This document shows, one piece after another, positions 1-64,000 of a stretch of 64,000 bases of DNA. The translations under genes and the position numbers were made by a program. Every line of letters starts with the position of its first letter. The first letter of the stretch is position 1. This stretch comes from Octopus vulgaris. Its lineage: Eukaryota. The notes under the pieces are model-generated. The model was not told the origin of the DNA. It saw nothing but the letters and a program-made list of their open reading frames with translations, and did not search any database. The stretch is taken from the NCBI GenBank assembly GCA_951406725.2, contig OX597832.1, positions 42,718,001-42,782,000 of the forward strand, read 5' to 3'.

Positions 1-9
1 GGCTTGTAA

Positions 10-209
10 TTAACTTTGCAGCAGCGTACAGAAAATTCGTGATTGCGAAAATCGAATTGTCGTGTTTGCATGAACATCTAGGTCTTGACGACATCCGACG
101 GCCACGAGTCTGTCTTGGAGTGAACCGCATATTCGGTTAAAGTGTTGATGTAGAGTAGAAAGCCCATCACGACAAGTGTGGAGACCAGAAAATATCAAGA
201 TCTCTTGAC
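10..209 (-). CDS. Possible terminal coding exon of an unidentified gene (weak)
   Basis: Minus strand has a pyrimidine-rich acceptor (tctttttctattAG, AG at 211-210). A stop-free, non-repetitive frame follows: QEILIFSGLHTCRDGLSTLHQHFNRICGSLQDRL...CTLLQS*. No domain recognised and no upstream exon found. Confidence 0.2.
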
Positions 210-228
210 CTAATAGAAAAAGAGATTA

Positions 229-249
229 CTAGAAGAGGATGGCCTTACT

Positions 250-327
<78 letters not shown>

Positions 328-340
328 AATAATAATAATA
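229..340. repeat. (ACT)n then (AAT)n microsatellite
   Basis: Trinucleotide runs read directly from the sequence. Confidence 0.95.
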
Positions 341-390
341 ACATCGAAAAATACCTCAGGAATGAGAACCCAGGTTCGAAATTTCCCCAA

Positions 391-436
391 GACACCCGAA
401 GAAGTCTGGAGGGTATATCAGCCGAAACGATGTGTT
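391..436 (+). ncRNA. Degenerate minimal type I hammerhead motif (family H1) in a short element of about 340-490
   Basis: acac-CCGAAGA-A-gtctg(gagggtatat)cagcc-GAAAC-GAT-gtgt. Stem I is acac/gtgt and stem II is 4/5 paired. U4>C and U16.1>A changes suggest an inactive copy. Confidence 0.7.
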
Positions 437-1165
437 AGCAACAAACAAGATGAGGACAAATATCAGTCGAATGTAAAAAATGTAAATATAAAAGTTTGGG
501 ACACGTTTCTCAAATCCCAGTTAATCCGGACGCATTAAATCTAAATGTCCGTCTCAGTTCGTGTTCTTAGTCTATGGATATCTAACATAAACACAAGACC
601 TATGATTTCTGTAGAGATGTTTAATGTGCAATAAGATGACCTCAGTTTTTCATTGGTTCTTATTTTATCGACTTCTGGAATGTAAAGATTTGTAAACTAG
701 ATTCCAAGAGTCATTTTATCCAACATTCAATCAGATTTTTATCTTGAATCACCCTGCTGTGTATAGCGGAGTAATGAGCGATAAAACCACCTATGTCTGT
801 TGTCCCAGTGGTATATTCAAGAAAAAAATAATTAAATCTGGTCTTATCTCCAGATTATGAGTTATTTCCATATGTTTTCCAAGTAAGTTGCATTCAGAGA
901 GACACAAGAAAAACAAACAAATAAAAAACGGAAAGAAAATAGGATAAAAAAAAAAATTAATTTCGTTGTTGTCCTTAATGTTTCGTAATTCAATAATTTG
1001 ATTAAAATATCAGAAAATTAATTCGTACGCACAGACACAGACACACAGACACACACACACACATATACATGAATATATATATGCACACATACAAAAATAT
1101 ATAACACGAAGACGAGGTAGAAAAACAGTGTATTAGATTCACATGTATGTATATGTTTATGAATA

Positions 1166-1219
<54 letters not shown>

Positions 1220-1226
<7 letters not shown>

Positions 1227-1433
1227 AGACCTATACGTGACACATTCATACACACACACACATATACATGTATACATATTCATATACATAGCATATAGAT
1301 AGATAGATATAGACTTATATATATATATATATATATATATATGTAATATATACATATATATAACTATATATATATATACATATATAAAAGTCTATATCTA
1401 TCTATATGCTATGTATATGAATATGTATACATG

Positions 1434-1464
<31 letters not shown>

Positions 1465-1494
1465 ATGAATGTGTCACGTATAGGTCTATACATA
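1220..1494. repeat. About 100-bp inverted repeat around a TA-rich spacer
   Basis: 1220-1316 is the reverse complement of 1388-1494 apart from microsatellite unit number (tatagacctatacgtgacacattcatac / gtatgaatgtgtcacgtataggtctata). Confidence 0.9.
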
Positions 1495-2063
1495 ACTTAC
1501 ATATACATACATACATACTTACAAACACATACTCATATGTTTGTGTAAGATTAGAAGTTAGTTATTAAAATATATTATTGTCAAGAATGTGGCGCCGTCA
1601 TGTAACCGCAGTGTGATTCATTAGTAATACGACATTGTTTTGTAAATAACCGAGGTTACTTGAGCAGAACAACTCACACTTAGCGTGTCTGCATGCGATA
1701 CAGTACACGCAAAATTTGGACACTACAGTAACCCATCGGAAAAGTCTCTTCTGCTAAACAAGTCCCTCGCTTATTACAGTTACGAATTCCACTTAAATGT
1801 TATGACGTATTTACAGTTAGCAGCATTACATCTGAGAAAGTCAGTTGTACTTTCTAGGGGCATAACAAAATATACAACCATTCATATACGATGCCAGTTT
1901 GAGGGTAAATGAAGGAGTAGTAAGAAGTGACTTTAGAAAATGAATGCCGTCTGGGTTTTCAGTGTGGAATGGAGTCGGTTAGAAGAAAGTGAAACCGTGT
2001 GAATCAATTCTTGAACATAGAACAAACATGAGTAAGTTTCTGGAAATAGGTCTGTGTGAATCT

Positions 2064-2803
2064 TATTTCTTTATTGCCCACAAGGGGCTAAACACAGAGG
2101 AGACAAACAAGGACAGAGAAACAGATTAAGGAGATTACATCGAACCCAGTGCGTAACTGGTACTTAATTCATCGACCCCGAAAGGATGAAAGGCAAAGTC
2201 GACCTCGGCGGAATTTGAACTTAGAACGTAACGGCAGTCGAAATGCCTATTTCTTTACTACCTACAAAGGGCTAAACACAGAAGGGACAAACAAGGACAG
2301 ACAGACGGATTAAGACGATTACATTGACCCCAGTGCGTAACTGGTACTTATGTAATCGACCATGAAAGGATGAATGACAAAGTGGATCTCGCCGGAACTT
2401 GAACTCAGAAAGTAACGGCAGACGAAATACCTATTTCTTAACTGCCCACAAGGGGCTACACACAGAGGGAACAAACAAGGACAGACAGACGGATTAAGTC
2501 GATTATATCGACCCCAGTGCGTAACTGGTACTTATTTAATCGACCCCGAAAGGATGAAAGGCAAAGTCGACTTCGGCGGAATTTGAACTCAGAACGCAAC
2601 GGCAGACGAAATACGGCTACGCATTTCGCCCGGCGGGCTAACGTTTCTGCCAGCTCGCCGCCTTCTATTAATTCATAAATTGACACCGAACGAATTAAAG
2701 GCAAAGTCGACCTCGAGATATTTAGCCCTCAGAACTTAAAATCTAGCAAATGCCACTAAAGACTTTCTCCGGCACGCTAACGTTTGAGCTAGCTCACCGC
2801 CTT
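2064..2803 (-). mobile_element. SINE family A trimer (one head, three bodies) plus an adjacent degenerate copy
   Basis: Head ggcggcgagctggcagaaacgttagc, B-box-like gagttcaaattcc, and Nin/Deu-like central domain gcctttcatcctttcggggtcgat. Body junctions near 2246 and 2430. Confidence 0.9.
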
Positions 2804-3145
2804 TGCAATTATAATGATAGTAATTCGAAATATCGTCTACATTCTAATTTTCGGTATTCGTTTGCATTTTGCTTTTCCATTTCCGAATCGAGCATGACTC
2901 TCTCTGCCTAGCAATTAATTATTTTTGAAGATTCTGTTTGATTAGCCAATCATTAAAGTTTCCTTCTTCTCTAAATGCCGTGCTGCGCCGTCTCCTATCT
3001 CGATTTCAAGCAAACAAACACCGAGTCTAAAGTCTAAACGCTTGTGATTAGTTTGTTGCTAATAAGATTATCATTTTTCGGACAATTAACCACCACATCT
3101 CTATATGTATACGCACACACACACAACACATTCATCCCTCACATA

Positions 3146-3234
<89 letters not shown>

Positions 3235-3689
3235 ATATATATATATGTATATATGTATATATATATAGACTTTAACTTTCTTGTTTCAATCCTTGGAAGT
3301 GAAAGCCGGAAACTCTAACTTTGAAGTAGGAACAACAACAGCGACAGAAACAACAACAACAACAACAACGACAGCAATAGCAATAACTACTCTACCAGTG
3401 ATATATCCATCAATCATTCCAGCATCACAAACACATCACCATCCTCATAAGGATATTCACCAACATCGCCATCCTCCGCTTTCTTCTTCTCACCACCACC
3501 ACCACCACCACCACAACTACCACACCCACCATCATCACCACTACCATCAGCACCCTCCCGCAATATCACCATCACCAACCATCACCACCACCACCACCAC
3601 CACGACTCATCTCCAATACTAATCACTACTCACCACCATCACCACCACCATCAACTTTATTTATCACATCATCATTACCATCGGCTGCA

Positions 3690-3739
<50 letters not shown>

Positions 3740-3951
3740 TATGACAAGAACACTTGCTGTGTGATTAATGATGATAGAGACGATGAAAATGGAATTATTA
3801 TCAACGCATATACACACCGGCGCTCGGACGCACGTATACACACTTCGAACAGACTTTCACAAACTTCAATAAACGTTCACTTTCATAAATACATACATAC
3901 ACAGCCATGCATTTATTTATACTTCTCTTCCAGCTGTTGCTATCTACATAT

Positions 3952-4058
<107 letters not shown>

Positions 4059-4088
4059 CATATATATATATATATATACATACATATA

Positions 4089-4155
<67 letters not shown>

Positions 4156-4160
4156 CATAT

Positions 4161-4270
4161 GGCCTGCTCGCTTAGCCAGCGGCGTGGCGTCATTCGAAGG
4201 CTAAAACAATACGAACGCATTGTGACCAGCGATGTGTAACAACATCTGATGGTCTGGTCGGTCACGTGAT
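4161..4270. repeat. Short GC-richer insert within (TA)n, probably an interspersed repeat fragment
   Basis: About 110-bp island flanked by TA microsatellite, ending ggtcacgtgata. Loose reverse similarity to 57220-57315. Confidence 0.35.
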
Positions 4271-4392
4271 ATACATATACATATATATATACATATATAT
4301 ATACATATATATATATACATATATATATGTATATATATAATATAGATAGATAATTATTGATATATATCCATATTTATATAAACATATATAAC

Positions 4393-4528
4393 CGGTTCTT
4401 AATTTATCGACCTCGAAGGATGAAAGGCAAAGTCGACCTCGGCGGAATTTGAACTCAGAACGTAACGGCAGGCGAAATACCACTAAGCATTTCGCCCGGC
4501 GTGCTAACGTTTCTGCCAGCTCGCCGCC
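4393..4528 (-). mobile_element. SINE family A, 5' half
   Basis: Matches head and central domain of the other family A copies. Confidence 0.85.
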
Positions 4529-5022
4529 TTATTACACCATAAATATAATATCAGAAGACATGACATAGATTCTTAAACGCCATCCGCCATCATCTACCCT
4601 TCACATAACTAGACAGTGTTTTTCATATCAATCAAAGAATCGAGTAAAATAAATTATATAACAACCCTACCATCCACCCTGGGTGGTCTCACAATTCCCT
4701 TAATGGTTCCATGTAAAAATTCTTGGTATTTTATTACCGTTTTAGCATCCTACACATCCCTTATTTCAGTTTCCCTTTTTCCCCTTATACACTATATTTT
4801 CTCTATTATTTTCTTACTTTCTCTTTCCCTCGCTCATTATAACACCTTTTCCCTTTCTTTCTTTTATTATTTTTCTGCGTTTTCTTCCTTTTAACAGCTG
4901 ACACCCCAACTAAAAATAAGCAATCTACAATATTTGTATATTTTTGTGTGTATAAGCGGATATACGTGTATTGATACAAATGCATGTACGTATACAAATA
5001 CATATGCATACATATTTATATA

Positions 5023-5071
<49 letters not shown>

Positions 5072-5330
5072 GTATACAAACATACACACACTCACATACT
5101 CATGAATATTCATGTATGTATGTATGTATGTAAGCGCCTATTAATAATATTATTTTTAGGACGATACATTTTATATTATTTTATACGTGTGCAAATGTTT
5201 TTGCACATACATATTCTTCCATACATACATACATACATACATACATACATAGACACATACACACACATATATAATATATATCATATTCTGATTATGTCGT
5301 TACAATTTTTTGTATAATTCTGTTGCGTGT

Positions 5331-5374
<44 letters not shown>

Positions 5375-5382
5375 TTTATATT

Positions 5383-5436
<54 letters not shown>

Positions 5437-5764
5437 TACATATATACATATATATGTGTATATGTATATATACACATCTACTTTTTTCTTCGTTCACTTT
5501 GTTTATAAATGATAATAACGTTTTTATCAGTTTTTCTCAGCTCTGTTTCTGACATCATCAGTCGCTTACGACATTGGCCGTCAAGGCAATCTGATACAAG
5601 AGAGAAAAGCTACGATATTCATTCAACCCAAATTCCTTCATTCACAGAGCAACTGATCTGCAGAAAGAAACTGCATTTCAGCGAAACATCAGCCGTATCA
5701 TTGACACCCACCTATTAATCAGGGAACAATCAGGAAAAAATATATGGGCTGCAACTATTTTCTT

Positions 5765-6390
5765 ATAATAAGCTTGTATGTGTGGGATTTGGGGCAAGTG
5801 TCTTCTACAATAGCTCTGGGCCGAGCGAATTTGGTTGACGGAAGCAGAAAGAAGACCTTTGTAAATATTATATGTGTATGTGTATGTGTATGCGGAGGCG
5901 CATTGCTCAGTGGTTAGAGAGTCGGGCTCACAATCACGAGGTAGTGAGTTCGGTTCCTGCACTGGGCTGTTCACTGTGTTCTTGAGCAAGACACTTTATT
6001 TCACAATGCTCCAGTTCACTCGGCTGGAGTAGTGAGATGCTACATCACTGGTGCCCAGCTGTATCGACCTTTGCCTTTCCCTTGGATAACATCGGTGGCA
6101 TGGAGGTGGGTAGCTGGTATGCACGGGCGACTGTTGGTTTTCCATAAACAATCTTACCCGAACTGGTTCTTCGGAGGGTAACCTAGGCGCAATCTCATGG
6201 TTATTCATGACCGAAGGGGGTTTCACTTCTTATATATGTATGTATATATTTGTGTGCGCATGTTTGTGTGTGTGTGTGTGATTCTTTGTCTTTCTGTATG
6301 TGTTGTTTACTGCCACTGCTTAACAACCAGTATTGTTCTGTTTATGCTTCCCCATTACCAAGTTGGTTCGTCAAAAGGTGACCGATAGAA
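5765..6390 (+). mobile_element. Old SINE family B copy, split by a family C insertion in its internal microsatellite
   Basis: gggcaagtgtcttctac...gacggaagcagaaagaag at about 5790-5856 and a degenerate 3' part (ggttcgtcaaaaggtgaccgatagaat) at about 6300-6390. Confidence 0.65.
5893..6225 (+). mobile_element. tRNA-derived CORE-type SINE, family C
   Basis: A-box tgctcagtggttaga, B-box gagttcggttcc, CORE-like tgtgttcttgagcaagacactt. Homologous to 54170-54519. Confidence 0.85.
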
Positions 6391-7198
6391 TTCGTGGGCC
6401 GGCTAAAATGTTCATTGGCTGACCAAAATACTCACATGGAATTTGCAGACTTACTCCTCGCCAGAACTCGACGCTTCGTGCCTCGTCGATAACACACGGA
6501 CACACACACTCGTGGTCTTTTTTTCCTGGCCGACTACTACTCAGACTTACTCCCCGCCGATTTATGTTTCAGCATACTCCCCCTTGCGGTGCACGCACTT
6601 CTTTCCTTAGTCTTGCAGCGCTTAGATCCGATTGGCCAAGAAGCTTTTATCGCGTTGATCAAAAAGTTTTTCCAACAACAAATATGATATCATCATTACT
6701 ACGATGGTCCTTCCTAGCCAAGTCTTTTTTCATGATGGGAGAAAAGATGATAGTCAGATGGCACCAAAGAAAGAGAATAGGGAGGATGATCAGCCAGTTC
6801 AAAGCATAGTCTTGCACGGCAGCCGTTGAACTGAAGGACTTGGATGAATATTTTGAAACAAAACCTCCTTCGTCAGTTTTCTTGGGTCTTTGGTTTTGAT
6901 AGACTTTCGTAACTGCCTCAGCAGGTGGCATTGTACATACGTTAGCACACCGGGCGAAATGCTTTGCGGTATTTCGTCTGCCTTTATGTTCTGAGTTCAA
7001 ATTCCGCCGAGGTCCACTTTGCCTTTCATCCTTTCGGGGTCGATAAATTAAGTACTAGTTACGTACTGGGGTCGATGTAATCGACTTAATCCCTTTGTCT
7101 GTCCTTGTTTGTCCACTCTATGTTTAGCCCCTTGTGGGTAGTAAAGAAATAGGTTGGCATTGTACTCCCCATTGATGGTGTTCCCCTTTACGAGATAC
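6391..7198 (-). pseudogene. Decayed mariner (DD34D-type) transposase 3' part with terminal repeat, interrupted by SINE A
   Basis: Minus-strand translation across frameshifts: YLVKGNTINGEYNA / QLRKSIKTKDPRKLTKEVLFQ / FELADHPPYSLSLVPSDYHLF (mariner HPPYSPDLAPSDYHLF motif). TIR-like end at about 6391-6425. Confidence 0.85.
6940..7152 (+). mobile_element. SINE family A, slightly 5'-truncated, with TSD
   Basis: TSD tggcattgtac at 6926-6936 and 7155-7165. The mariner reading frame resumes on both sides. Confidence 0.9.
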
Positions 7199-7239
7199 AA
7201 CTCAATTGATGTATTTTTATCTTTTTTTTTGTGTGGGTA

Positions 7240-7421
7240 TCTTTTCTTGTTTCATTCATTGGACTTGTAGCCGTGCTGGGGCAGTGTCTTCAAGGCTTCA
7301 GTAGAACAAATCAATCTCATTACCAATGTGTTTAGCCTAGTACTTATTTTGTCGGTATCTTTTGCCGAACCGCCAAGTTACAGGGATGTAAACAAACCAA
7401 GATCACTTGATACACGGTTTT

Positions 7422-7457
<36 letters not shown>

Positions 7458-7606
7458 ACAACACAAACACAAACACACGCACATACATACATACATACAT
7501 AATACATACATACATACATACATGCATACATACATGCATACATACATATATACATAAACACTGACACACATATACAGAAACAGACAAACGCACACACACA
7601 CACATA

Positions 7607-7704
<98 letters not shown>

Positions 7705-7845
7705 CGACGGGCTTCTTCCAGTTTCCGTCTCTCATAACCACTCACAAAGCTTTGCTCGGCAAGCGGCTATAGCAGGAGACACTTGAACCCAAAACCACAT
7801 GGTTACGAAGCAAGTTTCTTAACCACACACCCACGCCTTGCACCT
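7240..7845 (-). mobile_element. SINE family B with expanded internal microsatellites
   Basis: Same modules as 37618-38032 with internal (GA)n, (CATA)n, (CA)n and (TA)n. Confidence 0.8.
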
Positions 7846-8339
7846 ATGGAAGATGACAGCCGTAACTGCAGATCCAATGACTTCGTGAATTATAGAAAAG
7901 CTATACCTTAATATATATTATAGTGCGCAGCGGTTATATAGATAGTCAGCTGATGAATTAGTCGGAAGTATGTGGCAACAGAGCGATACCAAATAACTGT
8001 AATGCCATGCAGCATGGGAACTGAAAAACTCAGGAACTACAACGGCCATAATGTTAAATCTTAAGAATTGTGAGAGAAGGAATATGTCGACCAAATTATT
8101 TCTAATTGTTTCAACTGGAACGAAACACGTCTGAGAGCATCTTTCAGCTTGCGTTTCTTAACGTTAACGCTGCCTCTTTACCTTGAAATTATTTGTAGTT
8201 AACAAACTGTCAACACGCCAGTTGCAGGAAGCAATACATGTGAAATAATTGAATGGGCAAAAGATTCAAGAATGGGAGCGAATTGAAAGCAACTGCAAAT
8301 ATGAATTGCAAAAGAAAAAAAAAAGAAAAGAAAAATTCA

Positions 8340-8774
8340 CCTGCTGCATCACATACCCAAACGACCTTAACATTAGCTTCAAGACTGGGACTACGGGCCA
8401 TACGACCCCTGCCCAGTTCAAGATCACAACATACATGCACACTGCAACATAATTTCTTTTCCTCAACAGGCCCTGCCCTATTTAACAATGTCCCGAAGGA
8501 GATCAAAGAGGAAAATGATCCCATCAACTTTAAACGGAGTCTGGATAGATTCCTTCAAAGAATACCAGATAAGCCACCCATAATTGGATACAACTCACCC
8601 AACAAGAACTCACTACTTGAACAAAACTTGATACAACTCACCCAACAAGAACTCACTACTTGAACAAAACTTGCCTTAATCAGGATTCGCATAATCCAAT
8701 CAGGTGGTGCTATTAAGTTAGACATGGCCTGGACCAATCTTTGGTCGAAACATATCTAAGTTTATCTAAGTTTA
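8340..8774 (+). mobile_element. CR1-group LINE 3' end (ORF2 C-terminus, 3' UTR, tandem tail)
   Basis: NFFSSTGPALFNNVPKEIKEENDPINFKRSLDRFLQRIPDKPPIIGY...NSL resembles CR1-group ORF2 C-termini. Tail is (tctaagttta)2. Internal 43-bp tandem duplication at 8588-8673. Confidence 0.75.
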
Positions 8775-8820
8775 CCCAAAATTTAACGAGAAATATATTG
8801 GAGAAACAGGAACAAAACTT

Positions 8821-9150
8821 TCTTTCTTTGACTCCGCCGGTTACGACGATGAGGGTCCCAGCTGATACGATCAACGGAACAGCTTGCTCGTGAAATTAAC
8901 GTGCAAATGGCTGAGCATTCCACAGACACGTGTACCCTTAACGTAGTTCTCGGGGATAATCAGCGTGACACAGAGAGTGACAAGGCTGACCCTTTGAAAT
9001 ACAAGTACAACTCATTTTTGCCAGCTGAGTGGACTGGAGCAACGTGAAATAAAGTGTCTTGCTCAAGGACACAACGCGTCGCCGGGAATCGAACTCACAA
9101 CCTTACGATCATGAGCCGAATGCCCTAACCACTAAGCCACGCGCCCTCAC
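8821..9150 (-). mobile_element. tRNA-derived CORE-type SINE, family D, full length with TSD
   Basis: A-box tggcttagtggttag, B-box gagttcgattccc, CORE ttgtgtccttgagcaagacactt. TSD ggaacaaaactt at 8809-8820 and 9154-9165. Confidence 0.9.
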
Positions 9151-9729
9151 TATGGAACAAAACTTAACAAATGTGTTAATATGCAAAAGAATCAAATTCC
9201 GGTTTCATTTCTTATAAATGGACAAAAAAATTCAAATTGTTCTCTTTTTACAGAATAAGAGACGAAATTGATCAACAACGAACGGCAAAAAAAAAAAAAA
9301 AAGAGTAATTTATATGTTTTTTAAATCCGAAGCTAAACCGGAAATAGCTAACACCATTACAAAAACAACTTCGTCTAAATGGATTATCAAAGAACATGTG
9401 TTTCAAAAGTTGAACAACGAAAGCGCTTACACACAACATACACACTAGGCGTTAAAGTTTCCCCAAAGGTTTCTCACACGTCTGTTTTCCTTTTTCAATA
9501 GTTTTTAAATACTTATATAGAAAAAAAAATCTTTCTTTCAATAAGGTAACTGTATCCAGTATCTTTTGCAAAATCTTTTAAACATACACACATATACATA
9601 TATACGCACGTACATACATACATACATACATACATACATACATACATACATACATACATACATACATACATACATAGACACACACACACACACACATACA
9701 TACATACATACATACATACATACATACAT

Positions 9730-9814
<85 letters not shown>

Positions 9815-9886
9815 TATATCCTTAAATCCTTAAAAATGTTCCAGCCCGAAGGCTGCGGCCATGCTGGGGCACCATATATATATATA

Positions 9887-9948
<62 letters not shown>

Positions 9949-10005
9949 TATATAAAGAGGTTTTTGTGGAGGGATGCATATATAGAGATATATACGTCGA
10001 TACAT

Positions 10006-10378
10006 GTGGTGGCGCAATGGCCCAGTGGTTAGGGCAGCGAACTCGCCGTCATAGGATTGCGGTTTCGATTTTTTGTTGTGAGTGTATATTGAGCGAAAAC
10101 ACCTAAAAAGCTCCACGACGCTCCGGCAGGGGATGGTGGTGAACCCTGCTGTACTCTTTCACCACAACCTTCTCTCACTCTTACTTCCTGCTTCTGTTGT
10201 GCCTGTAATTCAAAGGGCCAGCCTTGTCACACCCTGTGTCACGCTGAATATCCCCGAGAACTACGTTAAGGGTACACGTGTCTGTGGAGTGCTCAGCCAC
10301 TTACGCCTTAACCTCATGAGCAGGCTGTGATCTTATGAACTGGAACCCTCGTCGTCGTAACCGACGGAGTGCCAACAA
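10006..10378 (+). mobile_element. tRNA-derived SINE family E with TSD
   Basis: A-box tggcccagtggttag, 3' half shared with family D. TSD acgtcgatacat at 9994-10005 and 10379-10390. Confidence 0.9.
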
Positions 10379-10711
10379 ACGTCGATACATATATAACCTA
10401 CGCATAACACACATCTCCAAACACACACACACGCACACTTAACTATACATATATACATCCAGCCAGATAAGCTTATATAAACGAGTCGGTATAAACCTAT
10501 ATCTAGAGAAATGTTATCTTTCCCACTGGTATTGTGTATATATATTAGATCAAATCTAGACACTTCTAGCAACAGATAACCTTTCACATTCCTTCATAAA
10601 TCTATTTGGCCGAATTCTTCCTCAGTCGCCTTTGGCTGTTAGTGCTTCTTTGTTGTTTTTATCTGTTGTTGTTGTTGGTGCTGGTGTTGGTGGTGGTGTT
10701 TTTATTATTAT

Positions 10712-10874
10712 GGGTGATGAACTGGCAGTATTTTTAGAGCGCCTGACAATATGCTCAGCGGTATTTCGTCTGCCGCTACGTTCTGAGTTCAAATTCCGCC
10801 GAGGTCGACTTTGCCTTTCATCCTTTCGTATAATTTTACCCCACTGTCCCTTTGATGGCATGCACTGCTCTTTC

Positions 10875-10878
<4 letters not shown>
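10712..10878 (+). mobile_element. SINE A 5' fragment fused to the extreme 3' end of the R4/Dong-type element
   Basis: SINE A runs to about 10827, then ttttaccccactgtccctttgatggcatgcactgctctttcact matching about 38748-38791. Confidence 0.75.
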
Positions 10879-11090
<212 letters not shown>

Positions 11091-11094
11091 ATCA

Positions 11095-11278
11095 GTGGGT
11101 GGCAGGATCGTTACCGCGCCAGGCAATATGCTTAGCGGTATTTCATCCGTCTTTACGTTCTGAGTTCAAATTCTGCCTGTCCGGGTCGATTAAATAAGTA
11201 CCAGTTACGTACTGAGGGCCGATGTAATTTACTTAATCTCCTTCCCCAAGCTGCCCTTGTGACAAAAATTTTGAAATC
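11095..11278 (+). mobile_element. Degenerate SINE A (alternative 3' tail)
   Basis: Head and B-box present; tail ccttgtgacaaaaattttgaaa. Confidence 0.7.
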
Positions 11279-11633
11279 ATCATTATTATTATTGTTATTA
11301 TTGTTGTTGTTGTTGATATCGTTGTTGCTGCTGTTGTTGTTATTGTCAATTTCTTGACCCTAGAAAGAATCGTAACCGATGATGAATAAGGGCAAAGAAA
11401 AGGTATACTGAAACATCATTTTTTTTCCTGTTCCCCGACACACGAGAACTTCACCCCCACCCCAATCAAAATATGCGGTATCTGCTTTCACAGTGTAGCA
11501 AAAACGTGTGTTTTTAACGACTGTGTGTTTACTTAACATCTTCGCTGAACCGAACTACCTGTATTAAATTCTTCTACTATATATATATATATATATATAT
11601 ATATGGACACATATATATGTATGTGTATATATG

Positions 11634-11743
<110 letters not shown>

Positions 11744-12092
11744 GGTTTCTGTGTGTGTGTGTGTTATGATTTAATAAAATCTGTAAACAGTCAACGTTGC
11801 AATATTTTAAAGTTTCAGGTTTTGAAATACGAAGATGTAATGAAAGAACCTCGAGAAAAGGTGTGCAAATACAGGATAGGAAGGGATAAAGAAACATAAA
11901 GCATTATGTAAACAAACAGACAGAACACACAAGTGGCCCCTCGACTAAAAACAAAAACAAAAACGTAAAAAAAGAGAAAAGAACCAGAAAGTGCAATAAG
12001 GGTTAAGTGGAGCAAAAGGGAGAAGACGAATAAATACATTGGTAACAAAAAAGGGACCTAGTTTGAAATAGCAATATTGAAATGGACAGTTA

Positions 12093-12857
12093 AGGTGGTG
12101 AGCTGACTAAATCGTTCGCACGCCGGACAAAATGCTTAGCGGAATTTCGTCCGTCTTTACCACCTTAGTTCAAATACCGTCGACGTCGGCTTAGCCTTTT
12201 ATTCTTTCGGGGTCGATGAAATTGTGTATGATTTGAGCTTTGGGGTCGATAGAAATAAATACGATTTGTGCTCTGGGGGCGATATAATTAATTTACACCC
12301 TTCCCTGAAATTGCTGGCCTTGTGCCAAAGTTTGAAATCATTAATGTTTTTAAGGCGGTGAGCTGGCAGAAACGTTAGCACGCCGGGCGAACTGCTTAGC
12401 GGTATTTCGTCTGCCGTTACGTTCTGAGTTCAAATTCCGCCGAGGTCGACTTTGCCTTTCATCCTTTCGGAGTCGATAAATTAAGTACCAGTTATGCACT
12501 GGGGTCGATGTAATCGACTTAATCCGTTTGCCTGTCCTTTTTTGTCCCCTATATGCTTAGCCACTTGTGGGCAATAAAGAAATAAGAATCGTTAGCACGC
12601 TGGATTATTGTTGTTGCTGCTGTTGTTGTTGTTACTATTAAGGCGACGAACTGGCTAAATCATTAGCACGCCGGACAAGATGCTTAGAGGCCTTTCGTTT
12701 GTCTTTGCGTTCTGATTTCAAATTCCACCAAGGTCGACTTTGCCTTTCATCCTTTCGCAGTCGATAAAAATAAATACCAGTTGAACACTGGGGTTGATGT
12801 AATCGACTCAGTCCCTCTCCTAGTATTGCTGGTCTTTTGCCAAAATTTGAAACCAAT
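12093..12857 (+). mobile_element. Cluster of three SINE A copies plus a head remnant
   Basis: Copies at about 12093-12340, 12354-12585 and 12642-12857. The middle copy's tail runs into another head (agaatcgttagcacgc). Confidence 0.85.
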
Positions 12858-13053
12858 GCTGGAACAGGCAGAGAAGGACGATTGTTTAAAATTTCCAAAC
12901 GGATTGAAGTGAATTCGAAGACTATGGCAATTACGTAAAAGAGGTCCTTAAATAGAGTGTAGGTGGTTCAAATGTACAGAATACAAAAGAGAGACACATG
13001 TGAGGGAACAACAAGCTGGTATATTAGCTTGACGATCGGGAAAAATGGAAATG

Positions 13054-13091
13054 TCTTTGACGTTTCGAACATACGCTCTTCGACAGAAAAG
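13054..13091 (-). ncRNA. Minimal hammerhead-like motif, family H2 (CUGUCGA core), in an element of about 12950-13140
   Basis: Minus strand: tttt-CTGTCGA-A-gagc(gtat)gttc-GAAAC-GTC-aaag. Flanks are homologous to 40207-40380. Confidence 0.7.
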
Positions 13092-13877
13092 GATGGGAGG
13101 AAAAAATGGAGGAAAAAAAAGGAGGGAAAAAAATGCGTGGGGATTAACGGTTCCACAAATAAATGTGGTCTTTTAATTTAGGAGAGCGAGATACGTACCG
13201 TATGCAATAGTAAAAAAACAAAAAAAAAAAAAACGCATGACCATATTAGATGCACTTCCAGTTTCAATGGCGCATATTCAGAAAAAAAAAAAAAATTTTT
13301 TTGGCGCATTAAAGTTTAATGGAGGCCCAGCTTCACATATAGTATCTGAAGTGATTTTTTTACACGTTATTTTAGGAGAAAATATGTGTTTTATAGTAGT
13401 ATCAAAAACGATAAATTTCGTTGGAGTGATATTATTGTAATAAGTTGCAAAGAGAATTGAAAGAATAGTTACTACATTTTTTTAAAAAGAAGATAGAAAA
13501 TTTGAAGAGTATGAATGTTTTAGTACAATACTGCATTCATGGTGACACCAGTTCGGAAGTACGGTTAAGGAGGTATTCGTGTGAAAGTAAATACTTGTAA
13601 CTTTTCCATTGAAGCATGTAATATTTAAAGCAACTTCGCACATAGGACCCAGGGGGACGTTTTGGTGGCTGTTTTTTTTTTATGAAATAGAATGCGCCTT
13701 ATATGCTATTCCGAAAAATAGTAAAATATTTAGCCTTCGGTTTGATATTCCATATAAATTTGTGGTCGAAATGTTTGAGTTAATTGCAAAATAAGTAAAG
13801 AATTTGCAACAGGTTTTTAAAGAGTTCACCCAACGTACGATTTAAATATTTTTTGTGTCAATATTAGTTGAGTGAAA

Positions 13878-14305
13878 GGCGGCGAGCTGGCAAAATCGTT
13901 AGCACGCCGGGCAGAATGCTTAGCAGCGTTTCATCCGTCTTAACGTTCTAAGTTCAAATTCCGCCGAGGTCGGCTTTACTTGTCATCCTCTCGGGGTCGA
14001 TAAAATAAGTGTCAAGCACTGGGGTTGATAAAATAAGTACCAGTTGGACTGGTCGATGTCATTGACTATCCCCCTCCCCAAAAGTTGCTGGCCTTGTACC
14101 AAAACTTGAAAGCAATATTAGCTGAGAAAAAAGCAACTATCTTGCAGAGCCGTTAGCAGGCCTCACAAAATGCTTAGTGGTTTGGTTGACTTTGCCTTTT
14201 ATCATTTAGGGATCAATAATTAAGCACTAGCTGAGTCCTGGGGTCCGTGTAATCGACTTAACCCCTCCCCCGAAATTACTGGCTTTGTGCAAAATTTGAA
14301 GCCCA
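13878..14305 (+). mobile_element. Two degenerate SINE A copies
   Basis: Family A head, central domain and alternative tail. Confidence 0.8.
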
Positions 14306-14508
14306 TATTAGTCAAGTGTATAATACAGAGATACAATCACGATCACGTGGGAAAGTTGTTAGGCTGTTTGAAGTTATAGTGTATGTATGTATGTATAGTA
14401 AATCAAATCCAAAGAAATCACCAACAGACTAGGAGATACTCACAGTTAAAATCATTTGGCTGATGTTCAAAGAAGGAAAATGTTATGTGGCAAAGGCTAT
14501 AAAACAAG

Positions 14509-14545
14509 GTTATAACGTTTCGGATATAATCCTTCGTCAGATATC
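14509..14545 (-). ncRNA. Minimal type I hammerhead motif, family H3 (canonical core)
   Basis: Minus strand: gatat-CTGACGA-A-ggat(tat)atcc-GAAAC-GTT-ataac. Stem I is 4/5 paired. Confidence 0.75.
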
Positions 14546-15533
14546 AGAAGAAAATTCACGGAGAGACTAGGGAGGAGAAGGAAAGAGGAAATGAGAAAAC
14601 GAAAGAGAAGAGAGCCCAGAATGGAAACCGCGCGTGGGTTACTTTATATGTTCGACCTCTGATTAACCGGAAGTGTGGACGGTAATTATGGTTTACAGAT
14701 GCACACACGCACACACATCCTTATATGTGTGTGTATGTGTATGTGTGCGTGTTCGTATGTGCGAACACATTATAAATATCTATATTTCTATATGAACATA
14801 TGAGCTGGTGTGAATGTAAGTTTGAGAATGGGTATTTGTGTATGTGTATATTTACACACACATACACACACACACACAAACTTACTCTCATTCCCTCCAC
14901 ACTCACACTCTCAGTCACACACACTCACACACATTCACTCACTCACACACACTTACACATACTCACTCACACACACTCACTCACACACACACACTCACAT
15001 GCACATCCGCACTCACTCGAACACACACGCATGCATACATCTGCTAGAAGACTGTAGATAACTCACAACCAACATACATCACATCTAGATCGAACACAGA
15101 ATCACTTGGTTGTCAAGCTAGTGTTTTAACCATAAAGCCATGCTTGCCTCCGTACTTTGTTTAAGACCAAAATGAAATAAAAATCCATTACATTAAATAT
15201 CTAGTATTTAATCTTTTTAATCTTTCCGCTATTTCTATGAACGTAGAACTGAAACTACACCGTAGATTAAAAGCACAAAAAAAAAAAAAAAAAAAAAAAT
15301 GCAAAAAACAAACGTAAAACAGCCTAATAAAATTTAGTAAAAAAATCTCTGAAAAATTCCAAAATTTCATGTAACAGGAAGACAAAAATGTATGTAAATT
15401 AAAATACAAGTGGTTTACAAAAAACAAACGGACAAACAAATGGGAAATTTAATGTACGTGTTCATGATAAAGTAATATATGTATACACATATACATATAT
15501 AGATATATGCTTATATATTTATATACACACAGA

Positions 15534-15576
<43 letters not shown>

Positions 15577-15725
15577 AAACACACATGTATATGATGATAT
15601 GTAATATATATACACACATATGAATATATATCAATGTGTGTATGGTATAGTTATATGTGTATATATATACATTTACATATATATACACACATATATGTAT
15701 ATATATATACATATATAAATATATA

Positions 15726-15758
<33 letters not shown>

Positions 15759-15805
15759 GTATTTATATATATATAACGGAATATATATTTATGTATATAT
15801 GTATA

Positions 15806-15870
<65 letters not shown>

Positions 15871-16454
15871 GTGTGTGTGTGTGATTTAGGCCAAAAATAT
15901 TTCGTCTCTGCAAGTCACTAAGTCCGTGTGTTACTCTGATATTCTCTCTTCTGTTTTCGCAAATTGCCATTTGGTCTTCGCCGAAACACAATCCTTCTTA
16001 TGATTTATTCCTTTATTTTCTTCTACTTCATTTTAGTTTTTCTTCTATTTCAGGCTTTTCTCTTGTTTATTTATGGTTGTTGTTGCGTTTGTTTAAATGA
16101 AGGAAATTGGGGAAAGGCATTGGAAATGAGAAGTGTGGTGAGGTGTTACAACTGTATCGAAATTAATCGACGGTTGTTGCGTTTAGCTTAGCTTAACCCA
16201 ACCTTCTGGGGCTCAAAAAAATATAGTATCATCGTCACCATCACCACCACCACCATCAGCACCCGCCCGCAATATCACCATCACCAACCATCACCACCAC
16301 CACCACCACTACTCATGTCCAATACCCATCACTACGCACCACCACCACCACACCCACCACCACCACCACCACCACCACCACCACCACCACCACCACCATC
16401 ACCACCACCCCCCCACCCCCACCACAACCCCCCCACCACACCCTACATCACTGT

Positions 16455-16622
16455 CCGTTTTTATATTCTGAGTTCAAATTCTGTCGAGGTCGAGTTTGCC
16501 TTTCATTCATTTGGAGGCGATAAAATAAATAATGGTTGAACGCTATTCGATGTAATCGACTTGACCCCACCCCGACTCCACCCGCACGAAATTGCTGATC
16601 TCGTGCCAAAATTTGAGACCAA
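16455..16622 (+). mobile_element. Degenerate SINE A fragment
   Basis: ctgagttcaaattctgtcgaggtcgagtttgcctttcat followed by the alternative tail. Confidence 0.7.
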
Positions 16623-16728
16623 TATTACACAATCGAATTATACGGCCACGATTTGTCAGAACCATGCATTGTTGAAACGATCGTAATGAAAGAATAAATA
16701 TAAAGCCAACGCTTCGATTGTAGGACTT

Positions 16729-16759
<31 letters not shown>

Positions 16760-16815
16760 CACACACATATACACACACACTCACTCACATACACACACAC
16801 ATACACACACACACT

Positions 16816-16848
<33 letters not shown>

Positions 16849-17611
16849 ACACACGCACACACACACATACACACACACGATACCTGTCAATAAAGAGAAT
16901 GGAACGAAACTGAAGTAAAATGATACAGATCGACAATAAAATAAAGTCGTACGATGTTTTTGAATTGTTTATAGAGTGAACATACAAAAAATTATTGATA
17001 CTAGAAAACCGAAATCTCATGCAACAATAGTAGAAAAAAGCTGGTTAACGAAAATTCTCTGTCTTTAAGGAATAGAATACCATTCTACGATACGTTCACA
17101 GATAATTCCAATTGATTGTATTCATAGCATTCATCTGTTGGATCCGACATTGATATTCTTCCTATGTAATAATTTTATTGGCAAAAAATAATTTTCTTTT
17201 AGTTCCTGGATTTTAACAAGAATTTTTTTTTTTCTAAAATAAGGAAGAAAATCATTCGATTTTTGGTGAAAAATCAGGTATCTATAACTAATAAATTATT
17301 CTTTGGTATTGATCCGAAATTATTTTATTGGAGAAAAATCATTTCTTTTCAATTTCAATTTATAGTCGGCTATTTTATATGCTCAGTCGAAAGACTAACG
17401 AAAGAATATACGGGGTGGGGATGGGTGGTGGTTTTGGGGTTAACGTTCTGTGAAGAGAGAATTGGGTCTCGTAGTAATCGTAATGCGTGTTGAAGCAGAG
17501 TGGAGGTGAGAGAAACAGTAAGGGGTAACTCGACTGGGTTCAAAGATGGTGGTGGTATGCAATTAGCTATAGTTCAATAAATAGTTGTATTATTAATAGA
17601 AAGATTAAAAA

Positions 17612-18256
17612 TGGTAAGCTAGCACAATCGTTACCATGCCGGACAAAACGCTTAGCGGCATTCCGTCCGTCTGTACTTTCCGAGTTCAAACTCTGCCGAG
17701 ATTGACTTTGTCTTTCATTCTTTTCAGGGTCGATAAAATAAATATCAATTGAGTCCTGGGGCTGATGTAATCGACAAGACCCCCTCCCCCAAAATTTCAA
17801 GCTTTGGGCCTATGATAGAAAGAATTACTCTTTTACTCTTTTACTTTTTACTTGTTTCAAAGTCATTTGACTGAGGCCATGGCTGGCTTTAGCACCACCA
17901 TTAATCGAGCAACTCGACCCCTGGACTTATTCTTTATGTAAAGCCCAGTACTTATTCTATCGGTCTCTTTTGCCTAACCACTAAGTAACGGGGACCTAAA
18001 CACACCAGCATCGGTGTGTTTACGTCCCCGTAACTTTGCTAGGGGGACAAACACAGACACACAAACATACACACGCATATATATATATATATATATACAT
18101 ATATACGACAGACTTCTTTCAGTTTCCGTCTACCAAATCCACTCACAAGGCTTTGGTCAGCCCGAGGCTATAGTAGAAGACACTTGCCCAAGGTGCCACA
18201 CAGTGGGACTGAACCCGGAACCATGTGGTTGGTAAACAAGCTACTTACCACACAGA
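17612..18256. mobile_element. SINE A (+, to about 17822) tail-to-tail with SINE B (-, 17828-18256)
   Basis: Family-diagnostic modules; SINE B tail reads (ctctttta)n on the plus strand. Confidence 0.85.
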
Positions 18257-18540
18257 GTAACGGTCTACAAGTCAGTATCGTGTCTACAGCAAATCCATAG
18301 AGATAAACTTAAAAGACACAAAAATTTGAATGTTGGACGGTTTGGTTGCTATTTCTATTAAAACTCCTCGTCGGAGAGTTTGTTCTGTTAAGCTAATAAG
18401 ATCTGAAACGAGGGAGATTTTGGATGCCATTTCTTGCGTATCCAGTGACGAAGGAGTGGGTCATTCGTTTAGCTCGTACTTTCTATTGTTAAACCCAGTA
18501 AGAGGCAAATTGAGTGAGTTTTGGATGGTATTTCTTGTAA

Positions 18541-19139
18541 GGCGGAGAGCTGGCAGAGACGTTAGCACGCCGGGCGAAATGCTTAGCGGTATTTCGTCTG
18601 CCGTTACGTTCTGAGTTCAAATTCCGCCGTTCTCAACTTTGCCTTTCATCCTTTCGGGGGCGATTAAATAAGTACCAGTTACGCACTGGGGTTGATGTAA
18701 TCGACTTAATCCGTTTGTCTGTCCTTGTCTGTCCCCTTTGTGTTTAGCCCCTTGTGGGTAGTAAAGAAATAGGTATTTCGTCTGCCGTTACGTTGTGAGT
18801 TCAAATTCCGCCGATCTCGACTTTGCCTTTCATCCTTTCGGGGGCGATAAATGAAGTACCAGTTACGCACTGGGGTCGATGTAATCGACTTAATACCTAT
18901 GTCTGTCCTTGTTTGTCCCCTCTGTGTTTAACCTCTTGTGGGTAGTAAAGAAATAGGTATTTCGTCTGCCGTTACCTTGTGAGTTCAAATTCCGCCGATC
19001 TCGACTTTGCCTTTCATCCTTTCGGGGGCCATAAATGAAGTACCAGTTACTCACTGGGGTCGATGTAATCGACTTAATACCTATGTCTGTCCTTGTTTGT
19101 CCCCTCTGTGTTTAGCCCCTTGTGGGTAATAAAGAAATA
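18541..19139 (+). mobile_element. SINE A trimer with 184-bp period and a single TSD
   Basis: ggtatttc junctions at 18772, 18956 and 19140. TSD ggtatttcttgtaag at 18527-18541 and 19140-19154. Confidence 0.92.
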
Positions 19140-19616
19140 GGTATTTCTTGTAAGCCGCCTGATTATTATGAAAGTCAATCGTTAACTTATACATTCTATT
19201 GTTAATGTTACTAACATGTAAACTGAGCGAGATTTAATCGCCATTTTGTGCGCGTCAACTTACAACACAATGAAAGAGAGAAAAGCTTTCGTTTCTTCGT
19301 ATTCTCAAATTTTTGGAGCCAAAAAGTAGCGAAATGAAGAAGAATTTGGCTGCTATTTCTAGGATGGCAAGTGATCATTCGCACAGTCGTTTATTAGTTC
19401 ATCAGCATCTAACATTTTAATATTTTATAGTGTTGGTCTGTAAATGTAAGATGGAAACATCAATTTGTTTTATAGCTGTCTGACGTAATTCAGCGGTGGT
19501 TTATTTGGACATGTAGAAAAGTGATGTTTTATGGCGTGTCAACTTCAGTAGCTGCAGACGATAATATATATGTACACGTATGCACATATGCATTTGAATA
19601 AATAAGTATATGCAAG

Positions 19617-19679
<63 letters not shown>

Positions 19680-19953
19680 GAGAGAGAGCTACAGAGAGAC
19701 ACACATACTTGGATAAGTAGATAGATAGGTACATACCTACATACATATATACATACATATAAAAATATATATCTACATGTTTATGAGTTTTCTGTTTGTC
19801 CATGCAAGAGTGTGTATATATATATATATGTTCATTGTATGTATATATATGTATTTGTGTGTAAATATGTATATGCATATATGTAAATGTATATATATAT
19901 GCGTGTGTGTATGCGTGTGTTTATATATCTATATATCTGTGTGTCTGTGTGTG

Positions 19954-20019
<66 letters not shown>

Positions 20020-20211
20020 AAGGGAGGGAAAGGAAAGATTCTGTGATCAAACTCTCTAGCCTACAGTGTGATATTTCAATATAATAAAGAACTTGTAAAT
20101 GTCACAGATATGTTAACAAATATAGTTTACACACACACACACATACACACTTACACAGACACACACTTACACATGTGGGTATGTATATATATGCATATTT
20201 TATATACATAA

Positions 20212-20261
<50 letters not shown>

Positions 20262-20345
20262 GCAGAGTATATATATTACATGTGTATGTGTGAACGTGAC
20301 ATGTGACTATACGAAGCTGTGTGTGTTTGTATGTGTGTGTGTGCA

Positions 20346-20388
<43 letters not shown>

Positions 20389-20453
20389 AAGAGTGTGTAC
20401 GAACGAATACAGCATAAATTCCATATGAACGTAACTGTGACATTTAGAATCTA

Positions 20454-20538
<85 letters not shown>

Positions 20539-20650
20539 TATATATCATATAGAGATAAATATATATACGTACATACACACACATATTTGCATATTTACAT
20601 GCATGTGAACATATATTCATACACGCTTATACTTATATATGCATACACAT

Positions 20651-20699
<49 letters not shown>

Positions 20700-20870
20700 G
20701 AGAGGCACATTTAAGTGCGAATATATTTGTATGTAATGTTTTAATATTGCTTAAATGTATATGGATTAATAAATAGGAATGTTTAAGATACATACTTGTG
20801 AAACGTATATGTATATGTGTGTAGATATATGTGTATGTATATATATATATATATATGTGCACATATACAC

Positions 20871-20920
<50 letters not shown>

Positions 20921-21205
20921 ATGTGTACATCTATGTTTGTATATATTTGTGTGTGTATATGTATATGTATATATATATATATATGTGTGTGCGTGCGTGT
21001 GTGTGCACATATACATATACATATATGTATATATATACGTGTATGTGTACATATATGTGTGTATATATGAGTGTGTGTACATATATATGCATATATATAT
21101 ATGTATATGTGTATGTATGTATAAGATACACACAAAAACGCGCACATACACACAAACACTCACACATACACACATATATATATATGCACATACACTTTTG
21201 TGTGT

Positions 21206-21248
<43 letters not shown>

Positions 21249-21539
21249 CGTGTGTGCGTGTGTGTGTGTATGCGTCTTATGTACGATACATACACTCGTA
21301 CTGTTATGCTGGCACAGCAGAATATATAGTTCATTGTAAATACATTAAAAGTATGAGACGAAAAATTAAAAAGAAAAGGGGTCAGAGCACATATATAAGG
21401 GTTTGGGGAGCGTATTTAAGGGTCTGGTATGCTGTTGATATATTCATTAGGTGTTTAGTGTCCAATTTCAACTATTTAAGACCTTCGTAATTTAAAAAGG
21501 ATGTCAACGTACAAGAATATTGGAGAATGGTAGAATATA

Positions 21540-21702
21540 TGGGAGCCGACATTGGCTGTGGAGTTAAGGAACTCATTTTGTAACCACGTAGATTCGGGTT
21601 TGGTCCCACTGCGCAGCACGTTGGGTAAATGTCTTTTCCTATACCTCCAAGCCAACCAAGATTCTCGAGAGTGAATTCGGTAGACGGAAACTGTTTAGAA
21701 GT
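21540..21702 (+). mobile_element. Degenerate SINE B head
   Basis: tggctgtggagttaag...gggtttggtcccactgc...ggtagacggaaactg. Confidence 0.6.
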
Positions 21703-21749
21703 CAATCATATATATACAACAACAACAGCAACAACAATTATAATAATCC

Positions 21750-22712
<963 letters not shown>

Positions 22713-22719
22713 ACTAAAC

Positions 22720-22955
22720 ATTTTGCCTTCTTTCCATTATGCTGGAGGTAACTCTTGGAACATTTCCCATAAAGAACTTGATTTGTTGTACGGCACTGCT
22801 ATTAGATGATTTTATGTGCTGCCCTCAAAAGTCTTGCATGTGTTCCGTGTAGGATTTTCTCCCAGTGTCTTTGTTAAAAGCCGTATTGTGCGGGCGTACG
22901 AGGGCGCTGTTTATGTTGTTGCTCGAAAGATGCTAATCTTAAGCCATTTGTTTGG
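22720..22955 (-). pseudogene. Decayed RTE-clade LINE ORF fragment (post-RT region)
   Basis: Across frameshifts: WLKISIFRATT*...LLTKTL / KILHGTHARLLRAAHKI...TNQVLY / GNVPRVTSSIMERR. Resembles RTE LK.R.FRA...WTLTK.LE..LDG...RMLR.ALNISW...TN..LYG.LP. Confidence 0.7.
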
Positions 22956-23307
22956 ATCTGAATTGAATCAATGAATAAGACATCAAAACGAATCTGTTTA
23001 GGCTAGAAATTTAGATCATATTTTAGACTGACAGTGTCTTCGAGAGTATCATATGACAGAGTATTCGGTGACAAATTAGATGTAAAGTGTGATGGATAAA
23101 GTCGACAATTTGTTTTTAGACATCTTTCAATAATAATCACTTCATAATCACTGCAAATACAATGCTAAGTTCCTCGTTGGCAACTCCTATCTTTTCTAGG
23201 GCCTACTTCCGGCATTTGCTTGCGTGCCAATAGCATGGTGCATCTGTTATTAAATACTTGTCGCTCTGTTTTTCTGAATTTGCAGTGTTAAAAACACAAT
23301 AGATATC

Positions 23308-23698
23308 AGAGAGAGGGAGAGAAAGGGAGAGAGAGAGAGAAAGGGAGAGAGAGAGAGAAAGAGAGGGAGAGAGGGGGGAGAGAAAGAGAGGGAGAGAGAA
23401 AGAAATAGAGAGGGAGGGGGTGAGAGAGAGAAATAGAGGGAGAGAGAGAAAGAGAGAGATAGAGAGAGAGAGAGAAGAGAGGGAGAGAGAGATAGAGAGA
23501 GAGAAAGAGAGAAAGAGAGAGAGAGAGAAGAGAGAGAGAAATAGAGAGAGAGAAAAAGAGAGAGAGAGAGAAAGAGAGAAAATTTCTTTATTCACCATAA
23601 GGTTGAGAAAAAGAGGAGACAATACGGGGACAGACAAAACAAACGTTGGGGCCAGGGTATCGAATGAGACGAAACGTATGAATAAGAGAGAGAGAGAA

Positions 23699-23785
<87 letters not shown>

Positions 23786-23802
23786 AAGAGAGAGAGAGAG
23801 AA
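23308..23802. repeat. (GA)n / polypurine tract interrupted by an insert of about 110 bp (23582-23690)
   Basis: Read directly. The insert ends aataaagaaa on the minus strand and resembles the SINE A tail. Confidence 0.9.
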
Positions 23803-24762
23803 GGATGAAAATTTGTTCCAGCAGCGGCCGGCGAAAGTTTCAGACACATTTCAGCCCTGGGGCGTTTTCCATGACAATTCCATGACAACACATGGTCGGA
23901 CGAGAATTCGTCGCCTTTGACATAAGAAAAAAAGTCGAATAAAAAATTCACTGATGCAGCGAATTGCCACTCGGTTTATTTAAAATCTTGTATGTGCTGT
24001 TCAAGCAGTATTTAATTAAAATAGGTATCTAAGTATCATATTTAATGTACACACACTATCCATAGGCCAGTAACAGCAGTATTTCTCCTGAGATGAAATC
24101 TCTTAAGAACTTGAAAAGACCCATAAGAGATGTCTGAGATATTTATTGCGTTTTTAACACTATAAGCCCATAAGAGATGTTATCACTGGACAAATACTGC
24201 AGCAACTTGCCTATCAACAGTGTGTATACATAAGGTATGATATACATAGGACAATTTAAATTAAGGTATTTTCTGCTCGCGGGACGTGGTTTTATGGCAA
24301 CAGGAGAGAGAAAGAAAGAGAGACGGAGTGAGCGAGGGGAAAGAGAGAGAGAGAGAGAGAGAGACGGTGTGAGTGAGGAGGGAGAGAGAGATAAAGAAGT
24401 GGAAACGATGTACTTCAGGGGAGAGAATCGCTTTCGTTTTCCAGTTTTTAAGTTAAAAAGTTCTTTCTTTTTTTTTCTCGGTGGAAGGAAAAGGAAGAGA
24501 AGAGCTTTCATGTTTTTGCTCCAATTGCATGTACCGGACATCAGATATAATCTTCTGTATGACTGAAACTAAAGCATATCCCTTACTTGCTGAAATAATT
24601 AAAATAATATTCATTAATGACTAATATTGATTTTTTTATTTTCCTCGCTGCATAATTATATTTAATTAGCATTTTTGAAGTTCTTTGCATTTAATTATGT
24701 TAACACTAATTTTAAATTACTATTTGGAGAATATATACAAATGCATTTATATATATATATAT

Positions 24763-25136
24763 TCTGTTATATAAAATCCGTTCTGTCTGTGTGTGTGTCT
24801 TCTAGGATCTCGGGCATCCTCCATCCGATTGCGTTCAAATTTGATATGTAGATACCGACGGTATCAGGGCGTGTCTTGAAAAAATTATAAAAATCCATTC
24901 CAGGTGAGAACGCGATCGATAAAGCCGTGGGAACTTGCATTTGTAAAATCGGTTTTCTTGGAATAGGAAAAAAAGTCTATATTTATTTCTTCTTTTGCTG
25001 GTGTCTCAAATTTAGGTTAAATCAGTGTTTCTCGAAGTGGAGGCCTATGGGACGGTCGGACAAGTTGTTTTGAGAAAATTTGGTTTAAATGTTTGACAAC
25101 TCAGCACCGTCCATTGGACGGGGGTGCGTTTTGCTC

Positions 25137-25137
<1 letters not shown>
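24763..25137 (+). mobile_element. Helitron-like non-autonomous element
   Basis: TC start, (TCTG/TG) microsatellite near the 5' end, ccgattgcgttcaaatttgatatg motif, 3' subterminal hairpin ccgtcc-att-ggacgg and CTCG end (CTAG-like). Inserted in (TA)n. Confidence 0.6.
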
Positions 25138-25215
<78 letters not shown>

Positions 25216-25229
25216 TGTATGTATGTATG

Positions 25230-25285
<56 letters not shown>

Positions 25286-25309
25286 ATAATTTTCTGCTCT
25301 TAAAATAAA

Positions 25310-25358
<49 letters not shown>

Positions 25359-25715
25359 TAGCCCGAGATATCGTAATGGTGTGCAACTGTAATGAAATGT
25401 AGTAGTAGTTGTAGTAACTTTGAACGAAATATAAAATAGTAAAATGGATTTGGGCGTGGATCTTTGGGTAGAATTCCACTTTTTTTCGACCTGTTGACCA
25501 ACTCATCGTTGTACTGTATAAATGGCGGAGTTTTCCACAGAGACGTGTACTTTTACCATTATCTTTGACCAGACTTACTATGCAACACAGCGTGTATGTG
25601 TAACCAGGTTGGATCATTGGTATTACAGGTACATTTTTATCTCTCATCATCGAATTGCAGGTTCACTCAATCTTTTCTCCTAAGCAAAATGTCCTGTTGT
25701 AGACTATGTCAGCCT

Positions 25716-26450
25716 AGCACTCAATGTAGAGGTCAAAGTGTTGCACCGTCTGAAGCCACCTTTCGACCAGTTCTTTGATTCCGCCCTGGTACCAGTTCTT
25801 GTCCGAGGCGAAGAACTCCTTTACTGAAGCTTTCATCTCCTCTCGATTGATGGGGCGTCTTGAGGGCAGAAAGTGAGCCATGATTCGGAATAAATAATAA
25901 TCCGAGGGAGCTAAGTCTGCATGATACACTGGGTGCAGCATCATTTCGATTCCGTCAACTTCCTGGGGTTTATTCCCGGTTTTTTCGAGCGGTATGGAAT
26001 CATGCGTTGTCCTGCTGCAGAAGAACTCGCTTTCTGTTATCCAATGCCGGGTATTTTTGCTGCACAATTGCACACATCCGTGAGATGCCAAGTTCACCAG
26101 ATACCCAACGAGTACTACTTCACAGATTTGCTTCTATGGCTTGGAGAGCGGCCTCGTAAGTCTATGTTCTTGCAGCCCGAGGGAAATTTCTTGAAACGAA
26201 TGTTTACTGTACTGTGTTCAACTGCAAATTCACCTTCCGCACAACAAATGTTTTTGGTTGCTTCCGCGTTGTTATGGCCCAATTCGAACTCGTAAAGAAT
26301 AAGTTCCCGAATTAGACAATGCTACACGTTCCTCTGAGCAGCTTTAAAATCACAAACGGAATGAGGCTATGCACAACGATTCAGCGCACCAACTACCATG
26401 GTGTAAACTACTTCGGTCACATGATATATAACCTGCAAACTACCACACAA
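25716..26450 (-). pseudogene. Internally deleted mariner transposase remnant
   Basis: N-terminal LYEFELGHNNAEATKNICC..RFKKF (HTH region). C-terminal HPVYHADLAPSDYYLF and WYQGGIKELVERW. Confidence 0.9.
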
Positions 26451-26481
26451 GCAAGTATTGCAGAAATTTTGACTCGCCTCA

Positions 26482-26522
<41 letters not shown>

Positions 26523-26525
<3 letters not shown>

Positions 26526-26762
26526 GGGTTGGATAAAATAATGAAAACACCTTACAATTTCAAACAAATTTATTTTAATATGGGGTAGGACCGCCTTTGG
26601 AAGTAATTACAGCTTGAATTCTACGAGGTATGGACTCGTACAAATTTTGACTTGTTTCCAAAGGAATTTTTGTCCATTCTTCAGCTAAAACAGTCTCCAG
26701 GTCTTGTAGTGATGATGATGAAGGATATCGACTCCTTAACTGTTTTTCTAAAATGCACCAGA
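26523..26762 (-). mobile_element. Tc1-family right-end fragment
   Basis: TA + caggggttggataaaataatgaaaac terminus; encodes ...AEEWTKIPLET...RRIQAVITSKGGPTPY*. Same family as 39246. Confidence 0.85.
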
Positions 26763-27174
26763 AATCCCTTTTGGCACCAAGTGGAGTTTATAGCCTCAAA
26801 ACAGCACTACAGCGGTGAAGATGGGTTATAGATTTGATAACTACTGCGGCTGTTGTTGTTGTTGTTGTTGGTGGTGGTGGTTGTTTGTCATCACGTACCT
26901 TATTGCATATCCAAGATTATAGCATCCAACGTGTCCTTCTTCTTTTAGGTAGGAGATGACTCCTATTTCTAACAGAATTAAGCGACGCCTACAGGCTTCC
27001 TTCATAGGTGGACGCTAGTGGCGGGCTGGTACTGATGGTTATGACTATGATGATGATAATGGGTGCTATGATAATGGTTGGTAAGGTGGTAAGTTGATGG
27101 TGCTGGTCGGGGGCTGGGTGGGGTTCTAGCGGTGTTAGTAGTGGTGGTTTTGGTAGTATTTGGTAGTATATAAA

Positions 27175-27406
27175 GGCGGCGAGCTGGCAGAAACGTTAGC
27201 ACGCCGGGCGAAATGCTTAGTGGTATTTTCGTCTGCCGTTACGTTGTGAGTTCAAATTCCGCTGAGGTCGACTTTGCCTTTCATCCTTTCGGGGTCGTTA
27301 AATTAAGTACCAGTTACGCACTGGGGTCGATGTAATCGACTTATTACCTATGTCTGTCCTTGTTTGTCCCGTCTATGTTTAGCCCCTTGTGGGTAATAAA
27401 GAAATA
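27175..27406 (+). mobile_element. SINE A full-length monomer
   Basis: Flanking duplication ggttttggtagt at about 27145 and 27407. Confidence 0.9.
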
Positions 27407-28115
27407 GGTTTTGGTAGTGTTGACGCTGTTGGTAGTGGTGGTGGTCGTGAAAGTGGTTAGCTGGGAGATGTAGTGGCGATGATAGTAGTCGTGATGCTAA
27501 CGATGGTGGTGGTTGTGATGGTAGTATTCGTGGTGGTGGTTGTAGTGGTGGTGGTGGTGGTTACGATAGTGGTACTGGCATTGATGGTGAGGCTTGCGAT
27601 GGTGTTGCTGGTTGTGGTGATGGTGGCGACAAGGGAAAAATGGTGGGCGTGGTGCCACTAATGGGATTGGAATTATTGTTGGGTGGGCTACTAATGACGG
27701 TGGATACAGAGTGGAGGATGTCAGGGTGTGGTGGTGGTGGTGGTGGTGGCGTCGATGGTATCGGTGCCAGCTGCATGGGTGATGGAGGTGACGCGTGTGG
27801 AATTACCAGTGGTAGGGTGTATGCTCTGCATGTGTGCGCGCGTGCGTTGCGTGTGTGTGTAACGTGTGTGTGTGTGTGCGTGTGTACTGTGGGTGTGTAC
27901 GTACGCGCGTGCGTCTGCAGAGAAGGGCATTTCCGCTTAGGCATTGTTAAATCTTTTAAAAATGTCAAGGTCATCCATCACACTTGAAGACAACTTAGTT
28001 TTAGAGCAGCGATTAGGTCAAAGGTCACGGGTGGAACAAAAAAATAAATACAAGAAAAACGATGCTATAAAGACAGACAGACGGAAAGACACGGATAGAC
28101 AGATACCAGCGAGCG

Positions 28116-28199
<84 letters not shown>

Positions 28200-28259
28200 G
28201 AGCAGACACATGAATAGATTGATATACAGGCAGCCATATCGATAGAGGTCTAAATCTAT

Positions 28260-29087
28260 CGTTAGCATGTCGACCAAAATACTTAGCGGCATTTTGTCCA
28301 TCTGAGTTCAAATGTTCTGAGTTCAAATTCCGCCGAGGTCGGCTGTGCCTTTCATTCTTTCAGGACTGATAAATTAAGTACCAGTGAAACACTGGGGTCG
28401 ATGTAATCGACTAGTGTCCTCCCCACCAAATTTCAAGCATTGTGCCTATAGTAGGAAGGATTATTATGCAGCTAGCTGGCAGAATCGTTAGCACGCTGGA
28501 CAAAATGCTTAGCAGTATTTCTCCCGTCGCTATATTCTGAGTTCAAATTCCGTTGAGGTCGACTTTGTCTTTCATCCTCTTGGAGGTCAATAAAATAGGT
28601 ACTAGTTGTGTACTAGGATCGATGTAATCGACTCGACTCGTCCTCCAAAATTTCAGGCCTTGTGCCTATAGCAAAAAGGTTTCTCTCTCTTTTCTCTTTT
28701 TACTTGTTTCAGTCATTTTGACTGCGGCCATGCTGGTGCACCGCCTTTAATCGAGCAACTCGACCCCGGGACTTATTCTTTGTAAGCCCAGTACGTATTC
28801 TATCGGTCTCTTTTGCCGAACCGCTAAGTGACGGGGACATAAACACACCAGCATCGGTTGTCAAGCAATGCTAGGGGGACAAACACAGACACACAAACAT
28901 ACACGCACATACATATACACACATATATACGACGGGCTTCTTTCAGTTTCCGTCTACCAAATCCACTCACATGACTTTGGTCGGCCCGAGGCTATAGTAG
29001 AAGACACTTGCCCAAGGTTCCACGCAATAGGACTAAACCCGGAACCATGTGGCTGGTAAACAAGCTACTTACCACACAGCCACTCCA
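28260..29087. mobile_element. Two degenerate SINE A (+) followed by SINE B (-, about 28690-29087)
   Basis: Family-diagnostic modules. Confidence 0.85.
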
Positions 29088-29104
29088 TTATTTATTTTTA
29101 ACCT

Positions 29105-29430
29105 GCATTTTTGTTGCAATCTCTTGCCGAGTCACACCCAGCATCCTAGGGCGAATGAAGATAAGAGATGTTACGGTATGACTGGAAGCTTGGGGATGGG
29201 AAGTGGCAGTAGCGAAATAACAGACATTTAAATTGATAGGGTTTTTCTAAGGATGTGGGCAGTACTTGTCAGCACAATCTTTTGAATTTCTCTGAGACAT
29301 GGTTCTTCAAGATGTTTCTGACATTCTTTTTTTATTATACCAAGGTTAACAGCAACAGATCTCATTTTAAGATGCCACATCTTTTGTATTTCAGTTGCCA
29401 GGTCCTTATTACTGTCCAAGATATCCATGC
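29105..29430 (-). pseudogene. R4/Dong-clade (RLE) retrotransposon C-terminus and short 3' UTR, second subfamily
   Basis: KDLATEIQKMWHLK...LGIIKK...EIQKIVLTSTAHILRKTLSI* parallels 58020-58210, but the 3' UTR differs. Confidence 0.75.
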
Positions 29431-29949
29431 AGGCGGATTGAACTCTGTACCCCAGGACTCAATATTCGAAGTAATTTTTTGTCTGGAATTCTTACGATTT
29501 TGTCATTAGACCGAGATTAAGAAAATAAATGGTAATAATATTAAAAAACAACAAAAAACATTTCTAACGTTAATACGAGACACCTTCCATTAGTGAAGAA
29601 GGGCTGTTTTACATTAAATCGGCGAAGTGCAACAGATATATATATATATATTTTTTCTTTTGTCATAACCCAGAATATTTCTTTAGGACGATTAGATATA
29701 ACTAAAAATGAATGTTCATGCATAGATTTAAGTCAAACTACCACTTTGACAACTACTATAGTGTTTTCTAATTTCGGAACAAGGCCAGCAATTTTTAGGG
29801 GATAGGAGCAAGTCAATAACATAGACCCATTTCTTGACTTGTACTTTATTTTATCGACCCCGTAAAGAAGACAAACAAAAATGACCGCCGTGGGATTTGA
29901 ACTCAAAGAGATGGTAGAAATATTACATGGCAGTTTGTCCGACGCTCTA

Positions 29950-30125
29950 ACAGGAAGAAAAAGTGAGAGAAAGTTGGGGCGAAAGAGTACAACAGGGGTC
30001 ACCACCACCCCCTGCCGGAGCCTCGTGGAGCTTTAGGTGTTTTCGCTCAATAAACACACACACAACGCCCGGTCTGGGGATTCGAGACCGCGATCCTCCT
30101 AACCACTGGGCCATTGCGCCTCCAC
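29950..30125 (-). mobile_element. SINE E 5' part
   Basis: Matches 55915-56110 with an internal deletion. Confidence 0.85.
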
Positions 30126-30259
30126 TTTAAAGGACTCTTGAGGATGGGGCAGTGCTCGCAACATTTGCAGACGCTCTGAGCCCAGTAAGCTTGATGCCGT
30201 TAATCTTTCAACTAAACGATTACTAAATACTACAAGGCAGAAATTTTGTCCCGGCACTT

Positions 30260-30681
30260 ACTCTTTTACTCTTTTACTCTTTTACTTGTTTCAGTCATCT
30301 GACTGCGGCCATGCTGGAGCACCGCCTTTAGTCGAGCAAATCGACGACCCCGGGACTTATTCTTTGTAAGCCCAGTACTTATTCTATCGGTCTCTTTTGC
30401 CGAACCGCTAGGTGACGGGGACGTAAACACACCAGCATCGGTTGTCAAGCAATGCTAGGGAGACAAACACAGACACACAAACACATACACACACATATAT
30501 ATATATACATATATACGACAGGCTTCTTTCAGTTTCCGTCTACCAAATCCACTCACTAGGCATTGGTCGGCCCGGGGCTATAGCAGAGGACACACTTGCC
30601 CAAGATGCTACGCAGTGGGACTGAATCCGGAACCATGTGGTTGGTTAGCAAGCTACTTACCACACAGCCACTCCTGTGCCT
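30260..30681 (-). mobile_element. SINE B full length
   Basis: Head ggagtggctgtgtggtaag, B-box-like ggattcagtccc, internal (TA/TG)n, tail (gtaaaaga)n. Confidence 0.9.
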
Positions 30682-31439
30682 TGGAGTTTTTTTTTTGTCA
30701 ATTCACTGCTCTTTCTCAAAAAGAGAAAAAATACCAAAAATATATTGGAGTAGAAATAAAAATACAAATCATCACAGAAAAAAAAAATATTAAGCTTCCG
30801 GTTATAAAAGACGTAGAACCAAACGCAAAAAAAGATCATAAACAATAGAAACGTATAAAAAAACCCAAATAAAAAAACCCAACGAAATCACAAGTAACAA
30901 AATCTAATCACGACCTCCTCTTCCTTCTACTCACATTTCCATCAAGTTTATTGAGTTAAGATGAAAATGTGAGCCACATGGTAGTTTGGCTCTGACAATT
31001 TTACTCTGGCATTATTAGCTGTGGTTAAATGGCGGGTGGCAACGCTTATTTGGAGGGAAGGAGAGATTTTTGAACTTCAAATGGCCACCAAAAACTGTTC
31101 TGTAATTCCAAATGATTTTAACCGTTTGGACAGCGAAATTCTTGACTTTTGTTTATTGTTTTTGTTTTGTTTTAATTTTTTTTTATATTTCATGTTATTT
31201 TCTTTCAACATTTTATATTGTATCTCATTTTGTGTTTTTTTTTCTTTTCTTTCTGGAATTTTTGCGTCTCTGGTTATGCATACTTATTTTTTTTTTTGTA
31301 TTTGTTTACTTATTTGAATATAAATTTATATATATTTTTTTTAGTATTTTTTTTTCAATTCCCGGAAGTTGTTATCTATTTCCTGGTAAAACGGTTAGAA
31401 ATACGAAGCCGAAACTCGTTGATATTCGGGTAGAATTAT

Positions 31440-32300
<861 letters not shown>

Positions 32301-32773
32301 AATGGTCTTGCTGATGACGCTCGCGATCCTATATTTTTTTATTTTGTTGTTTGATGGTGATGGTGATGTTCTTATTTTTTGTTGATGTTGTTACAGTTAA
32401 TGATGTCGTTGTTTATTGTTGTTGTTCTTGTTCTTGTTGCCAGTGTTGTTGTTATTTATCGGTGCCACAAATATGCTTTGCTTACATCAACCAAACATGT
32501 GAAATTTTCCTCTCCGATGTAGGCAACTCTGCAGAGGGAGGGGGGGCTTTCGCTGACTCCCAACATAACTGACGACACAGAAAACGAAACATTAATTTGT
32601 GATCAATGTAAAAGGGAACACGATCCTGCACAAAAGTATTTGAATCCCATTCTGTGTGTGGTATGAGTCGTTTTGGCGCCATTTATTTGGTGTCGCTGAA
32701 TCAACGCTGACTTACTTGACAGCCGACGTTTTACGTTTCTGTCATTTTCTCCCCCTCCTTTCTTTCTTCCTTC

Positions 32774-32819
<46 letters not shown>

Positions 32820-33007
32820 GTCTCTCTTTTTTTTCTTCAAAAAATTGCATTCTTCCAGTTTTCTCCCTTTTTTTCATCCTTCTGTTCTTTGTCTTTGTTT
32901 CTTTCCTTCTCCCCTTTCTTCGATGCCATACAAGCCTACTTTTAAATTGCTGCTTCTGCTGCTGCTGTTGTTGTTGTTGTTGTTGTTGTAGCTGTTGTTG
33001 TTCCTGT

Positions 33008-33039
<32 letters not shown>

Positions 33040-33131
33040 CTGTTCTCGCTGCTATTACTGCGGGCAAGATTTAACAACACACTGAAACAGATACACGAAA
33101 TAAACGGCACAACAAAAAAACACACACAACA

Positions 33132-33167
<36 letters not shown>

Positions 33168-33355
33168 CAAATAGAAAAAAAACAAAAAGCAAAAGAAGTA
33201 TCGTGAGTAGCAGCAACAATAACAATAACAGCAGCAACAACAACAACAATGGCGATGACGTCGGGAATGGCAACAGTTAACACTTTTAATTTAATAATAA
33301 TTGCATCACTTTAGTACTATTAGCATGAGTATGTATATACGTGCATATATGCACA

Positions 33356-33398
<43 letters not shown>

Positions 33399-33452
33399 GT
33401 GTGTGTATATATACATGTATATATATGTATATATATATATAGCATGTATATA

Positions 33453-33514
<62 letters not shown>

Positions 33515-33552
33515 TATGAATATGTATATATATATATACATATATATATGAA

Positions 33553-33586
<34 letters not shown>

Positions 33587-34294
33587 CATATTCATATATA
33601 TGTACACACACATAAATATCTATGCTTGTGTGTATGTGTATATACATATATACATATACATATATATGTGTGTGTGTGTATATGCGTATGCATGTATCTG
33701 AATTTGCATATATTTGCATGTATTTGCATAAGTATACACCCACACATACAGACATATGTATGCATGTATGTATGTATGTATGTATGTATGTATGTATGTA
33801 TGTGTATATGTGTAAGTATCAGCGTGTATCTGCATTTGTGTATGTGCGTGCATGTACGTGCGTATGTGTGTATAGATATATTTCAAGTTAACATGTAGAT
33901 ACTTATCTCTCTCCTATCATAAACAACACACGTACACACTTATACACACGTGTATGTGCGTGTGCGTGACAGAGCTTCAGTGTGTCTGCGTATGAACGTG
34001 TGTGTGTGCGTGTGTGTATTATGGATGTAGAGAGGGTAGTTAAGTATCTGCATGTTCGCTTGAAATATATCCCGATGTCCTGAAGTAGAAGCGGTTTAGG
34101 TTTGCTTACTGAAAACATCTTCATTTTCTCGAATGGCAAGTATTAAATTTCATTGACAGGTGCGTAGAGGAGGCCATACGAGTGTTACATGTGATTAACT
34201 GAGTTATGACCAGTATTAACATTTGTGACAGTATCTCACGAAATATTTTAAGGCTTCATCAGTTTATACGTAAGGTGTTGTAGTCACCTTACGA

Positions 34295-34890
34295 ACAGCG
34301 AGCTCGCAGAATCGTTAGCACGCCGGGCGAAATGCTTAGCGGTATTTCGTCTGCCGCTACGTTCTGAGTTCAAATTCCACCAAGGTCGATTTTGCCTTTC
34401 ATCCTTTCGGGGACGATTAAATAAGTACCAGTTACGCACTGGGGTCGATATAATCAACTTAATCCGTTTGTTTGTCCTTGTTTGTCCCTTCTGTATTTAG
34501 CCCCTTGTAGGTAGTAAAGAAATAGGTATTTCGTCTGCCGTTACGTTCTGAGTTCAAATTCCGTCGGGGTCGACTTTACCTTTCATCATTTCGGGGTCGA
34601 TTAAATAAGTACCAGTTATGCACTGGAGTCGATATAATCGACTTAATCCGTTTGTCTGTCCTTGTTTGTCCCTTCTGTGTTTAGCCCCTTGTGGGTAGTA
34701 AAGAAATAGGTATTTCGTCTGTTTTTGTGTTCTGAGTTCAAATTCCGCCGAGGTCGACTTTGCCTTTCATCCTCCGGGGTCGATAAATTAAGTACCAGTC
34801 ATGCACTGGGGTCGATGTAATCGACTTAATCCCTTTGTCTGTCCTTGTTTGTCCCCTCTATGTTTAGCCCCCTGTGGGCAATAAAGAAAT
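34295..34890 (+). mobile_element. SINE A trimer, 184-bp period
   Basis: Junctions at 34525 and 34709. Degenerate flanking duplication taaggtgt(t/c)gta at 34271 and 34890. Confidence 0.9.
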
Positions 34891-36409
34891 AAGGTGTCGT
34901 ATTCCTTTAGTTATTTTGTCGATCCCCCGACATTCGTTATACTCTGAAGTAAAATTTGTTGTTATTGTTGGTGGTTGTGGTGATGTTCGAGTTGTTAGTG
35001 TGTCGGACAGAATGCCTTGCGGTATTTTTGTCGGCCCTTTACCCGCTGAATCCAACAAATCCCGTCGACAGCAACTTTGTCTTGCATTCTATCGTGGTTG
35101 ATAAATTTAAACTATGGTTGTAGATCAGCAGATCAGCAGGGCCATTAGAGCATCTGATAGGCTGATGGTGACGATTGGGCGTGGCTGTTTGGATGCTGGC
35201 AACAACAACCATAGTAAAAGAAAGAGGCACTTCTTGTAATCCCTTAACCCTTTTCGAAATAGCGGTTAAAAACCCATCTAATCGCACCGTACTGCCTTAA
35301 AAATTTAATGGCCGACATTATCAGATGATGTAGCCCCAGATAACATATGCTTTGAAAAGATGTGATCACGGCTAGAATGCATTTTATAATTTTATCATCG
35401 ATGAGCGATGGCTAGAAGGATATTGAGCTTTATTTGGTAACCAGCTGATCTAGCAAGCGGGGCCCCATATCAGTGAGGGGGAGGGGCCGGTGCGCATTGA
35501 TGCCGTCGAAAGGTAGGCCCCGAAACGTTGCACATTCTCTCCTGATGACCCCATACACTTGATGGCTTCCGGTATACGGAGTTATTGACTGGTAGCACTT
35601 GCATGTGCAAGTTGTTTGTAGACATCATAGGGTTTGGCGATCGGGCTTAACCCGAGGCTAAAATTCCTCAACAGTAATAACAACAATTCAATGTAAAGCT
35701 GGCACTTGTTTTATTGTTTTGACACTTGGATTCATTGAAACTAGAAGTGTCACTTCCGATCAAGCAGACTTGTGGACAAAAAGTCCTTAGAATGAATAGT
35801 AAAAATACAAAAATTCAGCAAAGGGAAATAACTCAAAAACGCACGCCATGGATTACGGCAAACCAAAAATGTATGAATGTATTCTATGACGTAACGGAAA
35901 AAATTTAATAAATTAAAATTTTCGTTTTAGCTGGATATAATAATTACAAAAAAAAAAATAAAATAACCCTAGCGGCATTCAGTAGAGACTAACAAAGAAA
36001 AGGGGAGAAAACTTAAGCAGAAAATTAAGAATTAATGTAAACTAAAACAAAGATATAAAAAATTTAAATTCTCATGCTGAAGGGGAAAGTCTTAAAATGA
36101 ATACGGTTGAGCCCGTTTCACATAATTGCTAAATCTAATCAGATTAACGTAAGCTTTTAAGGAAGAAATAAAAAGAATATATATATATATATATATATAT
36201 AATAAAATTTTGAAGAGAAATAACAAGACGTCTCTAATAAAACGAAATACTATATGATATTTGGAGCGAGATTAAAATGTGGCGCCTGTATTAAAGCGAG
36301 CAATTACCAGCATAATTATTCTTCAAGACAGCAACAGCAACAGCAGCAGCAGCAACAACAACTACAACAACAACTACTACTACTACTAGTATTACCACCA
36401 CCACCACCG

Positions 36410-36454
<45 letters not shown>

Positions 36455-36481
36455 TTACAACCACCACCACTACCACCACCG

Positions 36482-36545
<64 letters not shown>

Positions 36546-36742
36546 CACTACCACTACAATTACCACCACCACCACCACCACCACCACCACCACCACCACC
36601 ACTACTACCACCACCACCATTACTACTACTGCTGCTGCTGCTACTACTACTACTACTACTACTACTTCAGAAGAAAGTGGTTTTCACATTGGCACTAACG
36701 TACCTGGGAAATTGTTTAGTTGTCTCTGTTATTGTTATTATT

Positions 36743-36777
<35 letters not shown>

Positions 36778-36994
36778 AATTGTTGTTGTTCATATTGTGG
36801 CTGATGTATCGGTATACGTTTGATCAAAAGCATTCAGGCCGTACCTACGATTTCTGTATTTGCATATCTAAGACGACGCTCCACGATATGTCCTTCCTTC
36901 TTAAAACGATAATGTGAGATGTGAGTGAGATTCGGCTGCTTTTTCTAGCACGTCCAAATCACTCCTGAAAAAAAAAAAAAAATATATATATACA

Positions 36995-37155
36995 CATGAC
37001 GGAATTTTTTCAGTTTCCGCTTTCCAAATTCATTCACAAAGCGTTGGTCGGCCCGGAGCTATAGTAGAGGACATTTGCCCAAGATGTCACACGGAGGCCC
37101 TGAACCCAGAACCATGTGCTTGGGAAGCAAGCTTGTTACCACACACCCACGCCTC
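36995..37155 (-). mobile_element. SINE B 5' part, degenerate
   Basis: Matches head of family B. Confidence 0.75.
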
Positions 37156-37617
37156 ACAGATTAGTTTAACAAACGACGCCTATGAATACTTCTGAGAGAG
37201 AGAGAGGGGGAGAGGAGTAAGAGAGACAGAATGAGAGATAGAGAGAGGAGAGAGACAGAATAAAAGGAGAGATAGAGAGAGGGGGGGATGATGGAGAATG
37301 AGAGAGAAAGAAAGATTAAGGGGTAAAACTGAATTGACGCTAGTATTTATTTCACTGGTAAATGCCGCTGATTTTCCACTTTATTTATTGACTCCAAAAG
37401 AGCAAAAGACAGAGTTATGAGCGGCGAGATTTGTACTGAGATTGTACGAGAGCCAGACCGAATGCCACGAGGTATCCGACTCTCTCATGATTCTACTAAT
37501 TCGCCGCCTATAATCCTGTTATGGGATTATGATACTTATTCCATCCAGTAACTAAATAACAAAGTAGTTAACCCATTTCAACCATGCTGTGATCTCGATA
37601 TAATTAATCTCTCTCTC

Positions 37618-38031
37618 TCTTTTTACTTGTTTCAGTCATTTTGACTACGGCGGCCATGTTGGAGCACCGCCTTTAATCGAGCAACTCGACCCCGGTACTT
37701 ATTCTTTTGTAAGCCCAGTACTTATTCTATCGGTTTCTTTTGCCGAACCGCTAAGTGACGGCGACGTAAACACACCAGGATCGGTTGTCAAGCAATGCTA
37801 GGGGGACAAACACGGACACACAAACATATACACACACATACATATACATATATATATATACATATATACGACAGGCTTCTTTCAGTTTCCGTCTACCAAA
37901 TCCACTCACAAGGCTTTGGTCGGCCCGAGGCTATAGTAGAAGACACTTGCCCAAGGTGCCACGCAGTGGGATTGAACCCGGAACCATGTGGTTGGTAAAC
38001 AAGCTACTTACCACAGAGCCACTCCTGCGCC

Positions 38032-38032
<1 letters not shown>
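37618..38032 (-). mobile_element. SINE B full length
   Basis: Head aggcgcaggagtggct, B-box gggttcaatccc, accttgggcaagtg, internal microsatellite. Confidence 0.9.
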
Positions 38033-38088
<56 letters not shown>

Positions 38089-38108
38089 CAACAACAACGA
38101 TGATGATG

Positions 38109-38793
<685 letters not shown>

Positions 38794-39245
38794 ATAATAA
38801 TAATAATAGTAATAATAATAAAGAAAATTATATAACCGACCTAATTGTATCTTTCAAACATTTTTTCCATCAATTTACTCGTTATATTTCCTCATTTTGA
38901 AATACTAGTCCAACTCTAATCTAGGTTTAAAAAGAAGCCTTGTGAATTATAGACGAAGATTTACAGTTTAAGTAATTAATTCCTTTGCCTGTTTGATACT
39001 TTTCCAAATGGGTGCTGTTGGCATATTGCGTTCTATTTAAAATTATTCAAATATGTTTGTGGATAATGTATATATATATATGCGTTACATATGTATGCAT
39101 AAATAAGTATAATTACATACATTCATACATACAAACATGCATGCATACAAACATGCATGCATGCATACATACATACATACATACATACATACATACATAC
39201 ATACATACATACATACAGACAGACAGACAGACAGACAGACATATA

Positions 39246-39998
39246 CTGGGGTTGGACAAAATAATGAAAACGCCTTAAGATTTCAAACAAATTTATTTTA
39301 ATATGGGGTAGGGCCGCCTTTGACAGAAATTACAGTTTGAATCCTACGGTGTTTGGACACGTACAAAGTTTGAATTGTTTCGAAAGGAATGTTTGTCCAT
39401 TCCTCAGCTAAAACAGATTCCAGTTCTTGTTGTGATGAAGTTGGAGGATATCGACTCCTTAGTTGTTTTCCTAAAATGCACAATAAATGTTCAATAATAT
39501 TAATATTTAGGGACTGTAATGGCTAGATAAGATGTTCAACTTCACTAGAATGTTTCCTAGTGCCATTCAGTAACAACTTTAGCTGTGTGAGTTGGTGCAT
39601 TATCATCCTGAAAGATTGCGTTTCCCTTCGGAAACAGGTCCGCAACCATAGGATGAATTTGATGAGATAAAATGCTTAAATAGTCTTGACTATTAATTCT
39701 ACCATGAAGGAAAACCATTGGGCCAGCGGACTTCCAAGATATAGCGCAGCCCCCACACCATGTTTAACAGTTGGAAGAAGGCTGTCTGGGTCAAATACTT
39801 CTTTTGGCTGTCTCCACACATATACTCAGCAGGTGGTTGGAAACAAGGTAAAGGATGACTCATCAGAGAAAATAACATTCTTCCACTGCTCTAGGGACCA
39901 ATTCTGTAGGTTTTTACTCGACTCTAATTGGTTTGCAACGTGTTTTTGAAAGTTGTGGTCTTCTGATTGTAGCCTTCTCGTGAAATCCGGCCTTGTGC

Positions 39999-40000
<2 letters not shown>
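39246..40000 (-). pseudogene. Tc1 (DD34E-type) transposase remnant with right terminus
   Basis: WKNVIFSDES, LLPTVKHG, IFQDDNAPTH, NIIEHL, KGGPTPY* motifs with stops and frameshifts. TA-flanked terminus at 39244-39270. Confidence 0.92.
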
Positions 40001-40044
<44 letters not shown>

Positions 40045-40047
<3 letters not shown>

Positions 40048-40176
40048 AGATAAGCCACCTATACCAGGACACAACTCACTCCTAACTTAATAGCACCTAT
40101 CAGGTGGTGCTATTAAGTTAGACATGGAATGGACCAATCTTTGGGTCAAAACATATCTATTTTTTATCTAAGTTTA
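40045..40176 (+). mobile_element. Second CR1-group LINE 3' fragment, rearranged
   Basis: Matches 8563-8600 and 8699-8774. Confidence 0.8.
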
Positions 40177-40244
40177 TTTATATGTATGTATAGATCATTA
40201 GCTCCTACACGCATTTTTTCTCTCCTCTGTTTCTTTTCCGTGTA

Positions 40245-40282
40245 TCTTTCTGTTGAAGAGCGTAGGCTCGAAACGTAAAAGA
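40245..40282 (+). ncRNA. Minimal hammerhead-like motif, family H2 (CUGUUGA core), in an element of about 40207-40380
   Basis: tcttt-CTGTTGA-A-gagc(gtag)gctc-GAAAC-GTA-aaaga. Perfect 5-bp stem I and 4-bp stem II, palindromic ACGT at stem III. Confidence 0.8.
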
Positions 40283-40378
40283 CTTGTTCTATTTCTATTC
40301 CTGAGCGCCATACTAATACATTTGTTTGTTTGTACTCCACCTACCTTCGTCTTTTGTTTATTTTCGTAAACCTTCCCG

Positions 40379-40465
<87 letters not shown>

Positions 40466-41485
40466 TGTGTGTGTGTGCGTGTGTGTGTGTGTGCGTACGT
40501 GTGTGTGTGTGATTAAAGTAAAAATGAAAAGGCAAAGTGTTTGGCATTATTTGAAAAAGAATTAATTCCGAGAGAGACTATAGATCTACAGGGTCTCTTA
40601 GAGCTGTTTCTACAATAGCCAAGCATGTAAATCCCCATATTGAATAAGGATACCATAGGCTGAGTATTTCCTCAGAAGTGAGGGAGAATTCAGTGAGATG
40701 TAAAAGCGAAGGAAAGTTCTCACTCGAAGATTGTAGAGTATTCCAGTTTGCCAAGAATGAGGGATCGATCAGATTAAAATACGAATACGTTAGGTAGATT
40801 CATGAAAAATACAGCTACGTGTAATATCCAATAGCAGCTTTAAATGAGAATGTTCGATGGTAATCTATAGTTCCGGCTTTGGGTAGTGGTTCGGTGAAAG
40901 AGACCAAAATAAAAAGTACTGGGATCGATTCGTTCGTCTAAAAAATCTTCTAGACGGCTTCCTAGCATGGCCGCAGTCTAATGACTGAAAGAAATGAAGA
41001 AGAGAGATAAAAGATAAAATAACGAACACCTTAAGCAAGTATCGAACATCTTAGACCATTTGGTTTTAGTCGACCTTGGCATTCCCCTGTTTAGTTTTTC
41101 TCTCCGGAGACGGACAAACACGGGAAGCATTACGTTTATCTCGCTCCTTAAACTGCTAACGAACTTTTATGTTCTAAGCCGCCATAAAAATAGAATGACT
41201 AAATCAGCCTAAAAGATCTGTTTTACCCCTAGGGGAAAAAGTGCAAGAACGAAAAACAAAAGCAATAACATACGACTGTATGAAACCACGCGCGCGCTCA
41301 CACACACACACGCAGACACACACACAGACAGACATGGCAGTTCCTTAATTCTTTTTTTCAAATTCTATTAAAAAAATAATTAAATGTAATAATAATCGTT
41401 TACATGTCAGTAAAAATCTAATGTTTCTGTTCACAAGATATTCCTCACTGAAATAGAATGACAGTGATTGAGTGAATGTGTGTGT

Positions 41486-41542
<57 letters not shown>

Positions 41543-41904
41543 GGAGAGAGAGAGAGACAAGAGGGAGAGAGACAGAAAGGGTCAGAGAGAGATTAAATGA
41601 TTTAGAGAGTGAGTGACTGAATGCTTTGTGAGTGTGCGGGAGAGAGATAGAAATGCATGAAGGAAGAGAATGTAGGAAGCACACACACACACACACACTC
41701 ACACATATATATAGACATAAATGTATATATATATATATATATGTATATATATACATATATATGTATGTATATATATATACATACATACACATATATATAT
41801 ACATATATATGTATATATATATGCATGCAAATATGTATGTATATATATATATGTATAAACACACAAAGACACACACACACACATATATACATATACTCAG
41901 ATTG

Positions 41905-41950
<46 letters not shown>

Positions 41951-42482
41951 TAGCTCAGTAATTACCGAAATAATGGTCCTGAACTCAATCATAAGACGTA
42001 ACTATCTATTTTAGGTTTATAATTGAAAATTTATTCGCAAAAATAGCGACTACTACTAATAAGTCAAAGAAATGAACTAATTAAAATAAATAAAAAAAAA
42101 TGAAAGGAGAGACATTTTCTTGATTTAAAATTCTATACAGCTAATTCGGAACGAAAACTTTCATCATTTAGTGATTACTAGATTAAAAACGTAATTGCAT
42201 TAGCAGTAATTTGCAAAACAAAAGGAAAAACAGCGAGAAAAATATAATTAAATATATGAAATATTCAAACAACTACCAAAAACAAAAGTTTGATAAATCA
42301 TTATTATTATCATGTAATTATATTTGTAGACAGAATTAAGGGTTCTTAGTTCTTAGTTGTCGAGGAACAAATAATGAAGTCTGTAGGAAACAGTTTTGAG
42401 GCTGGTTCCAAATAGTTGGTTCAAGACTGGATCTGAAAAGATCTTGTATACGCGGTATCAAAAAAATAATATAGGAAAGAGG

Positions 42483-42532
<50 letters not shown>

Positions 42533-42715
42533 CACAGATAGACTGAAAGATAGATAGATGGATAGAAGGATAGATGGATAGATAGCTAGATAGATGGATG
42601 GATAGATAGCTAGATAAATAGATAGATGGATAGATAGATAGATAGATAGATAGATAGTTAGATAGATATATAGATAGATAGATAGACAGACAAACAGACA
42701 GACAGATACACAGAC

Positions 42716-42787
<72 letters not shown>

Positions 42788-43275
42788 GCATAGATAGACA
42801 GAAGGAGACAGAAAGAGAAAGAGAGAGAGCGAGAGAGCAGTATCCATAGATCATAATTCGGAACTTGCTCTTGGGGTTACCAAATTGATGCGGTTGACAA
42901 CAATCTTGTTTGAAAACCGGTAGGTTGGTGTCACTAGAAAAATTTCCGGTTAGATCTGGTCTTGGGAAACCTAAATCTTGACCAGAGTTAGCTAGATCAA
43001 ATGTCAAGAAACATATTTGTTGTGTTAAACTAAACCTCAAATACATCTTCCAAGAAACTGAATGCATCTTACAACAGGCTTCTACAGCTACCGTCTGCCA
43101 TTTCACTCACAGAAGTCAATGTGCACGATTTTTTCCTAAGCCATCACACAGTGTGTTTAAATCCAAGGCATGTAGTCGGGATACAGTCTTTTTAACTACA
43201 CATTTCCTTGTTGAACTTTGAATTCCATCTCTCAATGAGTCGATATAAAACAATATATATTATAAATGTACCGTA

Positions 43276-43585
43276 AGGCGGCGAACTGCTTAGTGGCATT
43301 TCGTCCGTCTTGATGTTCTGAGTTCAAATTCCGCCGAGGCCGACTTTGCCCTTCATCCTTTCGAGGTCGATGAAACAAGTATCAGTCAAGCATTGGGGTC
43401 GATGTAATTGACTATTTCGCCGAAATTGCTGGCATTGTGCCTATAGCAGAAAAGGGTTACAAATGTACTGAAGTAAAGCGTGGAGCTGGCAGAGTCGTTA
43501 GCACGCCGGCCGAAATACTTGGCGGCATTTCGCCCGTTTCTACGTTCTGAGTTCTAATTCCGCCGAGATCGACTCTGCCTTTCAA
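43276..43585 (+). mobile_element. Two degenerate SINE A copies
   Basis: Family A modules. Confidence 0.8.
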
Positions 43586-44468
43586 TTATGAATGTACTGT
43601 AGTCGATGCAATTGTATTTATTCCTAACCTACCTCGTTCCATGAACATTTTAAAATCATTATTCCACAGTGCTAAATCGATATATTTATTAGTGTCATTC
43701 AGTACTTATAACATAAGTTTACAGTTGTAAAAGGTTTTATATAAATCTTGTTTAATCAATGGAACAAGAAAGTTACTAAAACTACTACTCACTTTGGTAC
43801 CACGCCACCCATTCCTTTTCTCTACCCATCTCTTAATGCAGCCCTATCACATCACCCCTACTCACATATCACACACTTATTCAATTCTTACCTTCTCAAC
43901 TCTTCCTATAGACCCCTCCCCACTCCTCTCCCATACCCCACTCACATTATCTTGACCACCCGTTACACTCCTTTTCTCACTTCTTTCACCGTTTCTTCAC
44001 TCCTTTCACTCCTCTTCGCTTTTATTTTATTTTTTGTTATTGTTTTTACTTATTTCTCCCCTTTCTTCTTTTTTCTCTTTCTTCCTATCACTTTCTCTTC
44101 CTGTCTTCATTTTGACCTATCTCCTCATTCTAATCATACACATCCCCCCCCACCCCATCTATCCACAAATACAACCAAAACATTCTCAAAATTTCATTCA
44201 CACCACAAAACTTCACAGAATCCACGGTTCCATACTTTGATGTGACTAAACATGAACTACTAGTGAATCTTACATACCGTGTTCAGGAAACTTCTTTAAT
44301 ATTTCTATACACCACTTCACTCGAATAATGGAAATAGAACTACAATATTATAAGTTTTATTTCTACTGTCATTCTTTTATTTTCCTCTATATTCCCTATC
44401 TCCTCCTTTTCTATAATAATTCCTTATTTCGAACTCAAATATTTACCTCTGTTTAACCATCTCACATC

Positions 44469-44516
44469 GTCTCTGATGAAGGGATATCCATAATATTCCA
44501 GAAACATCTGTTAGAC
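44469..44516 (+). ncRNA. Minimal type I hammerhead motif, family H4 (canonical core)
   Basis: gtct-CTGATGA-A-gggatat(ccata)atattcc-A-GAAA-catctg-TT-agac. Stem I 4 bp, stem II 7 bp with one G-U, near-palindromic stem III (one change from acagctgt). Confidence 0.8.
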
Positions 44517-44610
44517 TATATCTCTTTCCTTATAAATGTCCTGAAAACTCCTCACAGCTTTGGCTTTGTTATTTCCTTTTGTCTCACACACACACACATA
44601 CATATATATG

Positions 44611-44666
<56 letters not shown>

Positions 44667-44694
44667 CATACATATATATGTATATATACATATA

Positions 44695-44736
<42 letters not shown>

Positions 44737-44792
44737 TATACATACACATATATTTATATGCATATATATATACATATATATATATACACATA

Positions 44793-44877
<85 letters not shown>

Positions 44878-44918
44878 CAGCATGCCACAGCTCATGAGCT
44901 AAACTAATCAATCAATCA

Positions 44919-44955
<37 letters not shown>

Positions 44956-45134
44956 TATATATATATATATATATGTATGTATATGCATGAATATATATGT
45001 ATGTGTGTGAGTGTGTGTGTGTGTGTGTGTACGTGTGTGTATCCGTGTGTATCTGTACGTATGAGTATGTATATTTCGCTAAAGAAGCACATGTTTGATG
45101 AATATGCAGCATAACTGAAAATAAGACGGAGCGG

Positions 45135-45424
<290 letters not shown>

Positions 45425-45522
45425 AAAGCATTTAAGAATAACAATAACCCAATGCATATATGTCCGCCGCTGCGTTCCATCATACATATTCATCGGTTTA
45501 CCTTCCTTCCATAGTCTTCCAT

Positions 45523-45559
<37 letters not shown>

Positions 45560-45968
45560 TTTATAGTGAGTCTGCTGTTTCTGCGTGTTTTTACATTTTA
45601 TGATGTCGTAATGGCGGACATCAAATGCTGTTATGATGTTCCGCTAATACAGAATAAAAAATTCTGGTGGATTTCATTGAAAAGAAGAGTTACTTTGAAA
45701 ATATACTTGTTGCATATACTAACTTCTCTTATTGATTTAGTTTGGAACGGGAGACCAGACAAATTATTTGAGAGCCGTGCTTCTTCTGTGTCGTATGTAC
45801 GTTTTATGCATATATGCATATGTACGTGTACATATACATGTACATACACAAACACACGTACATATATATAGTTATATTTATGTATACATATGTGTGTGTA
45901 TGTGTGTCGAGTATATGTGTTTATATGCGTCTGTAATTACATATTCCTGTACATGCACACACACACAC

Positions 45969-46002
<34 letters not shown>

Positions 46003-46807
46003 CACACAAACAGACATACACATATATCTGTTACCGTAATCGTTATTATATCCAGTCGACAATAAGTCGTGCTATCGTGCAGTATATACGTTCATACATA
46101 CATACATACATACACACGCATACATACATACAAACATACATGCATAAATATATACATACACACACACAAAAATACGCACATATGTACATAAATAGATACA
46201 CACACATACAAGCACACATACATACATACATACATACATACATACATGCATAGACACCAATACACATACATACATACACACGCATACATACACACATACA
46301 TACATAAATATATACATACACACATGAATACGCACATATATACATAAATACATATACATACACATACAAGCACACATAATGCATACATACATGCATGCAT
46401 CCATCCATCCATCCATACATACAAACATGCATACATACATACATAATACATACATACATACATACATACATACATACACACATACATACATACATACATA
46501 CACACATACATACATACATACATACATACATACATACATACATACATACATACATACATACATACATACATCCATCCATCCATCCATCAATCCATACATA
46601 CATACATACATACTGACAGACAGACAGACAGAGACACAGAAGTATAGACACACACGTATGTATATCGCATTGTCCACTGCGACCTTCGGTATTTTCATTA
46701 ACAGTGTGTGGTTTACGTACTACTTCCATCAGGCCTGGTGACTATGCGAGAGGACAGTTCTTCGGCTCGCAAGTGCCTGAAGCAAGAATGGCAGCAGCAG
46801 TTACAGC

Positions 46808-46857
<50 letters not shown>

Positions 46858-47016
46858 TGGTAGTGGTAGTGGTAGTAGTAGTAGTAGTAGTAGTAGTTTT
46901 TGTTGTTGTTGCTGTTGTTGTTGCGTAAAAGCTGCATCTACTTGACCCAGTGAGCAAATGTTCGAGTTGTGCAGATGTTTTAAAGGAAGTAGAGAGCGAG
47001 AGAGAGAGAGAGAGAG

Positions 47017-47048
<32 letters not shown>

Positions 47049-47430
47049 TGAGAGATAAAGCGAGAGATAAAGAGGGAATGAGTGAAAGATAAAGAGAGAG
47101 AGAAACAGAGAGGGAAAGAGCGAGAGAGAGTGTCAGTGTAATGTTAGACATTTAGAGATGGTACTGGTCTTTCTGAAATTGTCCAGCAGCCATTTTGTGA
47201 TATTAATTGTGTCTTTTAACCACCACCACCACCACCACCACCACCACTACCACCACAGTCACCACGCGACAACAATGACAACCACAACAACAACAACAAC
47301 AACCAGAGCGACGATAATGACAACAGCAATCATAAGAAGGATGTAAAAATCTAATGACGATGAGGTCTATGGCGATGATGATGATTGCACTGACCTTCAG
47401 ACACACACACACACACACACACACACTCAG

Positions 47431-47502
<72 letters not shown>

Positions 47503-47705
47503 TCAAATAGTAATGCTCAATGTGAAGAGCTCTTTCAGCCTTTTCTGTCCTACAATTGTATAATTTGATATTTTAATACGAAAGTGAAACATTTTAAAAT
47601 TATTGAATTTCAAGTGCTAGGTTGATTCTTCTGGTCGATATACTGAAGTCTATAGAAATATAAAGCATATTTAAAATAACTGCTAATTTCAGAGCAATCA
47701 TCCTG

Positions 47706-47766
<61 letters not shown>

Positions 47767-47915
47767 CAACTTATAAATAGGGGCAAACGAAAATATTTCT
47801 AATGCCAAATATGCCGAAATTGGACATATTGTCCATAACCGTATAATTTTTCACAATACGCACGCTACTCGAAAAAAGGTCGACAGAAATTTCTAAAAAA
47901 ATTCCATTGTTACCA

Positions 47916-47968
47916 TATCGGACCGATTTCAGGGTTAGTTCGTAAGAACCCTCCCTTCGTCAGTGATA
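47916..47968 (-). ncRNA. Minimal type I hammerhead motif, family H5 (canonical core)
   Basis: Minus strand: tatca-CTGACGA-aggg...gttc(ttac)gaac..ccct-GAAA-tcgg-TC-cgata. GUC triplet; stem III is one change from palindromic accggt; stem I is 4/5 paired. Confidence 0.7.
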
Positions 47969-48038
47969 AATGTGGCAAAGAAATAAATGAGATACTTACT
48001 TATACCCATGGAAAAAGCTAAACACTAAGTCATGGAAA

Positions 48039-48145
<107 letters not shown>

Positions 48146-48146
48146 A

Positions 48147-48334
<188 letters not shown>

Positions 48335-48360
48335 TATACATATATATATACACATATATA

Positions 48361-48420
48361 CAGGGTTGGCAAAAGTCATCTGACAGTAAATCAAATCATT
48401 TCATTCCAGCATTAATTTAT
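48361..48420. mobile_element. Possible solo Tc1/mariner terminus
   Basis: TA + cagggttggcaaaagtc directly after (TA)n; no partner end found. Confidence 0.4.
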
Positions 48421-48530
48421 CTTTAACAACTGAATAAATTTATTAAAAGCATCTAAAGGAGGGAAAATGAGGAGGATGACAATATTGATGGTGATGATCA
48501 TGATCATGATAATAATAATAATAATAATAA

Positions 48531-48762
48531 TCCTTTCTACTAAAGGCACAAGGCCTGAAATTTTGGGGGAGGGGACAAGTCGATTACATCGACCCCCAGT
48601 GCTTCACTGGTACTTAATTCATCGACCCTGAAAGGATGAAAGGCAAAGTCAACCTCAGTGGAGTCTGAACTCAGAACGTAAAGACGGAGTTCAAATGATG
48701 ATGATGATGATGATGATGATGATAATAATGATAATAATAATAATGTAAAGCAAAAGTCAAAC

Positions 48763-48828
<66 letters not shown>

Positions 48829-49061
48829 TTTGTTTCTTTACTACCCACAAGGGGTTAAACGTAGAGGGGACAAACAAGGACAGACAAAGGGATTAAGTCG
48901 ATTACATCGACCCCAGTGCGCAGCTGGTACTTAATTTATCGACCCCGAAAGGATGAAAGGCAAAGTCGACCTTGGCAGAATTTGAACTCAGAACGTAATG
49001 GCAGACTAAATACGGCTAAGCATTTCGCCCGGCGTGCTAACGCTTCTGCCAGCTCGCCGCC
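48531..49061 (-). mobile_element. Two SINE A copies separated by (GAT)/(AAT)n
   Basis: Full copy at 48832-49061 and partial copy at 48531-48690. Confidence 0.85.
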
Positions 49062-49193
<132 letters not shown>

Positions 49194-49208
49194 TAATAAT
49201 AAATAATA

Positions 49209-49315
49209 GATGCAGTACCAGGCAGCATGGCTTCTGATCTTAACTGATTGGAAGTGTTATGTACATATTTTGTCTTGGTATAAAAGATGTGCTACAGCAA
49301 ATATTCTTTCTCAAT
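49209..49315 (+). mobile_element. Fragment matching the start of the 38235 Dong-associated sequence, after (TAA)n
   Basis: gatgcagtaccaggcag...cttaactgattggaag...cagcaaatattct matches about 38243-38358. Confidence 0.8.
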
Positions 49316-49854
49316 CGGGCGTTAGGGGTGGAAGGAAAAACAGGAGGAAAATAATACATAAAATACAAAAAATATATGAATACATAGATTGATACAGGAG
49401 CACTTCTAACTAGGAGCCACGAAGGTAGTCTCGTAAAGTCAAAAACGATATTACTTATCATACAACGATGTAGAAAACAGAAAATATAGTAGATCACTTG
49501 TTCTGTTTATAAAGTCTAACGCCATTTTACGCTGATAAATCTTGGTAGTTAATTCATGAATAATGATAAAAGAATTACAGGTAATTCTGTATTCGTCTAA
49601 AACCGTTTCATAGTAATCCAATTGTTGAACCCTTAGTATCCCCGTCTCTTTGCTCGGTAAGACGATCTATCTTTCGTTTCGAATACATAAATAAACACAA
49701 TAATTATTCCGTAAGTAATCAAAGCGTGTTTACGGAGACGTTTGATGTAGGTGTTGGCTTTCGGCGAACGAGACATGCTCGGAAAAGATAAGCGAGAAAT
49801 ACCAGAATTCACTGCAACACATCATGCTACGAAGCACATGCGGAACATGTTCTC

Positions 49855-50375
49855 ATCACCACCACCACTACCACCACCACAACAACAATCATCACCACCA
49901 AAACCATCACCAACATAACCATCACCAACATAACCATCACCAGCACCACCACAACCATCACCACCACCACCACCACCACCACCACCACTACCACCACCAC
50001 AACTATCACCACCACCTCTACCACTACCACTACCACCACCATCACCACCCACCACCACCACCACCACCACCACCACCAACACCACAACAACAACAACAAT
50101 CATCACCATAACCATCACCACTTCCACCACCACCACCACCACAACCATCATTGTCACCACCACACCACCATCACCACCACCACTACCACCACCACCACCA
50201 CTACCACCACCACCACCACCACCATCAGCACCATCAGCACTACCACCAGCACCACCAGCACCACCAACATCACCACCACCACCACCACTACGACCACCAC
50301 CACTACCACCACCACCACTACCACCACCACAACTACCACCACACCACCACCACCAACATAACCACCACTACCACC
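49855..50375. repeat. (CAC)n-based degenerate microsatellite
   Basis: Read directly. Confidence 0.9.
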
Positions 50376-50688
50376 GCCCTCAGCCACAACTCAATCTATA
50401 CATCAACGCATTCTACCCCGGCTCCCACCCTGCCAACGCCGTCCTCCTAACAAACAGCATCTGGCTACCTCGGCCATCGTTAACAAGTCCGCACTAAAAG
50501 CACCTCCATCCCCTCCATCACCGACAGAACACTGACTGTACAACTGCCCCTTGTGCCTATACCCTTCTTCACCACCACCTCAGCAGTACTACCACCCCTA
50601 CAACTACAGCTGCAACTTATACAACTATGACCTCTACACACTCAAGTTTACAAAACATCTATGCATCTATGTATTTATCTATGCATGC

Positions 50689-50847
<159 letters not shown>

Positions 50848-50915
50848 GAGAGAGAGAGAGAGAGTGAGTGTAAGAGAGAGGAAAAGAGAGGTAGATAGAT
50901 AAATATGTATATATA

Positions 50916-50956
<41 letters not shown>

Positions 50957-51056
50957 CATGAACACACACACATACACATACACATATACGCATATATATA
51001 GACATATATACATATATATATAGACATATATACGTATATATATATACATATATGTA

Positions 51057-51087
<31 letters not shown>

Positions 51088-51424
51088 GTGTATAAAGAGA
51101 GAGGGAGAGAGAGAAGGAGAAGGAGAAAGAGAGAGAGGGGTTGTTGTATGTTTGCATGTATAATTATGTACACAGTAACTCTTTAGAGTAAGCAAAGATA
51201 GTCATGTATACAGCAGATGAAGTTAATATATTGTGGTGTGTATGGAGCTCACAGCGTTCCAGCACCCGATTTCATATCTCGATCTATGGACAATCTTCAT
51301 GTAGGACCAAGGAAGGGAATGAATACGTTTACAACGACGACGACAGCAACAATAACGACAACAACAAAAACAACAACACCGACAGCAATAGTTCATGAGA
51401 GAGTCCATGTATTGCTTTGGCTAA

Positions 51425-51990
51425 GATGGTGAGCTGGCAGAACCGTTAGCACGCCGGGTGAAATGCTTGGCGATATTTCGTCTACCGCAACGTTCTGAAT
51501 TGAAATTCCGCCGAGGTTGACTTTGCCTTTCATCCTTTCGGGGTCGATTAAATAAGTACCAGTTACGCACTGGGGTCGATATAATCGACTGAATCCGTTT
51601 GCCTGTCCTTGTCTGTCCTCTCTGTGTTTAGCCCCTTGTGGGTAGTAAAGAAATAGGTATTTCGTCTGTCTTTACGTTCTGAGTTCAAATTCCGCTGAGG
51701 TCGACTTTGCTCTTCATCCTTTCGGGGTCGATTAAATAAGTACCAGTTACGCACTAGGATCGATGTCTGTCCTTGTTTGTCCTCTCTATGTTTAGCCCCT
51801 TGTGGGCAATAAAGAAATAAGAACCGTTAGCACGCCGGATAAAATGCTTGGCGGTACTTTGTCCGTACTTACGCTCTGAGTTCAAATTCCACCGAGGTCG
51901 ACTTTGCCTTCCGTCTTTCGGTATTAATAAAATAAGTACCAATTGAACACTGGGGTTAATTTAATCGACATAGCTCCTTCCATTAAAAAG
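51425..51990 (+). mobile_element. SINE A chain showing both junction types
   Basis: aaagaaata|ggtatttcg at 51656 and aaagaaata|agaaccgttagc at 51820. Confidence 0.9.
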
Positions 51991-52387
51991 CTAACCCAGT
52001 GCTTCATTTTGAAGCCAATATATTGCTTTGGCCAATTCCTGATTCCTGTATATGATGTTTTGTGTTACCAAGTAAAGGTTTCCTCTATCTGGTTTCCTTT
52101 CTTGTATGATTATTTCTTGTTAAGACACTTTGATATATTTGGTTCTTTCTGTCCTATGTAAAAGTATGTGTCATGATCTTTTCATGTTTACTATAGAATC
52201 TTTGTATTATATAAGGTACTTTCAATACGTTCTGCGACTTATAGGTTTGCACTATCTGAGAACATACCGCAAGGAATTCATGACCAAGAAGAAAAAAAAG
52301 ATTACTAGCGGAAGTTATATAAGTAGCAAAATGCAAGCCAACATGCAAACATGGCTGTGTCGCAAGAAGCTTAGTTATTGCCACACA

Positions 52388-52960
52388 GGCGGGGAGCTGG
52401 CAGAAACGCTAGCAAGCCGGGCGAAATGCTTTGTGGTATTTCGTCCGCCGCTGCGTTCTAAGTTCAAATTCCGCCAAGGTCGACTTTGCCATTTCATCCT
52501 TTCGGGGTCGATAAATTAAGTACCTGAGGTCGATGTAATCGACTTAATCCCTTTGTCTGTCCTTGTTTGTCCCCTCTATGTTTAGCCCCTTGTGGGCAAT
52601 AAAGAAATAAGAAGCTTGCTTCCCAACCACATGGTTCCAGGTTCAGTCCTACTGCGTGGCACCTTATATGCTGGGTACCATAGTTCCATATTGCGATTTT
52701 CGTATACATGCATACATACACACATACATGCACACATATATTCTTATACTTGTTTCAGTCATTTGACTGCGGCCATGCTGGAGCAGCACCTTTTAGTCGT
52801 GAAAAACGACCCCCAGGACTTATTCTTTGTAAGCCTAGTACTTATTCTATCGGTCTCTTTTGCCGAACCGCTAGGTGACGGGGACGTAAACACACCAGCA
52901 TCGGTTGACAAGCGGTGTTGGTGGGGACAAACAGACACACAAACACATACACACATATAC

Positions 52961-52992
<32 letters not shown>

Positions 52993-53167
52993 ATACATAT
53001 ATACGATGGGCTTCTTTCAGTTTCTGTCTACCAAATCCACTCACAAGGTTTTGGTCGGCCCAAGGCTATAGTAGAAGACACTTTCCCAAGGTGCCACGCT
53101 GTGGGACTGAACCCAAAACCATGAAGCTGGGAAGCAAGTTACTTACCACACAGCCACTCCTGTGCCT
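52388..53167. mobile_element. SINE A (+, 52388-52609) inserted in a SINE B head, then full SINE B (-, 52745-53167)
   Basis: Duplicated aagaagctt at about 52364 and 52609. The SINE B head continues at 52610-52665. Confidence 0.85.
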
Positions 53168-53486
53168 CATACATACATACATACAAACATGGGGGTAGTC
53201 TAGTCTTTATGAAGAGTCTGACCACTTGTTGTACGTAAAAGGGTGGAGGCGAGCCAAATTATTTTCTTAGGTCTAATTTTTATGTCTTTTATTATTCCTA
53301 ATATTATTAGAGGGGTTATATGTTAATTTATCCTTAAAGCTACAGTTGCTAGGGCATTGTAATAGTAGGGAACAGTTGATAGTTATAGTTGATTCTTGAT
53401 AAATCTATCATGGCATCAGATGTAACTTTTTTAACCACACAATGTTTTGAAAAGATCACCAAGAACTGCAGTTAGGTTCTGATCAT

Positions 53487-53886
<400 letters not shown>

Positions 53887-54168
53887 TATGATACATGCGC
53901 ATACAGACATATAAAAAAATGTATATACACGAAAAATATTTATGCATAATACATACATATGCACATCTCACATACATACATGCATACCCGCACACATACA
54001 CATTCATGCATATATATGTGTCTGTGTCCATGTATATAAGCATATATAATATACACACACACATATACATATTGAAAGAAGGAAAGAAAGAGAGAGACAT
54101 AGAGACAAGAAGAGTACTAGGTATATTGCCGCATACATACCTATATAACTAGATAGTTATGTAGGTGT

Positions 54169-54519
54169 GTGAAGGCGCATGGCTCAGTGGTTAGAGCGTC
54201 GAGCTTACGATCGTGAGGTTGTGAGCTCGAATCCCGGACTGGGCTGCGTGTTGTGTTCTTGAGCAAGGCACTTTATTTCACGTTGCTTCAGTTCACTCAG
54301 CTGTAGAAATGAGTTGCGACGTCACTGGTGCCAAGCTGTATCGACCTTTGTCTTTCCCTTGGATAACACTGGTGGCGTGGAGAGGGGAGGCCGGTATGCA
54401 TGGGCGACCGCTGGTCTTCCATAAACCACCTTGCCCAGACTTGTGACTAGGAGGGTAACTTTCTAGGTGCAATCCCATGGTCATTCATGACCGAAGGGGG
54501 TCTTTACCCTTTACCCTCT
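54169..54519 (+). mobile_element. SINE family C, full length with TSD
   Basis: A and B boxes, CORE domain, (tttaccc)2 tail. TSD ttatgtaggtgt at 54157-54168 and 54520-54531. Confidence 0.92.
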
Positions 54520-54527
54520 TTATGTAG

Positions 54528-54577
<50 letters not shown>

Positions 54578-54612
54578 GTATGTACGTATATACATATAGT
54601 TCATATAGATAC

Positions 54613-54677
<65 letters not shown>

Positions 54678-54678
54678 C

Positions 54679-54717
<39 letters not shown>

Positions 54718-54803
54718 AAGAGAGAGACAGAGAGAGAGAGCATGAAAAAGATAGAGATTGTGACACGTAGACAAAGAGAGGCAGATACTAGGAGAGAGAA
54801 GAG

Positions 54804-54845
<42 letters not shown>

Positions 54846-55355
54846 TGATGAATGGAAATAATATTATTGTCGATCGTAATAAATAAGTGATGCCAGTTGT
54901 TAAAGGTTTGCTCGACTGACAAATAATTGGTGTACATAACAATGGACCTATATATATATACACACCGGATGTAAACGTGAGAGTTCCGGTTGCACACTGT
55001 CATCATCATTATCATAATCATCATCGTCATAACCATCATCATCACCACCATCATAGTCCTCCTCATCATCATCATCATAACCATCATCATCATCTTCAAT
55101 CTCATCATCATCATCAACTTCATCGTCTTCATCCTTTTTCTCTGCCTCTTCCCCCTCTCTTCTTCTTCTTCTTCTTCTTCTTCTTCTTTCTTCTCCTTCT
55201 TCTTCTTCTTCTTCTTCTTCTTCTTCTTCTTCTTCTTCTTCTTCTTCTTCTTTCTTCTCCTTCTTTCTTCTTCTTCTTCTTCTTTTTATTTCTCTTCTTT
55301 TTCTTTTTCTTCTTTTTCTTTTTCATCTTCTTCTTCTTGACTGTCTGTCTGTCTG

Positions 55356-55393
<38 letters not shown>

Positions 55394-55724
55394 TCATCAT
55401 CTTCCTCGTATTGTCCTTCATAACTTACTTTACAATTTCTTCTCATTCTTAATGTTGATATTAACCAAACTTCTTTCTTTCCTTCTTTCTTATTCTATCT
55501 TTCGTTTTTCCTTTCCTTTCTTTCTCACATTGTTCCCTCTTTCTCTCTTTCTTTTGCCTTTCTTCCTTTCCTTCTTCTTGTCTTTCTTTCTTTCCTTCAT
55601 ATTTCCCCTCCTCCCCTCGTCATTTCCTCTCCAGACTTGCCAAACTTTACCGAAAGGTAAACAAAACAAGACGATCCACATCACAAAGACTCACACACAC
55701 ACACAAACATCTCCTTACAAATAT

Positions 55725-56110
55725 GTGGAAGCACTCCGTCGGTTACGACGACGAGGGTTCCGGTTGATCCGAATCAACGGAACAGCCTGCTCGTGAAATT
55801 AACGTGTAAGTGGCTGAGCACTCCACAGACACGTGCACCCTTAACGTAGTTCTCGGGGATATTCAGCGTGACACAGAGAGTGACAAGGCCGGCCTTTTGA
55901 AATACAGGTACAACAGAAACAGGAAGTAAGGGTGAGAGAAAGTTGTGGTGAAAGAGTACAGCAGGGATCACCACCATCCCCTGCCGGAGCCTCGTGGAGC
56001 TTTAGGTGTTTTCGCTCAATAAACACTCACAACGCCTGGTCTGGGAATCGAAATCGCGATCCTACGACCGCGAGTCCGCTGCCCTAACTACTGGGCCATT
56101 GCGCCTCCAC
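55725..56110 (-). mobile_element. SINE family E, full length with TSD
   Basis: TSD ttacaaatat at 55715-55724 and 56113-56122. Confidence 0.9.
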
Positions 56111-56184
56111 CTTTACAAATATACACTCACATACGTAGATGACACACCATCGTACAGTTCCTACATTCAATCCTTCACACAAAA

Positions 56185-56465
56185 CATCCATGGTTCCCAG
56201 GTTCAGTCCCACCGCATGACATCTTGCATAAGTGTCTCCGACTATAGACCTATAGCCTCGGGTTGACCATGCCATTGAATTTGATAGATGGAAACTAAAA
56301 AGAAGCCCGTCGTGTGTCTGTGTGTGTGTGTGCGTTCGTGCGTGTGTGCGTGTGTGTATGTGTGTGTGTGTGTGTAACTTTGTGTTTGTGTTTGTCACTG
56401 TAACTTGGCGTTTCGGCAAAAGAGACCGATAGAATAAGTACTAGGCTTACAAAGAATAAGTCCTG
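56185..56465 (+). mobile_element. SINE B, degenerate
   Basis: Head remnant, internal (TG)n, ggcaaaagagaccgatagaataagtact. Confidence 0.8.
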
Positions 56466-56649
56466 ACCAGCAAGTGGAAGCGGCTAACCTCCCCTGTTCG
56501 AAGGTTACAATGGACGCAGGTTCGTGTGTCATATAGCTAGCTAGAGGCGATGGCCTCTTGGAGCTAATCAACGGCAGCTTTAGTCCTATATTTATGGACT
56601 GCCATATTAGCTTGGCGATAGCTGTTAAGATCTTTAGATGAACTTAAGA

Positions 56650-56870
56650 ACTTTTAGAAAAACAAGTAAGGAGTCAATATCCTCCACCATCATCACTACA
56701 AGAACTGGAGACTGTTTTAGCTGAAGAATGGACAAAAATTCCTTTGGAAACAATCGAGTTCATACCTCATAGAATTCAAGCTGTAATTACTGCCAAAGGC
56801 GGTCCTACCCCATATCAAAATAAATTCGTTTGAAAATTTAAGGTGTTTCCATTATTTTGTCCAACTCCTG
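56650..56870 (+). mobile_element. Tc1-family right-end fragment (third copy)
   Basis: ELETVLAEEWTKIPLET...KGGPTPY; ends ccattattttgtccaactcctg + TA. Confidence 0.85.
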
Positions 56871-56949
56871 TACATTAAAAAAGTATATGTATGGTTCTTT
56901 CTCTATATATCTACGTATATAAATAGGTACACAGACACACACTCACACT

Positions 56950-56986
<37 letters not shown>

Positions 56987-57383
56987 ACTGATACACACAC
57001 ACACACACACTCACACATATAAGCTGTTTCGTGTACTTGTGACTGTTTTCCCTCGCGCGATTAGTAAACTCTTTACTTCAAATCTGAAATTAAAGGAAAA
57101 CGAAATATGAAAACAAAACACGAAACTAAACATGGCCAAATAGTTAAAACGGTGAAATTTCTCTTGACCTATATTTTCTTAAGGCAATAGTATTTTGATA
57201 TTTTAACAAAATGGTGTTTACTTGTCACGTGATCGGTCACTTAATTGTTCACATCCGCTGACGGTGCTACGTTTTGATGAAATAAAAATGGCGTGAGTAC
57301 CTAGCGGCTGAGCTAAAACAATAGGAAGGAAAGATGTAAGGAGTAGAGAAAGGCATGAAGTATTGTTATTACTATCATTGTTG

Positions 57384-57429
<46 letters not shown>

Positions 57430-57588
57430 TTAAGGGCGGTGCCCCAGCATGGCCTCGGCCGGATGGCTGAAACATGTAAAAGAGTAAAAGAGTAATAATA
57501 ATAATAATAATAATTATTATTATTATTAATATCATTATTATTATTGCTATTATTTTTATTGTTGTTGTTGCTGTTGTTGTTGTTGTTG

Positions 57589-57652
<64 letters not shown>

Positions 57653-57676
57653 CATCATCATCATCATCATTATTAT

Positions 57677-59209
57677 TGAGTGAGAGAGCTGTGCATGCCA
57701 TCAAAGTGACACTGGAGTAAAATATACGAAGCCCAGTATACCCATCATGACTACCCGTCTGATAAGGGTACGCCAGGCACATGCATGACACAACCACATG
57801 TACGCGACATGGTGATCTCATATCAAGATAAACAGCGCATGACCTTGCAGGTGGGGGCCTAGTTAAAATTTTCTTCTGGTTGAGTAGCCCATCCCGCTCA
57901 AATAATCCCTGAATAAGGTTTGTTTAAGGATGTTGAACGAAACATCCATGTTTCCAGAGGTGAATTATTCAAACCCCAAAGAATCCCTCTAAACTCATGG
58001 CTATGATGCTCTCCCGTGTTTTGCGTAGGATGTGTGCAGTGCCCAGTAGTGCAATTTTCTGTATGTTGTATATAGTTGTAAGTCCTGGTGTTTTTGCTAT
58101 GTATTTTTCTGAATATTTTCTTATCATACCTAATGCACCCGCTATGATAGGAATTGTTTCGGTTTTTAGATTCTACATTCGAGTTACCTCTATTTCCAAG
58201 TCTTTGTATTTTGAAAGTTTCTCCATTTCTTTTAGAGAAACGTTGTCATCTGCTGGTATTGATACATCAATCAGAAAGCTTTTTTTTTCTTCATGATCTC
58301 TGACAACTATTTCTGGTCTGTTGGCCTTAATTTCTCTATCTGTGTGTATTGGCATATCCCAGAGTATGGTTGCTTTCTCGTTTTCTGTGACCTTTTCTGG
58401 CGTGTGCCTATACCATCTTTTTCTGTTGTTATTCCATAGTGTTGGCATAGCTACCAGTGTATGTAGGTTCCAACTCTATCGTGTCTGTGAATATATTTCT
58501 TCTTAGCCAGGACTGGACAGCCAGGGAAAATATGATTTATTGTTTATTGACCATCTCCACATAGTCTGCAGTTACTTGTTATGTTTCTTTTCATTATATG
58601 TTTTTGGTAGTTTCTGGTGGGGAGGCTTTGGTCTTGTGTCGCAGTTAAAATTCCTTCAGTCTCTGCTTTGGTTCCTGAGCTTCCCAACCATTGCTGGGAT
58701 TTTTCTCTGTCTATTTCTTTTACGTTTAGTTTAGCCCGGTAATTGCCATGAAAGGGCTTTTCTTGCCATCGTTTTATCAAGGTCCGTAACTGTTCTAGTT
58801 TTAGTTTGGATTTCATTTGTTTTATGGCTTTTGTTGTTTCTTCTTCTTCTTCATATTTGTTAGGCAGTATAACTTCTTGTATATATTTGTTAGCTTCCTT
58901 AAATACTGAAAACAGTTTTTTTGTTTTGCTCGTGTTTTGTGGCTATTTGTATTATTTTCCCTTGCTTCTGAAGTTGGTATTTTTGCAGTCCTATGGTGGT
59001 TATTTTATAATAGTTTTCCAGCTGCATAAGGCCTCTACCACCTTCTATACGTTGTATATATAGCCTTTTTATGTCAGATTTTGGGTGGTGCATCCTAGAT
59101 CCTGTCATTATTTTCGTGTTTTCCTGTCTATTTTGGTTAGATCATTTAGTGTCCAGTTAAAGATATTGTAGATGTAACTTATAACTGGGACAGCTAGAGT
59201 GTTCATACC

Positions 59210-59210
<1 letters not shown>
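57677..59210 (-). mobile_element. 5'-truncated R4/Dong-clade non-LTR retrotransposon (RT thumb, CCHC knuckle, restriction-like endonuclease), frameshifted
   Basis: NTLAVPVISY..NWT...IDRKTRK; HPKSDIKRLY..R.EGGRGL; AETEG....QDQSLPTRNY; CRLC; ILWD..I.TDREIKANRPEIV...FLIDVSIP.D....KE.EKLSKYKDL; TAHILRK. (TAA)n on both flanks. Confidence 0.92.
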
Positions 59211-60730
<1,520 letters not shown>

Positions 60731-61061
60731 GCAGCAGTAATAGTAATGGCAGTGTTTTGAGGTCAACCATCTTGTATCCTGTTGATGACATTGTATTTCG
60801 TGTTCCTGACCAAGGCACTTAAAATTTCAAAGTGAAACATATGTCGCGTTCTAAGTGTCATACAATTCGCACTTCACACGTTGCAACTAATACTGTCAAA
60901 AAGATATCATATTCCTGCATCATTTAATTATTTGTGTCTGAAAGTATTTCTATTGTATCAATACACTCACTTGAAACAACGGCTGGAGTGAAAATAACGC
61001 AGTATATATGATATATATATATATGTTTGTGTGTGTGTGTGTGTATGTGTGTATGTGTATG

Positions 61062-61119
<58 letters not shown>

Positions 61120-61160
61120 CATACACACACATTTTTTTCTCTCCTTGTTTTTTGTGTGTC

Positions 61161-61198
61161 TCTTTCTGTAGAAGAGCGCAGGCGCGAAACGTAAAAAA
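61161..61198 (+). ncRNA. Hammerhead-like motif family H2 (CUGUAGA), in an element of about 61127-61288
   Basis: tcttt-CTGTAGA-A-gagc(gcag)gcgc-GAAAC-GTA-aaaaa. Flanks align with 40207-40380. Confidence 0.72.
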
Positions 61199-61394
61199 CT
61201 TTTTCTATTCCTGAGCGTTATACTAATACATCTGTTTGTTTTGTACACCACCTGTCTTCGTATTTTGTTTTTTCATAAACTCTCCCTACACACATATATT
61301 TATTTATAGTGAGAATTTACAAAAAGCAAAATACGGAGACTGGTGTGTAAACGACGTATATTTGTCTTAGTTTAATGCTCAGGAAGTGAGAAAA

Positions 61395-61432
61395 TCTTTT
61401 ACGTTTCGAGCCTGCGCTTTTCGATAGAAAGA
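61395..61432 (-). ncRNA. Hammerhead-like motif family H2 (CUAUCGA, G5 mutated), in an element of about 61308-61480
   Basis: Minus strand: tcttt-CTATCGA-A-aagc(gcag)gctc-GAAAC-GTA-aaaga. Confidence 0.65.
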
Positions 61433-61510
61433 AACACAGAAATAAACAGGGAGAGAAAATACAAAAAGGTTTAGTGGCTATATAATACATATATTAAAAA
61501 AATACATATA

Positions 61511-61603
<93 letters not shown>

Positions 61604-61875
61604 CGTGCGTGTGTGTGTATGTGTGTGTATGTGTGTGTATATAGCTAAAGGAAGTATAAAAGAGAGGCGAGGGAAAAGGGAAATGGCCTCCATTTAGTTG
61701 GTCGTTGTTTTCTCGCCTCTGTCTCTTCTGGATGCGACGTCCAACTAGCTGGTCGTCATTTCCCTCTTCTCTCGCCTCTCGACAGTTTCTGGGGTCGCTC
61801 TGTTCGACTAAAGGCGGTACTCTAACATGGCCACAGTCAAATGAGTGAAACAAGTAAAAGAATAACAGAATAAAA

Positions 61876-61922
<47 letters not shown>

Positions 61923-61969
61923 TAGATAGATAGATAGATAGACAGATAAATAGATAGATAGGTAGATAT

Positions 61970-62195
61970 GTTTCTTTATTAGCCACACAGGGCTGCACAC
62001 ATACAGAACAAATTACAAGGTAGAGCTTTTCTTTTAAGGGTAAAAAAAAGGGGGTTGGTTTTCGATCAAAACGGATCGTAAAAGGAAAGAAAGAGGACAA
62101 AAAAGGGGAGGATTTAAAAAAAGGGGGGGGGAGGGAAAAAAGAAAAGGGGAAAGGAAAAAAAAGTTGATCAATAGGGATCGTAATCACAGAAATG
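61970..62195 (-). mobile_element. Putative LINE 3' UTR fragment inside (GATA)n
   Basis: Ends cagccctgtgtggctaataaagaaa, similar to the SINE A tail. Pyrimidine-rich on the minus strand; (GATA)n on both flanks. Confidence 0.55.
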
Positions 62196-62228
62196 ATAGA
62201 TAGCTAGCTAGCTAGCTAGCTAGCTAGC

Positions 62229-62283
<55 letters not shown>

Positions 62284-62859
62284 ATAGGTATCGTTATTAT
62301 CCTAAAGCTGGTCTGAGAATAAGAAAGTAAAGTTTACTGATGTGATGACTCAGATGTGAAACATTCCGTAATTCACCTAGACATAGTACATCAAGGACTT
62401 CTTTCTTAAACGTATCCTCTTTTTTATCACTAATTTACTTACCATTTCTAGAGAGTCGGTTGTCTGCATAAAGCCATCTCTTTCGAATAACGGACGGAGA
62501 TGTGAAGATGGCGGAAGTGATAAATAGCTTTTACATTATTAATTAAGATTAGATATCTCAATTATTGGAAATATATAGATGAGATAGGTGGTTGTATATG
62601 TTGGTTTGAAAGTTCGGAGTGTAAGGTGAGTAGAGGTGAATATTGTTGAGTGCAGCTTAAGGAGTTGAGTGAAAGTGCTTGAGGAAATTACTACGAGTAA
62701 TCAGATTTATTTGACAACACTTCCGACATGATTGCCACCCGATACCACACACAGACATAATATTCATACATTCACATATACATGCATACGTATATATATT
62801 ACGTAAATGTATACGTTTATCCAAATATGTATATACATATATAATATGTAAATTATTTA

Positions 62860-63090
62860 GGCGACGAGCTGGCAGAAACGTTAGCACGCTGGGCGAAATA
62901 CTAAGCGGTATTTCGTCTGCCGTTACGTTCTGAGTTCAAATTCCGCTGAGGTCGACTTTGCCTTTCATCCTTTCGGGGTCGATTAAATAAGTACCAGTTA
63001 CGCACTGGGGTCGATATAATTGACTTAATCCGCTTGTCTGTCCTTGTTTGTCCCTTCTGTGTTTAGCCCCTTGTGGGTAGTAAAGAAATA
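62860..63090 (+). mobile_element. SINE A full-length monomer with TSD
   Basis: TSD atataatatgtaaatta at 62839-62855 and 63092-63108. Confidence 0.92.
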
Positions 63091-63115
63091 CATATAATAT
63101 GTAAATTAATATATA

Positions 63116-63530
63116 CGAGGTCTGACCAATAAGTATCCGTACTGTTGTCATAGTAACGAAGATAAAGCACGTGGAGTAAGGTCACTTGCCACAGATTGAT
63201 CTTGAACTCTGCTGTGCAGGCGCATTAAATTTTAACGTTCTAACTCGCTTCCGCTGTTTACAGCAGTGCTTGGAAGGAAGGTGTGTAGCGTGTAAACGTC
63301 GCATTGACCATGACAGTTGTCAGTGTGATACGTACGCAGGGGCCGACGCAAAGTTGCAGAAGGTGGAGCGTATGAGTCGCACACAAGTGTACAAGTGGTT
63401 CATGCGTTTCCAAAGTGACCGAAGAAATATCGATATCGACGAATGTTCTGGAAGACCCGCAACCAGCAGAACTGCGAAAAACATCGCAGATGTGCGTGCA
63501 GCTCTGAGGAAAAATCGTCGAATCAAAACA
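63116..63530 (+). pseudogene. Mariner left end and N-terminal transposase remnant
   Basis: TA + cgaggtctgaccaataagtatccg terminus; [13 protein letters not shown]...[16 protein letters not shown]...NRR (mariner HTH region). Confidence 0.85.
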
Positions 63531-63532
63531 CG

Positions 63533-63667
<135 letters not shown>

Positions 63668-63900
63668 ATTCTTTTATTCTTTCAATTGTTTCAGCCATTT
63701 GTCTTCGGCCATGCTGGAGCACCGCCTTTAGTCGAACAAATCGACCCCAGTATTTATTCTCTGTAAACCTAGTATTTATTCTATCGGTCTCTTTTGCCGA
63801 ACGGCTAAGTTACGTGGACGTAAGCACATTGACATCGATTGGCAAGCGATGGTGGTGGTGCTGGTGGGGGGACAAACACAGACACACACATACACACACA
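63668..63900 (-). mobile_element. SINE B 3' half
   Basis: ggccatgctggagcaccgcc...ctatcggtctcttttgccgaac. Confidence 0.85.
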
Positions 63901-64000
63901 CACCAGGAACGCAGATGAAGGAAGCAGTATCAAATTCCATCATTCACCAAATGCCACATATCAGAGGTTTCATGTAGTGAAGGTGCATCGAAGCTAACAG

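Follow-up and report, generated by a model that had tools for sequence, protein, structure and literature searches.

The young short interspersed element (SINE) of Octopus vulgaris studied here forms chains in which a single head is followed by several bodies, and we think it quite probable that these chains are the product of nested insertion into resident SINE heads, plus some local duplication. According to the mechanism that we propose, the SINE would insert repeatedly by target priming at position 48 (or 15) of resident heads, with enzymes supplied by a LINE of Tx1/L1 type whose tail is near-identical and which occupies that base as well. The new cDNA would anneal to the homologous resident head, which would avoid an extra head and lengthen the chain by 184 bp, or by 217 bp where site 15 is used. 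Local duplication would afterwards have produced about a fifth of neighbouring units. The choice of site follows the tail subfamily, its likeliest cause being a lax nick together with pairing of a read-through 3' flank, a preference that could be passed on.

The window is a stretch of 64,000 nucleotides (G000:C19:42718001-42782000), and the genome searched comprises 2.8 Gb in 227 contigs. About 2 Mb was sampled, 844 kb of it picked blind to the repeat (the window, L071-L090 and L181-L238); all frequencies come from this unselected set. Loci L001-L070, L091-L180 and L239-L343 were picked by junction or tail patterns and yield no frequencies. The unit census leaves out the overlapping loci L002, L003, L091, L115, L142, L143, L151, L152 and L171, and from the comparison of B1 last units on, L102 and L103 are dropped as repeats of L101.

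Published octopus SINEs are OK, OR1 and OR2, and CORE, Deu/Nin and Meta are SINE superfamilies. The present element is 231 nt long, short, non-coding, dispersed, present in high copy number and bounded by target-site duplications (TSDs), as is expected of a SINE. Its four families, A, B1, B2 and C, have head and core in common and differ in their 3' part; A is the youngest. The unselected DNA holds 83 tails, which extrapolates to about 275,000 genome-wide, and SINEs are given as 11.6% of a 2.8-Gb octopus assembly in the accessible part of a published account (PMC13282606). A text search of the literature with a 12-nt core word of the element returned no relevant paper. ARAGORN found no tRNA genes in the SINE sequence; the first 92 nt of a monomer from the window fold with a z-score of -3.1, though not as a cloverleaf. 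The motifs that we take to be A-box-like and B-box-like were assigned by eye against the Pol III consensus. The unit consensus has no run of four T, and thus no T4 terminator.

The join between one SINE tail and the next SINE body is both common and fixed. A 20-mer spanning the junction from tail to head position 48 has 39,269 exact matches in the genome, against none for the reversed control. In the unselected DNA, 29 of the 83 tails join at position 48, 5 join at position 15, 44 end in flank and 5 lie in damaged junctions, broken by small deletions, so that about 47% (39/83) sit in SINE-head junctions. Each junction at site 48 adds a unit of 184 bp, and each at site 15 adds 217 bp. A five-letter preference alone does not account for this share, because only 73 of the 1,179 GGTAT words in the 844-kb set are site-48 heads or units starting GGTAT. 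TSDs were detected in 50 of 123 elements, bounding 23 of 48 arrays and 27 of 75 monomers. These outer duplications measure 10-25 bp (most 12-17), begin at the tail end in 35 of the 50 cases, and enclose the head and the last tail, whatever family that tail belongs to.

An initial annotation of the window had described three trimers with a 184-bp period and one head each, and further chains rejoined at the same internal site. TRF and BLAST searches with the first unit bear this out (position 1 occurs once, then 48), and BLAST places a restart at 48 in the chains at 21875 (minus strand) and 51656 (plus strand) as well. Its expectation that junction positions would not be dispersed also holds across the 844 kb, with two sites, 48 and 15, in place of one. 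Beyond that annotation lie the position-15 junction class, the older-family last units and the coupling of tail variant to landing site. The features of the window are collected in Table 1.

Table 1. SINE arrays, related copies and a LINE 3' end in the window (positions are those of the window)
Feature	Position	Strand	Remarks
Trimer	2064..2662	-	Units 11-15% apart, no rare variants in common
CAAT-tail monomer, then 19 nt of head positions 15-33	12354..12603	+	Second junction class; join at 12585
18.5-kb trimer: upstream TSD, 15 bp, GGTATTTCTTGTAAG	18527..18541	+	Identical to 19140-19154; last G is also the first head base
18.5-kb trimer: single SINE head, positions 1-47	18541..18587	+	A-box-like motif about 18551-18561
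18.5-kb trimer: unit 1, positions 48-231, tail of TAGT subfamily	18588..18771	+	
18.5-kb trimer: unit 2	18772..18955	+	3.3% from unit 3; tail of unit-1 type (TAGT)
18.5-kb trimer: unit 3, TAAT-tail subfamily	18956..19139	+	
18.5-kb trimer: downstream TSD, GGTATTTCTTGTAAG	19140..19154	+	First 8 nt equal head positions 48-55
Chain: head + A, joined at 48 to damaged unit ending in older-family tail	21720..22090	-	Join at 21875
Trimer	about 34294..34891	+	Units 8-14% apart; last unit of CAAT subfamily
Chain: head + A, 48:A, then 15:C (older family)	51425..52030	+	Joins at 51656 (48) and 51820 (15)
LINE family 1 3' end (Tx1/L1-type)	61971..62190	-	Last 42 nt resemble SINE tail, then (TATC)n

The 18.5-kb trimer illustrates how mixed the origin of one array can be. 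Its B-box-like motif (about 18614-18625) falls in the repeated unit and its A-box-like motif in the single head, so only the first unit has both boxes. Unit 1 differs from units 2 and 3 at the subfamily columns 71, 125, 128 and 171-175, while all three carry rare variants at 91, 92 and 120, each present in 0.6-1.5% of copies; the unit distances are 0.076, 0.087 and 0.033. Unit 2 is likely to be a local duplicate, made by unequal exchange or conversion, and unit 3 is likely to be the original resident, whose insertion produced the outer TSD. TAAT tails of this kind have GGT next in 9 of 11 flank cases. In the simplest history, unit 3 would have inserted first, into a target starting GGTATTTC; unit 1 would have entered the head of unit 3; and exchange within the array would have given unit 2 and the shared tract. 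The exact 15-bp TSD, whose resemblance to the internal site had been pointed out in the initial annotation, mimics the junction because its tail subfamily prefers targets starting GGTA everywhere.

In the other arrays of the window the units are less alike. The head of the trimer at 2064-2662 is the C48 variant, yet its junctions read G48, and no rare variants are common to the units within this trimer, or to those within the trimer at 34294-34891. The chain at 51425-52030 is bounded as a whole by a TATTGCTTTGG duplication, and a rare C at position 19 is common to its head and its last unit, an old C copy. This chain is a nested insertion into an old resident, and the nesting is seen directly. 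Elsewhere in the window, a lone 69-nt SINE tail (59839-59907) is followed by GGTAG and has neither head nor core; it is a 5'-truncated copy.

The census of chains extends this picture. Inner units are nearly always A, and last units are A, B1, B2 or C. B1 last units diverge from their consensus by 0.061 (n=79; free B1, 0.056, n=20), and the first A units of the same arrays, at 0.037 (n=72), are younger (p=2e-4). C last units have diverged by 0.115, and both C and B2 last units are older than B1. Only 3 of the 79 B1 last units have a neighbour closer than the consensus, so these star-like units are not copies of a few masters. A units within one array mix subfamilies, and across arrays there is no shared unit order and there are no position-specific diagnostics beyond base 48 and the tail. 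The arrays thus lack a shared position-specific ancestry, and the single trimer master that the initial annotation had weighed against its own reading drops out. That annotation had also raised the question of whether units within an array are closer to each other. They are in 39 of 174 adjacent pairs, which lie less than 4% apart (0.1 expected); the other 135, at 4% or more, follow the spread of random pairs. Because of the old last units, the star-like B1 units, the mixed subfamilies and these 39 pairs, the sequences argue that most units came separately, into older residents, and that about a fifth of neighbouring units were duplicated in place afterwards.

Long arrays are the exception. 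No chain in the unselected sample exceeds four pieces and most arrays have 2-3 units; among the targeted loci, the longest chains have 11 (L239) and 7 units (L240), both ending in B1. The suggestion that the arrays are a route from SINE to satellite is borne out to the extent that some arrays, with up to 11 units, have private variants common to their units (homogeneous long arrays are L239, L051, L054 and L070), but not for the 2-3-unit majority. Four or more homogeneous middle units, the mark of a SINE-derived satellite, were found at few loci only, all targeted (L239, L240). Other tandem arrangements were also encountered. One four-unit array occurs three times within 152 kb (L101-L103, G000:C1:22.15-22.30 Mb), likely through segmental duplication. 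At G000:C1:12697594-12698363, four full SINEs recur with a 247-bp period (231 + 16) and the same non-SINE 13-mer after each; this TSD-(SINE-TSD)n array is a second array type. Tandem arrays of the head piece only (64-66 bp) lie at G000:C10:17996023-17996500 (8 matches) and G000:C14:84691115-84691409 (5 matches).

Insertion into a resident head would be expected to leave two heads, and such products exist. The pattern of site 48, 1-7 nt and a new head has 89 exact matches. Among eight that were fetched, four (L335, L336, L337 and L339) show head 1-63, next a full SINE and next the sequence from 48 on; in three others a 16-nt piece stands between tail and new head; and the last (L340), which has two heads but nothing of a unit downstream, was probably copied from a two-headed source locus. 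The other loci hold three clear two-headed cases at site 48 and one at site 15, against 267 distinct site-48 junctions. Full-length insertion with a duplication of about 16 bp therefore happens, in about 1% or less of outcomes.

What becomes of the second head in the remaining cases can be judged from letters that mark the resident. These start at the junction: T19 is found in 14 of 16 B2/C units joined at 15. The heads of B2/C chains joined at 15 also carry the resident T19 in 8 of 12 cases, against 12 of 66 monomers (p=0.001), and L134, L065 and L030 have private resident variants doubled on both sides, in resident duplications of 25-50 nt. In dimers, by contrast with what a plain TSD would give, the first unit shares 0 of 13 rare variants with the resident at 48-64, and where the B1 resident has TT, the first unit lacks it in 15 of 16 cases; array heads are mostly of the young type. 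A plain TSD model fails because first units so rarely carry resident letters at 48-64, and replacement of the resident head must therefore be assumed. Such a mix of young and resident letters would result if the cDNA annealed to the homologous resident head and the point of exchange varied. Joining of LINE 5' ends by annealing to a target overhang is a pathway described in the available text of earlier work (PMC4245944), of which annealing to a resident head would be an extension. A possible alternative source of the single head is a later deletion between two 63-bp heads.

Some smaller irregularities accompany the junctions. The last six tail bases are doubled before the junction in 9 of 100 listed TAGT cases, and also in L266, L269, L107 and L117; CAAT tails double a seven-base form. 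Slippage as reverse transcription starts would produce such doubling. At G000:C5:55220225, C1:145553082 and C5:34147058, only 9-12 nt of tail stand before site 48, preceded by head to 57, 73 or 88; these are either very short insertions whose duplications vary, or internal deletions. Although 6-8 nt of the tail end are complementary to site 48, a hairpin at the junction was dropped as a candidate, since folding was no better than for shuffles (z -0.17; LINE 2 junction, z 0.80).

A likely source of the enzymes emerged from a low-stringency search with the SINE tail, which led to a LINE 3' end that matches the tail at 76-86% over 42 nt. The 1146-aa ORF of this LINE family 1 has the Pfam domains Exo_endo_phos, RVT_1 and zf-RVT, and among solved structures is nearest to L1 ORF2p (E 2e-50, against 4e-19 for R2); its target is (TATC)n. 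A second family, with an ORF2 46-60% identical to that of family 1, is found at site 48: 85 of the 100 matches listed (of 108) to its tail pattern end in ATT, and by hand count at least 82 of these run into site 48. At L343 (G000:C3:153111900-153118799), a 5.3-kb family-2 copy with broken frames lies between head 1-63 and site 48, flanked by a 16-bp duplication and with C48 on both sides. Its tail equals the CAAT SINE tail at 42 of 48 columns. The LINE-in-SINE unit at L343 is, with its flank, itself tandemly duplicated with a 6,450-bp period. The SINE tail is common to LINEs of both families, and the LINE targets are a repeat or a microsatellite. From tail and shared site, it is likely that Tx1/L1-type LINE enzymes move the SINE, where "Tx1" is a label that we presume from architecture and target habit. 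In a homolog search, the best relative with a name is an Argonauta protein; none of the 120 homologs listed is a named Tx1 protein, and an Atlas search with the LINE protein returned RT/endonuclease clusters only. The partner of each SINE tail subfamily is a candidate only: the LINE 2 tail is closest to the CAAT subfamily, whose SINEs mostly go to site 15, and no LINE was found at site 15 among the listed matches of the two tail patterns searched. Another LINE, at L068:6770-9320, with a 724-aa RT frame ending before (TAA)n, has RVT_1 as its only Pfam domain and is presumably Dong/R4-like, judging from its motifs; it was rejected as a partner, its 3' end being unlike the SINE tail.

Together, the LINE at the same base, the two-headed products and the tails at 48 support the earlier suggestion that the element prefers a site inside itself. 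The old last units, the resident letters and the two-headed products likewise support self-insertion with a 5' end resolved by homology.

The tail subfamily and the landing site are tightly coupled. Exact 28-mers number 22,103 for TAGT tails at 48 and 188 at 15, against 507 and 1,808 for CAAT tails (odds ratio 419). The same bias appears outside SINEs. In hand counts of the first 100 cases listed per tail, duplicates included, the non-SINE flank after a TAGT tail starts with GGTA 25 times and AGAA once, with 6 damaged junctions, and that after a CAAT tail starts with AGAA 33 times and GGTA twice; TATA comes next in about 28 and 20 of the 100 listed flank insertions, respectively. Among 33 non-CAAT elements the upstream TSD copy starts with GG in 14 and with AGA in none; among 17 CAAT elements it starts with GG in none (p=0.002 for the GG contrast) and with AGA in 3. 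Since this copy starts with GG according to tail class, the landing motif belongs to the target. CAAT tails are also followed by AGAAACTGAAAGA in 5 of 100 listed places (three in one duplicated region), e.g. L273; this sequence resembles part of another common repeat, which may be a third target.

Two accounts of this coupling have to be weighed. We tentatively suggest, as a prospect close to even, that the SINE inherits its landing site through RNA, the read-through flank pairing with the nicked target. In the accessible portion of work on R2, such pairing of a read-through 3' flank with the target raises insertion (PMC6795142). Three results point to the flank: the CAAT-like tail of LINE 2 at site 48, the use of the two head variants, and the lack of a T4 terminator along with the ends of L024 and L026, which break off inside the next unit after 29 and 26 nt, with a TSD beyond. 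As to the head variants, C48 makes up 12 of 58 heads, and an age difference as the cause of its avoidance is ruled out, C48 heads being as old as G48 heads (0.034 vs 0.035, p=0.98). SINE-tail junctions nevertheless number 330 with C48 against at least 22,610 with G48 (C about 1%), whereas LINE 2 junctions have C48 in 50 of 85 listed. This opposite usage of head variants by SINE and LINE is a hint of pairing by the RNA flank. The match of TSDs to the read-through sequence fades after +5, and the TATA class at both tails is explained by the flank model only through other source loci or tail microhomology. If the model is true, copies nested at 48 would send offspring to 48 and those at 15 to 15, and target specificity would be a self-propagating, protein-independent trait of SINE subfamilies, seeding satellite-like arrays.

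The other account keeps nested insertion but leaves the choice of site to the endonuclease alone, each tail subfamily having its own LINE, one cutting at 48 and the other at 15. LINE family 2 is indeed nearly site-specific for 48, as family 1 is for (TATC)n, and in the part of the crocodilian report open to us, one target has two sites that are split among Tx1-Mar families and among SINEU subfamilies (PMC4494074). It is harder to reconcile with a LINE whose CAAT-like tail goes to 48 when CAAT SINEs go to 15 or AGAA, with C48 heads under LINE 2 in 50 of 85 listed cases against about 1% for SINEs, and with the lack of any LINE at site 15 among the tails listed. A LINE family for site 15, so far unseen, may exist, and this would count against the flank model. 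Overall we regard site choice by the endonuclease alone as a real possibility, somewhat on the doubtful side; this estimate concerns that version of site choice, the nested-insertion core being common to both readings.

A different reading does without repeated insertion. Multimeric source RNAs, in which one promoter reads through the units and reverse transcription starts at the last tail, would pass the junction on by inheritance and would account directly for the coupling of tail and junction. The missing T4 terminator, the mostly young heads and the likeness of L024, L026 and L340 to copies of array RNAs agree with this reading. Some arrays may have travelled as whole RNAs, to judge from the TSDs of B1-ended arrays. 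These have 18 mismatches in 387 sites; A elements, with 19 in 746, have TSDs that are not clearly younger (p=0.08), and the TSDs of free B1, with 6 in 71, look older. Since 3'-truncated chains mostly lack a TSD (present in 2 of 27 arrays and 1 of 39 monomers), long read-through copies are rare. As a general explanation we consider multimeric RNAs unlikely: last units are old and unrelated between loci, the order of units varies by array with no position-specific diagnostics beyond base 48 and tail, and this reading accounts neither for upstream TSD copies with GGTA or AGAA outside SINEs nor for two-headed products with a duplication of site 48. It is likely, all the same, that copying of multimeric RNA operates for a minority of arrays.

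Less probable still, to the point of being rather improbable, is an origin at the DNA level without reverse transcription, in which a break in a resident head is repaired from a dimer elsewhere, or units multiply by unequal crossover. Exchange of this sort is visible in the 18.5-kb trimer, and it would suit the 39 near-identical pairs among 174, the homogeneous arrays L239, L051, L054 and L070, and the somewhat greater share of young-type letters at 61-64 in B1 units joined at 48 (T61 in 31 of 51, against 11 of 15 free B1). It leaves unexplained the target motifs at non-SINE sites, the LINE copies at the same base, the two-headed products and the resident letters, which begin no more than 5-12 nt from the junction. 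The initial annotation had also put forward template jumping, or rolling reverse transcription of a circular RNA, here of 184 nt. Either would make an array in one event and suit the period of exactly 184 bp and the homogeneity of some arrays, but both can be set aside for most arrays as very improbable, given mixed subfamilies, 135 of 174 adjacent pairs at least 4% apart, chains (even the homogeneous 11-unit one) that end in older families, the second class of 217 bp, and an Rfam scan of the trimer that, up to E 10, matched neither a ribozyme nor any other family, so that neither ribozyme nor uniform units mark these arrays as retrozymes or other circular-RNA retroelements.

Nested insertion of a SINE into its own head has partial precedents, which we know from the openly available text of the papers cited. 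Crocodilian SINEU and Tx1-Mar LINEs insert in Mariner-N4_AMi (PMC4494074). There, as in the octopus, a SINE and Tx1-type LINEs share preferred sites in a repeat, two sites are split by subfamilies, and sequential insertion gives tandem copies (PMC4494074). The crocodilian target is a DNA transposon and its tandem full elements keep the TSD between them, whereas the octopus target is the SINE's own head: insertion renews the site and leaves no second head, the 3' tail is common to SINE and LINE, and about 47% of tails lie in junctions. In a mollusc, the clam Scapharca broughtonii, HCD-SINE arrays have the form TSD-(SINE)n-TSD, with one complete head and head-truncated repeats, and likewise sometimes include other families (PMC11481361). 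They differ in making up about 3% of the clam SINEs, in inner units that lack part of the tail, and in the unequal recombination suggested as their origin; a self-targeting site or a partner LINE is not described in the available portion of that account (PMC11481361). Squamate sSat (PMC10702118) and limpet PcH-sat, derived from Nin-SINE (PMC11121367), resemble the octopus arrays in their tandem SINE portion and in the greater uniformity of longer arrays. Their origin is ascribed to unequal recombination or left open in the text at hand, whereas the octopus seed arrays are dispersed, bounded by TSDs and have a fixed insertion start. Work on R2 and other LINEs offers the closest parallels to the steps proposed, in that pairing of the RNA 3' flank aids insertion and 5' ends anneal to an overhang (PMC6795142, PMC4245944). 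It deals with autonomous or engineered elements at a fixed target, and heritable, subfamily-specific choice by a SINE does not figure in the portions available (PMC6795142, PMC4245944).

Our literature search, with Repbase, Dfam, subscription papers and supplements outside its scope, returned no paper on a SINE (and LINE) targeting the SINE's own head, or on this in octopus. One-head SINE arrays, SINE-derived satellites and SINE-LINE pairs that target another repeat were known already. New here are the second site, the coupling of tail and site (also outside SINEs), the contrast between SINE and LINE in the head variant used, and a census that covers resident units, two-headed products and local duplicates.

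These results bear on how SINEs are annotated and on how non-LTR elements choose their targets. It would be wrong to annotate the dimers and trimers of this genome as subfamilies, and one element combines copies of different age. Two natural subfamilies and two head variants offer a handle on the roles of endonuclease and RNA-DNA pairing in non-LTR target choice, a question that bears on R2-type gene insertion tools. For the octopus genome, the SINE itself is a landing pad for the SINE and likely for its LINE partner, and by extrapolation from the 844-kb set roughly 100,000 small arrays have been seeded. Self-targeted insertion that seeds arrays, some of which then expand locally, would be a concrete way, open to testing, in which a dispersed SINE gives rise to tandem DNA.
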